A DNA stretch of 64,000 bases from NCBI GenBank assembly GCA_036676985.1, contig JAKFBU010000026.1, positions 1 to 64,000 on the forward strand, written 5' to 3'. This document shows, one piece after another, positions 1 to 64,000 of the stretch; position 1 is the stretch's first letter, and the number at the start of each line of letters is the position of its first letter. The notes under the pieces are model-generated. The model had not been told where the DNA came from. It made no database searches and saw only the letters and a list, made by a program, of their open reading frames with translations. A program made the position numbers and the translations under genes. The DNA is from Candidatus Sericytochromatia bacterium (GTDB taxonomy: Bacteria; Cyanobacteriota; Sericytochromatia; S15B-MN24; UBA4093).

Positions 1-3
1 TAG

Positions 4-85
4 TGGGAGCGGCGGGACTTGAACCCGCAAGCCTTTTGGGCGAGCGATTTTAAGTCGCTTGCGTTTGCCATTTCGCCACGCTCCC
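4..85 (-). tRNA. tRNA-Leu (anticodon UAA), no intron, CCA not encoded
   Basis: Reverse complement has a GGGAGCG/CGCTCCC acceptor stem, D-arm GGCGAAATGGCAAACGC, anticodon arm AGCGA-CTTAAAA-TCGCT, a long variable arm and T-arm GCGGG-TTCAAGT-CCCGC; the 3' end reads A-CTA. Confidence 0.95.
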
Positions 86-406
86 CTACAGGTCGCGGTC
101 GGAGTCGGAGATGAAGCGGATCGGCTGCTCGCCGGCGCGGGCCATCCCCAGGTTCTTGCGCGCGAGCCGCTCCACGCCCTGCGGGGACTTGGCGTACTCG
201 ATCGCCTCGCGCAGCGTGCGCGCCTTCTCGTCGGTCACCTGGGACTCCGCGCGGAGCACCCGGCCCTGATACAGCAGACGATACTCCTGGATCAGGAGGT
301 GACCGAGGCTCACGCTAGCATAGACCACGCCGATCCATAACAGCAAGCGAGTCGAGCGACTCCCTTCGGATCGGGTGAGCGGTGCGGTTGCTTTGCGCTT
401 GGCCAC
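86..406 (-). CDS. ftsB: Septum formation initiator FtsB/DivIC family
   Basis: Single N-terminal TM, coiled coil and ERLARKNLGMARAGE motif typical of DivIC/FtsB. Confidence 0.8.
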   Translation of the reverse strand: MAKRKATAPLTRSEGSRSTRLLLWIGVVYASVSLGHLLIQEYRLLYQGRVLRAESQVTDEKARTLREAIEYAKSPQGVERLARKNLGMARAGEQPIRFISDSDRDL

Positions 407-537
407 GAGGTTCTCCTGGCGCCGTCAACGGGATGCCCACGGGTCTGCCATGGTGACGGGCGGCGATCGCAGTATAGCCATGCGGGATGGCCGGATCAAC
501 GGATTCCGTCACAATTTCAGATCGTCGTCACCGGATC

Positions 538-2568
538 TTAACCGTTCGGCTGCCGTGCCTTCAGCTCCTCGAGCTTGCCCTCGCTGAACCGCTCGGTCGA
601 GGCCAGGTAGCCCGCCAGCCTCCGGATCCGCCGGATCGAGGCCTCCGGGGCCTCGCAGCGCGGGCAGTCCTCGGGGACGAGCCCCAGGTGGCCGCACGAT
701 CCGCAGTGATCCACCGGGAAGTTCACGGCCCCGTGCCCGAGGCCCGCCCGGGCCATCTGGTCCACCAGCTCCGCGAGCTCGTCGGGGTCGGCACCCGGCG
801 CCGCCCACTCGATGGACGTCAGGTGGCCGCCGTTGCACAGCTCGTGGTAGGGAGCCTCGAGCGCGATCTTGCGGGTGGCGCTCAGGCTGCAGTCCACCGG
901 CACGTTGAAGGCGCTGGTGTAGTAGGACCGATCCGTCACGCCGGCGACTACCCCGAAGTCCCGCCGATCCAGGAGCGGGAAGCGGCAAGCCGCGCGCTCG
1001 GACTGCTGGCCGTAGAGGACGACATTGAGATCCAGCTCGTCGCCGGCCTCCTGCACGAGCTGGCGCAGCTTCGAGACGATCGCCAGGCCGAGGTCCTGGG
1101 CCTCAGCGGAGTGGCCGTGATGCGCGCCCGTGAGCGCCACGAGCGTCTCGGAGAGGCCCACGAAGCCGAGGGCCAGCTGGCCGTGGCGCAGGGCGATGCC
1201 GATCTCGTCGTGGGGCTTGAGGTCGCTCGATCCGGCGTACAGCCCCTCGCCCATCAGGAAGGGCAGCTCGTGCGCCTTGAGCGTCGCGAGGCTCCGGTAG
1301 CGGTGGCCGAGCGCGCGCACGGCGAGTTGCACCTGACGCTCCAGGAGCGGCATGAAGTCCAGGCCGTCGCGCCGCGCCTTGAGGGCGACGCGCACCAAGT
1401 TGACGGTCACGGTCGCAAGCGCCCCGCGGCCCTCGGGGCCCACGGCCCCGTGGCGATCGCGCACCAGGCGCGCGCAGCCGCTGAGGTAGGCGACCTCGGA
1501 CGGATCCGCCTGGTTGTGCGGCGCATCGAGGAAGGCGAAGGTCGGCTGCATGCGGGTGCTCGCCACCTCCAGCGCCCGCCGCAACAGGTCGTGGTTGGGA
1601 TCGCCCGGCTGGGCGTTGACGCCCGAGCGGTGCATGAAGACCAGGTTGGGGTAGACGGCGGGCTCGCCGCGGCCGAGGCCCCGCTCGTAGGCGTTCAGGA
1701 GGGCGTGGGCCACCCGGCGGGCCATGGGGCCCGGGTCCAGCCCGATAGAGATGGTCGAATAGGGGATCTGGCCGCCCGTGCGGCTGTGCAGCATGTTGAG
1801 GTTGTAGATCAGGCCTTCCATCGCCTGGTCGAGCTCGGTCTCCTCCGTCTCCTCGGGCAGCACGGCCGCCAGCGCGGAGTCGAAGCGGGCGAAGGCCTGG
1901 CCGCCGAAGCAGTCGTTCTGCGCGGCCTGGAGGGCGATCGCGGCCAGGGAGGCCGCGGTGTGCGCGCGCTTGGGCGGCCGGACCATGCCGTGCTCGGTCC
2001 GGTAGCCCTCCTTGAGCAGCCGATCGAGCGGCACCACAAAGGAGTTGGGGGCCTTGGCGTAGTGCTCGAGGTCCTGGATGTGCAGGTCGCCTCTGAGGTG
2101 CGCGTCCGCCATCTCCTCGGGGATGAGGCGCTTGAGGTAGAACTCCTTGCTCGCCGTGGCGCCGATCCGGAGCATCTTCTCGCTCGGCGAGCAGGGCGTG
2201 AAGGACGCGTCGCGCTCGACCTCGCTCAGGATCTCCTCGACGGCGTCCATGAGCTCGGTCTTGGCCTCGCGGATCCGGCTGCGCCGGGCGCGGTACAGGA
2301 TGAAGGCCTTGGCGATCCGCGCATGGCCGCCCTCCAGGAGCACCCGCTCGATGCTGTCCTGGATGAGCTCGACGCTCGGCAGGCCGTGCGCGGCATGGGC
2401 CGCCACCTCGGCGACCACCTTTTCCGCGAGCTCCTCGGCCAGGGACGCGTGCGCCCCGTGGACGGCCTGGGTGGCCTTCATGAGGGCCTGCACGATCTTG
2501 TGGCGGTCGAAGGCGACAATGCGGCCGTCGCGCTTCTTGATTTGTTCCAAGGAGCCTGAAGCGAGCAT
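538..2568 (-). CDS. nrdD: Class III (anaerobic) ribonucleoside-triphosphate reductase NrdD, divergent
   Basis: N-terminal ATP cone (IKKRDGRIVAFD), HSRTGGQIPYS, CxxC..CxxC Zn site and glycyl-radical loop RRLAGYL; start set at ATG 2568 just after nrdR. Confidence 0.85.
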   Translation of the reverse strand: MLASGSLEQIKKRDGRIVAFDRHKIVQALMKATQAVHGAHASLAEELAEKVVAEVAAHAAHGLPSVELIQDSIERVLLEGGHARIAKAFILYRARRSRIREAKTELMDAVEEILSEVERDASFTPCSPSEKMLRIGATASKEFYLKRLIPEEMADAHLRGDLHIQDLEHYAKAPNSFVVPLDRLLKEGYRTEHGMVRPPKRAHTAASLAAIALQAAQNDCFGGQAFARFDSALAAVLPEETEETELDQAMEGLIYNLNMLHSRTGGQIPYSTISIGLDPGPMARRVAHALLNAYERGLGRGEPAVYPNLVFMHRSGVNAQPGDPNHDLLRRALEVASTRMQPTFAFLDAPHNQADPSEVAYLSGCARLVRDRHGAVGPEGRGALATVTVNLVRVALKARRDGLDFMPLLERQVQLAVRALGHRYRSLATLKAHELPFLMGEGLYAGSSDLKPHDEIGIALRHGQLALGFVGLSETLVALTGAHHGHSAEAQDLGLAIVSKLRQLVQEAGDELDLNVVLYGQQSERAACRFPLLDRRDFGVVAGVTDRSYYTSAFNVPVDCSLSATRKIALEAPYHELCNGGHLTSIEWAAPGADPDELAELVDQMARAGLGHGAVNFPVDHCGSCGHLGLVPEDCPRCEAPEASIRRIRRLAGYLASTERFSEGKLEELKARQPNG

Positions 2569-2582
2569 AGGGGTCCTCGTGA

Positions 2583-3044
2583 TTAGAGGGAGTGGGCGGT
2601 TTGCAGGGAGGTGAGCTCTCGCACGAAGTCCTCGATGCTCGAGAACTGGCGGTAGACCGAGGCGAAGCGCACGTAGGCCACCTCGTCCAGCACGCGCAGG
2701 CGCGCGAGCGTCAGGGCACCGATCTCGGTCGAGGGCGCCTCGCGGGGGTGGCGACGGCTCAGCTCGGCCTCGATCTCGGTGACGATGTCCTCGATCTGGG
2801 CGGCCGAGACCCGGCACTTGACGCAGGCGCGCATGAGGCCGGTGGCGAGCTTGCGGGGATCGAAGGGCTCGCGGCTGCCGTCGCGCTTGACGACCATCAG
2901 GGGCACGGTCTCCACCCGTTCGTAGGTGGTGAAGCGCCGGGCGCACTGGTTGCACTCCCGGCGGCGGCGCAGGCAGGTGTCGTCCTCGATCTGACGACTT
3001 TCCAGCACCCGGCTGTCGGACGAGTTGCAAAGGGGGCAGCGCAT
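2583..3044 (-). CDS. nrdR: Transcriptional repressor NrdR
   Basis: MRCPLC..RRRRECxxCxxRFTTYE Zn ribbon, ATP cone, VAYVRFASVYRQF. Confidence 0.97.
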   Translation of the reverse strand: MRCPLCNSSDSRVLESRQIEDDTCLRRRRECNQCARRFTTYERVETVPLMVVKRDGSREPFDPRKLATGLMRACVKCRVSAAQIEDIVTEIEAELSRRHPREAPSTEIGALTLARLRVLDEVAYVRFASVYRQFSSIEDFVRELTSLQTAHSL

Positions 3045-3242
3045 CGAAAACTCCTAAGAGCGGCCGATCACCTCGCACGCTGGGCATGGCCGGGTGCTCT
3101 GTGGGCCGTGTTGCCTCCATTCTAGCCGCTCGATCGCTCACATGTCGAGGAAAAGACCCCAAGCTTTTCGGCGGCCGTACCGATTGCCGCACGGGCGTTT
3201 CCTTGTAGGATGGCCTCGCCCGATTCGACGAAGGAGGCCTCC

Positions 3243-3755
3243 ATGCGTCCGGGATCCTCACCCTACGACAGCCTGACCGTCTACCTGCTCGCCCTGTGCA
3301 CGGTCCTCGCGGATCAGTTCGCCAAGGCCGGCGTGGTCGCGGCCCTTCCGCTCGGCCAGTCCCATCCCGTCGTCCCCGGCTGGTTGCACCTCACCTACGT
3401 CCAGAATTTCGGGGCCGCCTTCAGCCTGCTCTGGGGAAAGGGCATCCTCTTGAGCGGGGTGGCGGTGCTCGTGGTCCTCGGGGTGGTCGGCTACCAGTGG
3501 ATCGCGCGGCCTCGGGACCTCCGGGTGGTCCTGAGCCTCGGCCTGCTCTTGGGCGGGGCGGTCGGCAACCTCATCGACCGGGTCGCCCTCGGCTACGTCC
3601 GCGACATGGTCGACGTGCGCGTCGCCGGACAGAACGTCTGGCCCATCTTCAACCTCGCCGACATGGCGATCATGCTCAGCGCGGGCCTCATGATCCTGCA
3701 TGCCCTCACGGAGGGGCGGAGCCGCTCGGCCAGAGAAAATTTTCGGTCATTCTGA
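3243..3755 (+). CDS. lspA: Lipoprotein signal peptidase II (copy 1)
   Basis: QNFGAAFS, GGAVGNLIDR, VRDM and FNLAD motifs; AAGGAGG RBS before ATG 3243. Confidence 0.92.
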   Translation: MRPGSSPYDSLTVYLLALCTVLADQFAKAGVVAALPLGQSHPVVPGWLHLTYVQNFGAAFSLLWGKGILLSGVAVLVVLGVVGYQWIARPRDLRVVLSLGLLLGGAVGNLIDRVALGYVRDMVDVRVAGQNVWPIFNLADMAIMLSAGLMILHALTEGRSRSARENFRSF

Positions 3756-3833
3756 CCACCCGCCCCGCGCGCGCCGGGCCCTAGCATGGGGTCAGCCAAA
3801 GACGGCGCCGAGCATCAGGGATGGGAGGGTTCG

Positions 3834-5054
3834 ATGGGGAAGACAGCCCTGGTCCTGAGCGGGGGAGGCATCAAGGGGGCCTACGAGGCGGGCGTGATCC
3901 GCGCGCTGGCCGAGGCGGGGATCGTCCCGGACGTGATCGTGGGCATCTCCGCGGGGGCCCTCAACGGCGCCTACGTGACCAACCTCATCACCGAGGGGAA
4001 CTTCACGCCCGAAAAGCTCGACGACCTGCTCATCGACCTGTGGACCAACCGCGCGACCCTGGAGGACTTCTTCTACACGGCCGCGGGCGAGTTCGCCCCG
4101 GGGAGCCTCGGGGAGTCGTCGGTCCAGCGGATCTTCCACCGGATCGGGATCGATCCCTTCAAGAAGATCTCCTGGCTCAAGCTCGGCTTCGACTCCCTGC
4201 TGGCCTTCCGGGAGCTGGCGCTCGGTCGCTTCACGTCGATCTTCTCGCACGGCTTCCTGCGCGAGATGCTCACGACCTACCTGCGCCCGCCCGAGCGGGT
4301 GGTGCGGCCCGTGACCTTCTCCATCGCCGTCTCGGACCTCTTGGGCACCACCACCCTCGAGAACAACACCATCTCCGCCCGGCACTGCCACTACGAGACC
4401 TTCCACCTGCACGAGGGCATGTCGGCCGACGAGTGCAACACCCAGTACGACTGGATGCGCACCCTCATCACGGCGTCTTGCAGCGTGCCGATGGTCTTTC
4501 CGGCCACCAAGATGCACCTGCACGGCAAGGAGCGCCCGGGGCTCTACCTGGACGGGGGCATGGTCGAGAATTCGCCCATCACCCAGGCCTTCGAGCTCGA
4601 TCCCGAGGTGGACACGGTGATCGTCGTCATGGCGGCGACGGTGGTCGGCGAGCCCTCGCGCGAGCCCACCACGTACCTCCAGCTGATCGGGCGGGTGTTC
4701 TCCATCATCGCGGGCCGCTACTTGATCCAGAACTTCACGGACGTGAGCCGCGTCAACGAGCGCATCCTCGCCATGCGCGAGGTCCTGGACCGCGACCTGG
4801 ACGGCCAGATCATGCGCACGCCCCGCAACGAGCTCCTGTGCCGGGCGGCGGGGTTCCAGGACGTGGAGACCTTCCTCAAGCGCCGCTACATCCGCCTGGT
4901 GCCCATCGGGCCCACTGAGCCCCTGCCCGGCGGCATCTTCTCGGCCATGTTCTATCCGGAGCTCAAGCGGACCTACCTGGATCGCGGGATGGCCGACGGT
5001 CGCCAGGCGATCGCCGCCATGGTCGAGGACCGCCCCGCCGTTCCGCAGGTCTGA
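3834..5054 (+). CDS. Patatin-like phospholipase
   Basis: LSGGGIKG oxyanion loop, GISAG nucleophile elbow, LDGG catalytic Asp. Confidence 0.9.
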   Translation: MGKTALVLSGGGIKGAYEAGVIRALAEAGIVPDVIVGISAGALNGAYVTNLITEGNFTPEKLDDLLIDLWTNRATLEDFFYTAAGEFAPGSLGESSVQRIFHRIGIDPFKKISWLKLGFDSLLAFRELALGRFTSIFSHGFLREMLTTYLRPPERVVRPVTFSIAVSDLLGTTTLENNTISARHCHYETFHLHEGMSADECNTQYDWMRTLITASCSVPMVFPATKMHLHGKERPGLYLDGGMVENSPITQAFELDPEVDTVIVVMAATVVGEPSREPTTYLQLIGRVFSIIAGRYLIQNFTDVSRVNERILAMREVLDRDLDGQIMRTPRNELLCRAAGFQDVETFLKRRYIRLVPIGPTEPLPGGIFSAMFYPELKRTYLDRGMADGRQAIAAMVEDRPAVPQV

Positions 5055-5090
5055 AAGCGCGCGGGGAGGGGCCATGCCCTCCCCTTAGCG

Positions 5091-5630
5091 TTAGCCCGCG
5101 TAGTGGTAGCGGAAGACCACCGCGCCGGAGCCCGAGCCCGCCTCGGGCGTGAGCCGCATGGTGCCCGGATCGAGGCGCTCGATCCGGAGGGTGGCGAGGC
5201 CATCGGGCGTGCGCACGGTGTAGCGCGCGCCGGGCGTGAGGGGCAGCGGCCCCTGCTGGTAGGTGGTGGCCGCCTGGGGGGCGATGCCGCGATCGCTGCC
5301 GGCCTGGGTGTTGACCGTCACGTAGAACGTGTCGCCGTTGTAGAAGAAGGAGACGTCGCCGCGCGGGCCCATGCCGTCGTCGATGGGCCGGAAGCTGCCC
5401 GTCCGGAACTCGAAGCGGTCCGAGTGGAGCGGATAGCGCGGGTTGCGGTAGGTGATGGGGGCCGTTGCGAGCTGGGAGTCGGCCTCGGGCAGCTGGGCGG
5501 CCGCCGCGGGCGGGGCCTGCACCGTCCGGAGCGCGGCCGAGGGCGTGGTGGCGCCGGCAGGCGGCGTGCCGCAGCCTGCAAGACCCGCCACCAGAGCGGC
5601 CACACCCATCATCCCTATGACTCGACGCAT
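5091..5630 (-). CDS. Hypothetical lipoprotein
   Basis: Signal peptide with lipobox LAGC, Pro/Ala linker, beta-rich domain. Confidence 0.7.
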   Translation of the reverse strand: MRRVIGMMGVAALVAGLAGCGTPPAGATTPSAALRTVQAPPAAAAQLPEADSQLATAPITYRNPRYPLHSDRFEFRTGSFRPIDDGMGPRGDVSFFYNGDTFYVTVNTQAGSDRGIAPQAATTYQQGPLPLTPGARYTVRTPDGLATLRIERLDPGTMRLTPEAGSGSGAVVFRYHYAG

Positions 5631-5788
5631 CCTGGTACCATCCTTTACATGACGAGAGCCGGAGACCTTGGCTCGTTGCGACCGCTATTCGGCATTGCAT
5701 GCCGTTTTGAACCGGTCGGTGCTACTGAACGTAAACAAACGTAACAAGAGTGTTGCGAGATGTAAACAAAGGAGCGGCGGAAAAAACC

Positions 5789-6283
5789 ATGAAGCTCGAG
5801 TTTGCGGGGCCCCTGCGGCCCATCGATCAAGGCGCCATCGGAAAGGCCCGGGAGCTCGCCGGGGTTTCCCCGCGCCATCGCGCCATCGTGCGCTACCACG
5901 ATCACGCGGAGCCGGTGCAGCGCATGCTCAACGCCGTGGAGCCCGCCTCGTACGTGCGGCCCCACCGCCATGCCGATCCCGCCAAGCTCGAGGTCTTCCT
6001 CGCGCTCCAGGGCCGCGCCCTGGTGCTCACCTTCGACGACGCGGGGGCGGTGACGTCCTTCCAGGAGATCGCGGCCGCGGGGCCGTGCTGGGGCGTCGAG
6101 ATCCCGGCCGGGACCTGGCACAGCCTGGTCTCCCTGGAGCCCGGCACCACCCTCTACGAGCTCATCGAGGGGGCGTTCGAGCCGGCGAGCCACAAGGACT
6201 ACGCTCCCTGGGCGCCCGCCGAGGGCTCCGAGGAGGGCGCGCGCTTCCTCGCGGCGCTCCGGTCCCGCCTGCTCGGCGAGTGA
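5789..6283 (+). CDS. WbuC-family cupin-fold metalloprotein
   Basis: SPRHR..H..EPVQRMLNA..P.SYVRPHRH..K.E and IPAGTWHSLV cupin motifs. Confidence 0.85.
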   Translation: MKLEFAGPLRPIDQGAIGKARELAGVSPRHRAIVRYHDHAEPVQRMLNAVEPASYVRPHRHADPAKLEVFLALQGRALVLTFDDAGAVTSFQEIAAAGPCWGVEIPAGTWHSLVSLEPGTTLYELIEGAFEPASHKDYAPWAPAEGSEEGARFLAALRSRLLGE

Positions 6284-6367
6284 TATACTCGTAGCACCGG
6301 GAGCCGTGGCCTTCGGCCGTGAGGGCCGCGCTGTCGGGAGGACGCGCTTCGCGCAGAGGGCACAGCC

Positions 6368-6808
6368 ATGCAGCCGGTCGTCTCTTCCCCGCGCCGCCTC
6401 TACCGCTCCGCCAACGATCGGATCCTGTCGGGCCTGTCGGGAGGCGTGGCGGAGTACTTCGGCATGGACGCGGCCTGGGTGCGCCTGGGCCTCGTGGTGC
6501 TCGTGCTCCTGGGAGTGGGGGCGCCCATCCTGATCTACCTCCTGGGCTGGCTGATCATCCCCCAGAATCCACGCCCGAGCGACCTGAGCCGGGACCGCCT
6601 GCACCGCTCCCAGGCCGACCGCATGATCGCGGGCGTCTGCGGGGGCCTGGCGGAGACGGTGGGCGCGGATCCGTCCCTGATCCGCATCATCGCGGCCGTT
6701 CTGCTCATCACGGGCGGCCTCGCCGTTCCCTTCTACCTCATCGCCTGGCTCATCCTGCCGTCGCGGGCTGCCGCGGAGCCTCCGCACCTCCTGCCGGACC
6801 GGATGTGA
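6368..6808 (+). CDS. PspC-domain protein with two tandem PspC domains
   Basis: LYRSANDRILSGLSGGVAEYFG and LHRSQADRMIAGVCGGLAE, each followed by YL..WLI.P. Confidence 0.88.
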   Translation: MQPVVSSPRRLYRSANDRILSGLSGGVAEYFGMDAAWVRLGLVVLVLLGVGAPILIYLLGWLIIPQNPRPSDLSRDRLHRSQADRMIAGVCGGLAETVGADPSLIRIIAAVLLITGGLAVPFYLIAWLILPSRAAAEPPHLLPDRM

Positions 6809-6968
6809 CCGACTTCGCTGCGCTCCGTCGCCGGTTGGGTATGATGACAAGGGCGCCTAACGAAACGGTTCCTTTTAGCCGCCGCTAGGCGGCCACAGGC
6901 GACCCATGCCTGGTTTTGTTAGGTGTTCTTTGGCTTACCCGTTGTCTCCCGAGGAGTCGTGCGTAGTG

Positions 6969-7313
6969 ATGACGGACCGTTCGCTGCCCGAGCCGGCCAC
7001 CATGGCTTGGCAGGACAAGCCGATCGCCACCCGGGACGCCCGCAAGGGCCGTCAGCCGGGCCTCTTGGCGTTCCTCGAGCGGGTGCGGCAGCTGCCCTAC
7101 GTCACGGCCATCGACACGGAGGCCTTCTATCCCGGCCTGGTGGTGGACACCGAGTTCGCCGCCGTCCCGGGCGATCCCGCCGGCGTGGAGGGGTGGTTCA
7201 CGGCCTTCGACGAGCAGAGCACCACGCGCTTCCGCGTGACGACCACCGCCCGCACCGTGGGCGAGCAGCAGGCCGTCCTGCGGGACCTCCGGAGTCACCT
7301 GCTCGGCAGGTAG
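6969..7313 (+). CDS. Hypothetical protein
   Basis: High-GC3 ORF directly upstream of the DUF1343 gene; start uncertain (6906, 6969 or 7002). Confidence 0.6.
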   Translation: MTDRSLPEPATMAWQDKPIATRDARKGRQPGLLAFLERVRQLPYVTAIDTEAFYPGLVVDTEFAAVPGDPAGVEGWFTAFDEQSTTRFRVTTTARTVGEQQAVLRDLRSHLLGR

Positions 7314-7362
7314 GATTCCTCCGGCCGCGGGCATAATCTCCCAGCGCCCGAGAGGAGGTCCC

Positions 7363-8553
7363 ATGAAGTCCCTGAGACGTATGGCCGGTATGCTGCTGGT
7401 CGCCTGCGCCCTCGCGAGTCCCGCCCTGGCCCAGTCCAAGCCGCTGCCGCCGGTCAAGCCCGGCATCGACGTCTTCATGGAGCACCCGCCCGAGCCGGTG
7501 CTGGGCAAGCGGGTCGGCCTCATCACCAACCGCAGCGCCGTGGACGCCCGGGGCGTGAGCGACATCGATCGCCTGCATGGCGACTCCCGCTTCAAGCTCG
7601 TCAAGCTGTTCGCCCCCGAGCATGGCCTCCGCGCCGATCGCCAGGGGCACATCGTGGACGGCAAGGACTCGGTGACGGGCCTGCCGGTGGTCAGCCTTTA
7701 CGGGCCCGTGAAGAAGCCCACCCCCCAGATGCTCGAGGGCGTCGAGGCCCTGGTGTTCGACATTCAGGACGTGGGCGCGCGTTTCTACACGTATCAGTCG
7801 ACCATGGCGCTCGCCATGCAGGCCGCCCGCGACGCCAAGATCCCCTTTGTGGTGCTGGACCGGCCCAACCCCATCAACGGCCGGGCCGTGGAGGGCGCGG
7901 TGCTCGATCCGAAGCTCGCGTCGTTCGTGGGCTACTACCCCATCCCGGTGCGGCACGGCATGACCCTGGGCGAGCTGGCGCGCCTCTACAACTCGGCGTT
8001 CGGCATCCAGGCGGCCTTGACGGTGGTGCCCGCGGCCGGCTGGCGCCGGAGCATGTGGTACGACCAGACGGCCCTGGCGTGGGTGAACCCTTCGCCTGCC
8101 ATGAAGACGCCCGTCACGGCCATGCTCTACCCGGGCATCTGCTTCTTCGAGGCGACCAACATCGACTGCCGGGTGGGCGATCGCCCCTTCGAGCGGATCG
8201 GTGCCAAGTTCATCAAGGGCGCCGAGTACGCCGCCGCCCTCAATGCCCGGGAGCTGCCGGGCGTGCGCTTCGTGGCCTTCACGCAGGGGGCCGTCTCGGG
8301 CGTGGAGGTCCAGGTGACGGACCGCGAGGCCTTCGAGGCGGTGCGCACGGGCCTCACGATGGTCTCCGAGGCGCTCCGGCTGTACCAGGACAAGGTGCGG
8401 ATCGAAAGCCGGGGCTTCGACCAGATGGCGGGTGCCACCTGGATCCGGGAGCGGCTCCTGTCGGGCGAGGACCCGGACGCGGTGGCGGCCTCGTGGTCCG
8501 CGGGCGTCGAGGACTTCGAGCGGCTGCGGCTGCCGTACCTGCTGTATCGCTAG
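7363..8553 (+). CDS. Exo-beta-N-acetylmuramidase NamZ (DUF1343), exported
   Basis: Signal peptide; RVGLITN, LFAPEHG, DIQDVGARFYTY, LDRPNP, RHGMTLGELA motifs. Confidence 0.92.
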   Translation: MKSLRRMAGMLLVACALASPALAQSKPLPPVKPGIDVFMEHPPEPVLGKRVGLITNRSAVDARGVSDIDRLHGDSRFKLVKLFAPEHGLRADRQGHIVDGKDSVTGLPVVSLYGPVKKPTPQMLEGVEALVFDIQDVGARFYTYQSTMALAMQAARDAKIPFVVLDRPNPINGRAVEGAVLDPKLASFVGYYPIPVRHGMTLGELARLYNSAFGIQAALTVVPAAGWRRSMWYDQTALAWVNPSPAMKTPVTAMLYPGICFFEATNIDCRVGDRPFERIGAKFIKGAEYAAALNARELPGVRFVAFTQGAVSGVEVQVTDREAFEAVRTGLTMVSEALRLYQDKVRIESRGFDQMAGATWIRERLLSGEDPDAVAASWSAGVEDFERLRLPYLLYR

Positions 8554-8608
8554 TTCCCGAACGAACGGCCCCCCTGCCAAGCAGGGGGGCCGTTCGTTCG
8601 GGAACTAG
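8550..8608. repeat. Perfect 28-bp inverted repeat with 3-nt loop between convergent genes; bidirectional terminator or palindromic insertion
   Basis: CTAGTTCCCGAACGAACGGCCCCCCTGC-caa-GCAGGGGGGCCGTTCGTTCGGGAACTAG; both stop codons lie in the terminal CTAGs. Confidence 0.9.
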
Positions 8609-8967
8609 TGGTGCGCCGCGGTCTCGGCCCACTTGATCTTGGCGAGGGGGCCGTAGCCGGGGTAGCCCTTGGCGGCATCGTCGAGGTAGAAGTAGCCCTC
8701 CAGGAGCTTGTACACGTGCTCGCGCTCGTAGCGGGACACGGTCGTGGCGGGCAGCTCGCGCCGGTCGGAGCGGTTGGCGTCCCAGGTCCAGAGGGGGCCG
8801 AAGCCAATCACCGGAGCCGGCACGCTCGGAGCCACCACGTGACGCTTGCAGTCGGCGGCGCGGCGATACTCCACCAGGTCGAGGCCGTCGGCGATGTTCT
8901 TCTTGAGGGTCGCTTCACAGCCGCAAGCCAGCCCGATCAACAGGGTTTGGGGGGTCTCGTGCTTCAT
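8605..8967 (-). CDS. Hypothetical protein (CGC...CxxH)
   Basis: 120-aa ORF with host-like codon use; no recognised family. Confidence 0.6.
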   Translation of the reverse strand: MKHETPQTLLIGLACGCEATLKKNIADGLDLVEYRRAADCKRHVVAPSVPAPVIGFGPLWTWDANRSDRRELPATTVSRYEREHVYKLLEGYFYLDDAAKGYPGYGPLAKIKWAETAAHH

Positions 8968-9138
8968 GATCGAATACTCTTTCTGAACTCCCCGGAACGG
9001 GGGTGCTCAGGCGCATGGGGAGGGGTCACCCCGCCATTATACGCCATGGACCGCCGTTTGCCGCCATGCGCCCGCCGCTCGGCGTGCGTTAGGTCTGGAG
9101 GCGGGCGGGTACAAGGCATCCGCGGAGGGGTTGCTTGA

Positions 9139-10584
9139 ATGCTAGCGGTGGCCGCCATCAACTGGGTTCTCTCGGGCTTCGGCGCGGTCATCGGCGCGAT
9201 CTTCGTCCTGGGCGCCCTCCAGTTCATCTACTTCGTCGTCAGCGGGGGCATCCCGGGGACGGGCTTCTACTATGCGCGGCGCCTGCGCGACGGCAACGCC
9301 CAGGTCCGCCAGGACGCGGTGCGCGAGCTGGTCGAGCGCGGCGACATCTTCGCCTTCGGCCTCCTGGTCAAGGCCCTCGAGGATCGCGACGTGGCCATCC
9401 GGGTCACGGCCATCGAAGGGCTCGGCAACTTCCGCAGCACCCTCATCATCGAGCCCCTGCTCAAGTTCCTGCAGGATCGCAACCTGATCGTCCGCATCAA
9501 GGCGATCGAGGCCATCGGCAAGGTCCCCTCCGCCGAGATCGGCCCGGTGCTCCTCGAGGTCCTGCGGGACTCGGACCCGCGCGCCAAGCTCGTCGCCCTG
9601 CGCATCTTCAAGGATCTGCGGGATCCCCAGGCCCTGCCCGCGATCGCACGCCTCGTCCTCGATTCCGACGAGCAGGTCCACCATGCGGTCCAGGGCGTGC
9701 TGATGCACTACGGCTCCGAGTCCATCCAGCACCTGGCGCACCTGCTCCCTGACTCGTCCGATGGCGCCAAGCGCCTGGTCAAGTGCATGCTCGACATCGA
9801 CCGCGTGGCCTCGTACGAGCCCCTCAAGGAGGTCTTCGCCACCTCGAACGATCCGCATGTCCTCAAGGAAACGCTCGAGGCCCTGACCTCCAGCGGCCGC
9901 CCCGGAACCGCGGAGTTCCTGTTGCCCTTCCTGCAGGACCCGGCGTTCCCGGCCCGCGAGCACGTGGTGGAGGCCATCCCCTACCTGCGCGATCCGGTGT
10001 GCGTCTTCCCGCTCTGCCACCTCCTGGGCGAGCACGACGTGCGCATCCGGCGCAAGGCGGCCACGGCGCTCGACATGCTCGTGACGTTGTGCCGGGACGT
10101 GGAGGTGGTCGATCCGCTTTGCTCGGCCCTCTTGGACTCGGACTCCGAGATCCGGCGCTATGCCGCCCGGGCGCTCGGCCGCATCGGCGGGGTGCTCATC
10201 CAGCAGAAGGTCATCCAGGCCATGTGGGGCGAGCATGCGGGGCCGGTCACGACCTTCATCGAGAACATCGTGGGCTACCCCATGAACCGGATGGTGAGCT
10301 TCGACGAGCTTCTCCTGGCCCTCGATCGGGTGATGACCAACCAGCGCCTCACCGAGGAGTCCATGCGCTGCATCGACCTCCTCGAAAGCCTCATGATCGT
10401 CCTGCATGGCGGGAACGTCCGGGGGCAGCGGGTGGACGACCACACGCTCGACCTGCTCATCAAGGGCCGGCGGACCTACTACCCGCTGCGTCTCTACGAG
10501 CTGCACCCCCTGGCGGGCAGTCTGCTCGACTTCGTCACGAGCAAGGCCGAGGGCGATCGCTGGCGCGTCTCGAGCATGGTCTAG
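9139..10584 (+). CDS. Membrane-anchored HEAT-repeat protein
   Basis: N-terminal hydrophobic segment then repeated L.D....VR..A..ALG units. Confidence 0.85.
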   Translation: MLAVAAINWVLSGFGAVIGAIFVLGALQFIYFVVSGGIPGTGFYYARRLRDGNAQVRQDAVRELVERGDIFAFGLLVKALEDRDVAIRVTAIEGLGNFRSTLIIEPLLKFLQDRNLIVRIKAIEAIGKVPSAEIGPVLLEVLRDSDPRAKLVALRIFKDLRDPQALPAIARLVLDSDEQVHHAVQGVLMHYGSESIQHLAHLLPDSSDGAKRLVKCMLDIDRVASYEPLKEVFATSNDPHVLKETLEALTSSGRPGTAEFLLPFLQDPAFPAREHVVEAIPYLRDPVCVFPLCHLLGEHDVRIRRKAATALDMLVTLCRDVEVVDPLCSALLDSDSEIRRYAARALGRIGGVLIQQKVIQAMWGEHAGPVTTFIENIVGYPMNRMVSFDELLLALDRVMTNQRLTEESMRCIDLLESLMIVLHGGNVRGQRVDDHTLDLLIKGRRTYYPLRLYELHPLAGSLLDFVTSKAEGDRWRVSSMV

Positions 10585-10633
10585 CGGCATCGCCAGGACC
10601 CGCCTGCCCGGGCCGGTCTGGTAGAATGGCGCT

Positions 10634-10981
10634 ATGGAAAAGAAGACGTGGGGCAAACTGCCCGAAATCCACATTTTGGTCTGCACGAACGAACGTCCGC
10701 CCGGCAATCCCAAGGGCTCTTGCGCCGAGAAGGGCTCGGTCGGCATCTTCGATGCCCTGAGGGTCGAGGTCGAGAAGCGCGGCCTGCGCGGCCGGGTGCT
10801 CGTGAACCGCAGCAACTGCCTCAAGCCCTGCGAGTTCGGACCCACGGTGGTCGTCCATCCGATGGGGACCTGGTACGGCGCGGTGGGCGTGGAAGACACC
10901 CCGGACATCCTGGACGCCGCCCTCCGCGGGGAGGCGGTGGAGCGTCTCCAGCTGCCGGAAGCGGCCTACAAGGCGTTTTAG
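10634..10981 (+). CDS. Thioredoxin-like [2Fe-2S] ferredoxin
   Basis: HILVCTNERP..NPKGSC...CLKPCEFGP..VVHP.GTWY. Confidence 0.9.
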   Translation: MEKKTWGKLPEIHILVCTNERPPGNPKGSCAEKGSVGIFDALRVEVEKRGLRGRVLVNRSNCLKPCEFGPTVVVHPMGTWYGAVGVEDTPDILDAALRGEAVERLQLPEAAYKAF

Positions 10982-11030
10982 CGGACGCTGACCTCCGGAC
11001 GATCGGCATGGAGGCGGGTCGTCACAAATT

Positions 11031-11086
11031 CTTTAGATTTTCTTAATCTGTCCTTAACTACCCTGGCTCCGGCGGTGGACTATAGT
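11031..11086 (+). promoter_or_regulatory. Three 11-bp-phased direct repeats (Pho-box-like) plus -10 TATAGT
   Basis: CTTTAGAT 11031, CTTAATCT 11042, CTTAACTA 11053; TATAGT 11081-11086. Confidence 0.55.
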
Positions 11087-11092
11087 GGTTCC

Positions 11093-11233
11093 CATCGCAC
11101 GATTCCTTTTCGGGCTGAAAACAAGGCCCAGCCTAAATTGGGAGCTTCATCCAGCCATCGTCGTCTCTTCGTCGCAAGCAACCTGTCGCTCTCAGTATCG
11201 CCGGCGGTCCGCAAGGACCGCCGGCTGTATTTT
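11093..11233 (+). ncRNA. Candidate small RNA (~140 nt)
   Basis: Upstream -10, 11-bp GC hairpin with GCAA loop (11200-11225) and T-rich tail; the next gene has its own extended -10 (TGCTAGAAT 11254-11262). Confidence 0.4.
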
Positions 11234-11291
11234 CAAGGCCCCGGGGCCCTGCGTGCTAGAATGAGGTCCGCTTCGCCCCCCTGAGGTACCC

Positions 11292-12257
11292 ATGATGACC
11301 CCTTCCGACCTGCGCGACTCGATTCCCACCCGCGTCACGGCGCTCTTCGGCATCCGCTACCCCATCGTCCAGGCCGGCATGATCTGGGTCTCGGGCGGCA
11401 AGCTCGCAGCAGCCGTCTCCAACGCCGGGGGGCTCGGCATCGTGGGGGCGGGCTCCATGCGCCCGGACCTCTTCCGCGAGCAGGTCCGGAAGGCTCGCGG
11501 GCTCACGCAGGCGCCTCTCGCCGTGAACATCCCCCTCTTCTACAAGTACGCGGAGGAGTGCCTCCACATCGCCCTCGAGGAGGGCGTGCGGGTCTTCTTC
11601 ATGTCCGGCGGCAGCCCTGCCAAGTACACGCCCATGCTCAAGGAGCGGGGTTGCACGGTGGTCCAGGTGGTCGGTACGGCCAAGCATGCCCTCAAGTCCG
11701 AGGCCGCCGGCTGCGACGCGGTGGTGGCCGAGGGCTTCGAGGCCGGCGGGCACAACAGCCCCGAGGAGACGACCACCATGGTGCTCGTGCCCCAGGTGGT
11801 CGATGCGGTCCGGATCCCGGTGATCGCCGCGGGCGGCATCGCCGACGGCCGGGCCATGGCGGCCGCCCTCGCCCTCGGTGCGGACGGAGTGCAGGTGGGC
11901 ACGCGCTTCGCGGCCACCCAGGAATCGGCGGGGCATCCGGCCTTCAAGGATGCCATCGTCGAGGCCCAGGAGGGCGACACCAAGCTCGTGCTCAAGCAGG
12001 TGGTGCCGGTGCGCCTCAAGCGCAACGCCTTCCGGGATCAGGTGATGGCCGCCGAGGCTCGCGGGGCGAGCAAGGAGGAGCTCACCGAGCTATTGGGCAG
12101 CGGGCGGGCGCGTCTCGCCATGCACGAGGGCAAGCTCGACGAGGGCGAGATCGAGATCGGGCAGGTGAGCGCGCTCATCCGGGACATCCCGCCCGCCGGC
12201 CATGTGGTGCGGCTCATGGTCGCGGAGTACGAGGCCACCAAGCGGCGCCTACCCTAA
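11292..12257 (+). CDS. Nitronate monooxygenase / enoyl-ACP reductase II (FabK-like)
   Basis: YPIVQAGM, SNAGGLG, EGFEAGGH, IPVIAAGGIADGR, GVQVGTRF. Confidence 0.9.
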   Translation: MMTPSDLRDSIPTRVTALFGIRYPIVQAGMIWVSGGKLAAAVSNAGGLGIVGAGSMRPDLFREQVRKARGLTQAPLAVNIPLFYKYAEECLHIALEEGVRVFFMSGGSPAKYTPMLKERGCTVVQVVGTAKHALKSEAAGCDAVVAEGFEAGGHNSPEETTTMVLVPQVVDAVRIPVIAAGGIADGRAMAAALALGADGVQVGTRFAATQESAGHPAFKDAIVEAQEGDTKLVLKQVVPVRLKRNAFRDQVMAAEARGASKEELTELLGSGRARLAMHEGKLDEGEIEIGQVSALIRDIPPAGHVVRLMVAEYEATKRRLP

Positions 12258-12264
12258 ACAGGGA

Positions 12265-12288
12265 GACAGGCACGGAGGCCTGTCCTAC
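12265..12288 (-). repeat. GTAG-type REP-like hairpin
   Basis: Minus strand reads GTAG-GACAGGC-CTCCGT-GCCTGTC, in a convergent intergenic region. Confidence 0.55.
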
Positions 12289-12308
12289 TGGAGGTGGTCC
12301 GGTGGGGG

Positions 12309-13073
12309 TCAGGCCTCGACGGCCAGGCGATCGGCGATCGCCACCATCTCCTCGAGCTCGTTCAAGAAGCGCACGCCCACGGTCACCGAGTCGATCCAGG
12401 GCTTGGAGAGGTTGAACCGCAGGGCGTCCTCCACGTCATGGGCGAGCTTGCCTTCGGCGAGCGTCTTCATGACGTAGGTGCCCTGGCCCGCCGCGCGCGC
12501 CTCCATGAGGGCCTTGCTGTAGTCCTTGAGGTTGGCGTCCATGTGGAGGTTGGCCTTGTTGAAGTTGGTCAGGATCACCTCGACGAGCGGGTGGGCGACC
12601 ACGGCCTCGAGCGTGAGGATCGCGTGCGTGGAGAGCCCCACCGCGCGCACCAGCCCCTCCTCTTTGCAGCGATGCAGCTCCTCGAGGGCCTGCATGCGCC
12701 GGCCGAACTCCTCGGGGCTGTCCACCTCGTGCAGCATGAACACGTCCAGGTAGTCCGTGCCGAGCTCCGTGAGCGCCTCTTCGACGCTCCGGCGCGCGTC
12801 TTGGGCCGAGAGCGCCCAGGTCTTGGTGACGATGACGATCTCCGACCGGTCGATCCCCTGCAGCCCGGCGCGGACGTGCGGATAGGTCCCGTAGTCGTCC
12901 GAGGTGTCCCAGAAGGTGACGCCCAGGGCATGGGCCCGCTGCAGCAGGGCGGCGTACTCGGAGACGGGCATGCGGGACTGGGCGGACTGGCAGTTGAAGC
13001 CGGTCGTGCCCGTCCCCAGCGCCAGGCGCGACACCTGGAGCCCCGTGTTGCCCAATGGAACGCGTGCGATCAT
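12309..13073 (-). CDS. Aldo/keto reductase
   Basis: LGNTGLQVSRLALGT, FWDTSDDYG, IVTK, LGTDYLDVFMLH, GLVRAVGLS. Confidence 0.9.
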   Translation of the reverse strand: MIARVPLGNTGLQVSRLALGTGTTGFNCQSAQSRMPVSEYAALLQRAHALGVTFWDTSDDYGTYPHVRAGLQGIDRSEIVIVTKTWALSAQDARRSVEEALTELGTDYLDVFMLHEVDSPEEFGRRMQALEELHRCKEEGLVRAVGLSTHAILTLEAVVAHPLVEVILTNFNKANLHMDANLKDYSKALMEARAAGQGTYVMKTLAEGKLAHDVEDALRFNLSKPWIDSVTVGVRFLNELEEMVAIADRLAVEA

Positions 13074-13074
13074 C

Positions 13075-13626
13075 CTAGTCCTCGAGGTCGGCCGGAGCGG
13101 CGAGCACGTAGCGCTCGTACTCCCTCAGGTGCGTGAAGGTCTTGGGGTCGGCCCGGTCGACGAAGAGCGTGCCGAAGAGGTGATCGATCTCGTGCTGCAG
13201 GACGATGGCGAAGAAGCCTTCGGCCTCGATCCGGACGGGCCGTCCCGCGCGGTCCAGGGCCTCGACGACAGCGCGGGTGGACCGGGCCACCTTGCCGCGC
13301 AGGTCGTCCACGCTCAGGCAGCCCTCGTAGCCCCACTCCCGCTCCTCGGAGAGGAAGGTGAAGCGCGGGTTGACGAGCACCGTCAGCGGGATGGGCGGGG
13401 CGTCCGGGTAGCGCGGGTTGCGGCCGCGGCCCTCGATGGCCACGATCGACAAGGACCGGAAGACCTGCGGGGCAGCGAGTCCCAGCCCGTTGGCATCGCG
13501 CATGGTCTCGATCAGGTCGTCGATGAGGCGCTGGGTATCGGGACTCAGCAGCTCCTCGACGCCGACCTCGCGGGCGACGTCGCGCAGGACGGGATGGCCG
13601 ATCTTCGCGATCTTCAGGAGCGCCAT
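13075..13626 (-). CDS. def: Peptide deformylase
   Basis: GLGLAAPQ, EGCLS and QHEIDHL motifs. Confidence 0.96.
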   Translation of the reverse strand: MALLKIAKIGHPVLRDVAREVGVEELLSPDTQRLIDDLIETMRDANGLGLAAPQVFRSLSIVAIEGRGRNPRYPDAPPIPLTVLVNPRFTFLSEEREWGYEGCLSVDDLRGKVARSTRAVVEALDRAGRPVRIEAEGFFAIVLQHEIDHLFGTLFVDRADPKTFTHLREYERYVLAAPADLED

Positions 13627-14036
13627 GCTTCCTTGTTCTCCAGCCACTCGGCCCCGGCCTCGAAGTGCTCCTTCTTCCAGATGGGCACCTCGGCCTTGAG
13701 GCGATCGATCCCGTACCGGCAGGCCTCGAAAGCCTCCTGCCGGTGGCCGGCCGAGACGCCGACCGCGACCGCGACCTCGCCGATGGCGAGCGGGCCGACG
13801 CGATGGACCATGGCCACCCGCTCGAGACCCCAGCGCGCCGTCATCTCGGCGCCGAGCTCCGCCATGAGCTTCTCGGCCATCTCGGCGTAGGCCTCGTACT
13901 CGAGCTGGTCGACCGAGCGCCCCTCGTTGTGGTCCCGCACGGTGCCCGTGAAGACGAGGACGGCCCCGGCGCGCGGGGACTGCAGGACGTCGTAGATCGG
14001 GCCCAGCTCGATGGGCGCGGAGACGATGCGGTACAT
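13614..14036 (-). CDS. moaE: Molybdopterin synthase catalytic subunit
   Basis: GAVLVFTGTVR, LEYEAY, HRVG, HRQEAF, LKAEVPIWKKE. Confidence 0.95.
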   Translation of the reverse strand: MYRIVSAPIELGPIYDVLQSPRAGAVLVFTGTVRDHNEGRSVDQLEYEAYAEMAEKLMAELGAEMTARWGLERVAMVHRVGPLAIGEVAVAVGVSAGHRQEAFEACRYGIDRLKAEVPIWKKEHFEAGAEWLENKEAWRS

Positions 14037-14040
14037 GGCG

Positions 14041-14295
14041 CTAGCCGCCGCTCACGGGCGGGATCAGGGCGATCTCCTGGCCGGGGGCGAGCAGGTGCTC
14101 CGGCCCCACGAAGGCCTGGTCGACCGCGACCCGCGCCGCCTGGACCAGAGGCCCGAGCTCGGGGTGGGCGGCCGCCAGGGCCGCCTTGAGGTCCCGGACA
14201 TGGGCCGGCTTGGGCAGGGTGAGATCGACCTCGGCGCGGCCGAGCCGGTCCTTGAGGCCTGCGAACAGGCGGATGCGAAGGGTCGTATCGTTCAT
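14041..14295 (-). CDS. moaD: Molybdopterin synthase sulfur carrier
   Basis: RLFAGLKD..G and C-terminal IALIPPVSGG; adjacent to moaE. Confidence 0.92.
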   Translation of the reverse strand: MNDTTLRIRLFAGLKDRLGRAEVDLTLPKPAHVRDLKAALAAAHPELGPLVQAARVAVDQAFVGPEHLLAPGQEIALIPPVSGG

Positions 14296-14409
14296 GTCCC
14301 TAATGATAGCGCATGATCGCGTCCCCAGCGCCCTGTACGCCGAACAGGGCCTGCGTCGCTCGACGCAAGCCCTGGGCAAGGGGGGAGGTGTGGAGGTGAG
14401 GGGAGTGGG

Positions 14410-14664
14410 TTAGCCGCCGAACATGCCGAAGAGACCCTTGATGAAGGGACCGATGACCGTGTCCCAGAGGTTGCTCAGGAAGCTCTGGATCTTCATGCCG
14501 GCCGCCTTGACGTCGAAGGTGCCGGTCGTGGGCTGAGGGGCGGGCTGCGTCGGGGCCGGAGCCGCCGTCGTCTGCGCGGGAGCCGGGGCCGTGGTGGCGC
14601 CACCGCCGGCCGCCACCACCGGGCGACGAACCATGGGGACGTAGGGCGAAGCACCGACACGCAT
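14410..14664 (-). CDS. Small hypothetical protein with Pro/Ala/Thr linker and amphipathic C-terminal helix
   Basis: GAGGAGG RBS before ATG 14664; ends FLSNLWDTVIGPFIKGLFGMFGG. Confidence 0.7.
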   Translation of the reverse strand: MRVGASPYVPMVRRPVVAAGGGATTAPAPAQTTAAPAPTQPAPQPTTGTFDVKAAGMKIQSFLSNLWDTVIGPFIKGLFGMFGG

Positions 14665-14752
14665 GTTGAACCTCCTCACGCGAAACCTGTCTGTTGAGTC
14701 CCTTATCTGGCGTTAGGAGGGTGTTAAGAGTAAAGGGAGTGGAAAATGGTAG

Positions 14753-16231
14753 TTAAGATTGCGATAACTCACCGACCCGGGCATGGGGCAGCATGAACGA
14801 GAAGGTCGTGCCCTCACCCTCGGTGCTCTCGACCGAGATCTCGCCGTGGTGGGCGTCGACGGCCTGCTTGACGATGGTGAGGCCGAGGCCGCTGCCGCCC
14901 TGGAGGCGCGATCGCCCGCGCGTGACGCGGAAGAAGCGATCGAAGATGTGGGGCAGATCGGCCGCGGGGATGCCGATGCCCGTGTCGCTCACCTGGAAGA
15001 GCGTGCCCTCGGGCGTCTCGAGGGCCTCCAGCGTGACCTTGCCGCCGTGCGGCGTGAACTTGACGGCGTTGGCCAGGAGGTTGACGAGGATCTGGCGCAG
15101 GCGCACCCGGTCGGCCGTCACGGGCAGGCCCGACGGCACCTTGAGCTCCAGGCGGATGTCGCGCTGGGCGGCCTGGGGATGGACCGTGGCGATCGCCTCC
15201 TCGATGACGCGCGCGGCGTCCAGGTCCTGGAGCTTCAGCTCGCTCTTGCCCTCGAGGGCCGCGAGATCCAGGAGATCGTTGACGAGCGCGTGCAGGCGGT
15301 CGAGCTCCCGGTAGGTATCCTCCAGAAAGGAGGTCCTCAGATCCGGATCCTCGGCGGCTCCGTCCAGGAGGCTCTCGACCAGCACCTTGAGGGAGGCGAC
15401 GGGCGTGCGCAGCTCGTGGCTCGCGTTGGCGATGAAGTCGCTCTTGAGGCGATCGGCCTCGATCTCGCGCGTGAGGTCGTGGTAGATGACGACATGGCCC
15501 ACCTGCACGCGGTCGGCGTTGTACAGGGGGCTGGAGAAGCGCTTGAGGAACTGTCGGGGCTCCACGAGCTCCAGCAGGTCGGTGCGCGGCTTCTCGGGGG
15601 CCTGGCGCATGCCCGCTTCGATCTCGCGCAGGCGCGCGGGCTGGGCCCAGCGATCGAGGAAGAGGTTGGCCGAGTCGAGGAAGGCCGTGTGCGCGCTGCC
15701 CGGCTGGGCCATCTGGCGCAGGGCGGGGTTGACCATGACGGCATGGAAGTCCAGGTCGTAGATGACCAGGCCGTCGGCCATGGAGTTGAGGACGGCCTCC
15801 AGCTCGTTCTTCTCGAGGATGAGCTTGTCGATCCGCATGTCGCGGTAGTGCTGCAGCTCCTCGGCGATCTGGCGCAGGCCCGTCATGAGGTGCCGGGCCT
15901 CGGTGGCGTTGGGCTCGGCCGGGAAGTTGAAGTCCCCGGTGGTGATCATGTCGATGGCGCGGTGCAGCCACGAGTACGGGCCCCAGATGGCGCCGCCGAT
16001 GGTGTAGCTGAGCGTCGAGGTGAGGACCACCGCGCCGACCCAGGCGGCGAGCGCCAGGGGCCAGGATCCCACGACCAGGGCCCCCTGCTTGGCCAAAAAG
16101 AGCAAGAGGAGGCCCGAGACCAGACCGGTCAGGGTCGTGACGCCGACCGTGACGGTTAAAGGCGGCTGTCCCGAGAGGGACAGCCGCGCTAGGGGGTTGG
16201 TGGGGCGCTTACTTTGCGGCCTCGCGGACAC
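14753..16231 (-). CDS. Sensor histidine kinase (2 TM, HAMP-like, PAS, HisKA, HATPase); PhoR/SphS-like
   Basis: FIANASHELRTP H-box, NLLANAVKFT, DTGIGIP, FDRFFR, GSGLGL; start uncertain. Confidence 0.92.
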   Translation of the reverse strand: MSARPQSKRPTNPLARLSLSGQPPLTVTVGVTTLTGLVSGLLLLFLAKQGALVVGSWPLALAAWVGAVVLTSTLSYTIGGAIWGPYSWLHRAIDMITTGDFNFPAEPNATEARHLMTGLRQIAEELQHYRDMRIDKLILEKNELEAVLNSMADGLVIYDLDFHAVMVNPALRQMAQPGSAHTAFLDSANLFLDRWAQPARLREIEAGMRQAPEKPRTDLLELVEPRQFLKRFSSPLYNADRVQVGHVVIYHDLTREIEADRLKSDFIANASHELRTPVASLKVLVESLLDGAAEDPDLRTSFLEDTYRELDRLHALVNDLLDLAALEGKSELKLQDLDAARVIEEAIATVHPQAAQRDIRLELKVPSGLPVTADRVRLRQILVNLLANAVKFTPHGGKVTLEALETPEGTLFQVSDTGIGIPAADLPHIFDRFFRVTRGRSRLQGGSGLGLTIVKQAVDAHHGEISVESTEGEGTTFSFMLPHARVGELSQS

Positions 16232-16922
16232 GGCGCTCGAAGCGGTAGCCCACGCCGCGCACCGTCTGGATGCGCATGGGGTTGTTGGGATCCTTTTCGA
16301 TCTTCTCCCGCAGCCAGTGGATGTGGACGTCCACCGTGCGGCCCTCGCCCGTGAAGTCGTAGCCCCACACCTGCTCGATGAGGAACTCGCGCGACAGGAC
16401 CTTGTTGGCGTTGAGGGCCATCAGCTTGAGGAGCTCGTACTCCTTGAGCGTCAGGTTGAGGACCTTGCCCGAGAGCGTGACCTCGTGGCGGGCGGTGTCG
16501 ATGACCAGGTCGCCGATCTCGATGCGATCGGGCTGGACCTGCTTGACCTCCTGGTAGCGGGCCACCAGGCGAAGGAGCGCCTTGATGCGGGCCAGCAGCT
16601 CACGGAGGCTGAAGGGCTTGGTGACGTACTCGTCGGCGCCGATCTCCAGGCCCACGACCTTGTCGATCTCCTCGCCCTTGGCCGTCAGCATGATGATGGG
16701 AATGGGCATCTCGGCGCGGATCTGGCGGCACACCTCGTAGCCGTCGAGGCTCGGGAGCATGACGTCCAGGATGACCAGGTTGGGCTTCTCGCGGCGGGCG
16801 GCCTCGACGGCTGCCTGGCCGTCCGAGGCGGTGGTCACCTGGTAGCCTTCCTTTTCCAGCGAGTACTGGATCGACTTCACGATCGAGGGTTCGTCGTCGA
16901 CGACCAGAATCTTGGCTGACAT
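16209..16922 (-). CDS. OmpR/PhoB-family response regulator (PhoB/SphR-like)
   Basis: ILVVDDE, LDVMLP, KPF; recognition helix RTVDVHIHWLREKIE; TVRGVGYRF. Confidence 0.93.
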   Translation of the reverse strand: MSAKILVVDDEPSIVKSIQYSLEKEGYQVTTASDGQAAVEAARREKPNLVILDVMLPSLDGYEVCRQIRAEMPIPIIMLTAKGEEIDKVVGLEIGADEYVTKPFSLRELLARIKALLRLVARYQEVKQVQPDRIEIGDLVIDTARHEVTLSGKVLNLTLKEYELLKLMALNANKVLSREFLIEQVWGYDFTGEGRTVDVHIHWLREKIEKDPNNPMRIQTVRGVGYRFERRVREAAK

Positions 16923-17183
16923 CAGGCGGGGATCTCCTTCTTGAGTCGAGTGGACGGGGCTCCAGAGGGCTCCAAGCCCCCGCCCTGTGCGGATCGACGG
17001 AACGTACCAACCAACTGAGCGGTATATACCCGGAGTGTTAAAAGTTTAACGGAGTCGAAACGAACACGCCAACGGAGCAAGAATTTATTCAAGTTTACAT
17101 AACAAGCCGGTTATCAGCGAAATGCCCTGGGTATGTCCCTCTTGGCGTTTTGCTTCCCCTGCAATCCAATCAGGAGGTCACCG

Positions 17184-19994
17184 GTGCTCCATCGCTCATG
17201 GGCTCTTGCCCTCGCCGCGTCCGTTTGCCTGTTTCCGGTGACCGCCTGGGCCGCGAGCCCCAACCACCCGAATCGCCAGTGGACGGTGCTCGAGACGCCC
17301 CACTTCTCGGTCCACTACTACCAGGGCGAGGAGAAGACGGCGCGCAAGATCGCCGCGGCCGCTGAGAACAGCCTGCCGCGCCTCGAGAAGGACTTCGGCG
17401 TCGAGGCCAAGGAGCGGATCCCCATCGTCGTGAGCCGCGACAACTTCTTCAACGGCTCCGCCGAGCCCGTCAAGACCCGGATCCAGCTCGATCCGGTGCT
17501 CGCGGCCTCGAGCCAGATCGGCACCGAGCGCTTCGTGGCCCACGAGCTCGCCCACGTCATCACCTTCCTCGCCCTGCAGCGCGACCTGCCCATCTCGCGC
17601 CTGGCGGGCCTCGGCACCATGCCCACGTGGTTCCTCGAGGGCATCGCCCAGTACGAGGCCGAATACTGGTACACCTCCAACGACCGCATGCTGCGGCTGC
17701 ACACCCTCTCCAACACCCTGTTGACCAACACCGAACGGGAGAATTTCCCCTTGCTGGGCGTGGTCGCGGGCGCTGCGGGCTACAACGAGGGCTTCGCGCT
17801 CACCCGCTACATTTTCGACACCTACGGCAAGGACAAGATCGCGACGCTCTTCAAGATCATGCGCGACGGCGAGGAGTCGACCTTCACCAAGGCCCTGGAG
17901 AAGGCCGTGGGCACCCCCTTCCCCCAGATCGAGGCCGCGTGGCGCACCAGCCTCAAGGAGCACTACGCCAAGCAGACCAAGGGCATCGCCGAGCACCTGA
18001 AGGACAGCCAGACGGTGATCCGCAGCGAGCGGGGCGAGGTCAACGTGGCTCCCAGCCTGAGCCCGGACGGCAAGAAGCTCGCCTACCTCACGAGCCGTCA
18101 CCAGGACGGCTACCTCTACCTGCGCGGCCACGTCATGGGCTTCTTGACCCTGGCGCTGGCGGACGCGGACGGCCAGAACGTCCGCGAGCTCCCGGTCGGC
18201 AAGGGGCGCGTCTCGGGCTACTCCTGGAGCCCGGACGGCGAGCAGCTGGTGGTCTCGGCCGTCAGCTCGAACAAGGAAGGTGAGCCGACCTTCGATCTGT
18301 TCCTCTACAACGTCAAGACCGGCTACACCAAGCAGCTGACCAACGACGCCAACGCCACGAGCCCGGCATGGCGCCCGGACAGCAACCAGGTGGCCTACGT
18401 GGAGACCAAGGACGGCAAGACCTTCCTCAAGCTCTTCGACACCAAGGCCTTCAAGACCATCGACATCCCGAGCACGAGCCTGGGCGATCGCCACGCCGCC
18501 GGTCTCGCCTGGGCGCCCAACGGCCGCATGCTCGTGGGCTCGGTCTACGCCACCGGCGAGGGCGGCAAGCTCGCGAGCATCGATCCCCTCTCGGGCCACG
18601 TCGCCATGCTCACCGAGGGCAAGCCCGAGGTCATCGACCAGCATCCGATCTGGCTGCCGGACAGCAGCGCCATCGTGTTCTCGAGCGATCGCGACGGCAT
18701 GCAGAACCTCTACCGCCTCTCGATGAAGGGCAAGCGCGAGCTGACCCAGCTCAGCAAGGTCTACACGGGGGCCTCGGCTCCGGCCGTGGCGCCGGATGGC
18801 CGCCTCTTCTACGTCTCCTACCACTCGGTGGGCAGCGAGCTGCGCACCTGGCGGCCCGAGGGCGGCGAGCAGATCGCCTACCAGGCGCCCAAGAACGTCC
18901 AGCCGGGCATCAAGCTCGCCGCGGGCGAGACGCCGACCCTGGGCCGGCAGCTGCCCGACTCCTGGCGGACGCGCGGCTACGAGCCGACCATGACCAACGA
19001 CATCATCATGCCGCAGCTCACCTCCGACGAGCGCGGCAGCCAGATCGGCATGCTCGCCATGTACAGCGACATCCTCGACAAGCAGCAGCTCGGTCTGGAC
19101 GTCCGCCTGGGCGTGATGAGCCAGCGCTTCAGCTATGCGGCCACCTACGTCAACCGCATGAGCGACGCCTCCTGGGGCGTGACGCTCTACGACACGCCGA
19201 ACATCGGCATCGCCAAGACCATCAACCCGGAGCGCCTCTACGACTCGCTCTACTACTCACGGGAGCAGGGCGTCTCGGCCATGACCCGGACCAACATCGG
19301 CTCGCAGACCCTGACGGCGGCCGTGGGCCTCGCGCACCTCTCGGTGCTCGATCCCCCGCGCGGCGGAGTGGACCTCGGCCTGCGGACGGGCCGCCTCCAG
19401 ACCCTCAGCCTGGGTTGGAGCGACAACCGGGTCAAGAACACGTCGGATGCCGACCTCAACCCGTCGGACGGCTACCGGCTCGGCGCGAGCTTCACGCTCT
19501 CGGACCGCGCGCTGGGCTCCGAGTTCGACTTCGCCCAGTACGCCCTGGGCGGCGAGCGCTACTTCCCCATCGTGCCCGACTGGCGGCACAACCTCGCCTG
19601 GCGCTGGCACTTCGCCATGACCAACGGCGACGCCATGCCCATGTTCCTGGGCGGCGTGCAGGGCGGCGGCTCCATCATTCCGCTGCGCGGCTACAACGTG
19701 GGCTCGTTCGCGGGCAACCGCATCGCCTATTCGGGCCTCGAGTACACCATGCCGATCAACGGCCACCTGGACTACCAGTTCGGGCCCCTGTACTTCAACA
19801 AGCTCTACGCCACGGCCTTCGTGGAGGCGGGTGATGCCTGGAGCCAGGGGGCGACCTTCCAGCCGCACCCGACAGCCGGCGCGGAAGTGCGGGTCAAGAC
19901 CGCCTTCATGGGTCGCCAGGTCGTCATCTTCCGGGTAGGGACGGTGCGCAAGCTGACGCCGGACGGCACCTGGGGCATGTACGTGACCTTCTAA
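17184..19994 (+). CDS. Exported zincin-like domain + PD40/TolB-like propeller + Omp85-like beta-barrel protein
   Basis: Signal peptide; HELAH and WFLEGIAQY; repeated P.(W/L)SPDG units; barrel with LRGY motif ending MYVTF; GTG start after AGGAGG. Confidence 0.8.
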   Translation: MLHRSWALALAASVCLFPVTAWAASPNHPNRQWTVLETPHFSVHYYQGEEKTARKIAAAAENSLPRLEKDFGVEAKERIPIVVSRDNFFNGSAEPVKTRIQLDPVLAASSQIGTERFVAHELAHVITFLALQRDLPISRLAGLGTMPTWFLEGIAQYEAEYWYTSNDRMLRLHTLSNTLLTNTERENFPLLGVVAGAAGYNEGFALTRYIFDTYGKDKIATLFKIMRDGEESTFTKALEKAVGTPFPQIEAAWRTSLKEHYAKQTKGIAEHLKDSQTVIRSERGEVNVAPSLSPDGKKLAYLTSRHQDGYLYLRGHVMGFLTLALADADGQNVRELPVGKGRVSGYSWSPDGEQLVVSAVSSNKEGEPTFDLFLYNVKTGYTKQLTNDANATSPAWRPDSNQVAYVETKDGKTFLKLFDTKAFKTIDIPSTSLGDRHAAGLAWAPNGRMLVGSVYATGEGGKLASIDPLSGHVAMLTEGKPEVIDQHPIWLPDSSAIVFSSDRDGMQNLYRLSMKGKRELTQLSKVYTGASAPAVAPDGRLFYVSYHSVGSELRTWRPEGGEQIAYQAPKNVQPGIKLAAGETPTLGRQLPDSWRTRGYEPTMTNDIIMPQLTSDERGSQIGMLAMYSDILDKQQLGLDVRLGVMSQRFSYAATYVNRMSDASWGVTLYDTPNIGIAKTINPERLYDSLYYSREQGVSAMTRTNIGSQTLTAAVGLAHLSVLDPPRGGVDLGLRTGRLQTLSLGWSDNRVKNTSDADLNPSDGYRLGASFTLSDRALGSEFDFAQYALGGERYFPIVPDWRHNLAWRWHFAMTNGDAMPMFLGGVQGGGSIIPLRGYNVGSFAGNRIAYSGLEYTMPINGHLDYQFGPLYFNKLYATAFVEAGDAWSQGATFQPHPTAGAEVRVKTAFMGRQVVIFRVGTVRKLTPDGTWGMYVTF

Positions 19995-20005
19995 GCTCCA
20001 CACCG

Positions 20006-20037
20006 CGCAGGGGTCGGACCCACGTCCGACCCCTGCG
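20006..20037 (+). terminator. 14-bp hairpin after the Omp85-like gene
   Basis: CGCAGGGGTCGGAC-ccac-GTCCGACCCCTGCG. Confidence 0.65.
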
Positions 20038-20200
20038 GCCTTTCGAGTCGGGCGGACGGGTTTGTCTGCTCCGGCCATGACACAATCGCTTGGCCGTCAG
20101 GCTCGGTTGTGCTGGCGGGGCGCATCCGGTATACTGAGGGGGCTTTTTGGCCGTATCACGCCGTTTTGCGCCACCCGGCGCCCTCTGGAGGAGTCCCTTC

Positions 20201-20734
20201 TTGACCAAGAAGTCCTACGCCAGCCTCGCCTGCTATTTCCTGGCCCTGGCGGTCTATGCGATCGATCAGTGGGTGAAGCTCTGGGTCGTCGACCACATGG
20301 GCCTCTACCAGTCCATCCCCCTCATCAACGGCTTCTTCGCCCTGACCTACGTCCGCAACATCGGGGCCGCCTTCAGCGCCTTCTCGGGACAGGTCTGGGG
20401 GCTGGCCACGGTGGCCGCGGCGGTGTCGATCGCCATCATCGTCTACGAGCGCCGCCTCAAGGACTTCATGCTCGGCCACGTGCTCGCGCTCGGCCTCTTG
20501 CTGGGCGGCACGCTCGGCAACTTCAGCGATCGCATCCGCCTCCAGTACGTGGTCGACATGTTCGACCTGCAGTGGCAGGGCAAGAACATCTTCCCCATCT
20601 TCAACATCGCGGACATCGCCATCGACGTGGGCGTCGGCATCCTCCTGCTGGTCTTCTTCCTGGAGTCCCGCCAGGCCAAGCGCGAGGCCGCCGCCCCGGA
20701 CGCGGGCGCGACCATCGCGCAAGAGAGCCACTAG
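20201..20734 (+). CDS. lspA: Lipoprotein signal peptidase II (copy 2)
   Basis: DQWVK, RNIGAAFS, GGTLGNFSDR, VVDM, FNIAD; TTG start after GGAGG. Confidence 0.92.
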   Translation: MTKKSYASLACYFLALAVYAIDQWVKLWVVDHMGLYQSIPLINGFFALTYVRNIGAAFSAFSGQVWGLATVAAAVSIAIIVYERRLKDFMLGHVLALGLLLGGTLGNFSDRIRLQYVVDMFDLQWQGKNIFPIFNIADIAIDVGVGILLLVFFLESRQAKREAAAPDAGATIAQESH

Positions 20735-20858
20735 CCCGCCCTGCGCCGCGCCTTCGGCCCCCGGTTCCGACCGGGGGCCGTTTCGCGCCTCGACCCTTGC
20801 CTGCCCGGTCGGAGCGCGGTATGCTGCTGGCGCGACGGAGGTCGCGAAAGGGGGCCGT

Positions 20859-22193
20859 TTGCGCGCGTTGTTCCGCTGGCTGGCCATGCTGGGCTGCTGT
20901 CTGACCTGGCTCGCGGGCTCCGCGGCCTGGGCTCAGGCCGCGCGCATCACCGAGCTCGAGGTCCGGGGCCCCATCACGCCCGTGGTCGCGGGCTACGTGG
21001 AGCGCGGGATCCGGGCGGCAAACGACCAGCGCCTGGCGGCCGTGCTCGTGCGGCTCGACACGCCCGGCGGCCTCGACACCGCCATGCGCGACATCGTCCA
21101 GGCCTTCGAGGCCTCCGCGCTCCCGGTCATCGTCTACGTCACGCCCCCGGGGGCGCGGGCGGCCTCGGCGGGCGCCTTCATCACCATGGCGGCGCACGTC
21201 GCGGCCATGGCCCCCAACACCGCCATCGGGGCCGCGAGCCCGGTCGGGGGCGGCGGCGAGGAGATCAAGGGCACCATGAAGGCCAAGGTCACCAACGACG
21301 CCGCGGCCTACCTGCGCGGGATCGCCACGTCGCGCGGCCGCAACGCCGCGTGGGCCGAGCGCGCCGTCCGCGAGGCCGTCAGCGCGAGCGCCGAGGAGGC
21401 CGTCAAGCTCAAGGTCGTGGACCTGGTGGCGCCGGACGTCCCCACGCTCCTCGACCGCATCGACGGTCGGAAGGTCAAGATAGGCGATCGCACGGTCATC
21501 CTCAAGACGGCCGACGCGGACCTCCGGCCCTTCGAGATGAACGGCATCGAGCGCTTCCTTCAGTCGATCAGCGACCCGAGCATCGCGCTCTTGCTCTTGA
21601 ACATCGGCATGCTCGGCTTGTTCTTCGAGCTCTCCAACCCGGGCCTCATCATCCCGGGGGTGGTGGGCGGCATCTGCCTGCTTCTGGGCCTGTTCGCCCT
21701 GGGCACCCTGCCCATCAACGCGGCGGGCATCGCCCTCATCGGGCTGGCCTTCCTCTTGTTCGTCGCGGAGCTCTTCGTGCCGAGCTTCGGCGCGCTCGCC
21801 GTGGGCGGCATCATCTCCCTGGTGCTCGGCGCCCTCATGCTCGTCGCGCCCGGCACCCCCGGCTTCGAGGTCTCGCGGCCCCTCATCGCGACCATCGCCG
21901 GCTCGACGGGCCTCCTGATGGCGGCCCTCGGCTACATGGCCGTACGCGCCCAGCGCCGTCAGGCCACCACCGGCCGGGAGGGCATGATCGGCGAGACCGG
22001 TGAGGTGCGCCAGGAGCTCAATCCCGAGGGCCAGGTCTTCACCCATGGCGAGCTGTGGCGTGCCGTCTCCCTCGGTGGTCCCGTCCCCAAGGGCGCCCAG
22101 GTCCGCATCGAGCGGGTCGAGGACCTGACCCTCTACGTCTCGCCGCTCATCGACGCATCCCCCACGCTCCAGGAGGCCCCCCCGCATGATTAG
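20859..22193 (+). CDS. nfeD: NfeD family membrane-bound serine protease (long form)
   Basis: [24 protein letters not shown] region, C-terminal OB fold [12 protein letters not shown]. Confidence 0.93.
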
Positions 22194-22956
22194 TTTCCTC
22201 TCCAGCTTCTCCTTTCTCGTCGTCCTCGCGATCTTCTTCCTGTTCTCGGCAATCAAGGTCGTGCAGGAGTACGAGCGCGGCGTCGTCTTCCGCCTCGGCC
22301 GCCTGGTCGGCGCCAAGGGGCCGGGTCTCATCCTGCTCATCCCCATCCTCGATCGCATGGTCAAGGTGGACCTGCGCACGCTGACGCTGGACCTGCCGAC
22401 CCAGGAGGTCATCACGCGCGACAACGTCACCATCAAGGTGGGCGCGGTCGTCTACTTCCGCGTCGTCAACCCGGAGCACGCCGTCACCAAGGTCTTCGAC
22501 TTCGGCACGGCCACCCTCCAGATGGCCCAGACGACGCTCCGCAACGTGCTGGGGCAGTTCGCCCTGGACCAGCTCCTGGCCGAGCGCGAGACCATCAACC
22601 AGCGCCTGCAGCAGATCATCGACGAGAGCACCGAGCCCTGGGGCGTGAAGGTGAGCGCGGTCGAGATCAAGGACGTGGAGCTGCCCCAGTCCATGCAGCG
22701 TGCCATGGCCCGTCAGGCCGAGGCCGAGCGCGAGAAGCGCGCCAAGATCATCCACGCCGAGGGCGAGCTGCAGGCCTCCAAGACCCTCGCCGAGGCCGCG
22801 GCCATCATCGCCGAGGAGCCGACCAGCTTGCAGCTGCGCTACCTGCAGACCCTGACGGAGATCTCGGCCGAGAAGAATTCGACCATCATCTTCCCGGTGC
22901 CCATCGACCTGCTGCAGGGCCTGACGAGCCTCGTTCCGCGCTCCAAGCAGCCGTGA
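22186..22956 (+). CDS. Slipin / stomatin (SPFH) protein
   Basis: [51 protein letters not shown]; coupled to nfeD. Confidence 0.95.
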
Positions 22957-23018
22957 TGACGAGTCGTCATCGGCGATGCGATCTAGGCATTTGAGCGCCC
23001 GGCGGCCAAAGGTTCCGG

Positions 23019-23051
23019 TGCTATACTCGGAACGGTAACGAAACGTTACCG
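23019..23051 (+). promoter_or_regulatory. Extended -10 promoter plus palindromic operator of the peroxiredoxin gene
   Basis: TGCTATACT 23019-23027 then CGGTAACG-aaa-CGTTACCG 23033-23051. Confidence 0.65.
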
Positions 23052-23084
23052 AGTGTTGCACCCCTTTACCTTTGGAGGTCATCC

Positions 23085-23567
23085 ATGCTGAAGGTCGGAG
23101 ACAAGGTCTCGGGTTTTCGGCTTGAAGGCACCCTGAAGGGTGAGAAGAAGTCGTTCGGTCTCGAGGACTTCCAGGGCAAGAACACCGTTCTTGTCTTCTT
23201 CCCCTTTGCCTTCACGCCTGTCTGAACGCGCGAATTGCCGGACGTGAACTCCCTGCTCAAGGAGTTCGAGTCCCGCAACAGCCAGGTTCTGGCTGTTTCC
23301 GCCGATAGCGTTCACACCAACAAGCAGTACGCGGAGTCCATGGGCGGTCTCGACTATCCCATCCTCAGCGACTGGAACCCCCACGGCAAGTGGACCCGCG
23401 AGTTCGGGATCTTCCTGGAGGATTCCGGCTGCCCGTCGCGCTCGACGGTCATCATCGACCCCCAGGGCGTCGTCCGGGATATCCACACCAACCCGATCGG
23501 TGAGGATCGCGACTTCAAGTCGACGCTCACTCGCCTCGACGAGATCAACCAGGCGGTTCGCGCCTAG
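23085..23567 (+). CDS. Peroxiredoxin (AhpC/TSA, AhpE-like) with in-frame TGA at the peroxidatic Cys; probable selenoprotein
   Basis: GGAGG RBS; MLKVGDK...VLVFFPFAFTPV[TGA 23223-23225]TRELP...VLAVSADS..YPILSDW..RSTVIIDPQGVVR in one frame. Confidence 0.88.
23240..23273 (+). promoter_or_regulatory. Candidate bacterial SECIS hairpin
   Basis: GGAC-gt-GAACTCC-ctgctcaa-GGAGTTC-ga-GTCC beginning 15 nt after the TGA. Confidence 0.55.
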
Positions 23568-23580
23568 GCGTGACTCCAAA

Positions 23581-23612
23581 CCGAACGGCCCGGCGCAAGC
23601 CGGGCCGTTTGG
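23581..23612. terminator. Hairpin between convergent peroxiredoxin and encapsulin cargo genes
   Basis: CCGAACGGCCCGGC-gcaa-GCCGGGCCGTTTGG. Confidence 0.7.
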
Positions 23613-23634
23613 CGTTCTGGGGGGGTGGGTCCTG

Positions 23635-23988
23635 CTAGATCGGCTGGCCCATGAGGCTGCCGACCGTGAGGCCGCCCGTCCACGTGGGAGCATGCGCCGG
23701 AGTGGCCGCTGCGGCCGTGCCCGGCTTGTGCGCGAGGGCCGCGAGGTTGCCCTCGGCGATCGCCGCACTGTGCTCCTCGCGGAAGGTGCGATCCTGCACC
23801 GGATCGTGGGCGCGGAGCATGGCCGTGAGCTCAGCGACATGCTCTTTCTCCTCGTCCATCAGGTGCAGCATCAAGGCGCGCACGCCCGGCTCGCTGGCCA
23901 GGTCGTGCAGCTCCTGGTAGTGGTTGATGGTCTCCAGCTCGCGCACCAGGGCCTTGCGGATGACGGCGAGATCCACGGGGGTCGGCAT
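23635..23988 (-). CDS. Encapsulin cargo, ferritin-like protein (Myxococcus EncB-like) with targeting peptide
   Basis: RELETINHY...HLMDEEKEH iron-ligand helices, Ala/Pro linker, C-terminal GGLTVGSL cargo-loading motif. Confidence 0.88.
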   Translation of the reverse strand: MPTPVDLAVIRKALVRELETINHYQELHDLASEPGVRALMLHLMDEEKEHVAELTAMLRAHDPVQDRTFREEHSAAIAEGNLAALAHKPGTAAAATPAHAPTWTGGLTVGSLMGQPI

Positions 23989-23991
23989 CGC

Positions 23992-24849
23992 TTAGCGCGC
24001 CCCCGACTCGAAGGTGCAGATGGCGCCCGGACGCTTGATCCGGAGCACGAGGCTCTCGAAGACCCGGAACGGGTGGTTCATCTTCTCCACGCCGAGGTAG
24101 GCGGTGATGAGGTCCTGCCCGATGGCGAGGTCGAAGTTCTGGATGCCCACCGAGAGGATGAGCCCCTGACCCTCCTTGAGGGCCGGCGTCTGGAAGACGC
24201 CTGCGGTCGCCAGCTCGCGGATGTGGTTGATCTCGAGCACGCCCGAGCTGGCGTAGACCCGGTGCAGCTGCGAGTACCAGACCGGGTTGACGATGACGGC
24301 GTAGGGGCCCGCGAAGCCCGCCTCGAGCAGCTTGGCGCGGGCGTCGACCACGTCCTGGAAGCCGTTGCCGGCCTCGGCCCAGTTGCGGGCGACCACCGTG
24401 TTGCGGCCCTCGGCGTTGGCCAGGCCGTCGTAGCCGCACTCCTCGTCGCCGTTGAAGATGAGGTAGTCCTCCTTCTGGGCGACGATCGAGGCGGCCGCCG
24501 CCGCGGCGCTCACGTCGATGGGGTGGTTGATCTGGCGGGCCGTCTCCAGGTCGCGCCAGTAGAGCATGAAGTCCTTGTAGACGATGGGGATGTTCTCGTG
24601 GACGCGACGCTTGGCGCGCACCATGCTGGTCTCGGTCTCCCCGAAGACCGCGACCTGGGCCGAGCCGGTGCCCGTGAACAGGTCGTAGTCGACGTCCTGC
24701 ACCCCGGCGCCGAGCGGGCCGAACACGTGCAGGAACCGGCGACCCACCAGGCTGCGGCGGGCCACGTCGACGATCGTGTTGTCGATGAGCTCCCACTCTT
24801 GGGACGTCAGCGGCGATTCGGCCCGATTGAGGTAGGCGGCGTTGTCCAT
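23992..24849 (-). CDS. Family 1 encapsulin shell protein (Linocin M18 / HK97 fold)
   Basis: YL.R.ESPLT..EW..ID..., LVGRRFL.V.GPLGAG, KDF.L.WRDLE, EDYLIFNG, FDLAIGQDL..AYLG, FRVFESL. Confidence 0.95.
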   Translation of the reverse strand: MDNAAYLNRAESPLTSQEWELIDNTIVDVARRSLVGRRFLHVFGPLGAGVQDVDYDLFTGTGSAQVAVFGETETSMVRAKRRVHENIPIVYKDFMLYWRDLETARQINHPIDVSAAAAAASIVAQKEDYLIFNGDEECGYDGLANAEGRNTVVARNWAEAGNGFQDVVDARAKLLEAGFAGPYAVIVNPVWYSQLHRVYASSGVLEINHIRELATAGVFQTPALKEGQGLILSVGIQNFDLAIGQDLITAYLGVEKMNHPFRVFESLVLRIKRPGAICTFESGAR

Positions 24850-24926
24850 GGCGGTTGGTACTCCTTCCGGTGGCTGCGATGGGAGGGCGGTGGTCGGGGT
24901 GCCACGTCGTCGTTACGCTCCGACGC

Positions 24927-24950
24927 GTAACAGGTCGTTACATGGTAACA
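24927..24950 (-). promoter_or_regulatory. Extended -10 promoter plus GTAAC-N5-GTTAC site of the encapsulin operon
   Basis: Minus strand TGTTACCAT (24950-24942) immediately followed by GTAAC-gacct-GTTAC (24941-24927). Confidence 0.6.
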
Positions 24951-25094
24951 CGCGACCCGGCCTCCATGCATGCTCCAGGGACGTCCGTTTCCGGGGTCGC
25001 CGCAGCCGCTCAGAGGGCTCGGACCGTGGTACAATCAAAGCCCCTGGTAGTCCGTCCTGGCCGCTGCCCTCACCGCCCGATTGGGGAGAGACCG

Positions 25095-25502
25095 ATGGTA
25101 GAACTCGAGCACCTGGTGGGCGCGATGGGCCATGCCCCGAGCGTCGTGAGCACCGAGAACACGGCCATCACCATGGGGTCCGGCGCCCTGCCGGTCCTGG
25201 CGACGCCCGCTCTGGTGGCGCTCGTCGAGCATGCGGCCGCAAGCGCCGTGACGAGCTACCTGCCGCCCGGCATGACGACCGTGGGCACCGGCGTCTCCCT
25301 GCGCCACCTGGCGGCCACCCCCATCGGCCACAACGTCCAGGCCGAGGCCGTGCTCGTCGCGGTTTCCGGCCGCCGGCTGGAGTTCAAGGTCTGCGCCTAC
25401 GACGAGCGCGAGAAGATCGCCGAGGGCACCCACGAGCGCTTCATCGTGGAGGCCGAGCGATTCATGGCCAAGATGGCCGACAAGAAGCCCAAGGGGAGCT
25501 GA
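25095..25502 (+). CDS. Hot-dog thioesterase, FlK (fluoroacetyl-CoA thioesterase) family
   Basis: TA..MGSG.LPVLATP.LVAL.E, TTVGT....HLAATP.G, GTHERFIV. Confidence 0.88.
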   Translation: MVELEHLVGAMGHAPSVVSTENTAITMGSGALPVLATPALVALVEHAAASAVTSYLPPGMTTVGTGVSLRHLAATPIGHNVQAEAVLVAVSGRRLEFKVCAYDEREKIAEGTHERFIVEAERFMAKMADKKPKGS

Positions 25503-25561
25503 TGCTCCGCCACCTGCCTTTTCCAAACCGGCTGCTCTATTGGTGTCCTTAAGGAGGGACC

Positions 25562-27256
25562 ATGCTATCGCCTGAGCGTACCCGGGAGGTTCCGTCGGAC
25601 TTGGCCATCGCGCAGAGCGCGGTGCTCAAGCCCATCATGGAGGTGGCCTCGGCGGCCGGCCTCTTGCCGCAGGAGGTCGAGCCCTACGGCCACACCAAGG
25701 CCAAGATCGGGCTCGAGGCGCTCGAGCGCCTCAAGGATCGGCCGGACGGCAAGCTGATCCTGGTCACGGCCATCAGTCCGACCAAGGCAGGCGAGGGCAA
25801 GTCGACCACCACCGTGGGACTCGGTCAGGCGCTTTCCCGGCTGGGCCACAAGGCCATCATCGCCCTGCGCGAGCCCTCGCTCGGCCCCAGCTTCGGCATG
25901 AAGGGCGGCGCGGCGGGCGGCGGGTACGCCCAGATCGTCCCCATGGAGGACATCAACCTCCACTTCACGGGCGATCTGCATGCCATCACCTCGGCCAACA
26001 ACCTCCTGGCCTCCATGATCGACAACCACCTGCACTTCGGCAATCCGCTCGGCCTCGATCCGCGCCAGATCGTCTGGAAGCGCTGCATGGACCTCAACGA
26101 GCGCGCCCTGCGCAACGTGATCGTGGGGCTCGGCGGCAAGGCCAACGGCATGCCCCGCGAGGACCACTTCGAGATCACGGCGGCCTCCGAGGTCATGGCC
26201 ATCCTCGCCCTCTCGTCGAGCGTCTCGGACCTCCAGGAGCGGCTCGGCCGGATCATCGTGGGCTTCACCTTCGACGGCCGGCCCGTGACGGCCCGGGATC
26301 TGCAGGCCGACGGGGCCATGGCCGTGCTCTTGAAGGACGCCATCAAGCCCAACCTGGTCCAAACCCTCGAGAACACGCCGGCGCTCGTTCACTGCGGCCC
26401 CTTCGCCAACATCGCGCACGGCTGCAACAGCGTGCTCGCCACCCGCATGGCCCTCAAGCTCGCGGACTACGTCGTGACCGAGGCGGGCTTCGGGGCGGAC
26501 CTCGGCGCCGAGAAGTTCTTCGACATCAAGTGCCGCACGGCGGGCCTCACGCCCGCGGCGGTGGTGGTGGTCGCGACGGTGCGCGCCCTCAAGCTGCACG
26601 GCGGGGCGGATGCGATGCAGCTCGCCGTGCCGGACGTGGCGGCGCTCGAGATGGGCATGGCCAACCTCGAGAAGCACGTGGACTCGGTGCGCCAGTTCGG
26701 CCTCCAGCCGGTGGTGGCCATCAATCGCTTCCCCACCGACAGCCAGCAGGAGCTGGACGCTCTGGAGCGCCTCAGTCAGCGCCTGGGCGTGCCCGTGGTG
26801 CTCTCCGAGGTCTGGGCGAAGGGCGGCGAGGGCGGTGAGGCCCTGGCCGATGCGATCGTGCAGGCCACGAGCGTTCCGAGCGCCTTCAAGCCGCTCTACG
26901 AGCTCGCGGAGTCGATCCCCGAGAAGATCGACGCGGTCGTGCGCCGGGTCTACGGCGGCGACGGCGTCCACTTCGAGCCCGCGGCCCTCAAGAGCCTGGA
27001 GCGCATCGAGCGGCTGGGGCTCGGCAATCTGCCCGTCTGCATGGCCAAGACCCAGTACTCCTTCTCCGACGATCCGGCGCGCCTGGGCCGTCCGACCGGC
27101 TTCAAGGTCACGGTGCGCGACCTCAAGGTCTCGGCGGGGGCGGGCTTCGTCGTCGCCTACACCGGGGAGATCATGACCATGCCGGGGCTGCCCAAGCGGC
27201 CGTCGGCGGAGGCCATCGGGATCGACGCCGAGGGCAAGACCGTCGGGTTGTTCTAG
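25562..27256 (+). CDS. fhs: Formate--tetrahydrofolate ligase
   Basis: [60 protein letters not shown]. Confidence 0.98.
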
Positions 27257-27322
27257 GGGCGTTTGCGCTCCGGGTCGCTTGGGAATGTAGCCCCAGACGC
27301 CCCTGTGAGGAGAGAAAGAGAC

Positions 27323-27583
27323 ATGGCCAAGACCATCAGCCGCGATCAGGTATTCCAGTCGTTGACGGGCAGCGTGACGCCCGAGTCGGCGGAGCACCTC
27401 TTCCATCTGTCGCTGCAGGCGACCGGCCTACAGGACAAGGCGTCCTTCACGCCGGATGAGGTCCTGTCGCTCTCGAACGCCATGATGGACCATGCCCTCA
27501 AGATGCTCGAGGATGCCGAGCAGGAGCTCTTCGAGGCCGACTTCTTCGGGCCGACCATCGAGGGGACAGGGCCCCTGTCCTAG
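27323..27583 (+). CDS. Small acidic helical hypothetical protein
   Basis: RBS then ATG 27323; followed by a terminator hairpin. Confidence 0.65.
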   Translation: MAKTISRDQVFQSLTGSVTPESAEHLFHLSLQATGLQDKASFTPDEVLSLSNAMMDHALKMLEDAEQELFEADFFGPTIEGTGPLS

Positions 27584-27594
27584 ACACGAACCTG

Positions 27595-27631
27595 ACGGGC
27601 CCCCGGAAGACTTCCGGGGGCCCGTTCGTTT
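27595..27631 (+). terminator. Intrinsic terminator
   Basis: ACGGGCCCCCGGAA-gac-TTCCGGGGGCCCGT then TCGTTT. Confidence 0.75.
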
Positions 27632-27765
27632 GACCGGTCGTTAACAAAGCCGCAACACGGTTTGTCCGCACGACAAATTTCGATTCGGTGTCTGTTAAAG
27701 GGCACAGCGATCGGCGGATCGGAGGGCATAAGGTTTCTGTTGGTAAATTCGGAGGAGGAACGGCA

Positions 27766-28470
27766 ATGCGTTTGACGGATGGGATTGGAGCAGGCGTCAA
27801 CCTCTCGGTGCAAGGCACCCGCGACGCGCGCCTGGCTGCTGCCAATGCTCGTACTGCTGTCAACGACACGGTCAACGTCGTCAACGACGTCCGCAAGAAA
27901 ATCGGGGATACGCGCGAGCTCACCAAGATCGCGACCACGGGCTCGCTCGCCAAGGGGCTCGGCATCGCGGGCGTGGCCTCTGCCGTCGCCGGCTTCGGCA
28001 TGGCCGCCAAGAAGGGCGACATCAACGGCATGATCGGCTCGCTGAGCGATTTGGCCAGCAGCATGACCGCCACCTTGGACGTCTTCAAGAAGTTTCCGGG
28101 CGCCGTCGAGCTGCTCAAGAAGGTCGGCGGCCCCGTCGCCATCGTCGGCGGCATCACCTCGGCCATCGGCACGCTCAAGGACATGCAGAAGAACGGGGTG
28201 GACCCCGGCAAGCTGGCGAAGCTCGGCAGCAACGTGCTCACGAGCGTGGCGGGCGTCGCGATGATGATTCCCGGCGGCCAGGTGGTCGCGGCGGCGGCGG
28301 GTGCTGCCTCGGCGGCCCTCTCGCTGGGCTCGCTCGCCTACAAGTACAAGGACGAGATCGCGGGCGCCGCCAAGAATGCCGCCAACTGGGTGGGCGACAA
28401 GGCGGGCGACGTCGGCAACGCCATCTCGGGCGGAGCCAAGAAGGCCTGGAACTCGCTATTCGGAGGATGA
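27766..28470 (+). CDS. Gly/Ala-rich helical hypothetical protein with hydrophobic hairpin
   Basis: GGAGGAGG RBS, strong codon bias, own terminator; ends KKAWNSLFGG. Confidence 0.75.
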   Translation: MRLTDGIGAGVNLSVQGTRDARLAAANARTAVNDTVNVVNDVRKKIGDTRELTKIATTGSLAKGLGIAGVASAVAGFGMAAKKGDINGMIGSLSDLASSMTATLDVFKKFPGAVELLKKVGGPVAIVGGITSAIGTLKDMQKNGVDPGKLAKLGSNVLTSVAGVAMMIPGGQVVAAAAGAASAALSLGSLAYKYKDEIAGAAKNAANWVGDKAGDVGNAISGGAKKAWNSLFGG

Positions 28471-28472
28471 TG

Positions 28473-28507
28473 AAGGGCCCCCGCCGAGCGGCGGGGGCCC
28501 TTTTTTT
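28473..28507 (+). terminator. Intrinsic terminator
   Basis: AAGGGCCCCCGCC-gagc-GGCGGGGGCCC-TTTTTTT. Confidence 0.85.
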
Positions 28508-28686
28508 AAGGAACCGTTCGCCCCTTCGACAGGCTCAGGACGAACGGATGGTTGAGGATGGTTCGAGTCACCTTCCCCTTGTCTTGAAAGGCTCGAGTGG
28601 CGATCCCTTGGCTTGAGCGCCGATCCCTTGAGACCCACAACAAAACCGGTCACCCTGAGGCTCTCGAAGGGCGAACGGTTCCTTAA
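28506..28686. mobile_element. MITE/REP-like element with ~41-bp imperfect terminal inverted repeats bounded by TTAA
   Basis: Left TTAAGGAACCGTTCGCCCCTTCGACAGGCTCAGGACGAACGG; reverse complement of right end TTAAGGAACCGTTCGCCCTTCGAGAGCCTCAGGGTGACCGG. Confidence 0.75.
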
Positions 28687-28711
28687 GCGCATGTCGCAGG
28701 GAGGCTTAAGT

Positions 28712-29248
28712 CTAGGAGACGATGAAAAGGGCCATGAACAGGAGGGGCGTGCCGATGAGGGCGCCGAGCCCCATCACGGCGAGCAGGCCCGCCCCGAAGA
28801 CACAAACGGACGCGCGCGCGAGGCTCAGGCGATGCGCCTGGGCCACGGCCCGGACCAGGCTCACGACGATCCACAACGAGACGACGAGGCCGAGGATGCC
28901 CGACAGGCGGTCGAAGCGATCGCTCAACGCCGACAAGGGGCCGAACAATAGAGCCGGCCAGAAGGCCGCGGCGATGGCCCCCATGGTCTCGGGGCCGCTC
29001 CCTTGCCCGCCCTGCAGCTCCGCCAGCAGGGTCGTGGCCGCCGACAGGAAGAACCACGCGAGCAGGTAGATCCCCGCGCAGGTCAAGGTGGCGAGGACCA
29101 TTCCGGCCGCACCCAGCCCGAGCCGGCCGGCCCAGGCGAGGCCCGTGAGCAGGCTCAAGAGCAAGACGAGAACCCACCCGGTGGTGACGGTCAGGGGGAG
29201 GAGAGGCTGTCGCGGCCGAAAGAGCGTCTGGTACAGCGAGTCGAGCAT
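28712..29248 (-). CDS. Yip1-like integral membrane protein
   Basis: About five TM segments, LYQTLFRP N-terminus; coupled to sppA. Confidence 0.65.
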   Translation of the reverse strand: MLDSLYQTLFRPRQPLLPLTVTTGWVLVLLLSLLTGLAWAGRLGLGAAGMVLATLTCAGIYLLAWFFLSAATTLLAELQGGQGSGPETMGAIAAAFWPALLFGPLSALSDRFDRLSGILGLVVSLWIVVSLVRAVAQAHRLSLARASVCVFGAGLLAVMGLGALIGTPLLFMALFIVS

Positions 29249-29252
29249 CGGC

Positions 29253-30191
29253 CTACTCCAGGAGCGTCAGGGGCAGCTTGTTCCAGCTGGCTCCCGCACT
29301 GGCCCCGAGGAGGCTGGAGAGCTTGGACTCGAGCTTCGGGAAAAGGCCCTCGAAGAGGCTCTCGCTCGTGTAGTTGCGGACCTTGGGCTTCCCCTTGATG
29401 CCGGTCAGCGAGGCCGTCTTGAGGATGGCGTCCTCGTAGTTGCCGAGGCTGTCCACCAGGCCCACCTTGAGCGCCTGCTCGCCGGTGAAGACCCGGCCGT
29501 CCGCCAGCGGGCGCAGCTTCTCGACGGGCATCTTGCGGCCGGCCACGATGGCCTCCAGGAACTGGCGGTAGGTGTCGTCGACCAGACCCTGCAGGAGCGT
29601 GCGCTCATCGGGGGCCATGGGGCGGAAGGGCGAGAGGATGTCCTTGCGCGGGCCGCTCTTGATGGTGGTGGTGTCGACGCCGATCTTGTCGAAGAGCTTC
29701 TCGACGTTCTGGAGGTGCAGGATGACGCCGATGGAGCCCGTGGTGGTGGCGGGGTTGGCCACGATGTGGTCCGAGGCGGCCGCGATGTAGTAGCCGCCCG
29801 AGGCCGCCATGTCGCCCATGGTCGTGACGACCTTGATCTTGCCCGCCTTGCGAACCCGCATGAGCTCGTTGTAGACCATCTGCGAGGCCGCGGCCGTGCC
29901 GCCGGGCGAATTGATGCGCATGAGGAGGGCCTTCACGCCGTCCGCTTCGGCCTCCCGGATGGCCCGGATGAGGCGGATGGCGCCCGCGCCCGAGGAGCCG
30001 AAGACGTCCTCGCCGGGCTTGGCGTCCGAGATGGCCCCGTACACGTCGATCATGGCGATCTCGGCCTCGCCCGGCTCCGACAAGTCCGCCGCCGGCATCC
30101 CCCGGTCGCGATCGCCCGTCCACCAGGCGGTGGCCGCGGCGACGATCGTCGCGACGATGAGCGTGAGGGCGAGAATCCGGTCGACGCGCAT
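29253..30191 (-). CDS. sppA: Signal peptide peptidase SppA (36K type)
   Basis: RINSPGG, MAASGGYYIA, TTTGSIGV, KSG..KD, ADGRVFTGEQA..GLVD. Confidence 0.95.
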   Translation of the reverse strand: MRVDRILALTLIVATIVAAATAWWTGDRDRGMPAADLSEPGEAEIAMIDVYGAISDAKPGEDVFGSSGAGAIRLIRAIREAEADGVKALLMRINSPGGTAAASQMVYNELMRVRKAGKIKVVTTMGDMAASGGYYIAAASDHIVANPATTTGSIGVILHLQNVEKLFDKIGVDTTTIKSGPRKDILSPFRPMAPDERTLLQGLVDDTYRQFLEAIVAGRKMPVEKLRPLADGRVFTGEQALKVGLVDSLGNYEDAILKTASLTGIKGKPKVRNYTSESLFEGLFPKLESKLSSLLGASAGASWNKLPLTLLE

Positions 30192-30322
30192 GAAAGCCTC
30201 CAAGCAAGGGAACGTCGGATTCTAGCACGCGGGGTCCATGCTGGCCATTCGCCCGGCCTTGGCTATAATAAGGAGGCAATCCCCCGCGATTGGCCCGCCA
30301 TCGGTATAGGAGCGCCCTCGAT

Positions 30323-30910
30323 TTGAAACGACCCGCCGTATTCCTCGATCGCGACGGAACCATCAACGAAGAAGTCGGCTACATCCACGACGCCCAGAAG
30401 CTGGTCCTGATTCCCGGCGCGGCCGAAGCGATCCGCCGCCTCAACGAGGCGGGCATCCTTGCCATCCTCGTGACCAACCAGTCGGGCCCCGCGCGCGGCT
30501 ACTACCCGGAGAGCCACATCGGCACGCTGCACCAGCGCCTGAACGATCTGCTCCTCGAGGAGGGCGCCTTCCTCGACGATCTCTATTACTGCCCGCACCT
30601 GCCCGACGGCACCGATCCGCGCTACTCCTTCGAGTGCCAGTGCCGCAAGCCCGGCACCCAGATGGTCGACCAGGCGAGCGAGAAGCACGACGTGGACCGG
30701 AGCCTCTCCTACGTGGTGGGCGACAAGGCCACCGACGTGGAGCTCGGCCAGAATGCCGGCTGCAAGAGCGTGCTCTTGACCTCCGGCTACGGCGAGCGCG
30801 TCCTCAAGGGCGAGTACCAGTGGAAGGTCGAGCCCGATCACGTGGCCCCGACGCTGCTTTCGGCCGTGGAGTGGATCCTGGCCGACCTCGAAAGCCGCCG
30901 TGGGGCGTAG
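30323..30910 (+). CDS. gmhB: HAD-IIIA phosphatase, heptose-1,7-bisphosphate phosphatase GmhB-like
   Basis: AVFLDRDGTIN, VTNQSG, YYCPH..C.CRKP, VGDK..D; TTG start. Confidence 0.85.
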   Translation: MKRPAVFLDRDGTINEEVGYIHDAQKLVLIPGAAEAIRRLNEAGILAILVTNQSGPARGYYPESHIGTLHQRLNDLLLEEGAFLDDLYYCPHLPDGTDPRYSFECQCRKPGTQMVDQASEKHDVDRSLSYVVGDKATDVELGQNAGCKSVLLTSGYGERVLKGEYQWKVEPDHVAPTLLSAVEWILADLESRRGA

Positions 30911-32453
30911 CCTCGCCCGCGCCACCAGCCTCATGGCCGTCCTGCTCCTGGTGAGCAAGGGGGCGGGCTTCCTGCGCGAGGTGGCGGTGGCGAACGCCTA
31001 CGGGGCGGGCATCGTCAAGGACGCCAACACGATCGCCTACATCCTGCCGGCCCTGTTCCTGATCCTGCTCGGCGGCCTGAACGGTCCTTTCCATCTCTCG
31101 ACCATGCGCTCGGTGACGAGCCTCCGGACCGAGGGCCGCGACGCCGAGATCCCGGGCGTGCTCCTGACGATCTTCCTGGCGACCGCCGCTCTGACGGGCC
31201 TGCTGGCACTGGCGGCCGCGCTCCTGGCCCCCTGGATCGTCCGGATCACGGGGCCCGGCCTCAGCCCCGAGGCCCAGGCGCTCGCCGTCACCAACCTCCA
31301 CATCATGGCGCCGCTCATCATGATCGGCGGCCTCATCGGCGTGCTGTGCGGCATCAGCAACGCCCGCGACAAGTTCACCAACTCGAGCCTCACGCCCATG
31401 GTCTCGAGCCTCGCGGTAATCGGCGTCGTGCTCGTGACCTCGTCGCCCACGGCCATCGCCTGGGGCACGCTCGCAGGGGCCGTCGGTCAGCTGCTCTTGC
31501 AGGCCGTGCCGGTGGCCCAGGACTGGCGCGAGATCACGGGCGGCGCGCCCGTGCGCCCGGTGCCCCTGAACCACCCGGCCTTCCTCGACATGCTGCGCAT
31601 GCTCGTGCCCGCGGGCCTCTCGAGCTCGGTGGGGACGCTGAACGTCGCGATCGCCTCGGCCTTCTGCTCCGGCCTGCCGGAGGGCTCCATCAGCGCCTTC
31701 AACTACTCCAACCAGCTCATCCAGCTGCCCCTGGGCATCCTGCTCACGGCCCTGTTGGTGCCCATGTTCCCGCGCCTGACGGAGGCCGCGACCGCGGGCG
31801 ATCGCGCCAGCCTGTTCGGTTGGCTCAACCGGGGCGTGCAGTCCATCGCGCTCGTCATCCTGCCCGTCACGGGGCTCGCCATCGTGCTCGGCGAGGCGGC
31901 CGTGCGCCTGGTCTTCGAGCACGGGCAGTTCGACGCCCAGGACACCCGCCAGACCGCGACCGTCCTCTCCATCGTGGCCCTCTCCATGCTCGCCTACGGG
32001 ACGCGCGACCTCTTCACGCGGGTCTTCTACGCTCAGAACAAGAGCCGCACTCCGCTCCTGGTCACCGTCGTCTCCATCGGCACGACGCTCGTCTTCAACG
32101 CTGTGCTGGTCCGTTACCAGCTCGCGGGCCTCGCATGGGCGACGACCCTCGTGACGGTCGGGAACCTCCTCTTGCTGGGCTACTTCCTGCGCCGCGACCT
32201 GGGGACGCTCGGCCTCGGGCCGAGCGTGGGCACGATCGTGAAGGCCTTCGTCGCGGCCGGAGCCTGTGCGGGCCTCGCCTACCTCGCCAAGGGGTTCGTG
32301 CCCTTCCCGGGACAGCTCGGCGCGCTCGTCCAGTTGTTGGGCGGCGGGGTGGTCGGTCTCGGGGCCTACGTCATCCTCCTGCTGCTGTTGCGCGTCCCCG
32401 CCCTGGAGCTCTTGCGCCGGAGGAGGACGCCCCCCGTGGCCGTCGCGGAGTGA
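30900..32453 (+). CDS. murJ: Lipid II flippase MurJ (MviN)
   Basis: SK.AGFLRE..VA..YGAG, LLGGLNGPFH, QLPLG, RVFYA....TP; many TMs. Confidence 0.93.
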   Translation: MGRSLARATSLMAVLLLVSKGAGFLREVAVANAYGAGIVKDANTIAYILPALFLILLGGLNGPFHLSTMRSVTSLRTEGRDAEIPGVLLTIFLATAALTGLLALAAALLAPWIVRITGPGLSPEAQALAVTNLHIMAPLIMIGGLIGVLCGISNARDKFTNSSLTPMVSSLAVIGVVLVTSSPTAIAWGTLAGAVGQLLLQAVPVAQDWREITGGAPVRPVPLNHPAFLDMLRMLVPAGLSSSVGTLNVAIASAFCSGLPEGSISAFNYSNQLIQLPLGILLTALLVPMFPRLTEAATAGDRASLFGWLNRGVQSIALVILPVTGLAIVLGEAAVRLVFEHGQFDAQDTRQTATVLSIVALSMLAYGTRDLFTRVFYAQNKSRTPLLVTVVSIGTTLVFNAVLVRYQLAGLAWATTLVTVGNLLLLGYFLRRDLGTLGLGPSVGTIVKAFVAAGACAGLAYLAKGFVPFPGQLGALVQLLGGGVVGLGAYVILLLLLRVPALELLRRRRTPPVAVAE

Positions 32454-32566
32454 GCCTGACCATTTCGAGGTTCGTTGGGTATAATGGGGAGGCTCCGCCC
32501 CCTGGCGGAGCGCCCGGCGTCGCCGGTCCTTCCCACCTGCCAGCACTCTCAGAAAGGTAGCGGGAC

Positions 32567-33415
32567 TTGTCGAACCTTACGTTGCTGGAGGGCAATATTG
32601 CCTCCATCAGCTTCCCCAACCTCGTTCAGCTGATCAAGTTGGAGCAGAAGACGGCCAAGCTCGAGCTCTCGCGCGTCGAGATCGGTCAGTCGGCGGACAT
32701 GTACTTCGTCGGCGGCAACCTCAAGTACGCGGCGGTCAACGCCCTGCGTGGCGAGGAGGCCATGTTCCGGATCATCTGCTGGTGGAAGACCGGGACGTTC
32801 CGGGTGCTCGAGATCTCGCAGGACGAGGTTCCCGAGTCCAACATCAACCGTCAGATCGACTGGGTCCTGCTCGAAGGCATGCGCCGCATGGACGAGTGCC
32901 ACCACTACAAGGGCATCGTCCAGGACCTCACCAGCGCCATCTCCTACACCCAGGACGCCCTCGACGCCTTCCAGTGGGACCGTGCCGAGCCGCCCGAGTG
33001 GATCCCGCACTGGATGCGCAAGCTGCCCCGCTCCTTCACCCTGGCCCAGTTCTTCGAGCAGTCGAACCTGGGCGAGATGGAGACCTGCGCGGCCCTCAAG
33101 AGCCTGCTCTACACGGGAGCCGCGGTGGCCCACGGCGCGGACTCGGGGCCCGATCTGGCCTCGGCGCCGATCCAGCGCACGCGCTTCGACTCGTTCGCGC
33201 TCATCGTCATGGAGTACGTGGGCTACGAGGTCGCCAACAACCTGGTGGAGAGCGCCTGTCAGGAGATGGGCCTGATGGACCTCGAGAACGTCACCTTCGG
33301 TCAGATGGTCGACCTCTCGGACCGCCTCGGCATGGCCATCTCGCGCATGGTGGGCTTCGATCAGGGTCAGGAGTGCATGCGCAAGCTGCGGGCCCGCATC
33401 ACGAGCCTGCTCTAA
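32567..33415 (+). CDS. DUF4388 (PATAN-like) domain protein
   Basis: LEGNI...FPNLVQLI..EQKTA.L, YF.GG.L.YA, GEEA....W..GTF, LLEGMRRMDE. Confidence 0.75.
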   Translation: MSNLTLLEGNIASISFPNLVQLIKLEQKTAKLELSRVEIGQSADMYFVGGNLKYAAVNALRGEEAMFRIICWWKTGTFRVLEISQDEVPESNINRQIDWVLLEGMRRMDECHHYKGIVQDLTSAISYTQDALDAFQWDRAEPPEWIPHWMRKLPRSFTLAQFFEQSNLGEMETCAALKSLLYTGAAVAHGADSGPDLASAPIQRTRFDSFALIVMEYVGYEVANNLVESACQEMGLMDLENVTFGQMVDLSDRLGMAISRMVGFDQGQECMRKLRARITSLL

Positions 33416-33434
33416 CTCCTCTTGTTCGACGCGA

Positions 33435-33470
33435 GCGGCCGGTTGGGACACCAACCGGCCGCATTTTTTT
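33435..33470 (+). terminator. Intrinsic terminator
   Basis: GCGGCCGGTTGG-gaca-CCAACCGGCCGC-ATTTTTTT. Confidence 0.85.
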
Positions 33471-33486
33471 CGGGGGAGCGGTCGGG

Positions 33487-33900
33487 TTAGAGCGGGTGGA
33501 GCAGCATGGCCCAGAAGGGGTCGAAGCGCTCCGGGGGGCGGATCGTGAGCACGTCGCCGTTGGTGCGGGCGCTGATCCGGTAGCCGCGGCGGTTGGCCAC
33601 GAACTCCGTGACCGTCCCCTCGAGCCGGTAGCCCTCGGGCAGGTCGTCGGTGTGGACGAGCAACTCCACGAGGGCCTCCAGGGTGGCGGCCTCCGGGTAG
33701 TGGTAGAAGTGCGCCGCGCGGTAGCCCTCGATGGCCGCCTGCAGGACCGTGAGGTCGTTGCGCAGCGCCATGGTCGCACTGGGCATGAGGATCGGCGCAG
33801 GCTCGACCACGCCCGGCTTCTCGGCCGGTGGCGGCACCTGAGCGGCGGCGGGCAGGATCAAGAGGGTCACGAACAGGGCTCCGGAGGCTAGAAAGCGCAT
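33487..33900 (-). CDS. Exported hypothetical protein (weak pseudopilin-like helix)
   Basis: Signal peptide; DL..LQAAIE.Y......YP pattern. Confidence 0.6.
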   Translation of the reverse strand: MRFLASGALFVTLLILPAAAQVPPPAEKPGVVEPAPILMPSATMALRNDLTVLQAAIEGYRAAHFYHYPEAATLEALVELLVHTDDLPEGYRLEGTVTEFVANRRGYRISARTNGDVLTIRPPERFDPFWAMLLHPL

Positions 33901-34113
33901 GGGATCCTCCTCGCACGGACGGCCATGCCCCTACCCTAGGTGCTCCTTCCGGGCGCGGCTTCGGCACCCTGGCCAAGCCTGCTCGGGCATTTGGCCGAAA
34001 CCGCGGAGCCATGCCGCTTGCCGCATTCGAGCGGCCTTTGCTATAGTGGTGAAGTTTCGCGTCTGGGGCAACCGCCGGGCCGAAACGCGCATCCCCCAGA
34101 CGAGGAGATCATC

Positions 34114-35553
34114 GTGAGCGTGATCAGCAACGAGAAGGGCGCGAGCAGCAGCCTGCTCAGCCGCCTGTTGGTTCGTAAGCCCCTGCCGGACGAGAGTGCC
34201 AGCTCCGGGCTGAAGAAGGTACTCGGCCCCATCGACCTGACGATGCTCGGCATCGGGGCGATCATCGGGACGGGCATCTTCGTCATCACCGGCTCGGCCG
34301 CCGCCAAGTGGGCGGGCCCCGGCATCATCATTTCCTTCATCATCGCCGGCATCGCCTGCGCGTTCGCGGCCATGGCCTACGCCGAGGTCGCCTCGATGAT
34401 CCCGGCCTCGGGCTCGGCCTACACCTACGCCTACAGCGCCTTCGGCGAGATCTTCGCCTGGGTCATCGGGTGGGCGCTCATCTTGGAATACGTGGTGGCC
34501 TCAGCGGCCGTCTCAATCGGGTGGAGCGGGTACTTCGTCAAGATCCTCCACAACGTGGGCATCGAGATACCGGCGGCCTTCGCCAACGCCCCGGGCGTGG
34601 TGCCGGGGGCCGTCGTGAACGTCCCGGCGATCGCCATCGCGCTCACGGTGACGGCCATCCTGATCCGGGGCGTCAAGGAGAGCGCCAACGTCAACGCCCT
34701 CTTCGTGGCCCTCAAGATCCTCGTGCTCCTGATGTTCATCGCCCTGACGCTGGGCCACATCAACCCGGGCAACTGGCAGCCCTTCCTGCCCTACGGCTGG
34801 GGTGGCGTCTTCACCGGCGCGGCGACCATCTTCTTCGCCTACATCGGCTTCGACGCCATCTCGACGGCGGCCGAGGAGGTCAAGAACCCGCAGCGCGACC
34901 TGCCCATCGGCCTCATCGCGAGCCTCCTGGTCTGCACCGTGTTCTACATCGTGATCGCGGCCATCTTCACGGGCATCATCCCGCAGTCGCTCTACCCCGC
35001 CCTCAAGGAGAACGCGGCGCCCTTGGCCTTCGCGCTCGACTACGTCGGCAAGGGCTGGGCGGCAGCACTGCTCTCGGTGGGCGCCGTCACGGGCATCACC
35101 TCGGTGCTCGTCGTCATGATGATGGGCCAGCCGCGCATCTTCTTCGCCATGGCGCGCGACGGCCTGATGCCCAAGGTCTTCACCACCGTGCACCCCAAGT
35201 TCGGCACGCCCGTGGTCACCACCGTCGTGACGGGCATCTGCGTGGCCATCCTGGCGGGCCTGACGCCCATCTCGATGGTGGCGGAGCTCGCCAACATCGG
35301 GACGCTCTTCGCCTTCATCCTGGTGGCGGTCGGGGCCTGGGTGCTGCGCTACACCCGTCCCGAGTGGAAGCGCGGCTTCCGCGTCCCGGGCATGCCCGTG
35401 GTGGCCATCGGCACGGTCCTGAGCTGCGGCTTCATGATGGCCAAGCTCCCCGCCTTGACCTGGCGCAACTTCCTGGCGTGGATGGCGATCGGCCTGGTGG
35501 GCTACTTCCTGTACGGCATCCGCAACAGCAACCTGGGCACCAGCAAGCCCTAG
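34114..35553 (+). CDS. APC-family amino acid permease
   Basis: LGIGAIIGTGIFV, YAE.ASMIP.SGSAYTY, FFAYIGFD, AEEVKNPQRD, MARDGL. Confidence 0.95.
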   Translation: MSVISNEKGASSSLLSRLLVRKPLPDESASSGLKKVLGPIDLTMLGIGAIIGTGIFVITGSAAAKWAGPGIIISFIIAGIACAFAAMAYAEVASMIPASGSAYTYAYSAFGEIFAWVIGWALILEYVVASAAVSIGWSGYFVKILHNVGIEIPAAFANAPGVVPGAVVNVPAIAIALTVTAILIRGVKESANVNALFVALKILVLLMFIALTLGHINPGNWQPFLPYGWGGVFTGAATIFFAYIGFDAISTAAEEVKNPQRDLPIGLIASLLVCTVFYIVIAAIFTGIIPQSLYPALKENAAPLAFALDYVGKGWAAALLSVGAVTGITSVLVVMMMGQPRIFFAMARDGLMPKVFTTVHPKFGTPVVTTVVTGICVAILAGLTPISMVAELANIGTLFAFILVAVGAWVLRYTRPEWKRGFRVPGMPVVAIGTVLSCGFMMAKLPALTWRNFLAWMAIGLVGYFLYGIRNSNLGTSKP

Positions 35554-35568
35554 CTCCGACACCCGCAG

Positions 35569-35597
35569 GCGGCGGCTGGCCACTGGCCAGCCGCCGC
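35569..35597. terminator. Hairpin between convergent genes
   Basis: GCGGCGGCTGGCC-act-GGCCAGCCGCCGC. Confidence 0.7.
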
Positions 35598-35610
35598 TTC
35601 TTGTTGGCTG

Positions 35611-35967
35611 CTAGAAGGTGGCCTCCAGCCGGTGCAGGAGCCCGGCCCGGCGGGCGTGATCCAGGACCTGGGGCGTGATCGTCTCGCCGGCGCGGACGAT
35701 GGCCTGACCCTGGCCGTCGCTCAAGGAGACCGTCGAGGTCTGGCCGACCATGTAGTCCTGGTGCGGCCGGGGCTCCAAGGGCTCCATGTCGCAGTACATG
35801 GTCTCGGCTTCGGTGTCGTCGGCCTCGGGGCCGAACTCGACGGCGATCCGCGCGATGCGTTGCGGGGGCTGGTCCAACACGACGCACTTGACCCGACCGA
35901 GCGTCTTGCCCGTGGCGTAGTCGCTCACCGGACACCCCAGCAGATCGAAGTCCAGAGGTCTCATCAC
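35611..35967 (-). CDS. PRC-barrel-like hypothetical protein
   Basis: LLG.PV.D..TGK.LG.V..VV.D; G..IVRAGETIT......A...G.L..L. Confidence 0.6.
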   Translation of the reverse strand: MMRPLDFDLLGCPVSDYATGKTLGRVKCVVLDQPPQRIARIAVEFGPEADDTEAETMYCDMEPLEPRPHQDYMVGQTSTVSLSDGQGQAIVRAGETITPQVLDHARRAGLLHRLEATF

Positions 35968-36201
35968 CCTGCGCTCCCCTGTTGTGGGACAGCGCCCCCG
36001 CGCCGCCCATGGCGATCCGGTGCTGATCCTATAGGCCGGGTCCCGGCAGCGACTAGGGCGCGATGGCCAAAGCCTTTGGAGATTCCCGAACCCCTGCCTG
36101 CGGGCATTTCTGGCTGCCGGGCCTTCTGGATGTTAGAATCAACACGGTTTTGACCCACCGATGGCTGCTTGCCTTCGGCCTATGACACGGGGAGGCCCCT
36201 C

Positions 36202-37089
36202 TTGGTTCTGGTCGAGTCCGTCGCGGACCTTCGCTCGGCCCTGGCGTCGCTGCCGGGGCCCGTCGGCTTCGTGCCCACCATGGGGGCCCTGCATCCGGGC
36301 CATGCCAGCCTCATGCGCCAGGCCCGGCAGGAGTGCCGGACGGTCGTCGTCTCCGTCTTCGTGAACCCCAAGCAGTTCGGCCCCAAGGAGGACTTCGCGC
36401 GCTATCCGCGCGATCTGGCGGGGGATGCGGCCGTTTGCGCCCAGGCGGGCGTCGACGTGGTGTTCGTGCCGGCGGTGGACGAGGTCTACCCCCCGGGCTT
36501 CGCCACCGAGGTCGCGGTGGGCCCCGCGCTCACGGACAAGCTGTGCGGCCACTACCGCCCCGGCCACTTCACGGGCGTGACGACGGTGGTCGCCAAGCTC
36601 TTCAACCTGGTGCGCCCGGACCGCGCCTACTTCGGGCAGAAGGACTTCCAGCAGTGCCGGGTCCTCGCGCAGATGGTCCGGGACCTGGCCATGCCCCTCG
36701 AGCTGGTGCGCTGCCCGACGGTGCGCGAGCCAGACGGCCTCGCCCTCAGCAGCCGCAACCGCTACCTGGCTCCCGAGGAGCGGGAATCGGCCCTGCGTCT
36801 GTCGGCGGCCCTGGGGATCCTGGTGGCCTCCCACGAGCCGGGCCGTCCGGTGGCCCCCGCGCTCGAGCGCGCCCGCGCCTACCTGGCGGCGGACCCGCAG
36901 GTGAGGCTGCAGTACTTCGAGGTGGTCGAGGAAGGCTCGCTGGAGCCTGCCCACGTCTTCGGGCCGGGGCAGGTCGCCCTTGTTGCCGCGCACGTGGGGC
37001 ATACCCGCCTCATCGACAACGCCCTCTTGGATCCGGCCGGTCCCGATCGCGACCTGGCCGCCCGTGCCCCAAAGGAGATCCTGAGTTGA
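36202..37089 (+). CDS. panC: Pantoate--beta-alanine ligase
   Basis: FVPTMGALHPGH, VFVNP.QF, RPGHFTGV, FGQKDFQQ, REPDGLALSSRN, RLIDN; TTG start after GGAGG. Confidence 0.96.
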   Translation: MVLVESVADLRSALASLPGPVGFVPTMGALHPGHASLMRQARQECRTVVVSVFVNPKQFGPKEDFARYPRDLAGDAAVCAQAGVDVVFVPAVDEVYPPGFATEVAVGPALTDKLCGHYRPGHFTGVTTVVAKLFNLVRPDRAYFGQKDFQQCRVLAQMVRDLAMPLELVRCPTVREPDGLALSSRNRYLAPEERESALRLSAALGILVASHEPGRPVAPALERARAYLAADPQVRLQYFEVVEEGSLEPAHVFGPGQVALVAAHVGHTRLIDNALLDPAGPDRDLAARAPKEILS

Positions 37090-37763
37090 AATCCCTCGTC
37101 ATCGCCATCGACGGTCCCGCCGGAGCGGGCAAGAGTACCGTCTCCCGCCGCGTGGCCCGCCAGCTGGGACTCCTGTTCCTCGACACCGGGGCCATGTATC
37201 GGGCTCTCACCTGGAAGGCCCTCCGGGTCGGTCTGGACCTCTCGGACGAGCCGGCGCTCGCCAGGCTCGCCGAGGAGAGCCGCATCGAGCTCTTGCCTGG
37301 CGAGGAGGGCGATCGCGTCTGCATCGACGGCACCGATGTCACCGAGGCCATCCGGACTCCCGAGGTGACCGGGCGTGTCTCCGAGGTGGCCAAGGTGTCG
37401 GCGGTGCGTGCACACCTGGTCAGCCTGCAGCAGGCCATGGGCAAGGCCGGCGGAGTGGTGGCCGAAGGTCGAGACATCGGGACGGTGGTGTTCCCCCATG
37501 CCGACCTCAAGATCTTCCTGGTGGCGAGCCCGCGCGAGCGGGCGCGCCGGCGCGCCCGTGACCTCGAGAAGGCGGGCCATGCGGTCGACCTGGCGGCCCT
37601 CGAGGCAGATATCCAGCGCCGCGACGACATCGACTCCAACCGCGAGCACTCCCCGCTCAAGCCGGCCGAGGACGCCGTCCTGCTCGACAGCGACCACCTG
37701 ACGGCCGACGAGGTGGTGACGGCCATCCTGGAGCGCGCCCGCGCCCTGCAGGCCCAGGCCTAG
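37086..37763 (+). CDS. cmk: Cytidylate kinase
   Basis: IAIDGPAGAGKST, LDTGAMYR, EGRDIGTVVFP, RD..DS.R..SPL; TTG start overlaps the panC stop (TTGA). Confidence 0.96.
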   Translation: MKSLVIAIDGPAGAGKSTVSRRVARQLGLLFLDTGAMYRALTWKALRVGLDLSDEPALARLAEESRIELLPGEEGDRVCIDGTDVTEAIRTPEVTGRVSEVAKVSAVRAHLVSLQQAMGKAGGVVAEGRDIGTVVFPHADLKIFLVASPRERARRRARDLEKAGHAVDLAALEADIQRRDDIDSNREHSPLKPAEDAVLLDSDHLTADEVVTAILERARALQAQA

Positions 37764-38288
37764 CCAATCGAAATTTAATCGAGAGCGAGCCGGGCTCAAA
37801 CGGGAGCGACACGGGGCGTTTACACGCCTCGGCTACGGTAAGAGGGTCGGTGACCCCGGGACGCGGGTGGGAAGTACAAAGCACTTCTGCGTCTGGCCCG
37901 GTCGGGCGTCGATGGTCGAGCGGAGCCCCCGGCGGGGGACGCGCGTTCCGCGTCAGCGGCTGATGGCGCGCACCGCATGCGACCGGCGTCGGCGAAAGTC
38001 GGCGGGCTTGAGGGGGCGCGGCCGCTTGCCGCGCCCCTTCGCGTGTCTTGTGTCGCGGGCCACTCGCTTGGCTGCTGAAAAGGTGACATAATTAGCGCAG
38101 GAAGTTGTTTCATACCGTCGGATTGCGACGTTTAAGACGGGCAGGCTTGTTAAGGGACCCCACTGACGGGTATGATGGCGTCGTGAAGATGCGGACCACG
38201 GTTGGTTCGTCACCATGCAGGGAACGCTCCAGACCAGGGACGGTGGGAGGACCCCTTAGTTGCTCCGTGGGCCGAGGAGGTTCCATCC

Positions 38289-38711
38289 TTGCTGGACAAG
38301 CTTTTTAGCGGTGCTCCAGACGTCATGGCCAAGGCCATGGACGGACTGTCGACGCGCCAGAAGGCGATCGCCGAGAACATCGCCAACGCGGACACCCCTC
38401 ACTACAAACGGTTCGAGGTGGCCTACGAGGGCCAGCTCAAGCGCGCCATCTCCCAGCCCGGCGCCTTCGAGGTCCCGATGGCGACATCCCACCCCATGCA
38501 CATCCGCCTCGACGGCCCCCAGAGCCTCGAGGAGTTCCAGGCGGTGGTGAGCCGTTCGACCGAGAACACCATGCGCAACGACGGCAACAACGTCGACATC
38601 GACGCGGAGATGACCCGCCTCGCGCAGACCAGCATCACCTACAACGCCATGGCCGACCTGATGAAGCGCAGCATGGAAGGCCTCAAGACCGTCATCCGCG
38701 GTACGGCCTAA
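38289..38711 (+). CDS. flgB: Flagellar basal-body rod protein FlgB
   Basis: RQ..IA.NIANADTP.YK, RNDGNNVDID.EM. Confidence 0.95.
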   Translation: MLDKLFSGAPDVMAKAMDGLSTRQKAIAENIANADTPHYKRFEVAYEGQLKRAISQPGAFEVPMATSHPMHIRLDGPQSLEEFQAVVSRSTENTMRNDGNNVDIDAEMTRLAQTSITYNAMADLMKRSMEGLKTVIRGTA

Positions 38712-38722
38712 GGAGGTAGCAG

Positions 38723-39127
38723 ATGAGCACGTTCGATGCCCTGAACACCAGCGCCAGCGCCCTGACGGCCCAGCGCCTCCGCATGGACACCATCGCGAGC
38801 AACCTCGCCAACGCCAACACCACCCGTACGGACAAGGGCGAGGCCTACCGGCGCGAGATGGTGGTCTTCGAGTCCAAGCAGCCCACCAAGCCGGGGGCGG
38901 CCTCGGGCGGCGTGCAGGTCGCGGGCATCATCGAGGACCAGTCGCCCTTCAAGATGGTCTACGACCCCGAGCACCCGGACGCCAACGAGCAGGGCTACGT
39001 CGCCTATCCGAACGTCAATCCCATCACGGAGATGACGGACCTCATCTCGGCCACGCGCTCGTACGAGGCCAACGTGACCGTCGTGCAGGCCCTCAAGAGC
39101 GCCGCCGGCAAGGCTTTGGAGATTTAA
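38723..39127 (+). CDS. flgC: Flagellar basal-body rod protein FlgC
   Basis: SASAL.AQR.RM..IA.NLANA.TT, YDP.HPDA...GYV.YPNV, RSYEAN. Confidence 0.97.
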   Translation: MSTFDALNTSASALTAQRLRMDTIASNLANANTTRTDKGEAYRREMVVFESKQPTKPGAASGGVQVAGIIEDQSPFKMVYDPEHPDANEQGYVAYPNVNPITEMTDLISATRSYEANVTVVQALKSAAGKALEI

Positions 39128-39133
39128 CGGCAC

Positions 39134-39574
39134 ATGGCAGGCCTTCCTCCTTTCATTTCCCTTCCCGGCGCTCCGGGGCTCGGCTTCGGAATCACCCTTC
39201 CCAAGGTGACGCCCGACGAGCAGCGCAGCGAGTTCAACCAGATCTACGACGGCCTCAAGGCCCCTCAGCTGGGCATCGAGCTGCCCGTTCCGCCGGCCAA
39301 GTCCCTGGAGATGCCGTCCGTCGCCGTCCAGGCGCCGGGGGCCGCCCAGGGCATCCAGGATCTCGGTAAGCCGCTCGGGGCCTTCCTCGACAGCGTCAAC
39401 CACCTCCAGCTCCAGAGCTCCGAGCTTCGCAAGGAGCTCGCCACCGGAGGCGACGTGGAGCTGCACGACGTGATGATCGCCGCGGAGAAGGCGGGCATCG
39501 CCGTGAACCTGACGATGCAGGTGCGCAACAAGCTCGTGGAGGCCTACCACGAAATCATGAGAATGAGCGTCTAG
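39134..39574 (+). CDS. fliE: Hook-basal body protein FliE with N-terminal extension
   Basis: LHDVMIA.EKA....QVRNKLVEAY.EIMRM. Confidence 0.93.
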   Translation: MAGLPPFISLPGAPGLGFGITLPKVTPDEQRSEFNQIYDGLKAPQLGIELPVPPAKSLEMPSVAVQAPGAAQGIQDLGKPLGAFLDSVNHLQLQSSELRKELATGGDVELHDVMIAAEKAGIAVNLTMQVRNKLVEAYHEIMRMSV

Positions 39575-39584
39575 TCTTACCTCG

Positions 39585-41189
39585 ATGAACGACTTCCTCA
39601 AGCAGCTCCAGCAAGACGTCATTCGCATCTGGACCGGGTTGACCCGGACCCAGCAGATCGTGTTCGGCGCGGTCGCCGCCGCGAGCGTGGCGGCCATCGT
39701 CATGCTCGTCCTCTGGGCGCAGACCCCCGAGTGGTCCCCGCTCTTCACCAACCTCGACAACGCCGACGCCGGCCAGGTCGTCGAGAAGCTGAAGGAGCAG
39801 AAGGTTCCCTATCAGATCTCGGGCTCGGCCATCATGGTGCCCAAGAGCAAGGTCCACGAGCTGCGGCTCGCCATGGCCTCCGCGGGCCTGCCGCAGGGCG
39901 GTACCGTGGGCTTCGAGATCTTCGACAAGAACCAGTTCGGCATGACCGACGCCCTCCAGAAGCTCAACTACCAGCGGGCGCTGCAGGGCGAGCTGGTGCG
40001 CACCGTCACCTCCCTGGACGGCGTCGAGAGCGCCCGGGTCCACCTGGTGATCCCGGAGAAGGACCTGTTCTCGGACAGCGCCCAGGAGCCCTCGGCGGCG
40101 GTCGTCATCAAGCTCAAGGCCGGCGCCCGCCTCACGCCCGAGCAGGCCAAGACCATCACCCACCTGGTGGTCAAGAGCGTGGAGGGCCTCAAGGACTCCA
40201 ACGTCGTCATCACGGACGTGGACGGCCGCAACTACACCGAGGAGCTGGGCCTCGGCCGGGACGACAGCATGGCGTCGCCCGAGCTGACCTTGAACCAGCT
40301 CGAGATCAAGAAGCAGATCGAGGGCGGCCTGCGCAAGAACCTCCAGTCCACCCTGGACCGGGTGCTCGGCCCCAACAACTCGGTGGTCACGGTGGCGGCC
40401 GACCTGGATTTCAGCCAGGAGGAGACGAACCAGGAGACCTACGCTCCGGTCATCCGCAACCAGGACGGCTCGGGCACTGGCATCCTGCTCTCCACCAAGG
40501 AGCTGCACGAGCGCTACGACGGCTCAGGCAAGGCCAACGGCGGCGTGCCGGGCGTGACCTCGAACATCAACGCGGGCGCCAACGCGAGCCTGCCGACGTA
40601 CCAAGCGTCGGAGTCCGCGGGGGCCGGCAGCTACACCAAGGACGACGTGGTCCGCAACTACGTCCCCAACAAGGAAGTGAAGCGCAAGATCAAGGCCCCG
40701 GCCGAGATCAACCGCCTGTCGGTGGCCGTGGTGGTCAACGGCGAGCTGGAGCCGCAGCAGCTGACGGATCTCAAGCAGATGATCTCGGCGGCGGCGGGCA
40801 CGGACCTCGCCCGCGGCGACACGGTCGTCGTGACGGCCCAGAAGTTCAACGACACGGTCCAGAAGGCCGAGGAGATGGAGCTCGCCAAGCTCAAGAACCA
40901 GGAGCAGCTCCAGGGCTACCTGAAGATCGGCATCGGCCTCCTGATCGGCATCATCGCCCTGGTGCTCCTGCGTCGCGGCCTCGCGGGCAAGCAGGAGCCC
41001 TTCGACGACGGGCCGCTCAGCCTCGAGGGCTTCGACGTGGACGGCCGCCTCGCGCCGCCGGTGGCCATCGGGACCATCGGCGAGGACGACCGCAAGACCC
41101 ACCTGCAGAAGGAGATCACCAAGGTCGTCAAGCAGCAGCCCAATGACGTGGCGAAGCTGTTGCGGTCCTGGATGATCGAGGACGACTAA
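39585..41189 (+). CDS. fliF: MS-ring protein FliF
   Basis: VGFEIFD...FGMTD, YQRALQGEL.RT, ARVHLV, RLSVAVVV; two TMs. Confidence 0.97.
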   Translation: MNDFLKQLQQDVIRIWTGLTRTQQIVFGAVAAASVAAIVMLVLWAQTPEWSPLFTNLDNADAGQVVEKLKEQKVPYQISGSAIMVPKSKVHELRLAMASAGLPQGGTVGFEIFDKNQFGMTDALQKLNYQRALQGELVRTVTSLDGVESARVHLVIPEKDLFSDSAQEPSAAVVIKLKAGARLTPEQAKTITHLVVKSVEGLKDSNVVITDVDGRNYTEELGLGRDDSMASPELTLNQLEIKKQIEGGLRKNLQSTLDRVLGPNNSVVTVAADLDFSQEETNQETYAPVIRNQDGSGTGILLSTKELHERYDGSGKANGGVPGVTSNINAGANASLPTYQASESAGAGSYTKDDVVRNYVPNKEVKRKIKAPAEINRLSVAVVVNGELEPQQLTDLKQMISAAAGTDLARGDTVVVTAQKFNDTVQKAEEMELAKLKNQEQLQGYLKIGIGLLIGIIALVLLRRGLAGKQEPFDDGPLSLEGFDVDGRLAPPVAIGTIGEDDRKTHLQKEITKVVKQQPNDVAKLLRSWMIEDD

Positions 41190-41191
41190 GC

Positions 41192-42205
41192 ATGGCCAAG
41201 GCGCAATCGCTCAGCGGAAAGCAAAAGGCGGCGGCCCTGCTCGTGGCCCTCGGCCCCGAGACGGCTGGTACGCTCCTCAAGTACATCGGCTCGACCGAGG
41301 ACATCGAGATGCTGACCCTCGAGGTCGCGAACCTCGGCAAGCTCCCTCCGGAGACGACCGAGGAGATCCTCGAGGAGTTCTATCACGTCCTCCAGGCCAA
41401 CCAGTACATCAGCACGGGCGGCGTCCAGTACGCCCGCGAGGTTCTGACCAAGGCCCTGGGCGCCGACAAGGCCGAGGAGATCCTGCATCGCCTCTCGGAG
41501 AGCCTGACGGCCCTGCCGTTCGAGTTCATCCGGCAGGCGGATCCCATGCAGATCCTCAACTTCATCCAGAACGAGCACCCGCAGACCATCGCCCTCATCC
41601 TCGCCTACATGCGCGCGGAGCAGGCGGCCCTGGTGGTCTCGGGCCTGCCCAGCGAGCTGCAGACGGACGTCGCCACCCGCATCGCCCAGATGGACCGCAC
41701 CACGCCGGCGGTGCTGCGCGAGGTGGAGAAGGTCCTCGAGCGCAAGTTCTCGGCGGTCATGAGCCAGGACTTCACCAACGCGGGCGGCATCAAGGCGCTC
41801 GTGGCCATGCTCAACTCGGTCGACCGCGGCACGGAAAAGACGATCCTCGAGTCGCTCGAGGAGCAGAACCCGGACCTCGCCGAGGAGATCAAGAAGCTCA
41901 TGTTCGTCTTCGAGGACATCGTCATCCTCGACGACCGCTCGATCCAGCGCGTGCTGCGCGAGGTCGACACCAAGGAGCTGGCGCTGGCGCTCAAGGGCTC
42001 CAACGAAGAGGTACGAACCAAGGTCTTCAAGAACATGTCGGAGCGCATGGGCAAGATCGTCCGCGACGAGCTGGACTACATGGGCCCGGTGCGCGTGCGC
42101 GACGTGGAGGAAGTCCAGCAGAAGATCGTGTCGATCATCCGCTCCCTGGAGGAGCGCGGCGAGATCATCGTGGCGCGCGGCGGCGGCGACGAGCTCCTCA
42201 GCTAG
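41192..42205 (+). CDS. fliG: Motor switch protein FliG
   Basis: LSG.QKAA.LL..LG, EHPQTIA, MFVFEDI, NMSER, GPVR. Confidence 0.98.
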   Translation: MAKAQSLSGKQKAAALLVALGPETAGTLLKYIGSTEDIEMLTLEVANLGKLPPETTEEILEEFYHVLQANQYISTGGVQYAREVLTKALGADKAEEILHRLSESLTALPFEFIRQADPMQILNFIQNEHPQTIALILAYMRAEQAALVVSGLPSELQTDVATRIAQMDRTTPAVLREVEKVLERKFSAVMSQDFTNAGGIKALVAMLNSVDRGTEKTILESLEEQNPDLAEEIKKLMFVFEDIVILDDRSIQRVLREVDTKELALALKGSNEEVRTKVFKNMSERMGKIVRDELDYMGPVRVRDVEEVQQKIVSIIRSLEERGEIIVARGGGDELLS

Positions 42206-42217
42206 GTGTAGGACGGC

Positions 42218-43018
42218 ATGACCCGGATCATCAAGAGCGATCAGACGCGCTGGGTCGACGGCAAGTGGCTGGTGACGGCCACGCCGCAGGCCGATTCGTT
42301 CGTGCCCGACGGCGCGGAGCCCGAGGCTCCGCCCATCGACCCCGCCGTGCTCCTCGCCGAGGCCGAGGCCAAGGTGCAGGCCATGCTCATGGCCGCCGAG
42401 GAGAAGGTCCAGGCGATCGCCGAGGAAGCCCGCCAGATGGGCTACCAGGAAGGCCTCGCCCGCGGTCGCGAGGAGGCCTACGCCCAGGGGCTCTCCCAGT
42501 GGCAGGGGCAGATGGCCGCCTTCCAGGCGGAAGCCGAGAGCTTCCTGGCCCGGCGTGAGGCCCTCTTGACCGAGGCCGAGCCGGACCTCGTCCGGCTGAG
42601 CCTCATGATCGCCAGCAAGATCCTGACGCGCGAGCCCAAGGACGCCAACCTGATCAGAGGGCTGGCAGCGGCGGCGATCGCCCGCCTCAACGGCGAGACC
42701 GTCGTGCGCGTGCGCCTGAACCCGCAGGACGCCGGCAAGCTCAACAACCCCCTGCAGGGACCGCCCAAGTTCGAGGTGGTCGCCGATGCCGAGATCGGGG
42801 CCGGCGGCGTCGTCGTTGAGACCCAGACAGGACGCGTCGATGCGACCTTCGCGAGCCAGTTCGAGGAGATCGTGCGCTCGGTGCTCGAGACCGAGGCCGA
42901 GAACGATCCGGCCATGAAGGGTGCCGCGGGCGACCTGCGCAAGGTGCCCCCGGCGCCGACCAAGGGCGGCGCCCGCGCTCCGATGGGCGGCTTCGGACCC
43001 GGAGGGTTCGGACGGTGA
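42218..43018 (+). CDS. fliH: Flagellar assembly protein FliH
   Basis: GYQEG..GREE repeats, LNP.D, GG.VVET..G.VDA; lies between fliG and fliI. Confidence 0.9.
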   Translation: MTRIIKSDQTRWVDGKWLVTATPQADSFVPDGAEPEAPPIDPAVLLAEAEAKVQAMLMAAEEKVQAIAEEARQMGYQEGLARGREEAYAQGLSQWQGQMAAFQAEAESFLARREALLTEAEPDLVRLSLMIASKILTREPKDANLIRGLAAAAIARLNGETVVRVRLNPQDAGKLNNPLQGPPKFEVVADAEIGAGGVVVETQTGRVDATFASQFEEIVRSVLETEAENDPAMKGAAGDLRKVPPAPTKGGARAPMGGFGPGGFGR

Positions 43019-44322
43019 GCATGCTCGGGCCTTACCTCGATCGAGTGGCGGGCCTGGACCCGGTGCGCAAAGAAGGCAAGGTTGCTCAGGTGGTGGGCCT
43101 CGTGGTCGAGAGCTTCGGCCCCCAGGCGAGCCTCGGAGAGCTGTGCCGGATTTCCCTGGGCATGGGGCGTCCGGCTCTCATGGCCGAGGTGGTCGGCTTC
43201 CGCGACGATCGCATTCTTCTGATGCCCCTGGGCCCCCTGGAGGGCGTGCGTCCCGGTACGCCCGTGGTGGCGACCGGTGAGATGCTCGGCGTCCGGGTGG
43301 GTCCAGAGCTCCTGGGTCGGGTGATCGACGGCCTCGGCAACCCCATCGACGGCAAGGGGCCCTTGCGGGCGAAACAGCGGGCGCCTCTGGACGCCAACCC
43401 GCCCAACCCCCTCACGCGCATGCGCATCCACGAGCCGTTGCCCCTGGGCGTGCGGGCCATGGATAGCCTGCTCACCTGCGGCAACGGGCAGCGCATCGGC
43501 ATCTTCGCGGGCTCGGGCGTCGGCAAGTCGACGCTCCTCGGCATGATCGCGCGCAACGCCAAGGCCGACCTCAACGTCATCGCGCTCATCGGCGAGCGAG
43601 GCCGCGAGGTGCGGGAGTTTCTCGAGCGCGACCTCGGCCCCGAGGGCCTGGCGCGCTCGGTGGTGGTGGTCGCGACATCGGACCAGCCTGCTCTGCAGCG
43701 TCTCAAGGGGGCGTTCGTGGCGACGGCGATCGCCGAGTACTTCCGGGACCAGGGCGCCAACGTGATCATGATGATGGACTCGGTGACGCGCTTCGCCATG
43801 GCCCAGCGCGAGGTGGGGCTGGCGGTCGGCGAGCCGCCCGCCACCAAGGGCTACACGCCCTCGGTCTTCGCCCTGTTGCCGCGCCTATTGGAGCGCTCGG
43901 GCACCTCGGACGTGGGTGCCATCACGGCCCTCTACACGGTGCTCGTCGAGGGCGACGACACCAACGAGCCCATCGCCGACACGGTGCGCGGTATCCTGGA
44001 CGGCCACGTGGTGCTGTCGCGCGATCTGGCAGCCCAGAATCATTACCCGGCCATCGACGTCCTGGGCTCGGTCTCGCGCGTCATGACCGAGATCGTGCCC
44101 GGCGAGCACCTGGGGGCCGCGGGCAAGCTCCGCGAGACGCTCGCGGTCTACCGGGAGGCCCGGGACCTCATCAACATCGGCGCCTACGCCAAGGGCTCCA
44201 ACCCCTCCATCGATCGGGCCATCGAGCGGATCGATAGCGTGAACGCTTTCTTGCGGCAGGGGGTGTACGAGCCGTCGCCCTTCGAGGAGACGATTGGAGC
44301 GCTGCAGGGGTTGTTCGAGTAG
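43015..44322 (+). CDS. fliI: Flagellar export ATPase FliI
   Basis: GIFAGSGVGKS, LIGERGREV, MDSVTRFA, GEPPATKGYTPS, ILDGH. Confidence 0.98.
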   Translation: MSMLGPYLDRVAGLDPVRKEGKVAQVVGLVVESFGPQASLGELCRISLGMGRPALMAEVVGFRDDRILLMPLGPLEGVRPGTPVVATGEMLGVRVGPELLGRVIDGLGNPIDGKGPLRAKQRAPLDANPPNPLTRMRIHEPLPLGVRAMDSLLTCGNGQRIGIFAGSGVGKSTLLGMIARNAKADLNVIALIGERGREVREFLERDLGPEGLARSVVVVATSDQPALQRLKGAFVATAIAEYFRDQGANVIMMMDSVTRFAMAQREVGLAVGEPPATKGYTPSVFALLPRLLERSGTSDVGAITALYTVLVEGDDTNEPIADTVRGILDGHVVLSRDLAAQNHYPAIDVLGSVSRVMTEIVPGEHLGAAGKLRETLAVYREARDLINIGAYAKGSNPSIDRAIERIDSVNAFLRQGVYEPSPFEETIGALQGLFE

Positions 44323-44344
44323 TGGAAGGCCGGGGACGATTAAC

Positions 44345-44490
44345 GAGGAGGACCCCCCCTCCCCCCCCTCTAGAGGGGGGGAAGATCATATCCAGGTGGG
44401 GGGCAGGGCTGCTTTGTCGGATCTTGGGTGTGATCTCCCATCCCGCGGGCTTCCCCCCCTCGAGAGGGGGGGCTAGGGGGGGTACTCCTT
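44345..44490. mobile_element. MITE/REP-like element with C-run/G-run palindromic ~40-bp inverted ends between fliI and fliJ
   Basis: Left GAGGAGGACCCCCCCTCCCCCCCCTCTAGAGGGGGGGAAG; reverse complement of right AAGGAGTACCCCCCCTAGCCCCCCCTCTCGAGGGGGGGAAG. Confidence 0.7.
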
Positions 44491-44958
44491 ATGCCTAAGG
44501 GCTTCAAGTTCCGCCTACAAACCGTCCTCGACCTGGCTGAGCGCGTGCAGGACCAGAAGGCCCAGCTCATGGGCGCCGCCGAGGCCCGCCGCCAGTCCGT
44601 CATCGACGTCCTCGAGAACCTGCTCCGGAACGAGGCCACCCTGCGCAGCGACCTGCTGAAGGCCCAACAGTCGGGCGTCCTCGATCTGCAGGCCATCCAG
44701 ATGAGCCTGCAGTTCCTCGACAACCTCGCCGAAAGGGTGGTCGGGCAGCGAGCCGCGCTGGCCAAGGTCGACGAGGAGGTGGAGGCGGCCCGGGCCGAGC
44801 TCATGGAGGCCGCCCAGAAGGTGCAGGTCCTTCAGAAACTCAAGGACAAGGCGCGGGCGGACTACAACCGCGAGGTCGACCGCCAGGAGGCCAAGTTCAT
44901 CGACGAGATCGCCACCGTGCGATTTGTTCGTCAGGGCTCCCTCAACTTTGGGGAATAG
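44491..44958 (+). CDS. fliJ: Flagellar export chaperone FliJ
   Basis: FKFRLQ.VL.L, coiled coil, E.K.IDE; follows fliI. Confidence 0.9.
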   Translation: MPKGFKFRLQTVLDLAERVQDQKAQLMGAAEARRQSVIDVLENLLRNEATLRSDLLKAQQSGVLDLQAIQMSLQFLDNLAERVVGQRAALAKVDEEVEAARAELMEAAQKVQVLQKLKDKARADYNREVDRQEAKFIDEIATVRFVRQGSLNFGE

Positions 44959-45019
44959 CCGCCGATGATGGGATCGGAAGGCCTGTAGAAGCGGGCCTTC
45001 GCCATCGAGGAGGTACCCC

Positions 45020-46417
45020 TTGAGCCTACCCATCCTGGTGACGCCGGCCGCCAAGCCGCTTCCGTCGAAGCCGACCACGTCTGCTACCCCCTCCGACAAG
45101 CCGTCCTTCTCGCAGGCCATCGGCAATGCCGAGCGCCGCACCGAGACGAAGCCTGTCGCGTCCGACAAGGACGTCGAGGTGAAGAGCACTCCGGACAAGG
45201 CGCTCGAAACGGCCCCCGAGGCCCCGGTCGCCGAGGAGCAGGCCCCGGTCGAGACACCCGTGGCGCAAGACCCCGTCGACCTCCAGATGATGGTCGCAGT
45301 CGCGAGCCAGGTCGCGCTGCCCGTGATCCAGGCGGTCGTCCAGCCGGTCCAGCAGGTCGTCGAGGTGAGCACCGCAGCGGCGCCCGTCGTCGAGACGGCC
45401 GCGCAGGCGCCCGTGCAGACGGCTCCCACCCATTCCAACACCCAGCAGGCCGTCGCCGAGCAGGTGAAGACCCCGGACGTCGCCGCCAAGGCCCCCGTGG
45501 CAATGCCGACCCAGGGCGATGCCCAGGCGAAGCCGGTCGACGCTCAGGTGGCGATCGCTCCCGCGGTCCAGCCCGAGACCGGCGACCAGCAAGGGGAGTC
45601 CCAGGATTCGCAGCCCCAGGCCGACAAGGGCCTCAAGGCTCCGGTGATGCCCGTGGCGACCCAGCAGGTGCCGCAGTCGATCGAGAGCCTGCGCGCCTCC
45701 GAGAAGGTCTCGACCCTCGTGAACGCGGCCCCCGAGGCCGCGATCGCCAAGGCACCGGTGGCGGATGCCGCCAAGCCCGCCCAGGACATCGCGACTGCGG
45801 CCCTCATGACCGAGGCGATGCAGGAAACCGAGACGGCTCAGCCGGCCGGCGAAACCGTCCGCCCCTGGCAGTTGCCGCACGCGGTGGGCAGCGCCGAGGT
45901 CCAGGCCCCGCAGGCCCAGGTCATCGAGGAGGGAGCGCCCACCGGCGAGCCCATGCCCATGCGCGAGGCCATGCGGACGACCTTCACGCAGGCCGCCAAG
46001 GAGCCAGGCAAGATGTCCGAGCTGCGCCTGCAGCTCACGCCCGAGCACCTCGGTCGCATGGAGATCCGCGTGATGTCCCACGAGGGCAACCTGAGCGCCC
46101 AGATCCGGGTGGACCACGCTCAGGCCCGCGACATGATGCAGGTCCAGATCGCCGAGCTGCGCCAGAGCCTCGCGGATCAGGGCATCAAGATCGATCGCCT
46201 GGAGGTCAGCGTCGGGCAGGACAAGCCGCGTGAGCAGTCCTTCGCCTTCGGCGGCAACCTCCAGCAGCAGACCGGACAGCAACAGCAGCAGGCCCACCAG
46301 CCCTCGACGGGCCGCGTGAGCTACTACGGCACCGAGACCTTCGACGAGGCGAGCGAGGAGGCCGAGGGCCTGCCGCTTGCGGGCGTCGGAGCGACGGCCG
46401 TCGATTACCAGGCCTAG
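45020..46417 (+). CDS. fliK: Hook-length control protein FliK
   Basis: P/A/Q-rich disordered region then LQLTPEHLGRMEI..LRQSL..QG T3S4 domain; precedes flgD. Confidence 0.9.
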   Translation: MSLPILVTPAAKPLPSKPTTSATPSDKPSFSQAIGNAERRTETKPVASDKDVEVKSTPDKALETAPEAPVAEEQAPVETPVAQDPVDLQMMVAVASQVALPVIQAVVQPVQQVVEVSTAAAPVVETAAQAPVQTAPTHSNTQQAVAEQVKTPDVAAKAPVAMPTQGDAQAKPVDAQVAIAPAVQPETGDQQGESQDSQPQADKGLKAPVMPVATQQVPQSIESLRASEKVSTLVNAAPEAAIAKAPVADAAKPAQDIATAALMTEAMQETETAQPAGETVRPWQLPHAVGSAEVQAPQAQVIEEGAPTGEPMPMREAMRTTFTQAAKEPGKMSELRLQLTPEHLGRMEIRVMSHEGNLSAQIRVDHAQARDMMQVQIAELRQSLADQGIKIDRLEVSVGQDKPREQSFAFGGNLQQQTGQQQQQAHQPSTGRVSYYGTETFDEASEEAEGLPLAGVGATAVDYQA

Positions 46418-46426
46418 GAGGAAGAC

Positions 46427-46852
46427 ATGGCAGAAACCAACGCCGTCACCGGAGCCGCCGGACAGGCCGCGACGCCCCCCGTCGCCAAGAAGAGCGCCGT
46501 CGGCAAGGACGACTTCCTCAAGCTGCTCGTGACGCAGCTCCGCTTCCAGGACCCCATGAACCCCATGGAGGACAAGGAGTTCATCGCTCAGATGGCTCAG
46601 TTCAACGCCCTGGAGGAGATGCAGAACCTCAACAAGAACCTCGCCGCGCAGAACGAGTTTGCCCAGCTGACGCAGGCCTCGAGCCTCATCGGCAAGACGG
46701 TGGCCATCAAGACCGACAGCGAGCACTTCGCCGGCAAGATCGTCGAGGTCCGGCGGATGGACGGAGAGCTCAAGGTCATGGTCAAACCGCTCGAGGGGGA
46801 TGAGCCCGCTCAACCGTACGATCTCGACAAGATCTCGCAAGTTACGGCCTAA
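46427..46852 (+). CDS. flgD: Hook capping protein FlgD
   Basis: GKDDFLKLLVTQL..QDP.NPM...EFIAQMAQF..LE, LIGKTV. Confidence 0.96.
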   Translation: MAETNAVTGAAGQAATPPVAKKSAVGKDDFLKLLVTQLRFQDPMNPMEDKEFIAQMAQFNALEEMQNLNKNLAAQNEFAQLTQASSLIGKTVAIKTDSEHFAGKIVEVRRMDGELKVMVKPLEGDEPAQPYDLDKISQVTA

Positions 46853-46857
46853 ATCGC

Positions 46858-46884
46858 TAAAGGTCGCGCTCGGCTGGTCGATAC
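46858..46884 (+). promoter_or_regulatory. Sigma28 (FliA/SigD)-type promoter
   Basis: TAAA-N15-GTCGATAC versus consensus TAAA-N15-GCCGATAA. Confidence 0.7.
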
Positions 46885-46902
46885 GGAGATCAGGAGACGC
46901 CA

Positions 46903-47286
46903 ATGGAACTCAACGACCTTCATTTCGCCACGGGGCCGGTCGGTCCCATCGCACCCCGGGTCCCGGTCCAGGCGCCAAGTTCGACGGAAGTCCCGGCTCA
47001 ATCCTTCGGGGCGGTCCTCGATACCAAGGAGCGAGAGGTCAAATTCTCAGGGCACGCCCTGGCTCGCCTCAAGTTCCGGAACATCGAGATGAACCCCGGC
47101 CGGATGGAGCGGTTGTCGGAAGCGATTGATCGAGCGGCCGCCAAGGGCGCGAGGGATTCGCTGGTCCTGATGGACGACACGGCCTTCGTCGTCTCGGTCA
47201 AGAATCGCACCGTCATCACCGCGGTCGACGGGGCGAGCCTCAAGGAAAACGTGTTCACCAAGATCGACAGCGCGGTCATCGTCTAG
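46903..47286 (+). CDS. Flagellar operon protein, TIGR02530 family
   Basis: KFS.HA..RL..R.I, A..KG..DSLVL.D..A.VVSVKNRTVITA, NVFT.IDSAVI; between flgD and flgE. Confidence 0.9.
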   Translation: MELNDLHFATGPVGPIAPRVPVQAPSSTEVPAQSFGAVLDTKEREVKFSGHALARLKFRNIEMNPGRMERLSEAIDRAAAKGARDSLVLMDDTAFVVSVKNRTVITAVDGASLKENVFTKIDSAVIV

Positions 47287-47308
47287 TTCAAGGTTTACGG
47301 TCATCACT

Positions 47309-47371
47309 GCAGGATAGGCTGGACCCGGAAGGGAAGCCGAGCGAAAGGCCAGACGCGCCTTCGCTACCTGC
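47309..47371 (+). ncRNA. Candidate structured cis-regulatory RNA in the flgE leader
   Basis: GCAGG/CCTGC closing stem enclosing GGCT..CCC-GGAA-GGG..AGCC and AGCGAAAGGC..GCCTTCGCT; ends 9 nt before the flgE RBS. Confidence 0.5.
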
Positions 47372-47394
47372 CTCGAGTATGAGGAGGAGCCCCG

Positions 47395-48732
47395 ATGCTT
47401 CGTTCGCTCAATTCCGGCGTTTCCGGTCTGCGCAACCAGCAGGTTCGCCTGGACGTCATCGGCAACAACATCGCCAACGTCAACACCGTGGGCTACAAGG
47501 CCCACCGCGTGAACTTCCAGGAGCAATTCTCGCAGACGCTGCGCGGCGGTTCGGCTCCGAGCGGGGCCCTGGGCGGCACCAACCCCACTCAGGTCGGTCT
47601 GGGCGTGACGGTCGGCTCCATCGACCTCATCCAGTCGCAGGGCTCCTTGAACCCGACCGGCAAGAACACGGACCTGGCCATCAGCGGTGAGGGCTTCTTC
47701 ATCATCAGCGACGGCAAGCAGCAGGTCTACACCCGCGATGGCGCCTTCGACTTCGACCGCTCGGGCAACCTGGTCAAGATCTCGAACGGATTCCGCGTGA
47801 TGGGCTGGAACGCTCAGATGCAGCCCAACGGCAGCGCCACGGTGGACACCTCGCGGGTTCCCGAGGCCCTCGTGGTTCCTGCCGGCACCACCCTCAACCC
47901 ACAGCCGACGAGCTACGTCAAGCTGGGCTCGAATCTCGAACAGCAATCGCCTGCCGGAAATGAGGCCCGCTCTTCAATCAGCATCTACGACTCGGCCGGT
48001 AACGTCCATAAGGGCAGCGTCGTATTTGAGCGGGACGCGGTGGTCAATACGTGGAACGTGTCGTTCATTCCGGATGATCAGACGATGTTCGATACCACCG
48101 GGGCTGGCTGGTCAGGCGTTACCACGCGTGAGCTGGCGCTGGGCAACATCACCTTCGATGACAAGGGCGTCTTGCTCAACAATGCGGTCTCCACACTCGA
48201 CCTGACGCCGTCGGCGCTCAACGCCGGTAAGTTCTCCAACCTCAGCATCACCCTCGATGTCGGCACGGTTGGCAAGACGGATGGCCTGACCCAGTTTGCC
48301 GACCCCAAGTCGGATGCCTCGACCGGCTACTACAACCACACGGCCGTCATGGTCGACCAGAACGGCTTCTCGTCGGGCGCCCTGTCCGGTGTCTCCATCG
48401 GCAGCGACGGCAAGATGATGGGCATCTTCACCAACGGCCGCACCCGCATCCTTGGCCAGGTGGCCATGGCGACCTTCACCAACCCGGTGGGTCTCGCGGT
48501 CAACGGCGACAACATCTTCGCCTCGACCCCCAACTCGGGTGAGCCGCAGGTCGGCATCGCCGGCTCGGGCTCGCGCGGCCTCATCGCCCCCGGCACCCTG
48601 GAGAATTCGAACGTGGACCTGGCGTCGTCCTTCGCGGACCTGATCGTCGCCCAGCGCGGTCTCCAGTCCAACTCGAAGATCATCACGTCGTCCGATGAGG
48701 TCCTCCAGGAGCTCATGAGCCTCAAGCGGTAG
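47395..48732 (+). CDS. flgE: Flagellar hook protein FlgE
   Basis: SGVSGL...Q..LDVIGNNIANVNTVGYK, DLAI.GEGFF, YTRDGAF, LE.SNVDLA..F..LIVAQRG. Confidence 0.96.
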   Translation: MLRSLNSGVSGLRNQQVRLDVIGNNIANVNTVGYKAHRVNFQEQFSQTLRGGSAPSGALGGTNPTQVGLGVTVGSIDLIQSQGSLNPTGKNTDLAISGEGFFIISDGKQQVYTRDGAFDFDRSGNLVKISNGFRVMGWNAQMQPNGSATVDTSRVPEALVVPAGTTLNPQPTSYVKLGSNLEQQSPAGNEARSSISIYDSAGNVHKGSVVFERDAVVNTWNVSFIPDDQTMFDTTGAGWSGVTTRELALGNITFDDKGVLLNNAVSTLDLTPSALNAGKFSNLSITLDVGTVGKTDGLTQFADPKSDASTGYYNHTAVMVDQNGFSSGALSGVSIGSDGKMMGIFTNGRTRILGQVAMATFTNPVGLAVNGDNIFASTPNSGEPQVGIAGSGSRGLIAPGTLENSNVDLASSFADLIVAQRGLQSNSKIITSSDEVLQELMSLKR

Positions 48733-48742
48733 GAGTTAGTCC

Positions 48743-49927
48743 TTGGATATCGGCGGCGTCGGGCTCGGCCCGACCGGATTCTCTGCGGTCCCGCCCGAAA
48801 CCGCCCTCGACCCGCAGCGGTCGGGCCTGGCGGGGGCGGTCCGCGAGAAGCTCGGTCAGGTGCGGCAGGCGCCGCTCGACCTTTTAAGCGACGAGCGATT
48901 GGGCCGGGAGCTGGAGTCTCTCGGCCTTCGCCCTGATGCGGGCAAGCTCCTGGCGGCGCGCGCCCTGATCAAGCTTCAGGGGCGCATCGACCCGACGTTG
49001 CTCGCCGACGTCGAGCGCAGCCTTCAGACGCTCGGCAATCCGGGACTGCCCGAGGCCGAGGCGGCGGCCTTCCTCGCCGCTCGACGCTTGCCTGCCACAC
49101 CGGACGCCATGTCGTGGGTGCTGGGTCGTCAGCACTCTCCCGAATCGGCCGGGGCCCGGATGATTGCCATCATCCAGCGGTTCGTGGCCGCCATGGCTGC
49201 CCGGACGGCGGGGCAAGGAACCCCAGCGGGGAGTGAATCCCCCCACCGGGGGGCGGGAGCCTCAAGCCAGGGGGCTACGACCGGGGCCAAGGCCAGTGAC
49301 CTGCTCAGCCAGCTCGAGAGCCTCACCTTGCCTGAAGGGGACGTCCAGAAGGTGACGGAGGGCCTCAGGCGTCTGGTGAACGCCATGCGGCCCCAGGAGG
49401 CCGACCTCGCGCGTGAGCAAGTGACCGTCGCCAAAGAGCGGCTGAGCGCCATGGCGGCCAAGGTCCTCGCCGAGTCGCCCCAGGAGGCCGGCGCGCGCGA
49501 GGTGCACGACGAGGCGCGCTTCCAGCAGGTCCGAAATGCTCGACAAGAGGGTCAGGAACCGCATGAATTCGTCATTCCCGTCTGGTGGAATGGTGGAAGC
49601 GGCGAGATCCGGGTACAAGAGCGTGCGAAGGGGGCGCCGCGACGCGCCGAGGAAGACTCGGCACCCGTACGGGTCGTGATGTCCCTGAATACACCTCACC
49701 TCGGGCCCTTGCGCGTCGATTTACTTTTGGCCCAGCGCCAGGTAAACTGTCTGGTCGCTGTGCAAGATCAAGGCGCTGCCGACTTTCTGACGCCGCGTCT
49801 GACGGAATTACGCTCAGCCATCGAGGAAACAGGTATCCACGTCCACGTGATGGGCATGAAGCCCTTCGCCCCGGACGACGGACACCCGGATCCGGGTGAC
49901 GCCAAGGGCGTGGATTACTACGGGTAG
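48743..49927 (+). CDS. Second FliK-like (T3S4 C-terminal domain) protein
   Basis: C-terminal L.TPHLGPLRV.L......V.C....L..L...I...G; precedes a stand-alone FlhB-C gene. Confidence 0.65.
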   Translation: MDIGGVGLGPTGFSAVPPETALDPQRSGLAGAVREKLGQVRQAPLDLLSDERLGRELESLGLRPDAGKLLAARALIKLQGRIDPTLLADVERSLQTLGNPGLPEAEAAAFLAARRLPATPDAMSWVLGRQHSPESAGARMIAIIQRFVAAMAARTAGQGTPAGSESPHRGAGASSQGATTGAKASDLLSQLESLTLPEGDVQKVTEGLRRLVNAMRPQEADLAREQVTVAKERLSAMAAKVLAESPQEAGAREVHDEARFQQVRNARQEGQEPHEFVIPVWWNGGSGEIRVQERAKGAPRRAEEDSAPVRVVMSLNTPHLGPLRVDLLLAQRQVNCLVAVQDQGAADFLTPRLTELRSAIEETGIHVHVMGMKPFAPDDGHPDPGDAKGVDYYG

Positions 49928-49933
49928 GGCGCG

Positions 49934-50221
49934 ATGGCCGAGTCGGAAGACGAGCTGAAGCAGGCGGTCGCGCTGCGCTACGAGGACGGGGTCGACGAGG
50001 CTCCGCGCATCGTCGCTGCAGGCAAGGGGCTGGTCGCCGAGAAGATTCTGACCTTGGCCGTCGAAAATGACGTGGCCATTCATCGGGATCCGCTCTTGGT
50101 GCAGGGGTTGGCCGCCCTGGAAGTCGGTGAGCAGATTCCCGCCGAGTTCTACCCGATGGTGGCCGAGATTCTGGTGTTCGTGCAGCGCATGAACCGGGAG
50201 AAGGGAAACGAACGGCGTTGA
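49934..50221 (+). CDS. Stand-alone FlhB C-terminal-domain protein (EscU/YscU-like, FlhX type)
   Basis: AVALRY....APRIVA.GKG..AEKI...A....V.I, IP.E.Y..VAEIL. Confidence 0.9.
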   Translation: MAESEDELKQAVALRYEDGVDEAPRIVAAGKGLVAEKILTLAVENDVAIHRDPLLVQGLAALEVGEQIPAEFYPMVAEILVFVQRMNREKGNERR

Positions 50222-50475
50222 TCAAGCTGACGCGGCTGAACGGTAACGAGTTCATCGTCAACTGCGACCTCATCGAGAACGTGGAGACGGCGCCCGACAC
50301 CATCGTCTCGCTGACCACCAACCAGCGATACGTGGTTCGGGAGAGCGCGGACGAGGTGGTCGAGCGCGTGGCGGAGTTCAAGCGCCGCAGCCATCCCGAT
50401 GCACGGCTGTTCTTGAAGGTCCCTGCGGCACCGGCGGCTGACGCTGAGCCCGCGGCGCAGGACACGGAGGTCTAA
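50218..50475 (+). CDS. flbD: Flagellar protein FlbD (SwrD-like)
   Basis: MIKLTRLNG..F.VN.DLIE.VE..PDT.V.L....YVV.ES..EV. Confidence 0.92.
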   Translation: MIKLTRLNGNEFIVNCDLIENVETAPDTIVSLTTNQRYVVRESADEVVERVAEFKRRSHPDARLFLKVPAAPAADAEPAAQDTEV

Positions 50476-50478
50476 GCG

Positions 50479-51258
50479 GTGGAAATCGCAACGATTCTAG
50501 GGCTGCTCCTCGGCTGGGGAGCCATGCTTGCCGCCAACGTGCTGGAAGGCGGCCATCTCAGCTCCCTGTGGCAGTACACGGCCTTCATCATCGTGTTCGG
50601 CGGCACCATCGGCGCCACCCTGATTGCCTTCCCCCTGAAGGACGTCCTGGCGCTGCCCAAGCTCATCGGTCTGACCTTCCAACCCAACCCCTACGACGCC
50701 TCCGCGCTCATCCCCCAGCTGGTGGGCTACGCCGAGAAGGCCCGCCGCGAGGGCCTGCTCGCCCTGGAAGCGGACCTCGCCGAGGCGGGCGATGAATTCC
50801 TCCAGAAGGGCATGCAGATGGTGGCCGACGGCATCGACCAGCACACCGTCCGCGACATGCTCGAGACCGAACTCAGCTTCATTGCGAGCCGCCACGCCGC
50901 GTCCTTCGGTATCCTGGAGGCCATGGGCGGCTTCGCGCCCACCATGGGCATCATCGGCACGGTCATGGGCCTCATCCACGTGCTTGGCAACCTGAGCGAT
51001 CCGAGCAACCTGGGCGGCGCCATCGCCGTCGCCTTCGTCGCCACCCTGTACGGCGTCTGGACCGCGAACCTCCTGTGGCTGCCCCTGGGCACCAAGCTCA
51101 AGCGCCGTAGCGAGCAGGAGATCCTGGTGCGCGAGATGATGCTCGCGGGCATCCTCGCCATCCAGGCCGGCGACAACCCCCAGATCGTCGAGGAGAAGCT
51201 CAAGAGCTACCTGTCGCCGGCCATGCGCCGGGCCCTCAAGCCGGCTGAGGAGGCCTAG
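50479..51258 (+). CDS. motA: Stator protein MotA
   Basis: A.IIV.GGT.GA, ARREGLLALE, APTMGIIGTV.GLI, AFVATLYG. Confidence 0.96.
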   Translation: MEIATILGLLLGWGAMLAANVLEGGHLSSLWQYTAFIIVFGGTIGATLIAFPLKDVLALPKLIGLTFQPNPYDASALIPQLVGYAEKARREGLLALEADLAEAGDEFLQKGMQMVADGIDQHTVRDMLETELSFIASRHAASFGILEAMGGFAPTMGIIGTVMGLIHVLGNLSDPSNLGGAIAVAFVATLYGVWTANLLWLPLGTKLKRRSEQEILVREMMLAGILAIQAGDNPQIVEEKLKSYLSPAMRRALKPAEEA

Positions 51259-51260
51259 GC

Positions 51261-52031
51261 ATGGGCGGGCGGCGTGGACGCGGACATCACGGCGGGGGCG
51301 GGCACTCCTCGGGTGAGCGCTGGCTCATCACCTATGCCGACCTGATCACGCTGCTCCTGGTGTTCTTCGTCGTCATGTACGCCATGTCCCAGGTCGACAA
51401 GGCCAAGTACGAGAAGCTCAAGGACTCGCTCTCCAAGTCCATGACGGTGGTCGGCGCGGGTGGCCGCGACGACACCATCATCCAGGGCGGCGCGGGCGTG
51501 CTGCCGCAGGAGAACGTCATCTTGGCGCCCGAGCAGCTCGAGTTCGAGCGCATCGCCAAGGACGTCGAGCAGATGGCCAAGGAGGCCGGCCTCGAGGGCC
51601 AGGTCGAGACGACCTTGGACAAGCAGGGCCTGGTCGTCTCCATCTCCAACGCGGGCTTCTTCGAGCCCGGCGAGGCCACCCTGCGCGGCGAGGTGGTTCC
51701 CACCCTGGACCGGATCGCGCGCATGCTCAAGGCCGCCGATCACGATCTGCGGATCGAGGGACACACCGACAACATCCCTATCTCCACCCCCAAGTACCCG
51801 TCCAACTGGGAACTGTCGGCCGTGCGCGCCACCACGATCGTGCGGTTCCTGGTAGAGCGCCATTCCCTCGCGCCTCGCCGGTTATCCGCCGCGGGGTACG
51901 GGGAATACTACCCGAAGGTACCCAACGACACCGAAGCCCATCGCGCCCAGAATCGCCGCGTTGACATCGTCGTCCTGCGCAACGCGCAGGCTCCGGCTGC
52001 GCCGACGTCCGGCGGAGCCGCATCCAGGTAG
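51261..52031 (+). CDS. motB: Stator protein MotB
   Basis: ERWLITYADLITLLL.FF, EGHTD, NWELS..RA, NRRVDI. Confidence 0.96.
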   Translation: MGGRRGRGHHGGGGHSSGERWLITYADLITLLLVFFVVMYAMSQVDKAKYEKLKDSLSKSMTVVGAGGRDDTIIQGGAGVLPQENVILAPEQLEFERIAKDVEQMAKEAGLEGQVETTLDKQGLVVSISNAGFFEPGEATLRGEVVPTLDRIARMLKAADHDLRIEGHTDNIPISTPKYPSNWELSAVRATTIVRFLVERHSLAPRRLSAAGYGEYYPKVPNDTEAHRAQNRRVDIVVLRNAQAPAAPTSGGAASR

Positions 52032-52051
52032 CAGGAGGACCACCTCGCCCC

Positions 52052-52639
52052 ATGGCCACTAACTCCAAGTCCAAGAAGCCCCCCGCCGGCGGCGGGCTCA
52101 ACATGAAGGTCGTCATGGCCGCCGTGGGGATCGCCCTCATCTCGAGCGTGAGCTCGTTCGTGGCGATCCGCTTCGCCATGCCCCGGCAGGTGATCATCGA
52201 GAAGCACATCGTCACCGAGAAGGGCAAGGTCGTCGAGGACAAGCACGAGGAGAAGAAGCACGTCGCGGCTCCCGAGACCTACCCCATCGGCGAGTTCATC
52301 GTGAACCTCTCGGAACCCGGCCGTCGCTACCTCAAGACGAGCGTCACGCTCTTGGTCGCGGCCGAAGAGGCCCACGGCGATGGCAAGAAGGACGAGGGCG
52401 GCGGTCACGGCGGGGGTGGCGACAAGGACGCCAACGCGGCCGTCAAGGCGGCCATGTCGCCCTACGAGGCCCTCTACAAGGACACCATCATCACCACGCT
52501 GTCCCGCCAGACGATCGCCCGCCTGCAGGCGCCCGGCGGCTGGGCGTTGGTCAAGGACGAGCTCAAGGTCGCCCTCAACAAGGCCGTTCCGGACAAGAAG
52601 ATCGTGGGCGTGCTGTTCACGGATTTCATCATCCAGTAG
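52052..52639 (+). CDS. fliL: Basal-body associated protein FliL
   Basis: N-terminal TM, EFIVNL, RYLK, C-terminal VLFTDFIIQ. Confidence 0.9.
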   Translation: MATNSKSKKPPAGGGLNMKVVMAAVGIALISSVSSFVAIRFAMPRQVIIEKHIVTEKGKVVEDKHEEKKHVAAPETYPIGEFIVNLSEPGRRYLKTSVTLLVAAEEAHGDGKKDEGGGHGGGGDKDANAAVKAAMSPYEALYKDTIITTLSRQTIARLQAPGGWALVKDELKVALNKAVPDKKIVGVLFTDFIIQ

Positions 52640-52651
52640 GAGTCGGTCCGC

Positions 52652-53671
52652 ATGTCGGAGATCCTGTCCCAATCCGAAATCGACGCCCTGCTGTCGGCGC
52701 TCTCCTCCGGGGACCTCACCCCGGAGAAGCCCATGGCGGCGCCGGTGGCGGCCGTCGAGGAGGAGCAGATCCGGCGTACGGTCAAGATCTACGACTTCAA
52801 GCGCCAGAACAAGTTCTCCAAGGATCACATCCGCACCCTGTCGATGATCCACGAGGCCTTCGCGCGCCTCCTGAGCACCTCCATGTCCGGCCAGCTGCGC
52901 ATGCTGGTCCAGGTCGAGGTGGTCTCGGTCGAGCAGCTGACCTTCGACGAGTACTCGCGATCGCTGCCCTCGCCCACCATCCTCAACGTCTTCACCATGG
53001 AGCCCCTGGTCGGCACCAGCCTCTTCGAGGTCAACATCGACATCACCTCGGCCATCATCGACCGCCTCCTGGGCGGTCCGGGTCGGGTGACGCGCATCCG
53101 CCGCGACCTGACCGACATCGAGCGGACGCTCATCTCGAGCATCACCCAGCGCCTCTTGAGCACGCTGAGCGAGGCATGGCAGAACGTGCTGACCTTCAGC
53201 CCCAAGCTCGAGACCATGGAGATGAATCCGCGCTTCGTCCAGATCGTCCCGCCCTCCGACCCGGTCGTGCTCATTACCTTCGAGGCCAAGTTCGGCGAGA
53301 ACACGGGGCCCCTGTCCCTGTGCATCCCCTACATCGTGCTCGAGCCCGTGATGAGCAAGATCTCGGCGCAGGCCATGTTCGCCACCCAGCGCCAGAGTCA
53401 GTCCAGCGAGTACCGGGCGAACCTGACCGGGCGCGTGAACGCGACCAACGTGCCCTTCCAGGTAGTGCTTGGCGAGACCACTGTGTCGGTTTCGGACGTG
53501 ATATCCTTAGGCGTGGGCGACGTTCTGCCGCTCGGGACGCCCGTAGACAACGAGCTGTCCATCATGGTGGGCGAGCGCCTCAAGTTCATGGGGCGTCCCG
53601 GCACGATCCGGAACAAAATGGCGGTGCAAATCACCGAAGTCATCGATAACACGGAAGGGGAAGAGGCATGA
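52652..53671 (+). CDS. fliM: Motor switch protein FliM
   Basis: [31 protein letters not shown]. Confidence 0.97.
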
Positions 53672-54759
53672 GCGAAGGGTTGACGCCCGAACTTCTGGGG
53701 TCACTCGAGCAGGTCGGCCAGCTCGCGCTGGGTTCCGGTGCGACCACCCTGTCGATCCTGCTGAACAAGCAGGTCACCATCGGCTCGCCCAAGATCTCCG
53801 TGGTATCGCCCGGCGAGCTCGCCTCGGTCATCAAGGACCCCCTGGTCCACGTGGACGTGAACGCCAGCGCCGGCGGCTCGTCCATGGCCATCGGCTTCGT
53901 CCTCACCCAGCACGACACGGCCATCATCACGGACCTCATGATGGGCGGCGAGGGCACCCCGCCGTCGGCCATCATCGATGACCTCCAGCTCTCGGCCATC
54001 TCCGAGGCCGTCAACCAGATGCTCGGCATGGCCGCCAACACCCTCGGGTCGACCTACGGCAAGAAGCTCGAGGTCCAGCCGCCGCACGCGGGCGTCATCG
54101 ACAACCCCGAGGACGCCCTGCTGCCCGCGGTCTACCAGGAGCCCCAGATCGTCATCATCGCCTACCAGATGACCATCGAGGGCCTGGTCACCAGCACGCT
54201 CCTCCAGATGATGCCCGAGTCCTCGGCCATCTCCATGGCCCAGGTCTACCAGGCGGCTCCCCAGGAAAAGACGGTAGCCCCTGCAGCCGCCGCACCGGCT
54301 CCGGCGCCCCAGCCCGTGGCGCAGCCGGCACCTCAGCCCATGCAGCCGGCGCCCCAGCCGATGGCGCAGCCCGCGTACGCGGCAGCTCCGCAGCCCGTCT
54401 ATGCGGCGCCCCAGCCTTCGCCTTTCTCTCAGCCCGTCAACGCCCAGCCTGCGCAGTTCACCCCCCTGATGGGCGCCGGCATCCCCTCGACGCCGCCCTC
54501 GGGTCTCGACCTGGTGCTGGACGTCCCCCTCAAGGTCACCGTCGAGCTGGGTCGAACCCGCATGCAGATCCGCGACGTCCTCGAGCTCGGCAAGGGCTCG
54601 GTGGTCGAGCTGGACAAGCTCGCCGGCGAGCCGGTCGACCTCTTGGTCAACGGCAAGCTGATTGCCCGCGGCGAGGTGGTCGTCATCGACGAGAACTTCG
54701 GCATCCGCGTCACGGACATCGTGAGCCCCGCCGAGCGCTTCAGCTCCTTCCGCAGCTAA
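53668..54759 (+). CDS. fliY: Switch protein FliY (CheC-like + FliN domain)
   Basis: DLMMGG.G, SEAVNQM, C-terminal [36 protein letters not shown]. Confidence 0.92.
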
Positions 54760-54797
54760 TCAGGAGAGTCCGCGCCCCGGAGGGCGCGGCCACCGCT

Positions 54798-55421
54798 ATG
54801 AGACGTTCGTTCCGCTCCCAGCTTCTGCCCTCCCTGTTCCGCCTCGCGCGGCTCCTGCCTCTCGTCCTCATCCTCTGCTCGACCGTCTTCATGGCCTCGG
54901 CCCTCGCCGCCGACCCGAGCCCCTCGCCCCTGCAGGAGGCCGCCTCGGCCTCCGAGGGCTTCGAGTGGCGCGACTACCAGGATCCGGGGCTCGAGCGCTC
55001 GGAGGGCAACCCGCTCGTCAACACGCTCAGCTTCATGCTCAAGTTCGGCCTGGTGGTCGGACTCATCTACGGCGTCGCCTGGCTCTACAAGAAGGGCCTC
55101 ATCCCGAAGAACCTGCTTGCTGTCAGGCCCGGCATGGGACCCGTCACGGGGCGGGGTGCCATGCGCGTGATCGACAGCATCCCGTTGCGGGGCTCGCAGA
55201 GCCTGCATGTGGTCGAGGTGGGCGATCGCGTCCTGGTCGTCGGCTCCAACGGCCGCGAGACCCTCGTCAAGCTCACGGAGTGGACGGGCAAGCGCCCGCG
55301 CTTCGACAGCCTGCTCGATGGGGTCGAAAGCGGTGAGCCCGAGCCGGAGGTCAGCACCTTCTCCGAGGAGCTCGAGAGCACGCTGCGCCGCGTCATCCAG
55401 CGCGAAGGGGGCGAACAGTGA
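54798..55421 (+). CDS. fliO: FliO/FliZ
   Basis: TM then RVIDS.PL....SLHVVEVG.R.LVVG; precedes fliP. Confidence 0.85.
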   Translation: MRRSFRSQLLPSLFRLARLLPLVLILCSTVFMASALAADPSPSPLQEAASASEGFEWRDYQDPGLERSEGNPLVNTLSFMLKFGLVVGLIYGVAWLYKKGLIPKNLLAVRPGMGPVTGRGAMRVIDSIPLRGSQSLHVVEVGDRVLVVGSNGRETLVKLTEWTGKRPRFDSLLDGVESGEPEPEVSTFSEELESTLRRVIQREGGEQ

Positions 55422-56158
55422 GCCGGCGCCTGATGCCCATCCTGGCCGCCGCCGGTTGGTCCCTCCTGGCCGCGGCCCCGGCCATGGCCCAGCTCGAACT
55501 GCCCAAGATCCCGGTCTCGGGAGCGCCCCAGGACATCGCCGCCAACCTCCAGCTCTTGCTGCTGTTGACGGTCCTGAGCCTGGTGCCGGCCATCCTACTC
55601 CTGATGACGGCCTTCACCCGGATCGTCATCGTGCTCTCCTTCGTCCGTCAGGCCATGGGGACCCAGATGATGCCCCCCAATCAGGTGATCCTGGGGTTGG
55701 CCATGTTCCTGACCTTCTTCGTCATGGCGCCGACCATCTCGGCTATCAACACGCAGGCCATCCAGCCCTACATGGCCAACGAGATCACGCAGGCCCAGGC
55801 CTTCGATCGCGCCCAAAAGCCGATCCGGACCTTCATGTTCAAGCAGACCCGACAGAAGGACCTGGCCCTGTTCGTGCACATGGCCAAGCTGCCGCGGCCC
55901 CGCAACCCGGACGACATCCCGACCTGGGTGCTGATCCCGAGCTTCGTCATCTCCGAGATCAAGACGGCCTTCCAGATCGGCTTCGTCATCTACCTGCCGT
56001 TCCTGGTCATCGACATGATCGTCTCGAGCCTGCTGATGAGCATGGGCATGATGATGCTGCCGCCGGTCATGATCTCGCTGCCGTTCAAGATCATCCTGTT
56101 CGTGCTGGTGGACGGCTGGCACCTCCTGAGCCGCGCCTTGGTCGCGAGCTTCCAGTGA
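55418..56158 (+). CDS. fliP: Export gate protein FliP
   Basis: LTVLSL.P, FTRI.IVLS, PPNQV, SE.KTAFQIGF, MGMMMLPP..ISLPFK..LFVLVDGW. Confidence 0.98.
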   Translation: MSRRLMPILAAAGWSLLAAAPAMAQLELPKIPVSGAPQDIAANLQLLLLLTVLSLVPAILLLMTAFTRIVIVLSFVRQAMGTQMMPPNQVILGLAMFLTFFVMAPTISAINTQAIQPYMANEITQAQAFDRAQKPIRTFMFKQTRQKDLALFVHMAKLPRPRNPDDIPTWVLIPSFVISEIKTAFQIGFVIYLPFLVIDMIVSSLLMSMGMMMLPPVMISLPFKIILFVLVDGWHLLSRALVASFQ

Positions 56159-56207
56159 GGAGCGCCTGCGGCTCGCCCCCGGCAGGGGGCAACAGGGAGC
56201 TATCCCC

Positions 56208-56477
56208 ATGACCCAGACCGTGTTCTACGAGCTGTGCCAGCGGGCGTTGACGATCGTCGTCACCGTGGGCGGCCCGCTGCTCATGGCAAGCCTCGCGGTC
56301 GGTCTGCTGGTCAGCATCTTCCAGGCCGTCACGTCCATCAACGAGGCCACTCTCACCTTCATCCCCAAGATCGTGGTGACGGTCGTGCTGCTGGCCCTGG
56401 CGGGCCCCTGGATGGTGCAGTCCATCCTGGACTTCATGGCCCAGCTGCTGATCGATCTGCCGCGCTTCGCGAGGTAG
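56208..56477 (+). CDS. fliQ: Export gate protein FliQ
   Basis: GLLVSIFQA.T.I.E.TLTFIPK, GPWM. Confidence 0.96.
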   Translation: MTQTVFYELCQRALTIVVTVGGPLLMASLAVGLLVSIFQAVTSINEATLTFIPKIVVTVVLLALAGPWMVQSILDFMAQLLIDLPRFAR

Positions 56478-56480
56478 GCC

Positions 56481-57257
56481 ATGGACCTGGCCGCGCTGAT
56501 GCAGCTTCCGCCAGGTGGCCTCGAGGTGGCGCTCCTCGTCCTGGTGCGCGTCTCGGCCCTGTTCGTGTTCGCCCCGGTCTTCGGCAACACCGCCATCCCC
56601 ATGCGCGTCCGGGTCGCCGGGGCGGTGATCATCGGCCTCCTGCTCACGCCCATGGCGCTGGCCGGTCCCCGACCCGACCTCAGCACGCCCTACCTCCTGA
56701 CCGTCGCGGTGGCGAGCGAGCTCGCCGTGGGGCTCACGCTCGGGTTCGTGGCGTCCATGTTCTTTCACGGCGTCACGTTCGCGGGCTACCTCCTGGGCCT
56801 GCAGATGGGCTTCGGCATGAACACGCTGTACGATCCGGCCACGCGTAACCAGAGCACGGAGCTCGGGGTGCTGCTCACGCTGGTGGCGACCGTGGCCTTC
56901 ATGGCCTCCAATGCCCACCACTGGCTGCTGGCGGCCGTCTGGCGCTCCTTCAAGTCTGTGCCCCTGGGCACGTTCGTGCCGAACGGGCCCATCGCGGAGA
57001 AGATCGTGCTGGCGACCGCCGGGATCTACGACGTGGCCCTGACCATCATGCTCCCCATCACCGGGGTCATCCTGGTCGTCGAGCTCGCGCTGGCCATCCT
57101 CAACCGGGTCATCCCCCAGATGAACGTCTTCTCCATCGGCACCGGCGCGAAGATCCTGATCGGCCTCACGGCCCTCTCCGCCACCTTGCCCCTCATGGGC
57201 AACACCTTCGACATCCTCATCGACCGGCTCAGCCGGCAGCTCATCGAGTTCTTCTAA
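56481..57257 (+). CDS. fliR: Export gate protein FliR
   Basis: R....F..APVFG...IP, AG.....QMGF, R.IPQMNVF. Confidence 0.95.
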   Translation: MDLAALMQLPPGGLEVALLVLVRVSALFVFAPVFGNTAIPMRVRVAGAVIIGLLLTPMALAGPRPDLSTPYLLTVAVASELAVGLTLGFVASMFFHGVTFAGYLLGLQMGFGMNTLYDPATRNQSTELGVLLTLVATVAFMASNAHHWLLAAVWRSFKSVPLGTFVPNGPIAEKIVLATAGIYDVALTIMLPITGVILVVELALAILNRVIPQMNVFSIGTGAKILIGLTALSATLPLMGNTFDILIDRLSRQLIEFF

Positions 57258-57260
57258 GCC

Positions 57261-58331
57261 ATGGCCGAGGACAAGGAGCAAAAGACAGAAGCCCCCTCCG
57301 GGAAACGCATCTCCGATGCCCGGAAAAAGGGGAACATCCCCAAGAGCGCGGACTTCAGCTCGGCGGTGGTGCTCATGGCGTCGGCCTTCATGCTGCTCTT
57401 CTGGTGGCGCGGGGTGGTCGACACCCTGCGGGCACGCATGATCGTGACCTTCTCGGACCTGCCGACGGGTGATCTGACCATCGAGGGTCTCCGTCACCTC
57501 GCCATCGAGCTCAGCCGCGAGGGTTTCCTGCTGCTTGCGCCCTTCATGCTGAGCTTGCTCCTGATCGGCATCGTCACCAACGGCATCCAGACCCGCTTCA
57601 ACATCTCGACCGAGCTGATGAAGCCCTCCTTCGCCAAGCTCAATCCCATCAACGGCATCAAGCGCATCTTCTCGCTGCGCGGGGTGGTCGAGACCATCAA
57701 GGGCATCGTCAAGATCGTCATCGTGGGCTTCTTCAGCTTCCTGGTCATCCGGGACCGTTACGAGCAGATCGTCACGGCCGTGCAGATGGATCGCCAGCAG
57801 CTGGGCGCCCTGGTCGGGGACACGGCCTGGACCATCGCATGGCAATCGGCCCTCGCCCTCTTCATCGTGGGCGTCGCGGACTACGCCTACCAGCGCTGGG
57901 AGTGGTGGCGCAACCTCAAGATGACCAAGCAGGAGGTCAAGGACGAGCACAAGCAGATGGAGGGCTCCCAAGAGGTCAAGGGCGAGATCAAGAAGCGCCA
58001 GCGCCGCGCGGCGCTGCGCCGCATGATGCAGGACGTCCCCAAGGCGAGCGTCGTCATCACCAACCCGACGCACTACGCCGTGGCCATCCAGTACGAACGC
58101 GAGCACATGGAGGTGCCCGTCGTCGTGGCCAAGGGCGCTGACCTCATCGCCAAGAAGATCCGGGACATCGCCCGCGAGCACAACGTGCCCATGGTCGAGA
58201 ACAAGCCCGTCGCCCAGGCCCTCTACCGTCAGGTGGAGGTGGGGGACGAGATCCCGCCCGACATGTACGCCGTCATCGCCGAGATCCTGGTGGCCGTCTC
58301 CCGGGCCGATCGGCGCGCGGCTCGGAGTTGA
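57261..58331 (+). CDS. flhB: Export switch protein FlhB
   Basis: KTE.P..KR..DAR.KG, KMTKQEVKDE.K..EG, NPTH autocleavage motif. Confidence 0.97.
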   Translation: MAEDKEQKTEAPSGKRISDARKKGNIPKSADFSSAVVLMASAFMLLFWWRGVVDTLRARMIVTFSDLPTGDLTIEGLRHLAIELSREGFLLLAPFMLSLLLIGIVTNGIQTRFNISTELMKPSFAKLNPINGIKRIFSLRGVVETIKGIVKIVIVGFFSFLVIRDRYEQIVTAVQMDRQQLGALVGDTAWTIAWQSALALFIVGVADYAYQRWEWWRNLKMTKQEVKDEHKQMEGSQEVKGEIKKRQRRAALRRMMQDVPKASVVITNPTHYAVAIQYEREHMEVPVVVAKGADLIAKKIRDIAREHNVPMVENKPVAQALYRQVEVGDEIPPDMYAVIAEILVAVSRADRRAARS

Positions 58332-58424
58332 CCGGATGCTTCATGGCTGTTTCATGTGGTGTGAGCAAGCGCTGGGGGACGTAGCCGACGGGGCTATAGT
58401 GCCCCTGGTGCGACGAGGCGAGCC

Positions 58425-59252
58425 GTGAAGAGTCATGCCCCCGATGACCTGGTCGGTCGCGTCAGCCGCCTCCTCTACCAGGAGGCCGCCCTGGCCTATC
58501 CCCCGTCGAAGCGCGCCTTTGTCGAGGAGCGGGTCCGCACCTTCATGGCTGCTTCCCGTCTGCAGACGGAGGCCGAGCTGCTGCGTCGGCTGGAGGTCGA
58601 TCCCGGGGCTCGGACGGGGCTCATCGAGGCCCTGACCATCCACGAGACCCGCTTCTTCCGGATCCCCGCCCAGTTCGAGGCCCTTGCCTCCCTGGTGCCG
58701 GAGCTGGTCGAGCGGCGGCGCCGCTCCCTGCTCGATCGCCCGCGGCTCCGCTCGTGGGTGGCCGCATGCTCGACCGGCGAGGAGGCCTATTCCCTCGCCA
58801 TGGCCCTCCGGGCCCTCGAGGCAAGAACCCTCGAGGCCGAGATCCTCGCCACCGATCTCAGTCGAGCCGTACTCGCGCAGGCGCGCCGGGGGCGCTATGC
58901 CGCCGAGCGGCTGGAGCTGATACCCCCCCGCCAAAGGGAGGCGTCGTTCATCGAGCACGGCGGCGAGCTGGAGGTGCGCCCCGAGGTGCGCGCCATGGTG
59001 CGCTTCGAGGCGCACAACCTCAAGGCGCCCTGTCCGTCCGGCCCCTGGGACATGATCTGGTGCCGCAACGTCATGATCTACTTCGACAACGCCTTTCGAG
59101 CCGAGCTGCTGGAGCGCTTCTACCAATCGCTTACCCCGGGAGGGTATCTGTTCGTCGGGGAGGCCGAGACGCTGCACCTGGTCCCCCATCGCTTTCGGAC
59201 GGTCGAGGTGGGCGCCGCACTCGCCTATCAGCGCCCGCTGGACGAGCGCTAG
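58425..59252 (+). CDS. cheR: Chemotaxis methyltransferase CheR
   Basis: TIHET.FFR, WVAACSTGEE.YS, ATDLS, CRNVMIYF, GGYLFVG. Confidence 0.95.
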   Translation: MKSHAPDDLVGRVSRLLYQEAALAYPPSKRAFVEERVRTFMAASRLQTEAELLRRLEVDPGARTGLIEALTIHETRFFRIPAQFEALASLVPELVERRRRSLLDRPRLRSWVAACSTGEEAYSLAMALRALEARTLEAEILATDLSRAVLAQARRGRYAAERLELIPPRQREASFIEHGGELEVRPEVRAMVRFEAHNLKAPCPSGPWDMIWCRNVMIYFDNAFRAELLERFYQSLTPGGYLFVGEAETLHLVPHRFRTVEVGAALAYQRPLDER

Positions 59253-59462
59253 TCGTTCAGCAAATCTTCAGAGTCGGCAGGCTATGATGGGGTGGCAGGC
59301 CCTCGGATCGGGACCCGTCGACAGATCTTCACGCAACGCCGGGGTAATCTTCATATTTCGTGTCGTTTTTCGATGGTTAGGTGCCGCAGGATACGGTATA
59401 ACCTAGATATCCGGGTGCTTGCCCACCGACCGGGTCGGCATGAAGTCCGCTTGCGGGCGCAA

Positions 59463-59480
59463 GATTAGAGAACTCTAATC
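59463..59480. promoter_or_regulatory. Perfect palindrome upstream of cheW (candidate operator)
   Basis: GATTAGAG-aa-CTCTAATC. Confidence 0.5.
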
Positions 59481-59559
59481 GAAACCCGGCGGGAGCAGAT
59501 GGTTGACGGGGGTATACATAAATGCGCTGTCGCAGGACGGGCGCAGGAAGGGGTGAGGA

Positions 59560-60048
59560 ATGAGCGAAGCGACGCTTGAGAAGCAGGGGACGAGCCTCCT
59601 GCAGTTGGCGACCTTTCGTCTGGGCTCGGAGGAGTACGCCGTCGACATCGCCACGGTCCAGGAGATCGTGCGCATGACGGCCGTCACCCGCGTGCCTCGC
59701 GCGCCCTCCTTCGTCGAGGGCGTGGTCAACCTGCGCGGCAAGATCGTGCCCGTCATCGACCTGCGCAAGCGCTTCGGCATGGCCACCGTCGAGGCGACCA
59801 AGGCCACCCGGATCATCATCGTGGAGGTCGGGGGCAAGACCGTCGGCCTCATCGTCGACGCCGTGCGCGAGGTGCTGCGCCTGTCGTCCGACGCCATCGA
59901 TCCCACCCCCGAGATGGTCTCCAGCTCCATCGACGCGGCCTTCTTCAAGGGCGTCGGCAAGCTCGAGGATCGCCTCATCATTCTGTTGGACCTCACGCGC
60001 CTCCTGACCCTCGACGAGATGGCGGCCCTCGGAAACGACGCGGACTAA
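59560..60048 (+). CDS. cheW: Chemotaxis coupling protein CheW
   Basis: F.LG.EEYA.DI..VQEI, VPRAP.FVEGV.NLRG.IVPVIDL, VGLIVD.V.EV. Confidence 0.97.
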   Translation: MSEATLEKQGTSLLQLATFRLGSEEYAVDIATVQEIVRMTAVTRVPRAPSFVEGVVNLRGKIVPVIDLRKRFGMATVEATKATRIIIVEVGGKTVGLIVDAVREVLRLSSDAIDPTPEMVSSSIDAAFFKGVGKLEDRLIILLDLTRLLTLDEMAALGNDAD

Positions 60049-60051
60049 GAC

Positions 60052-61866
60052 ATGGCCACATTGGCTTGGTTTGATCGACTCATTTCCTCGTTCGCCGCTA
60101 TCGTGCGGCGGCGCGGCCGTCTCGACACGCATCAGCTCGTCGTCGATCGCACCAAGCCCGAGGAGCGTACCCAGGCCCTCTTGCCGATCCTGCAATCCAA
60201 CTTCAAGGACGCCCCCGCGAGCCTGCTCGACCTCGCCCCGCTCGAGGAATGCTTCAAGGACGAGCACTCCTACAACAACATGATCGAGCTGGTCACGCTC
60301 TTCGGCATGCGCGGCTTCCCCTTCGAGGCCGAGCGGCTCGTGGAGTGGCACCGGCTCGCCATCCCGCCCTCGACGCTGTACGCGGTCTTCGAGCTGACGC
60401 GCCCGACCAAGGTCGAACAGCTGGATTACCTGCTGGAAGCCATCCGGCCGCGGGCCGCAAGCCTGCGCGTCGAGGCCCTGCGCCCCATCGCCAATGTCTA
60501 CCAGGCGCTGGGTCGACCGCTCGCCATCGACAACCTGGTCCTCGCGCTGGATACCCTCGGAGTGGCCGAGGGCGGGGCAGTCGCGGCCTTCGTGGGCGCC
60601 GCCGAGGCCTACGTCCACATCGGTCCGGAGGATGCGCGCCTCGATCGGCTCCTGATGGAGCGGATCGCCGACGAAGAGGCCCTCGCGGCGACGGCGACCA
60701 TGTTCGATGTCATCGCCGTCCACAAGGGCAAGGTGGACCACTTCGACGAGATCCGCGACCTGCTGGACGGCGTGCGCGATCGCATCACCGTGCGCCGCAT
60801 CTCCAAGGTCCTGCAGCTCTTCGAGGAGTTCGGCGTGCACGCGGGCGTCCTGGACACCTTCCAGCTCTCGTTCGCCACCACCCAGGGCGACATCGAGTGG
60901 CTCGAGCGGGCCCTCAAGGGCCTCACCGACCTCAAACGCCCCATCGACCGGGTGGCCCTGATGCAGCTGCGCGAGTGGGCGCCGGAGCTTGCGGCCCTCG
61001 GCCGCTACCTGACGGCCGTGCGCTCGTTCCAGGGCCTCGGCATGAGCGTCGACGAGATCGACAAGCTGGTGCTCAAGCGCGTGGAGTCGGAGGAGAAGAG
61101 CCAGGTGCTCGGCCTCATCGGGGACCTCTGGTTCCGCCTGGGCTTCGGCGAATTGACCTTCGAGCGCGCCGAGCATCTGGCGGAGATCCTGGTCGATCGC
61201 CCCCACCTCAAGCGCTACGAGACGGCCGTCCACCTCCTGCGTGAGCTCAAGATGGGCGCGCACGACGTGGAAGCCCTCGCCGAGGTCTTCTTCGAGACCT
61301 CGGACGACATCAATTGGCTCGAGGGCGTGCTCGCGAGCGCCGGCGAGTCCGAGGAGCGGCTGGGCCGGTTGCAGATCCTGCACCTGCGCGAGCGCTGTCC
61401 GGATCCGCCCAACCTGTACCGCTACTTCCGCCTGCGCCGGGCATTCAGCTGGTTCCAGGGCGATCATGCGGCCCTCGATGCGTGGCTCATCGACCTCGCC
61501 CCCGTCTCAGAGCGCACGTCGACCCTCTTAGCCCTCGCCGAGATCCTGCAGGACTCCGGCCGCCTGACGGTCGAGGAGCTCAAGGAGCTCGAGGCGACCT
61601 ACCCGACCCATGACCTCCTCGAGGCCTTCGGGGAGTGCGTCCGCACCTTCAACGGCGACTGGCGCAGCTTCAGCATGTTCCTCAAGCAGGTGCTGGAGAG
61701 CGGCGACCTGCAGTCCGTCTTCGCCATTCTCAACCGGACCTTCGGAGAGGCCCGCATGTCCGGCAACAAGTTCGAGCGAGCCTTCGAGTTCCTCGTCAAC
61801 CGCCTGGGCCACCGCCCGGTCGTCAGCAAGACCCTCGCCACCAAGAAAGAGGACCCCAACTCATGA
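60052..61866 (+). CDS. Uncharacterised all-helical repeat protein in the che operon
   Basis: 604 aa; 3 nt after the cheW stop and ATGA overlap with cheX; internal ~139-aa repeat. Confidence 0.8.
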   Translation: MATLAWFDRLISSFAAIVRRRGRLDTHQLVVDRTKPEERTQALLPILQSNFKDAPASLLDLAPLEECFKDEHSYNNMIELVTLFGMRGFPFEAERLVEWHRLAIPPSTLYAVFELTRPTKVEQLDYLLEAIRPRAASLRVEALRPIANVYQALGRPLAIDNLVLALDTLGVAEGGAVAAFVGAAEAYVHIGPEDARLDRLLMERIADEEALAATATMFDVIAVHKGKVDHFDEIRDLLDGVRDRITVRRISKVLQLFEEFGVHAGVLDTFQLSFATTQGDIEWLERALKGLTDLKRPIDRVALMQLREWAPELAALGRYLTAVRSFQGLGMSVDEIDKLVLKRVESEEKSQVLGLIGDLWFRLGFGELTFERAEHLAEILVDRPHLKRYETAVHLLRELKMGAHDVEALAEVFFETSDDINWLEGVLASAGESEERLGRLQILHLRERCPDPPNLYRYFRLRRAFSWFQGDHAALDAWLIDLAPVSERTSTLLALAEILQDSGRLTVEELKELEATYPTHDLLEAFGECVRTFNGDWRSFSMFLKQVLESGDLQSVFAILNRTFGEARMSGNKFERAFEFLVNRLGHRPVVSKTLATKKEDPNS

Positions 61867-62354
61867 TCAACGAGCCACGGAGTGCTGCCAGCCTGGATTA
61901 CGTCCGGGCCTTCGTTCAGGCCGCGGAGCGCGTGCTGGGCGAGGTGATCGGCGAGGTCCCGACGAAGGGCACGCCCATCTTCCAGAAGGAGCCGTCCATC
62001 GGCCTCCAGGAAGTCAACGTCACGGTCGGCATCACGGGCGACCTCCAGGGTCAGGTCAACTTCGGCATGGACATGGCGACGGCCCTCGGCATCGCCTCGA
62101 TCATGATGATGGAGACCGTCAGCGCCCTGGACGAGATGTCGATCTCGGCCCTCCAGGAGCTGTCCAACATGATCTCGGGCAACGCCCGCTTCTTCCTCAA
62201 CGATCTGGGCGTCAAGTCGGACATCACGCCGCCCACCATGCTCGTGGGCAAGGACATGAGCGCCACCTGGCACCGGATCCGGGCCATGGCCGTTCCCCTG
62301 GACCTTTCGTGCGGCAGGATCCTCGTCACCGTCGGCATTCGGCAAGGAGATTAA
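61863..62354 (+). CDS. cheX: CheY-P phosphatase CheX
   Basis: VGITGDLQG.V, SAL.ELSNMISG.A, DITPPT...G. Confidence 0.9.
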   Translation: MINEPRSAASLDYVRAFVQAAERVLGEVIGEVPTKGTPIFQKEPSIGLQEVNVTVGITGDLQGQVNFGMDMATALGIASIMMMETVSALDEMSISALQELSNMISGNARFFLNDLGVKSDITPPTMLVGKDMSATWHRIRAMAVPLDLSCGRILVTVGIRQGD

Positions 62355-62360
62355 GCGCTA

Positions 62361-62726
62361 ATGAGCATTCGAATTCTGATCGTGGACGATGCCCCCTTCA
62401 TGCGGCGGACGCTCGCCAAGCTCTTCGAAGAGAAGGGCTGGGAAGTGGTCGGCGAGGCCGGCAACGGCAAGGAAGCGGTGGATCAGTTCGGCGCCCTTCA
62501 GCCCGACATCGTGACCATGGACATCACAATGCCCGAGATGGACGGCATCACGGCCGTCAAGACCATCGTCGCCGCCCACCCGGCCGCCCGCATCATCATG
62601 TGCAGCGCCGTCGGCCAGCAGGACATGATCGTCGACGCCGTCAAGGCGGGCGCCAAGGACTTCATCGTCAAGCCCTTCCAGAAGGATCGGGTCCTCGCCG
62701 CCGTCGAAGGCGCGCTCAAGAAGTAG
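62361..62726 (+). CDS. cheY: Chemotaxis response regulator CheY
   Basis: ILIVDDA.FMR, PDIVTMDITMPEMDG, MCSA.GQQ, DFIVKPF. Confidence 0.96.
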   Translation: MSIRILIVDDAPFMRRTLAKLFEEKGWEVVGEAGNGKEAVDQFGALQPDIVTMDITMPEMDGITAVKTIVAAHPAARIIMCSAVGQQDMIVDAVKAGAKDFIVKPFQKDRVLAAVEGALKK

Positions 62727-62736
62727 GGGCCGGCCG

Positions 62737-64000
62737 ATGAGTTTAGAATTCAGCGACGAGGATTACAAGCTATTCCTCGAAGAAGGACGTGCGCACCTTC
62801 AGACCCTCGAGCAGAGCCTCCTGGTCCTCGAGGACTCGGTGGACGCCCCCTTGGACCTCGCCCTCATCAACGAGATGTTCCGGGCGGCCCACTCGGTCAA
62901 GGGGGCGGCCGGCATGCTCGGCCTCAAGACGATCCAGGCCGTCACGCACCAGCTGGAGAACCTGCTGGGCCGGCTGCGCGAGGGCAAGTTCGGCGCTGAT
63001 CTCGAGCTCGTCGAGACCCTGTTCGAAGCCGTAGACGTGCTCGGCACGCTCATGGTCGAGGTGAGCGGCCCCGACCGCCTGACGCGCACCGACACCTCCG
63101 CCACGGTGGCGCGCCTCAAGGACGTGCTGGAGGCCCGCGAGAACGCGGGCTCGACCAGCTCGGACGCCCAGACCCTCCTGCCCTTCACCCTCTCGGGTGG
63201 CCTGGAGACGGCCATGGACGCCAAGGCCACCGAGGTGACCCGGCGCGCCATGCGCGAGAAGCGGTACCTGTACGAGGCGAAGCTGGATCTCGAGAACTGC
63301 CGCTGGCTCGAGGGCAACCCCGACCACGAGATCCTCGAACGCCTGTTCGCCATCACCGAACTCATCGCGCTGCACTCCGACCCGGCCCTGCCGGCGACGG
63401 ACGCGGCGGGGACCTTCCCGATCAAGGGACATGCCCTCGTGCAGTCCTCGGCCGAACCCATGATCGTTCAGATGCTCGTGCCGCTCCCACCGGACGACAT
63501 GCGCCTGATCTACGATCCCGCCAACCCTCCGGCCGAGGCGCCCCCCGCCCCGGTCCAGGTCCAGGCGTCGGTTCCGGCGGTTCAGGCAACGCCCGTCGCC
63601 CCGGAGGCCGAGGCCAAGCCTGCCGCCAAGCAGGCGCCCAAGGCCGCGGGCGGCCCCGCTCACCACGGCGGCCAGAGCATCCGGGTCGACGTGGAGCGCC
63701 TGGACGACCTCATGAATGTCGTGGGCGAGATCGTCATCGGCAACACCCGCCTGGCACAGCTCGGCAACACGCTCGAGAACCGCTACGACCGCGACACGAC
63801 CGTCCACCAGCTCAACGAGGCCCTCGGTCAGCTCGGTCGCCTGGTGGGCGACCTGCAGACCACCGTGCTGCGCACTCGCATGGTGCCGGTGGAGCGCGTC
63901 TTCACGCGCTTTCCCCGCCTGATCCGCGATCTGGCACGGACGCTCGGCAAGGAAGCCAAGCTCGAAATGTACGGCCAGGAGACCGAGATCGACAAGACGG
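62737..64000 (+). CDS. cheA: Chemotaxis histidine kinase CheA (3' end beyond the window)
   Basis: Translated by hand from ATG 62737: HPt NEMFRAAHSVKGAAG..H.LE, then SIRVDVERLD.LMN.VGE and RMVP....F.RFPR..RD; open at the window edge. Confidence 0.96.
   Translation, partial: MSLEFSDEDYKLFLEEGRAHLQTLEQSLLVLEDSVDAPLDLALINEMFRAAHSVKGAAGMLGLKTIQAVTHQLENLLGRLREGKFGADLELVETLFEAVDVLGTLMVEVSGPDRLTRTDTSATVARLKDVLEARENAGSTSSDAQTLLPFTLSGGLETAMDAKATEVTRRAMREKRYLYEAKLDLENCRWLEGNPDHEILERLFAITELIALHSDPALPATDAAGTFPIKGHALVQSSAEPMIVQMLVPLPPDDMRLIYDPANPPAEAPPAPVQVQASVPAVQATPVAPEAEAKPAAKQAPKAAGGPAHHGGQSIRVDVERLDDLMNVVGEIVIGNTRLAQLGNTLENRYDRDTTVHQLNEALGQLGRLVGDLQTTVLRTRMVPVERVFTRFPRLIRDLARTLGKEAKLEMYGQETEIDKT

Follow-up and report, generated by a model that had tools for sequence, protein, structure and literature searches.

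Candidate HLR1-type boxes at the promoters of a selenocysteine peroxiredoxin and an encapsulin operon

The promoters of a selenocysteine peroxiredoxin (Sec-Prx) and of an adjoining encapsulin operon carry the same palindrome, GTAAC-N5-GTTAC, at their inferred start sites. Judged from the sequence, both copies may be weak candidate boxes of the HLR1 type and would then serve as sites of an RpaB-type repressor; we favour this reading over its rivals and give it a probability of roughly 45%. Summed over the readings, co-regulation of both units by one factor is plausible and indeed fairly probable. The locus lies in a window of 64 kb, which is the whole stretch of DNA analysed. The genome has 4,676,872 bases with 67.3% G+C and is 100%-complete, and 41 related genomes form the comparison set.

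In the proposed mechanism, the RpaB orthologue, a redox-responsive response regulator of the OmpR family, or a close paralogue would bind both boxes. Each box lies on or just past the inferred start of an extended -10 promoter lacking a -35 element, so that a bound regulator would block RNA polymerase. Under redox stress, binding would be lost, and the encapsulin-EncFtn operon would be switched on along with the Sec-peroxiredoxin. What we infer is where transcription starts, that the two weak sites are bound, in which direction they control expression and to which signal. The exact palindrome may be a by-product of the HLR1 box: GTWAC is nearly self-complementary, and a T-to-A change at position 3 of the first unit thus turns an HLR1 box into GTAAC-N5-GTTAC. 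The two units came together recently: in the present lineage alone, the Prx gene was inserted with its own promoter between an SPFH gene and the shared terminator, which is old.

The two convergent units and their promoters

The peroxiredoxin gene (23085..23567, plus strand) encodes an AhpE-like protein of 160 aa (PF00578, 4.6e-31). Among solved structures, AhpE of M. tuberculosis (1xxu, 7.8e-23) is the nearest. An in-frame TGA at 23223-23225 lies within FTPV-U-TRE, at the position of the peroxidatic Cys of the T/S-x-x-C motif, and is kept in all four Sec-Prx orthologues. A SECIS-like stem-loop (23230..23282, plus strand; MFE -26.5 kcal/mol, z -3.13) begins just downstream of the UGA. Its apical stem (23245-23268, about 20 nt past the UGA) is kept in four orthologues, with compensatory changes in two pairs; a search of Rfam gave no match for the stem-loop. 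The genome encodes the Sec-decoding machinery, with a selB wing and SelA on contig C62 and tRNA-Sec at C62:9407-9501. According to Zhang et al. (2006, PMC1794560), bacterial Sec-peroxiredoxins have a T/S-x-x-U motif in which Sec takes the place of the peroxidatic Cys. The present protein resembles them in this replacement, in the SECIS hairpin after the UGA and in the presence of selA, selB and tRNA-Sec. It differs in belonging to the AhpE-like branch, and Sec thiol peroxidases seem numerous in its host, with no catalase family found in the genome. A homologue search with the Prx returned distant matches alone (27–41% identity), mostly from Bacteroidota. Two RNA libraries contain 151-nt contigs of the Prx gene alone, an observation of presence only that says nothing on regulation; gaps in their cover carry no meaning.

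The shell gene (23992..24849, minus strand) encodes a Family 1 encapsulin of 285 aa (PF04454, 2.1e-70; 237 bits, cut-off 24.3) that matches M. xanthus EncA (4pt2) at 1.9e-98. Three nucleotides downstream follows the gene of an EncFtn-like cargo of 117 aa (23635..23988, minus strand; PF22277, 7.2e-10, 39 bits against a cut-off of 27), which matches M. xanthus EncB (7s5c) at 2.4e-11. The cargo ends in the targeting tail LTVGSLMGQPI, and all 10 orthologues aligned have the motif TVGS[LM]. RELETINxYQ and EEKEHVAEL are kept across the EncFtn orthologues; their conserved Glu and His residues are presumably metal ligands. The shell is thus nearest to EncA and the cargo to EncB of the Myxococcus xanthus iron-storage encapsulin (EncA with EncB, EncC and EncD), and the C-terminal tail is of the same TVGSL type. 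We take the cargo gene of M. xanthus to lie downstream of the shell gene, in the same order as here. In contrast to M. xanthus, only one cargo gene is seen at the present locus, and a selenoprotein peroxidase adjoins it.

Both units converge on a G+C-rich, terminator-like hairpin (23586..23602) that they share. A matching hairpin lies between the EncFtn and SPFH genes in two relatives (G004 and G007), both without the Prx. The SPFH/Band 7 gene itself (22186..22956, plus strand; PF01145, 5.7e-41) is the ancestral neighbour of the cargo gene and adjoins EncFtn, with no Prx in between, in the loci of five relatives. The preliminary description was right about the Sec-peroxiredoxin, about the Family 1 encapsulin with ferritin-like cargo and about two convergent units meeting at one hairpin.

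The Prx promoter has an extended -10 element (TGCTATACT, 23019..23027, plus strand) without a -35 element. It is followed by the first palindrome (GTAACGAAACGTTAC, 23035-23049), which is enclosed in a perfect 17-nt palindrome (23034-23050). Read as an 18-nt HLR1-like box (23035..23052), this site covers about +1 to +18 relative to the inferred start. In the encapsulin promoter, the extended -10 (TGTTACCAT, 24942..24950, minus strand) is directly followed on that strand by the second palindrome (GTAACAGGTCGTTAC on the plus strand, 24927-24941; HLR1-like box 24927..24944), which is centred on the inferred start. Two further half-sites flank it. GTTAC at 24912..24916 pairs with 24925-24932 to form a second inverted repeat with 8-nt arms, and GTAAC at 24945-24949 lies inside the extended -10. 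The encapsulin promoter thereby holds four GTWAC units in 40 nt, with half-sites occurring about once per 3 kb genome-wide. A consensus scan of the promoters found no -35/-10 pair, which is consistent with extended -10 promoters that lack a -35 element. The earlier account of an extended -10 followed near +1 by the same 15-mer and of the additional half-sites agrees with the sequence, and at either copy a bound protein would stand in the way of RNA polymerase.

In 9 of the 12 loci displayed from relatives, a TGnTAnnAT-like extended -10 occupies the corresponding position before the encapsulin gene (compared by eye). The extended -10 (TGGTACAAT, 25027..25035, plus strand) of the divergent gene 25097-25502 is conserved in relatives as well; this gene has no Pfam match, and its label 'thioesterase-like' is our assumption. 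In a strain that is about 96% identical (run X9), the differences listed flank both boxes on either side and none falls inside, the exception being a base inserted at 24918; a further 15 differences are outside this list.

The palindromes might also act in the transcript. Each mRNA would then start with an 8-bp GUAAC/GUUAC stem-loop that stabilises it or binds an RNA-binding protein. The 5' end of the Prx 5' UTR indeed folds as CGGUAACG-AAA-CGUUACCG (-15.4 kcal/mol, z -1.94, equalled by 7 of 200 shuffles), and the inferred encapsulin 5' UTR has UGUUACGC-N6-GCGUAACG near its 5' end. However, the latter hairpin is built from another half-site pair than the shared palindrome, inside which the inferred encapsulin start lies. 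The whole encapsulin UTR folds no better than its shuffles (z 0.10, 100 of 200), and neither UTR matches an Rfam family. An RNA-level element is very improbable.

RpaB and HLR1-like boxes in the genome

HLR1, as described in PMC6525291, consists of two 8-nt units (G/T)TTACA(W)(W) that are 2 nt apart. According to the same text, it represses near the start site and activates from about 50 nt upstream, and RpaB is redox-responsive and controls antioxidant genes.

An RpaB equivalog is encoded in the present genome at C25:43479-44216 (337 bits on the NCBIfam RpaB model, cut-off 330). In 39 of the 41 genomes the model finds one match at 323–343 bits, 28 of these above the cut-off, and the next paralogues in the relatives reach at most 252 bits. 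Among 14 named control genomes, Synechococcus elongatus alone passes the cut-off. The present genome gave no match to the PsbA or PsaA family.

HLR1-like boxes are enriched at the canonical spacing. Matches at 14 or more of the 16 positions number 46 with the 2-nt spacer, compared with 5–9 for spacers of 0, 1 and 3–6 nt, and 43 of the 46 lie outside called genes. PWM matches of at least 16 bits number 138 at the 2-nt spacer and 24–54 at other spacers, a comparison that is partly circular because the PWM was trained on the spacer-2 matches of this genome. The HLR1 pattern and its reversed control occur 47 and 13 times in the present genome, 39 and 11 times in G017 and 62 and 17 times in G023. 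Most palindromes of the GTAAC-N5-GTTAC type in the relatives have HLR1-like flanks. Among the 25 exact palindromes in the 41 genomes, 6 have one HLR1 mismatch, 9 at most two and 15 at most three, compared with chance rates of 0.06%, 1.2% and 9.6%, respectively. In the PWM list of 532 matches, the two palindromes of the present genome outside the window stand at rank 7, with 25.3 bits, and at rank 109, with 17.1 bits.

The two sites in the window are weak by comparison. Both match HLR1 at 12 of 16 positions with four mismatches, the Prx site with 11.7 bits (rank 342 of 532) and the encapsulin site, read on the plus strand, with 12.0 bits (rank 314 of 532). With the palindrome core fixed, chance yields flanks of this quality in 37% of cases. 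A plain count of sites matching at 12 of 16 positions stays at the background level, with 295 for the 2-nt spacer and 214–289 for other spacers. Both sites fall in the bin of 11.5–13 bits, in which there are 104 intergenic PWM matches for the 2-nt spacer and a mean of 66 over seven other spacers. Reckoned from the -10 elements only, the box centres would be at about +9 (Prx) and +1 (encapsulin), the range taken for repression being -38 to +23. Several features count against an HLR1 box. The Prx site has no A at position 6 in either unit, and the half-sites at 24912 and 24945 are off the 10-nt HLR1 period. Furthermore, direct repeats are the usual targets of OmpR-family regulators, whereas the 17 nt at the Prx promoter form a perfect inverted repeat.

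Upstream of the Sec-Prx orthologues, strong HLR1-like boxes are found in two of three cases, G021 (20.1 bits) and G017 (16.7 bits), and none was found at the third; 17 bits are reached in 1.4% of 589 upstream windows of the present genome. The G021 box is among the 42 matches with at most two mismatches in that genome. At the encapsulin locus of the same-genus genome G001, a 10.0-bit match lies just past the -10, where the null for 10 bits or more is 7.3%. Encapsulin promoters outside the genus showed no HLR1-like match, and the best score stays below 10 bits in 10 of 12 relatives. The other peroxiredoxin paralogues of the present genome also lack a match, the best score being 13.3 bits at one BCP-like gene.

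Compared with the HLR1/RpaB regulon of Synechocystis 6803 and S. elongatus, the unit core, the 10-nt period, the RpaB equivalog and the enrichment at the canonical spacing are the same, and the boxes would stand at the start site, the position of repression. On the other hand, the present host is without the photosystem core families, the window sites are weak and read as inverted repeats, and binding here is predicted. The proposed targets are the Sec-Prx, the encapsulin and KGG/LEA-like and DUF948 proteins, whereas the known ones are photosynthesis genes.

Rarity and conservation of the palindrome

The palindrome is rare in the present genome. The 64 kb window contains exactly two copies (mean 0.01 in dinucleotide shuffles, none of 100 reaching two), and a search of the window with one mismatch allowed gave no match beyond them. 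A scan of the whole genome (4.68 Mb) raises the total to four, all outside crude gene calls or within an over-extended start. From the real half-site frequencies 0.13 copies are expected, and when these half-sites are counted at other distances from each other, each spacing has about one pair. By the ratio of observed to expected copies (4 against 0.13), GTAAC-N5-GTTAC is sixth among pentamer palindromes with at least three copies.

This rarity, and the exact inverted repeat in both promoters, suit a different regulator that binds the palindrome or the GTWAC units as such. This was the idea of the preliminary description and is rather unlikely. Such a factor could be a dimeric GTAAC-N5-GTTAC repressor, an RpaB-like paralogue with its kinase or a GTAACG factor of the polyhydroxyalkanoate (PHA) cluster. 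The paralogue is an OmpR-family response regulator (16209-16922, minus strand; PF00486) about 6 kb upstream, which overlaps an ORF read by eye as its partner histidine kinase (14753-16231, minus strand). Its score on the RpaB model, 247.7 bits, is under the cut-off of 330, and its position about 6 kb from the encapsulin is maintained in G004 and G007. GTWAC units serve as protein sites elsewhere, and four of them crowd the encapsulin promoter. The PHA cluster on contig C44, which also encodes a regulator of 1056 aa whose DNA-binding domain is of the OmpR type, has GTAACG repeats at N6 or N8 beside the -35 in at least seven promoters. However, the spacings in the encapsulin promoter are N10, N5 and N3. 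In addition, no regulator gene adjoins any of the four genomic palindromes, two of which are better explained as HLR1 boxes. Seven of the nine copies in family f1 are in genus g1, so that such a regulon would be tiny and young.

Coincidence would leave the two palindromes as chance neighbours without a common function. Promoters would be rich in GTTAC and GTAAC for two reasons: TGTTACnnT is among the forms that the extended -10 takes here, and HLR1 boxes are common. The DUF948 promoter illustrates this: its GTTAC half is an extended -10 (TGTTACGGT) kept in five genomes of two genera, and its GTAAC half is genus-specific. Likewise, one half-site of the encapsulin promoter belongs to the -10. 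Ten of the 25 palindromes in the 41 genomes have four or five HLR1 mismatches, about the chance level. The scan behind the finding was also very large, so that rare coincidences are expected. Against chance, two of the four genomic copies lie within 1.9 kb of each other, each directly past a -10. A rough estimate, before any look-elsewhere effect, puts two chance sites in neighbouring promoters below 1e-3. Four half-sites in 40 nt are hard to obtain by chance as well, and among the differences listed for the strain of run X9 both boxes are kept while nearby bases differ. Coincidence is thus unlikely.

Other candidates were tried and rejected. The unit is not generally enriched (TGTAACG 69 against 64.6 expected, TGTTACG 48 against 50.2). 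An SOS box was considered: a near-copy lies 222 nt upstream of recA, yet recA's own promoter stands nearer the gene, and two of three lexA-like genes bear boxes of the GAAC-N4-GTTC type, the third none. Two back-to-back -10 elements suit the DUF948 locus but not the sites in the window. The flanks seem unsuitable for an integron attC or another insertion scar. Nor does the palindrome belong to a TTAA-N7-TTAA motif, in which the inner positions that would bear its C and G have no base preference and whose genes are secreted hydrolases. A literature search for GTAAC-N5-GTTAC or its variants did not find the motif. Searches for encapsulin with peroxiredoxin or selenocysteine gave no encapsulin paper among the matches listed, and nothing specific came up for encapsulin in combination with operator, repressor or promoter.

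Conservation argues against the anti-Fenton module of the preliminary description. The palindrome is missing from all 15 encapsulin loci of relatives, same-genus species included, and from the promoters of all three Sec-Prx orthologues. This is largely the outcome that the preliminary description itself named as refuting. It speaks against a dedicated palindrome-binding regulator and for coincidence, and the claim of a conserved operator is not borne out. The gene order Prx-EncFtn-Enc occurs in the present genome alone among the 41 genomes searched; in G016 an unrelated Cys-type 2-Cys Prx is divergent from its encapsulin. The Prx is a single-gene insertion seen in the present genome alone, and the pairing of parts known in kind is a one-species accident of gene insertion. 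A conserved Prx-encapsulin module is thus not found.

An iron/peroxide regulon receives no support from the other two genomic palindromes, which precede the genes of a DUF948 membrane protein and of a lipoprotein. Linking peroxide removal to iron sequestration through one repressor follows the logic of the PerR, OxyR and Fur regulons. We take the palindrome to be unlike the 7-1-7 boxes of PerR and Fur or the boxes of OxyR, and no regulator gene of these types was found near the locus. The operator is probably not new either, since the palindrome core equals the invariant HLR1 core of RpaB and an RpaB equivalog is encoded. The idea that an anti-Fenton operon of a new kind is governed by an equally new operator does not stand.

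RpaB in a non-photosynthetic lineage

An RpaB orthologue and an HLR1-like motif are retained across a whole class of non-photosynthetic genomes, and this motif, or a weak copy of it, stands on the inferred starts of a selenoprotein peroxidase and of an iron cage. It is possible, although we consider it doubtful, that in the absence of photosystem genes the RpaB/HLR1 circuit runs a redox and dormancy stress regulon in this lineage. Its members would include the Sec-peroxiredoxin, the encapsulated ferritin, KGG/LEA-like proteins and the DUF948 protein. If this is true, redox sensing by RpaB predates oxygenic photosynthesis or is independent of it, and newly acquired antioxidant genes join the regulon via weak boxes at their start sites. 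Confirmed binding would give a direct handle on the role of RpaB before or without photosynthesis and would reveal the way in which a regulon already in place takes in genes gained by horizontal transfer.

Gene units and the selenocysteine peroxiredoxin

Two convergent units share one end hairpin (23586–23602). The plus-strand unit holds Prx (23085–23567), an AhpC/TSA protein of 160 aa, and the minus-strand unit an encapsulin (23992–24849) and an EncFtn-like cargo protein (23635–23988). Family matches (PF00578, 4.6e-31; Linocin_M18, 2.1e-70; EncFtn, 7.2e-10) bear out the preliminary description of these genes as peroxiredoxin, encapsulin and ferritin-like cargo. The closest solved relatives are M. 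tuberculosis AhpE for Prx (7.8e-23), M. xanthus EncA for the shell (1.9e-98) and M. xanthus EncB for the cargo (2.4e-11). The cargo ends in LTVGSLMGQPI, and a TVGS[LM] tail behind a variable linker is present in 10/10 aligned cargo orthologues.

The reading of Prx as a selenoprotein is sound. The in-frame TGA (23223–23225) occupies the peroxidatic position (FTPV-U-TRE) and is retained in three orthologues from other genomes (60–64% identity). A stem-loop is predicted in the RNA 3' of the UGA (−26.5 kcal/mol, z −3.13); its apical stem is conserved in four orthologues, with compensatory changes. Contig C62 of the same genome encodes SelA, a SelB wing domain and tRNA-Sec (C62:9407–9501). Sec-peroxiredoxins have already been described as a bacterial selenoprotein family (PMC1794560).

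Three further AhpC-TSA/thioredoxin-fold genes of this genome carry one in-frame TGA each at the active-site Cys position (C41:21442–21813, TPG-U-T; C23:185300–185674, TPG-U-E; C23:238057–238404, W-U-GAC). The genome family search returned no match to the catalase family and only one classical ferritin-like match. It is possible that this organism depends strongly on Sec thiol peroxidases.

Conservation of the locus and of the palindrome

Encapsulin is present in 15 of the 41 genomes searched. EncFtn follows encapsulin in the clade of the present genome, and Sec-Prx adjoins encapsulin in this genome only; the proposed Prx-encapsulin module is thus not conserved. In five loci of relatives, the SPFH gene (here 22186–22956, plus strand) and EncFtn are direct convergent neighbours, and in G004 and G007 one terminator hairpin alone separates them. 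This gene order indicates that Prx with its own promoter is an insertion between the SPFH stop codon and the terminator. In this clade (loci L003–L012 and L018) the shell gene comes first and the EncFtn cargo gene 3' of it; L013 and L014 instead have, 5' of the shell gene, a cargo-like gene whose product bears a targeting-type tail.

As previously described, both promoters carry the same palindrome, GTAAC-N5-GTTAC, after an extended −10 element: TGCTATACT (23019–23027, plus strand) on the Prx side and TGTTACCAT (24942–24950, minus strand) on the encapsulin side. Shuffled windows contain 0.01 copies on average and 0/100 reach two. The whole genome (4.68 Mb) has four copies, where 0.13 are expected from half-site frequencies and about one judging by how often these half-sites pair at other distances. 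One of the other two (C48:31826) lies 5' of a gene for a DUF948 membrane protein, the second (C56:51277) 5' of a lipoprotein gene. The site is not conserved in orthologous promoters: GTWAC-N5-GTWAC is absent from the encapsulin loci of 15 relatives, and the three Sec-Prx orthologue promoters lack even one half-site within 300 nt. The relatives without the motif include G001, from the same genus, with a shell protein 95% identical.

A purely accidental gene pairing is disfavoured by G016, from another family of the order, where a Prx also adjoins encapsulin. This second, independent neighbourhood (locus L011, G016:C11, 2738–3337) has a Cys-type 2-Cys Prx, unrelated to the Sec enzyme and divergent from an encapsulin-EncFtn operon.

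HLR1-like boxes and RpaB

The 41 genomes contain 25 exact palindromes (four here, three in G001, 0–3 in each other genome). The bases around them are asymmetric and follow the pattern (A)ATGTAACG-nnn-TGTTAC, the reverse complement of HLR1 with position 3 of one unit altered. This change is the sole HLR1 mismatch in 6/25 palindromes (chance rate 0.06%); 9/25 have at most two mismatches (1.2%) and 15/25 at most three (9.6%). One copy (L204, G005:C58:18154) forms part of a perfect inverted repeat 35 nt long, with arms of 15 nt, CGATAGTGGGGTAAC...GTTACCCCACTATCG. According to passages of PMC6525291, HLR1 consists of two (G/T)TTACA(W)(W) units with 2 nt between them; a box near the TSS leads to repression and one about 50 nt upstream to activation.

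With a 2-nt spacer, 46 sites match HLR1 at 14/16 positions or more, compared with 5–9 for each of six other spacers; 43 of these 46 sites are outside the called genes. Relatives show the signal as well (62 matches versus 17 for the control in G023). These statistics argue for a real HLR1-like regulon. Among the adjoining genes are those for two KGG/LEA_5 stress proteins, for PEP carboxylase and for a DUF948 protein; many further neighbours encode proteins without known function. One strong box (14/16) is in the window (5728–5745, minus strand; GTTACGTT-tg-TTTACGTT), between a minus-strand gene (5091–5630) and a DUF6016 gene (5750–6283).

An OmpR-type DNA-binding domain is found in 13 proteins of this genome. 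One of these, the product of C25:43479–44216, scores 337 bits against the curated RpaB equivalog cut-off of 330. A single RpaB-model match of 323–343 bits occurs in 39/41 related genomes, and the paralogues score far lower, not exceeding 252 bits. Of 14 named control genomes, Synechococcus elongatus alone passes the cut-off.

Several other intergenic motifs of this genome stand out. TTAA-N7-TTAA (one window copy near 11044) is very strong, with 101 copies at N7 versus 1–18 at N3–N13; the reversed control has 5. Tandem copies in an 11-nt phase are frequent; the motif shows no further base preference and is enriched across the order except in lower-G+C families. Most products of the genes 3' of it are secreted hydrolases (two subtilases, two M14 carboxypeptidases, a clostripain-like protease, a nuclease/phosphatase), and it looks like a candidate box of a global OmpR-type regulator. 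In a cluster that by eye is polyhydroxyalkanoate-like (L031, C44:41500–59500; PhaC/PhaE-like, reductase, acyl-CoA ligase), at least seven promoters have 2–3 GTAACG units, spaced N8/N6, immediately 5' of −35. Also encoded in the cluster is a regulator of 1056 aa that has a DNA-binding domain of the OmpR type and resembles a SARP-type activator. AACCGTT/AACGGTT is the top over-represented intergenic heptamer (204 observed, 92 expected), followed by GCGATCG (1237 observed, 896 expected).

Reading of the two promoter sites

By score, the two window palindromes (23035–23049 and 24927–24941) fit HLR1 poorly (12/16 positions and about 12 bits each, ranks 342 and 314 of 532, respectively), and given the core their flanks are at chance level (37%). 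A separate GTWAC-binding factor is an unlikely alternative, and coincidence of the two palindromes is slightly less likely still. In the same score bin, 104 intergenic matches occur at spacer 2 versus a mean of 66, which suggests that about one third of such matches are signal. The odds for RpaB-type sites are raised by two independent results, namely by HLR1-like boxes upstream of the Sec-Prx orthologues in G021 (20.1 bits) and G017 (16.7 bits; 1.4% of null upstream regions reach 17 bits) and by a 10.0-bit match directly past the encapsulin −10 in G001. The other Prx paralogues of this genome lack such boxes. That the palindromes act as 5' RNA hairpins is very improbable. RNA libraries yielded contigs of Prx only, which document presence, not control.

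The best reading, with a probability of roughly 45%, is that both promoters bear weak RpaB-type boxes in a repressing position. On this reading, the exact palindrome would arise incidentally from a nearly self-complementary core.

Among the papers listed, a literature search found none on HLR1 in non-photosynthetic RpaB-bearing lineages; retention of rpaB in Melainabacteria is already reported in passages of PMC5877343. The PsbA and PsaA families were not found in the present genome (100% complete), which fits a non-photosynthetic, RpaB-bearing lineage.

Follow-up and report, generated by a model that had tools for sequence, protein, structure and literature searches.

A peroxiredoxin gene with a predicted selenocysteine codon in a Sericytochromatia-labelled genome

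A peroxiredoxin frame interrupted by one TGA

A TGA codon that splits a peroxiredoxin (Prx) gene may mark a pseudogene, a sequencing error, or a codon that is translated, and the locus described here raises the question of which of these applies and, if the codon is translated, which residue it specifies. Within the window (the whole 64,000-nt stretch of Candidatus Sericytochromatia bacterium DNA that was analyzed), the full prx coding sequence occupies 23085..23567 on the plus strand, with 160 codons followed by a TAG stop at 23565-23567. A single in-frame TGA at codon 47 (23223..23225, plus strand), the predicted selenocysteine (Sec) codon, is the sole interruption of this frame, which contains neither another stop nor a frameshift. 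The first-pass annotation had proposed a hidden selenoprotein at this locus, pointing out that the ORF track gave only its 3′ part; in fact, the mechanical ORF list contains for prx only the frame from TTG 23235 to 23567, a C-terminal ORF of 110 amino acids. The proposed translation start, namely an ATG at 23085 preceded by a GGAGG ribosome-binding site, is also borne out: the Shine-Dalgarno box can be read directly at 23074..23078 (plus strand), 6 nt 5′ of the ATG at 23085-23087. An AGGAGG or GGAGG box is located 5′ of the upstream ATG in all four sequences compared, that is, the window and three orthologous loci (L001, L002, and L003).

When the TGA is read through, the product has 160 residues (...VLVFFPFAFTPV-U-TRELPD...; gene context ...FFPFAFTPV-TGA-TRELP...) and gives one Pfam AhpC-TSA match (PF00578) that continues unbroken over the TGA. 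This match covers residues 4-132 and profile positions 1-123 of 124 (E 4.6e-31; 107.8 bits vs a cutoff of 26) and, with no further stop in the frame, agrees with the earlier view that both halves of the gene are intact and in frame. A Redoxin match was also obtained (E 9e-23). The best solved relative by sequence is AhpE of Mycobacterium tuberculosis (Rv2238c; E 7.8e-23), residues 23-145 of the query being aligned to residues 20-142 of the chain. In this alignment, the TGA column coincides with the peroxidatic Cys of AhpE, in agreement with the earlier placement of the TGA at the C of a PxxxTxxC motif, and R119 corresponds to the active-site Arg. Thus, P40, T44, U47 (TGA), and R119 are all in place in the window Prx, with the TGA at the peroxidatic position of P40-x3-T44-x2-U47.

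The AF2 model of the read-through protein, computed from a 17-row alignment, has a pLDDT of 95.3 and a pTM of 0.91. Residue 47 is located in the first turn of a helix spanning residues 45-56, and R119 starts the strand 119-124. A Foldseek comparison of the model against PDB gave TMq values of 0.87-0.93, and the top matches listed are all peroxiredoxins of the Prx1/AhpC type. As modeled, the read-through protein is a complete Prx fold.

Conservation of the TGA codon and its cysteine counterparts

A scan of 185,579 species genomes yielded 14 pattern matches and, from these, three confirmed loci (L001-L003), whose Prx proteins are 59-64% identical to that of the window. All three carry TGA at the same codon, within FPFAFTPV*TRELPD, and have no other disruption. 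A protein search covering 5.8 billion clusters returned 15 matches at E ≤ 1e-10 among 35 candidates. All 12 close homologues (58-94% identity) proved to be C-terminal fragments of 88-108 amino acids that begin past the TGA, 11 of them at the residue aligned to query position 54 and one at position 73; the only full-length matches were three proteins that are 34-37% identical. A word search with residues 1-60 (three 5-residue words) retrieved no protein of 88-280 amino acids and no close Cys-type orthologue. The two parts of the gene were compared by pairwise Nei-Gojobori estimates among the four sequences, with dN/dS values of 0.16-0.46 for the 46 codons 5′ of the TGA and 0.30-0.48 for the codons 3′ of it, at dS values (0.7-2.2) that place synonymous sites near saturation. 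Purifying selection acts equally on the two halves.

More distant relatives were collected by an exhaustive phmmer search against 1.84 billion representatives, which gave 5,894 matches at E ≤ 0.001, only one of them below 1e-30, a 106-amino-acid post-TGA fragment. The only representatives more than 52% identical to the window Prx (P0017 and P0063) are both post-TGA fragments, and none of those covering the Sec column exceeds 52%, the nearest Cys forms being at most 52% identical. In the best 150 of the 5,894 representatives, the Sec column is occupied by Cys in 140, Trp in 3, and Asp, Ala, and Ser in 1 each, and is empty in 4 (fragments); the other active-site columns contain Pro in 135, Thr or Ser in 144, and Arg in 146. 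The first-pass annotation had proposed checking orthologues for TGA/TGC/TGT alternation at this codon: the close loci all have TGA (three of three), and it is among the distant representatives that Cys prevails. As a separate observation, the three representatives of 50% clusters with Trp at the peroxidatic column (P0088, P0162, and P0163) share the sequence FTGGWT and could be either a true Trp-type Prx-like group or the result of TGA being read as W by a gene caller that applied a different genetic code.

An unrooted FastTree phylogeny was computed from 141 of 154 rows after masking of the Sec/Cys column; the 13 rows left out had fewer than 125 of the 156 core columns filled. The four Sec forms make up one clade among Cys forms (support 100, stem length 0.54), whose weakly supported sister group (80) consists of 16 Prx1/AhpC-like rows; Cys occupies the masked column in 15 of these and Ser in 1. 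The topology fits a Cys-to-Sec conversion in this lineage, although the tree has no root and the sister grouping is weak.

The sole Cys 3′ of the TGA is Cys116 (TGC, 23430..23432, plus strand), located in GCPSR three residues before Arg119; no Cys occurs within three residues of Sec. Cys116 is invariant both in a 13-sequence alignment and in L001-L003, whereas none of the 16 rows of the sister group, and 26 of the 150 representatives overall, have an equivalent. The earlier suggestion that the only downstream Cys, in SGCPSR, could be the resolving one is thus upheld as to its uniqueness, and its invariance in the clade is consistent with the suggested role: Cys116 is probably the resolving residue, which would form a selenenylsulfide.

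The downstream hairpin and the decoding of TGA

The UGA is followed by a SECIS-like hairpin that lies inside the coding sequence (23235..23278, plus strand) and has three stems and an 8-nt loop. The upper stem of 8 bp (23245-23252 with 23261-23268; seven Watson-Crick pairs and one G-U) encloses the loop CUGCUCAA (23253-23260), the middle stem of 4 bp pairs 23240-23243 with 23270-23273, and the lowest stem, also of 4 bp, pairs 23235-23238 with 23275-23278. A hairpin with 7-bp and 4-bp stems had been proposed at 23240-23273; its existence is confirmed, but its size was understated, since the upper stem has 8 bp and an additional 4-bp stem is present. The 68 nt counted from the UGA fold with a minimum free energy (MFE) of -30.2 kcal/mol (z = -3.75), a value that none of 200 shuffled versions reached. 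The hairpin begins 12 nt past the UGA, and in all four sequences the loop begins 27 nt past it.

RNAalifold applied to the four sequences recovered a two-helix hairpin of 12 pairs; the hairpin is kept in all of them, with 95.8% of cells paired, compared with 21-50% in slid controls. Covariation across these four sequences amounts to 2 compensatory pairs, a level reached in 31 of 500 shuffles. Along the hairpin, the encoded peptide differs among the sequences (NSLLKEFE, SSRLDEFH, NSKLSEFS, and SSLTEQFA). Each orthologue hairpin taken alone is unexceptional (z = -0.44, -1.74, and -0.74). The upper stem alone, at -9.7 kcal/mol, is not rare in 67% GC DNA, ranking at about the 7th-12th percentile of a background of equally placed simple hairpins at 10,398 in-frame codon positions from 34 ORFs, where 6.5% of positions have a hairpin of -10 or better and 12.4% have one of -8 or better. 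With an unremarkable upper stem and unexceptional orthologue folds, the case for a SECIS element therefore rests on position and conservation rather than on strength; the conservation of TGA and hairpin among orthologues is what exceeds chance.

According to the Fig. 2 legend of a 2026 review, the bSECIS model allows 16-37 nt between UGA and apical loop, 3-9 nt in the loop itself, and 4-16 bp in the upper stem, with an MFE ≤ -7.5 (PMC13188914). The same source also includes in the model a G at loop position 1 or 2, and states that a subset of genuine bSECIS elements deviates from it (PMC13188914). The window hairpin lies within all four ranges, with a spacing of 27 nt, a loop of 8 nt, a stem of 8 bp, and an energy of -9.7 kcal/mol (-30.2 for the whole element). 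The G is the third base of the 8-nt loop in the window, L002, and L003, and the second in L001. A strict loop-G test fails the window and L002, and only L001 passes it in register (one of four); elsewhere, the rule is satisfied only if the outer loop bases are taken as a non-canonical closing pair. The SECIS-like hairpin that had been proposed past the TGA fits the published model only in part: spacing, loop size, stem length, and energy agree with it, but the loop G of the window hairpin is third instead of first or second. This atypical position could reflect a lineage-specific SelB/SECIS pairing. No SECIS or tRNA-Sec match was obtained from Rfam, either for the whole window at gathering thresholds or for 23180-23330 at E values up to 10; the sole match in the latter interval is a chance snoRNA (E 6.3).

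Sec machinery was sought in the 64-kb window and in related loci totaling 54 kb, which amount to a small part of each genome. ARAGORN found no tRNA-Sec in the window, where it reported only a tRNA-Leu, or in L001-L003, where it reported no tRNA, and no SelA, SelB, or SelD Pfam domain was found in 65 window ORFs or 36 locus ORFs. Given this coverage, the absence of the machinery says little. Regarding the genetic code, the stops of 64 high-GC3 ORFs are TAG in 31, TAA in 17, and TGA in 16, a TAG-rich, TGA-poor usage that is unusual for 67% G+C DNA; since TGA is an ordinary stop in 16 of these 64 ORFs, the code is not reassigned. In a scan for other recoded codons, 197 TGAs were flanked on both sides by 40 or more open codons; 22 of them passed a composition filter, and 19 of the 22 were sent to Pfam. 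The three left out were two neighboring-gene junctions (3126-5051 and 3756-5741) and a frame antisense to fliJ/fliK (44518-45837). An earlier, GC3-filtered scan had been too strict, missing the target Prx in both the window and L002. No second selenoprotein was found in the window: among the 19 TGA read-throughs, a domain spans the TGA in the Prx only.

In the reading that we favor, with a probability of about 0.85, the UGA at 23223-23225 of prx is decoded as Sec at the peroxidatic residue. By analogy with established bacterial Sec decoding, the hairpin 12 nt past the UGA would act as a bacterial SECIS: SelB carrying Sec-tRNA(Sec) would bind the apical hairpin while the ribosome is at the UGA, and Sec would be inserted without termination. 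In the enzyme, T44 and R119 of the PxxxTxxU pocket would activate the U47 selenolate, which would reduce peroxide and itself become a selenenic acid; Cys116 would then probably form a selenenylsulfide with U47, to be reduced by a thioredoxin-like reductant. The selenoprotein reading of the first-pass annotation is supported by the conserved TGA, the correspondence of TGA with Cys in homologues, and the conserved hairpin.

Four other explanations were weighed. A pseudogene created by nonsense mutation, or a sequencing or assembly error, would account for the finding that standard gene calling gives only the 110-amino-acid C-terminal ORF, and the lack of Sec machinery within the sequence examined (the 64-kb window and the loci) is compatible with it. 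However, the same TGA recurs in three independent assemblies at 59-64% identity, 12 of 12 close homologues are likewise truncated, the 46 upstream codons are constrained despite near-saturated synonymous sites, and no further stop or frameshift is present. Since all three loci share the TGA, all 12 fragments begin past it, and both sides are under purifying selection, the gene is neither a pseudogene nor an error, a very improbable reading that is effectively refuted. Recoding of the TGA rather than decay, as had been proposed from the sequence of the window, is strongly supported by its presence in three of three orthologues, by dN/dS values below 0.5 on each side, and by the conserved hairpin. 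With termination at the TGA, either only the downstream piece would be made, from TTG 23235 or GTG 23244, as a Cp-less thioredoxin-fold protein, or the two pieces would assemble into a split enzyme. Gene callers in many datasets predict exactly such a C-terminal ORF, yet both internal starts are without a Shine-Dalgarno box while the upstream ATG has one in all four sequences. Moreover, P40, T44, and the catalytic residue would be missing from the downstream piece, the upstream 46 codons are in frame and under purifying selection in every sequence, and the central sheet in the fold model needs both parts, so that this explanation is also highly unlikely.

A code in which every TGA is a sense codon, of the table 4 or table 25 type, might be suggested by TGA being the least used stop of the 64 high-GC3 ORFs. 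It is barely credible given that 16 of these ORFs end at TGA, some with Pfam matches lying wholly before that stop, that no domain continues past the TGA in the 18 other read-throughs, and that the homologue residue at the column is Cys, not Trp or Gly. The remaining explanation, recoding of the UGA to Cys or another standard residue, is unlikely, although better placed than the preceding three. It could proceed by near-cognate read-through, or through a Sec-like tRNA charged with Cys together with a SelB-like factor. A Sec-like tRNA charged with Cys is reportedly a natural variant described by Mukai and colleagues. Such recoding would agree equally well with the conservation of TGA and hairpin and with the purifying selection of both halves; in addition, the loop G is not at its canonical bSECIS position, and no Sec machinery is seen in the window and the three loci. 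On the other hand, a TGA at the Prx catalytic Cys is the classic signature of the Sec-Prx TxxU family, as described in PMC13188914 and PMC1794560. In addition, TGC would serve to encode Cys but is used by none of the three DNA orthologues, and the word search with residues 1-60 retrieved no full-length close homologue; that TGA has been kept for so long implies a benefit not provided by Cys. We therefore infer that Sec, rather than Cys, is inserted at the UGA.

Genomic setting and known relatives

In the window, prx stands alone, with an NfeD/SPFH pair upstream on the same strand, separated from it by a 128-nt spacer. Between the SPFH gene and the prx ribosome-binding site, nested inverted repeats (23017..23062) comprise 14-nt arms, 86% complementary, around perfect 8-nt arms (CGGTAACG/CGTTACCG) with a 3-nt spacer. 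These repeats may serve as an operator for a repressor or form a hairpin in the 5′ leader, and whether they belong to the feature is uncertain; the 40 nt 5′ of the L001-L003 start codons look different. A G+C-rich hairpin (23586..23602) between prx and a convergent EncFtn-like gene is terminator-like on the minus strand and has a T-containing tail on the plus strand. It is likely a terminator, on the weak support of a scan that found 1 site against 0.7 expected. The convergent neighbors (23635-24912, minus strand) are a family-1 encapsulin shell gene (Linocin_M18, E 2.7e-70) and, downstream of it on the same strand, the cargo-like gene, which is EncFtn-like (E 5.2e-10). A functional link between prx and this pair was considered and is unsupported, the pair not being beside prx in L001-L003.

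In all three of these loci, prx lies between fliK and a convergent nrdD, with no encapsulin/EncFtn pair adjoining; since fliK and nrdD flank it there instead, no neighbor is conserved with prx. Only FliJ and Prx are common to the window and the related loci, the FliJ protein being 29% identical to that of L003. The contig of L001 (DATNPP010000240.1) is labelled as an Oscillatoriaceae cyanobacterium, a family-level label that looks doubtful for DNA of 67% G+C with a fliK-like gene; its gene order (fliK, prx, nrdD, a ferredoxin-domain gene, a subtilase gene, and GH35) is that of L002 and of the Sericytochromatia-labelled L003. Elsewhere in the window, 38187-64000 is occupied by a long same-strand cluster of flagellar and chemotaxis genes (flgB/C, fliE-K, flgD, flgE, motAB, fliL-R, flhB, cheR, cheW, cheY, and cheA) that includes a second FliK-like ORF (48740-49924). 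Two LspA (signal peptidase II) paralogues are encoded on the plus strand at 3126-3752 and 20138-20731 (E 5.5e-35 and 4.6e-35).

For annotation, the consequence is that prx, now shown as a 110-residue 'AhpC' fragment, should be represented as one predicted 160-residue selenoprotein, and all 12 close database relatives are stored in the same fragment form. A conserved Sec codon would imply a full Sec-decoding machinery and a selenium need in the host and in the three related MAGs. For enzymology, the predicted Sec/Cys116 pair in a minimal Prx scaffold offers a natural system for comparing selenol with thiol peroxidatic chemistry. That Sec-peroxiredoxins exist, that they have a TxxU motif, and that they get mis-annotated as truncated genes is textbook knowledge in the selenoprotein field; Sec-Prx is already well known in bacteria, and the gene opens no new question in this respect. 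Genome-resolved members of the clade lie in flagellated, high-GC MAGs labelled Sericytochromatia or Cyanobacteriota. We suggest only tentatively, as a possibility less probable than its opposite, that they harbor a distinct, undescribed Sec-Prx lineage with a U47 + Cys116 selenenylsulfide pair and a Cys-to-Sec conversion of its own. If true, this would place Sec decoding in a non-photosynthetic cyanobacterial lineage, where it is barely reported. Sec decoding was given as undetected in Cyanobacteria in a 2006 paper (PMC1794560), and one annotated Sec protein is recorded for a Melainabacteria record in a 2022 survey (PMC9529120). A literature search found no paper joining 'Sericytochromatia' with 'selenocysteine', and no Sec-containing AhpE was evident from the titles and abstracts that it returned.

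Among characterized proteins, the obvious point of comparison is PrxU of Eubacterium acidaminophilum, reportedly characterized by Sohling et al. in 2001. This enzyme is cited as an experimentally characterized Sec-Prx in the review mentioned above (PMC13188914). The window Prx resembles PrxU (NF040737, thioredoxin-dependent selenoperoxiredoxin) in its predicted Sec at the peroxidatic position, but its score of 73.1 bits falls far below the curated cutoff of 270, and the match covers profile positions 35-188 of 233. The window Prx is shorter and is not an equivalog. Nor is it an equivalog of AhpC (TIGR03137): the score is 79.7 bits against a cutoff of 272, over profile positions 4-152 of 187, and the C-terminal extension that carries the resolving Cys of AhpC is missing from the window Prx, which ends at residue 160. 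AhpE (Rv2238c), a 1-Cys Prx of 153 amino acids, is similar in length and has the same PxxxTxxC and Arg positions; in contrast, it has Cys at Cp and Ile where the window Prx has Cys116. Sequence scores against PDB place AhpE first (84 bits vs 74 for Prx4), whereas in the tree the Sec clade is located away from the AhpE-like FTGVCTGEL representatives and weakly beside the Prx1/AhpC-like rows, and the top structural matches are likewise of the Prx1/AhpC type. A further likeness, namely PF00578 with Sec (predicted in the window Prx) in a redox site, is to the Prx-like thiol:disulfide oxidoreductase selenoproteins listed in Table 1 of PMC13188914. These proteins have their Sec in UxxC or UxxU, like the CxxC of thioredoxin, while the window Prx has TxxU.

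The Sec-Prx TxxU family itself was represented by 43 Sargasso Sea genes in one survey (PMC1088965), by 12 members, with five events of Cys-to-Sec conversion, in a 2006 paper (PMC1794560, Table 1), and by 91 proteins from 78 organisms in a 2016 one (PMC5029168, Table 3), and it is included (PF00578, TxxU) in Table 1 of the 2026 review, which also states that automated annotation often truncates selenoprotein genes (PMC13188914). The window Prx is like this family in its AhpC/TSA fold, a predicted Sec in PxxxTxxU, an in-frame stem-loop past the UGA, and Cys homologues that are widespread. Its clade occupies a branch of its own, separate from all representatives retrieved here, and the invariant Cys116 that accompanies the predicted U47 may set it apart from the Sec-Prx family in general.

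Follow-up and report, generated by a model that had tools for sequence, protein, structure and literature searches.

We were interested in what occupies the gap between two neighboring flagellar genes in a Candidatus Sericytochromatia genome, one encoding the hook protein FlgE and the other an orphan flagellar-operon protein of family TIGR02530 (PF12611, "Flagellar_put"), listed as "Function unknown" in a 2026 table (PMC13277936). A sequence-only reading of this DNA had proposed that the spacer folds into a structured RNA and that the upstream protein acts on it to tune hook synthesis. Is the RNA real, what does it control, and is TIGR02530 its partner?

The flgD–TIGR02530–flgE locus and its spacer

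The window is the whole 64,000-nt stretch that was analyzed. The features used below, with coordinates in the window, are as follows.

46427–46852, + strand: flgD, hook cap protein (PF03963 FlgD, 84.9 bits; NF007197, 121.9 bits)
46858–46884, + strand: sigma-28-type promoter-like site (TAAA at 46858–46861, 15 nt, GTCGATAC at 46877–46884)
46903–47286, + strand: TIGR02530/PF12611 gene, 127 aa (profile match)
47287–47394, + strand: TIGR02530–flgE spacer, 108 nt (read from the sequence)
47307–47374, + strand: conserved RNA core (covariance model R2, 72.1 bits, E = 4.4e-15)
47309–47313/47367–47371, + strand: helix P1, GCAGG/CCTGC (minimum-free-energy fold)
47317–47338, + strand: hairpin P2, GGCT/AGCC with a CCC-GGAA-GGG cap
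47317–47320/47335–47338 and 47324–47326/47331–47333, + strand: helices P2a and P2b, with the apical loop at 47327–47330
47321–47323, + strand: GGA of the P2 internal loop, facing A at 47334
47340–47365, + strand: hairpin P3, AGCGAAAGGC/GCCTTCGCT at 47340–47349/47357–47365, with one bulged A
47350–47356, + strand: P3 loop, 7 nt, CAGACGC, holding the conserved C-N-G-A
47381–47389, + strand: Shine–Dalgarno (SD) region of flgE, GAGGAGGAG, 9 nt 3′ of P1 (read from the sequence)
47395–48732, + strand: flgE, hook protein, 445 aa, ATG at 47395 (NF004241, 387.4 bits; TIGR03506, 277.8 bits)

The TIGR02530 gene scored above the curated threshold of its profile (116.7 bits against a cut-off of 83.2) and also matched PF12611 (46.6 bits, cut-off 21.1). 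Its direct 5′ neighbor is flgD, and its placement between flgD and flgE recurs at all 22 related loci described below. In a control, Bacillus subtilis had no TIGR02530 match.

The minimum-free-energy fold is exactly the P1/P2/P3 three-way junction that the sequence-only reading had described, with all elements at the positions it gave, both for the 108-nt spacer and for the core. Its remark that this is not a normal terminator also held, as no terminator-like site was detected on the + strand. We rejected folding energy as evidence, since thermodynamics alone fails to single out the spacer: The spacer had an energy z-score of −0.95, its stability being matched by 38 of 200 shuffles, whereas the 68-nt core had one of −1.94, matched by 10 of 200. 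One fold paired the 5′ strand of P3 with codons 3–6 of flgE; this was ruled out as a general mechanism because P3 stems differ between lineages.

An internal promoter had been proposed 5′ of the TIGR02530 gene, and a matching site is indeed found there, 18 nt before the start codon. The sigma-28 (FliA) promoter consensus is TAAA-N15-GCCGATAA-like; against the consensus as generally known, the site TAAA-N15-GTCGATAC agrees at 4/4 and 6/8 positions. The pattern matched once in the window compared with 0.14 matches expected, and at least one match occurred in 14 of 100 shuffles. An identical site stands at a locus of the same genus (L007), and its position is kept in genera g1, g2, and g3: At the same place, genus g3 has, 15 nt after TAAA, ACCGATAT (L019) or ACCGACAT (L020 and L022), and genus g2 has TCAA-N15-GCCGATGA. 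The contig also carries a FliA/WhiG gene (TIGR02479, 265.1 bits, cut-off 189.6). Scanning a loose sigma-28 pattern over the window's genome returned chiefly coding-region noise, without a clear regulon. Taken alone, the signals in the window are thus weak against chance, and it is conservation in relatives that raises both the fold and the promoter above it.

An intra-operon sigma-28-type promoter, with a start expected near 46892, probably also drives transcription of TIGR02530, the RNA, and flgE. An RNA-library contig from a ∼92%-identical relative covers TIGR02530 and flgE and begins 11 nt after the −10 element, at most a weak hint. In the same contig, 75 other letters replace 78 nt of the spacer (47288–47365), a stretch that makes up most of the motif core.

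Conservation of the spacer RNA in the order and across phyla

We compared 41 related genomes, which yielded 22 TIGR02530 loci of the window's order, with flgE located 82–200 nt 3′ of the TIGR02530 gene at 21 of them (at L019, the contig covers only the first 22 residues of flgE). Applied to 16 spacers aligned with MAFFT alone, RNAalifold recovered only seven pairs because loop lengths differ; a seed model was therefore built by hand from two sequences and iterated. With just these two sequences, the covariance model recovered 14 of the 22 loci at E ≤ 0.02. The same RNA element, with compensatory changes, was found at 22/22 loci. In the resulting order alignment (A6), 99.2% of cells pair and 12 of 20 pairs show double changes; none of 500 shuffles reached the observed value on four of five measures (9/500 on the fifth), and slid controls were 41%–55% paired. 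Both-sided changes affect 2/5 pairs of P1 and 7/8 pairs of P3, and P2a and P2b covary in A6 as well as in the 100-copy set described below. GGAC in the P2 internal loop region and the C, G, and A of the P3 loop are invariant in 22/22 spacers. Motif matches were found in 15 of the 27 genomes of the order, with one copy per genome. In the other seven genomes with TIGR02530, the element is a variant whose P2 contains a long insert, and five of these seven fold to the same junction unaided.

A two-hairpin form of the element lies 3′ of TIGR02530 in Bacillota and other phyla. R2 gave 31 matches at E ≤ 1 among 80 loci of other taxa, every one on the + strand and directly 3′ of TIGR02530. A MAFFT alignment of 38 Bacillota-type copies, made with no fitting to structure, had 90.8% of its cells paired and double changes in 10 of 15 pairs, which none of 500 shuffles equaled. 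A Bacillota-trained model (R3) gave 61 matches in 85 loci, every one of them in the spacer. Across 100 copies (98 distinct), 94.6% of cells pair, double changes occur in 13/15 pairs, and the covariation score is 0.587 compared with 0.213 for shuffles. The GGA of the internal loop is nearly fixed in this set (G in 100, G in 100, A in 99), and the GA-bearing hairpin loop is invariant; in Bacillota this loop has 12 nt and three GA steps, in the window's lineage 7–8 nt and a single GA step. R3 had no match at E ≤ 1 in the window's genome, and the window copy is also outside its 61 matches; what connects the two variants is therefore their common position, the invariant bases that they share, and cross-hits to other loci of the order. 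Judged by these sequence comparisons, the three-way junction, with its P1 helix, is a lineage variant of the two-hairpin core.

The covariation and conservation of TIGR02530–flgE spacers on which the sequence-only reading had staked its proposal are thus present in the order and beyond, and these alignments show that the spacer RNA is real, conserved, and structured. That the window's fold is a functionless chance product of a GC-rich spacer would fit its unremarkable energy z-scores (−0.95 and −1.94), yet compensatory changes at the same place in 22/22 related loci and in other phyla leave this a negligible chance, as does the single occurrence of the element: Apart from the copy at 47307–47374, R2 has no strong match in the window or anywhere else in the 4.68-Mb genome. 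We consider the RNA almost certainly functional. It had no Rfam 15 match at E ≤ 10 in window positions 46000–48500, nor did the spacers of 10 loci from other taxa at E ≤ 1, and the main texts searched contained no description of it; the supplements of large motif-discovery papers could list it.

Copies away from TIGR02530 point to what the element accompanies. We fetched 40 of these and scanned 39 downstream ORFs, of which 35 were FlgE/F/G-family genes and one a flagellin gene. The motif precedes flgG-type rod genes in other phyla, and additional copies lie 5′ of flagellin or flgB, some directly after sigma-28-like promoters. A Sporomusa genome has four copies; Pelosinus, Syntrophomonas, and Thermoanaerobacter are further cultivable carriers of TIGR02530. 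The gap from motif to start codon ranges from 14 to 275 nt, and we saw no common expression platform among the copies. The claim that the RNA is a switch for the hook alone could not be kept: Since the same motif stands before flgG-type, flagellin, and flgB genes in other phyla, it is better described as a general flagellar leader element. A cis-regulatory role for the downstream gene is likely.

The TIGR02530 protein and its association with the motif

The TIGR02530 protein is predicted to be disordered over residues 1–33, followed by an invariant F35-x-x-[VI]-L39 and a helix-helix-helix-strand-strand-strand-strand domain (AlphaFold2 model, pLDDT 77.8). A fold search against 48,161 chains ranked ParE1 first (Z 6.0), followed by Cami1, PfiT, HP0892, RelE1, HigB2, YafQ, and RelE. 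Nearly all the top rows were RelE/ParE/HigB/YafQ/YoeB toxins aligned over residues 40–120, with Z of 4.4–6.0; scores of 5–6 are of a size that the tool calls common. Phage T4 endoribonuclease RegB, which cuts at GGAG in SD regions, was low in the list (Z 3.2). Foldseek against the PDB with the model found nothing at E ≤ 0.001, and searching PDB sequences with the family profile returned nothing above noise (E ≥ 0.39).

Profile comparison pointed in the same direction. Of 87 family members, 48 showed a weak match to PF14076 (DUF4258) at E ≤ 10; the best E was 5.4e-4, and none reached the Pfam threshold. In addition, hhalign aligned the TIGR02530 family with DUF4258 over 64 columns (probability 87.7%, E = 3.4e-6), matching the S-x-H-A-x-x-R-x-x-x-R-x-I and VVS..N..VITA motifs. 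Members of the RelE/ParE (BECR) group cut RNA. DUF4258 is itself without a known activity (PMC11980606). The sequence-only guess of a RelE/BrnT-like fold thus gained a DUF4258 profile match and a fold search dominated by toxins, though at Z of just 5–6; modeled structure and profiles together indicate that the TIGR02530 protein resembles a RelE/ParE (BECR)-like, DUF4258-like fold. It has in common with these toxins, DUF4258 included, the H-A-x-x-R-x-x-x-R motif and probably the fold class. It differs in being a fixed part of flagellar operons, in its extra disordered N-terminus, and in having no antitoxin gene beside it; its neighbors are flgD and flgE, with no family-bearing ORF between, so the locus is not a classical toxin–antitoxin module.

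We then compared the distribution of the RNA with that of the protein in a phylum sample of 151 genomes, of which 105 were TIGR02530-positive and 18 were FlhA-positive but TIGR02530-negative. The motif was present in 93/105 of the former and 1/18 of the latter (flagellated) genomes, and copies away from the TIGR02530 gene in 42/105 and 1/18, respectively (Fisher p = 0.003, uncorrected for relatedness). A class sample of 61 genomes gave a similar picture (32/35 TIGR02530-positive vs. 0/4). The association has exceptions in both directions: Genome G141 has an flgG copy of the motif without detectable TIGR02530, and the motif was absent from 12/105 (phylum sample) and 3/35 (class sample) TIGR02530-positive genomes and from several Armatimonadota loci. 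Shared descent also confounds the co-occurrence, as does the location of the most frequent motif copy, which adjoins the TIGR02530 gene and would be lost together with it. With these caveats, TIGR02530 is a tentative candidate for the partner of the RNA, at somewhat short of even odds.

A putative leader RNA–protein system and its alternatives

The reading we favor, to which we assign a probability of roughly 0.45, is that the spacer holds an uncatalogued cis-acting leader RNA that is recognized by TIGR02530 and controls axial-protein genes. The spacer would be one copy of a widespread structured RNA in the leaders of axial-protein genes (hook, distal rod, and sometimes flagellin or flgB). Its core consists of two hairpins, P2 with an invariant 5′-GGA-3′ internal loop facing a single purine and P3 with a loop displaying GA; the window's lineage adds helix P1, which closes this core into a three-way junction. 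This RNA would be the putative recognition site of the TIGR02530 protein encoded immediately 5′, itself possibly a domesticated RelE/ParE-type (BECR, DUF4258-like) RNA-handling fold. By binding or cutting the leader, TIGR02530 may set the yield of FlgE, and elsewhere of FlgG or flagellin, from long flagellar transcripts; we infer both the physical RNA–protein interaction and an effect on translation or mRNA stability, on the strength of genomic co-occurrence.

Several other explanations would dispense with TIGR02530. The compact fold, covarying stems, and invariant unpaired bases in the internal and hairpin loops could belong to a riboswitch-like sensor of a small molecule or ion, such as a motility-related second messenger, and its placement before several different flagellar genes would suit such a sensor. 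At L154, the flgB copy has a terminator-like hairpin and U-run 3′ of it, and the SD of flgE copies reads GGAGGUC at 41/72 loci compared with 49/737 in the background; GGAGGUC is complementary to the 5′ strand of P2, so an alternative pairing is conceivable. This complementarity is frequent in flgE copies and restricted to them, and we rejected SD-sequestering GACCUC/GAGGUC pairing as a general mechanism (it is absent in most flgG copies, judged by eye, and amounts to 4 bp in the window). That no recurring expression platform was seen, with start-codon gaps of such variable length, speaks against a sensor, as do a conserved core that is small for a binding pocket, a GA loop that the window's lineage has reduced from 12 nt to 7 nt, the lack of an Rfam riboswitch match, and the near absence of the motif from flagellated genomes without TIGR02530 (1/18). 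We regard a riboswitch as decidedly unlikely. Another alternative is a passive mRNA element that would need no dedicated factor. It would either stabilize the mRNA, as a structure at the 5′ end or between cistrons, or be a site at which general RNases process the transcript or are blocked, so that abundant axial proteins are made in larger amounts than the products of upstream genes. The motif does sit between co-directional genes, the second of which encodes the product required in higher copy number (flgD/TIGR02530–flgE and flgF-like–flgG), and promoter-proximal copies lie near the expected transcript 5′ end, ∼13–28 nt from the sigma-28-like −10 (by eye). Such an element has no need of unpaired GGA and GA that stay invariant across phyla while the stems change freely, and its joint disappearance with one small protein gene would be unexpected, making this explanation unlikely in our estimate.

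The motif might instead be bound by another post-transcriptional regulator of flagella, for example CsrA (with FliW). In Bacillus and Campylobacter, CsrA–FliW acts on the leader of the flagellin gene (hag/flaA) and is tied to assembly state. Both the invariant GGA and the GGA within the SD are reminiscent of CsrA sites, and a csrA-like gene is directly 5′ of the flagellin-leader copy at L146 (by eye). However, the GGA of the motif is in an internal loop between stable helices and not in a hairpin loop, and the invariant feature of the P3 loop is GA, not GGA. CsrA is present in 26/27 genomes of the order, including motif-less ones (g4, g5, and g14), and its presence therefore discriminates nothing; it is TIGR02530 that tracks the motif. 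We judge recognition by CsrA or a similar regulator improbable. CsrA–FliW (PMC4894983) resembles the TIGR02530 proposal in that a flagellar structural gene has a protein-bound leader RNA near its SD, although the protein here is only proposed. The two differ in the RNA (internal-loop GGA and a GA loop rather than GGA hairpin loops), in the targets (hook and rod besides flagellin), and in the candidate protein, which has a BECR-like fold and is not CsrA.

Recognition of the leader by TIGR02530 would have other parallels. Ribosomal-protein leaders under autoregulation and type III toxin–antitoxin systems (ToxIN) have a structured RNA encoded beside the gene of its protein, and here, too, the RNA adjoins the gene for its proposed binding or cleaving protein; unlike in those systems, motif copies are also found at distant loci before other genes, and the arrangement therefore looks like a small regulon and not only self-control. 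The c-di-GMP-I riboswitch 5′ of flgB in Clostridioides difficile is likewise a structured leader of a flagellar operon, but its architecture differs, and our RNA had no Rfam match to GEMM-I or GEMM-II.

An extension of the TIGR02530 reading, which we consider unlikely, ties the leader to flagellar export. The motif F35-x-x-[VI]-L39 after the disordered N-terminus resembles the gate-recognition motif of FlgD, and this FlgD-like N-terminal signal suggests that TIGR02530 may be exported. A complex prediction of the FlhB cytoplasmic domain with TIGR02530 scored 0.56 compared with 0.54 for the control, which counts neither for nor against this idea. If TIGR02530 were an early export substrate, the protein would build up while the export gate is closed and repress or process every mRNA with a GGA/GA leader (flgE, flgG, and flagellin); once export begins, it would be pumped out, and the synthesis of axial proteins would be released. 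The regulator would then be removed by the flagellar export apparatus, as in the FlgM–sigma-28 checkpoint, with the difference that the target of TIGR02530 would be RNA instead of a sigma factor and that it would act at the rod/hook stage. The FlgM checkpoint would then have a counterpart at the level of RNA, distributed over Bacillota, Sericytochromatia, and other phyla.

Post-transcriptional control of rod and hook genes is poorly known beyond a few model species. The motif was found in 94 of the 151 genomes of the phylum sample, and if recognition of the leader by TIGR02530 is correct, it would constitute a new RNA family across many phyla, the orphan protein TIGR02530 would gain a testable function, and a toxin-type RNase fold would have been recruited into the control of organelle assembly. 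Cultivable carriers such as Sporomusa make the proposal directly testable.

Structured RNA in the TIGR02530–flgE spacer

The flagellar cluster in the window runs fliI, fliJ, fliK, flgD, the TIGR02530 gene, a 108-nt spacer and flgE, followed 3' of flgE by a FliK-like gene, a small FlhB-C-terminal-like gene, flbD and motA:

45020-46417, true fliK, apart from the FliK-like gene
46427-46852, flgD, after fliI, fliJ and fliK
46903-47286, TIGR02530 gene, between flgD and the 108-nt spacer
47395-48732, flgE, 3' of the spacer
48743-49927, second FliK-like gene, directly 3' of flgE (PF02120, 29.8 bits, exactly at threshold)
49934-50221, free-standing 95-aa protein with the FlhB C-terminal domain only (TIGR00789, 87.1 bits, below cut-off)
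57261-58331, true flhB, apart from the 95-aa FlhB-C-terminal-like gene

On a different contig of this genome (C4:104270-105319) is another full-length FlhB homologue (360.6 bits), a possible sign of an additional export apparatus or flagellar set.

All the elements named by a sequence-only reading of this region were found in place. The three-way junction it drew in the spacer (helices P1, P2 and P3) is exactly the minimum-free-energy fold of the spacer and its 68-nt core, with z-scores that are weak on a single sequence (-0.95 and -1.94). Rfam 15 gave no match for this RNA even at E ≤ 10. TIGR02530 is present in 22 of 41 related genomes, with flgE 82–200 nt 3' of it in all 22 (at L019, the contig stops 22 residues into flgE). 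A plain sequence alignment of all 22 spacers showed no variation in GGAC of the P2 5' strand or in three P3-loop bases (C, G and A). A covariance model seeded only with the window and a same-genus relative, using the proposed structure, recovered the element in 14/22 loci at E ≤ 0.02. In the resulting alignment, which is model-fitted and so biased towards the structure, the paired fraction of cells is 99.2%, and 12/20 pairs have changed on both sides. The observed value was equaled by 0/500 shuffles on four of five measures and by 9/500 on the fifth, and sliding the partners lowered pairing to 41%–55%. R2, a covariance model from the window's order, strongly matches a single site in the window (47307-47374, 72.1 bits), and that is its only strong match in the 4.68-Mb genome; of the 27 genomes of the order, 15 have a match, one apiece. 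The model misses the remaining seven genomes with TIGR02530, those of family f3, whose P2 has a long insert; they keep the same invariant bases, and 5/7 fold unaided into the same junction. The proposed structure thus stood up to comparison of TIGR02530–flgE spacers, with invariant bases shared by 22/22 loci.

A sigma-28 promoter had also been claimed upstream of TIGR02530. The element TAAA-N15-GTCGATAC is common to the window and the same-genus locus, with counterparts at the same distance to the start codon in genus g3 (TAAA-N15-ACCGATAT in L019; ACCGACAT in L020 and L022) and genus g2 (TCAA-N15-GCCGATGA); the sequence between the elements varies among these loci. The pattern matches once in the window versus 0.14 expected, a count reached by 14/100 shuffles. 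The genome has 11 FliA/WhiG-like matches (TIGR02479), the sole one over cut-off lying on the window's contig at 73841-74506, ∼27 kb further downstream. No such site was found in families f3 and f4. With the site kept in genera g1–g3 and a FliA/WhiG gene on the contig, a putative sigma-28-type internal promoter is plausible in family f1.

Copies in other taxa and before other genes

A one-genome-per-species search with a TIGR02530 alignment kept the best 80 of 573 relatives. Among these 80, the nearest were Candidatus Sericytochromatia and Tanganyikabacteria MAGs, and Bacillota made up most of the remainder, alongside some Armatimonadota, Fibrobacterota and other taxa. At E ≤ 1, R2 hit these loci 31 times, each time on the coding strand and just 3' of TIGR02530. 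By eye, the first element in most spacers, often right at the stop codon, is a hairpin built like P2; a second hairpin with a 12-nt loop, N-GA-NN-GA-NN-GA-N, comes after it. A MAFFT alignment of 38 copies, made with no structure fitting, had 90.8% of cells paired and double changes at 10/15 pairs (0/500 in the shuffle control). R3, the Bacillota-type model made from this alignment, gave 61 matches over 85 loci, every one inside the spacer and eight in loci of the window's order, and missed the window's own copy. For 10 of the other-taxa loci, a search of the spacer against Rfam gave no family.

The labels of five MAG records (L041, L059, L072, L075, L088) match flagellar TIGR02530 loci poorly (Methanoregulaceae archaeon, Methylocystaceae, Betaproteobacteria, Deltaproteobacteria and Solirubrobacterales). 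Mis-binning or mislabelling is the probable cause; the Solirubrobacterales-labelled locus looks Bacillota-like on reading.

When ten carrier genomes were scanned in full, additional copies turned up beyond TIGR02530 spacers: in the gap separating a rod gene from a flgG-type gene, 5' of flagellin (sometimes right after a sigma-28-like promoter) and once at flgB. In L154 (G056:C34:4983-8037), a GC-rich hairpin with a U-run comes next after the motif, ahead of flgB and flgC; judged by sequence, this is a transcription-attenuator layout. We fetched 40 copies away from TIGR02530 from a 151-genome phylum sample and scanned 39 downstream ORFs, which were FlgE/F/G-family (35/39), flagellin (1/39), cell-envelope enzymes (2/39) or of no family (1/39); the ORF after the 40th is flagellin-like by eye. 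In L196 and L209, the motif lies 3' of a rod-gene end and is followed by LytR-CpsA-Psr and WecG/TagA glycosyltransferase genes, which are not flagellar.

The P2b helix reads CCUC/GAGG in flgE copies and either CUGC/GCAG or CCGC/GCGG in flgG copies, a difference that yields more compensatory changes. Across 100 copies (98 distinct), 94.6% of cells pair, 13/15 pairs have double changes, and the covariation score is 0.587 versus 0.213 in shuffles (0/500 reach it); slid controls pair at 38%–60%. That the fold is due to chance is extremely improbable. The G, G and A of the P2 internal loop are kept in 100, 100 and 99 copies, the base opposite is always a purine (A in 80, G in 20), and the three GA steps are kept in 97–98. 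In the last 25 nt before flgE, GGAGGUC, the complement of the P2 5' strand (GACCUC), is the Shine–Dalgarno sequence in 41/72 loci (L038-L117) versus 49/737 in the background. Within the window's order, genus g7 has a minimum-free-energy fold with this long-range Shine–Dalgarno pairing in place of P2.

One Bacillota genome (G054) has two separate flgD-TIGR02530-motif-rod/hook-gene loci (L151, L155) and two FlhA genes; it has two flagellar sets, with a motif copy in each.

The TIGR02530 protein and its co-occurrence with the RNA

In a 61-genome class sample, rod/hook genes occurred in 39 genomes, TIGR02530 in 35 and the motif in 32, all 32 TIGR02530-positive; the motif was in 0/4 flagellated genomes without TIGR02530. 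The phylum sample had the gene in 105 genomes, the motif in 94 and both in 93, with the motif in 1/18 FlhA-positive genomes without TIGR02530. This exception (G141) has a flgG copy, with TIGR02530 absent by family profile even at E ≤ 1. Copies away from the gene occurred in 42/105 TIGR02530-positive genomes versus 1/18 without (Fisher p = 0.003), a test that disregards kinship and so overstates significance, as do the other co-occurrence comparisons.

An AlphaFold2 model from an 87-sequence alignment (pLDDT 77.8) predicts a disordered N-terminus (approximately residues 1–33), three helices and four strands. Foldseek with this model returned nothing significant. In an independent structural alignment against 48,161 chains, RelE/ParE-type toxins filled nearly all top rows over residues 40–120, at Z values that are middling by the tool's own note (ParE1, 6.0; Cami1 and PfiT, 5.7; HP0892, 5.6; RelE1, HigB2 and YafQ, 5.3; RelE, 5.1; YoeB, 4.4; BrnT, 3.3; RegB, 3.2). 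Pfam DUF4258 weakly matches 48/87 family members, and profile–profile comparison with 16 DUF4258 proteins gave a probability of 87.7% (E 3.4e-6), with both conserved motifs aligned. Passages of two sources assign DUF4258, for which no activity is known, to the RelE/ParE (BECR) superfamily, and those passages make no mention of flagella (PMC11980606; bioRxiv 10.64898/2026.08.28.747851); in a 2026 preprint, Flagellar_put is tabulated as "Function unknown" (PMC13277936). The earlier guess of a RelE/BrnT-like protein therefore survives as a fold class. With no antitoxin gene next to it in the window, TIGR02530 does not form a classical toxin module.

After the disordered N-terminus, F35-x-x-[VI]-L39 is invariant (F in 86/86; L or F in 87/87), similar to the gate-recognition motif of FlgD, 36-FLTLL-40, and its spacing rule (PMC8983047). 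By analogy, this likeness suggests that the TIGR02530 protein is a substrate exported by the flagellar apparatus. It leads to a more speculative checkpoint model in which export at the rod/hook stage would release axial-protein synthesis, as an RNA-level counterpart of FlgM.

A possible protein-recognised leader

Our tentative preference (probability of about 0.45) is for a protein-recognised leader, with TIGR02530 reading or cutting the motif RNA and thereby tuning how much hook, rod and filament protein is made. This would be the simplest reading because the stems vary freely while a few unpaired bases are fixed across phyla, because the motif precedes several axial-protein genes at a variable distance from the start codon, and because it disappears together with one small gene of RNA-toxin fold. 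We consider it unlikely that the motif is a passive stability or processing element, and quite unlikely that it is a ligand-sensing RNA; binding by another protein, such as CsrA, we would call a long shot.

The motif RNA appears undescribed, with no Rfam family and no description found in the main texts of papers searched. A leader RNA with a dedicated protein, as in the protein-recognised leader favored here, is of a known kind; the parts here are new. According to passages of one paper, megaphage G encodes a TIGR02530-family homologue, ps41/gp136, undetected in its proteome (10.1101/2024.12.16.628780), which would put the TIGR02530 family in a phage.
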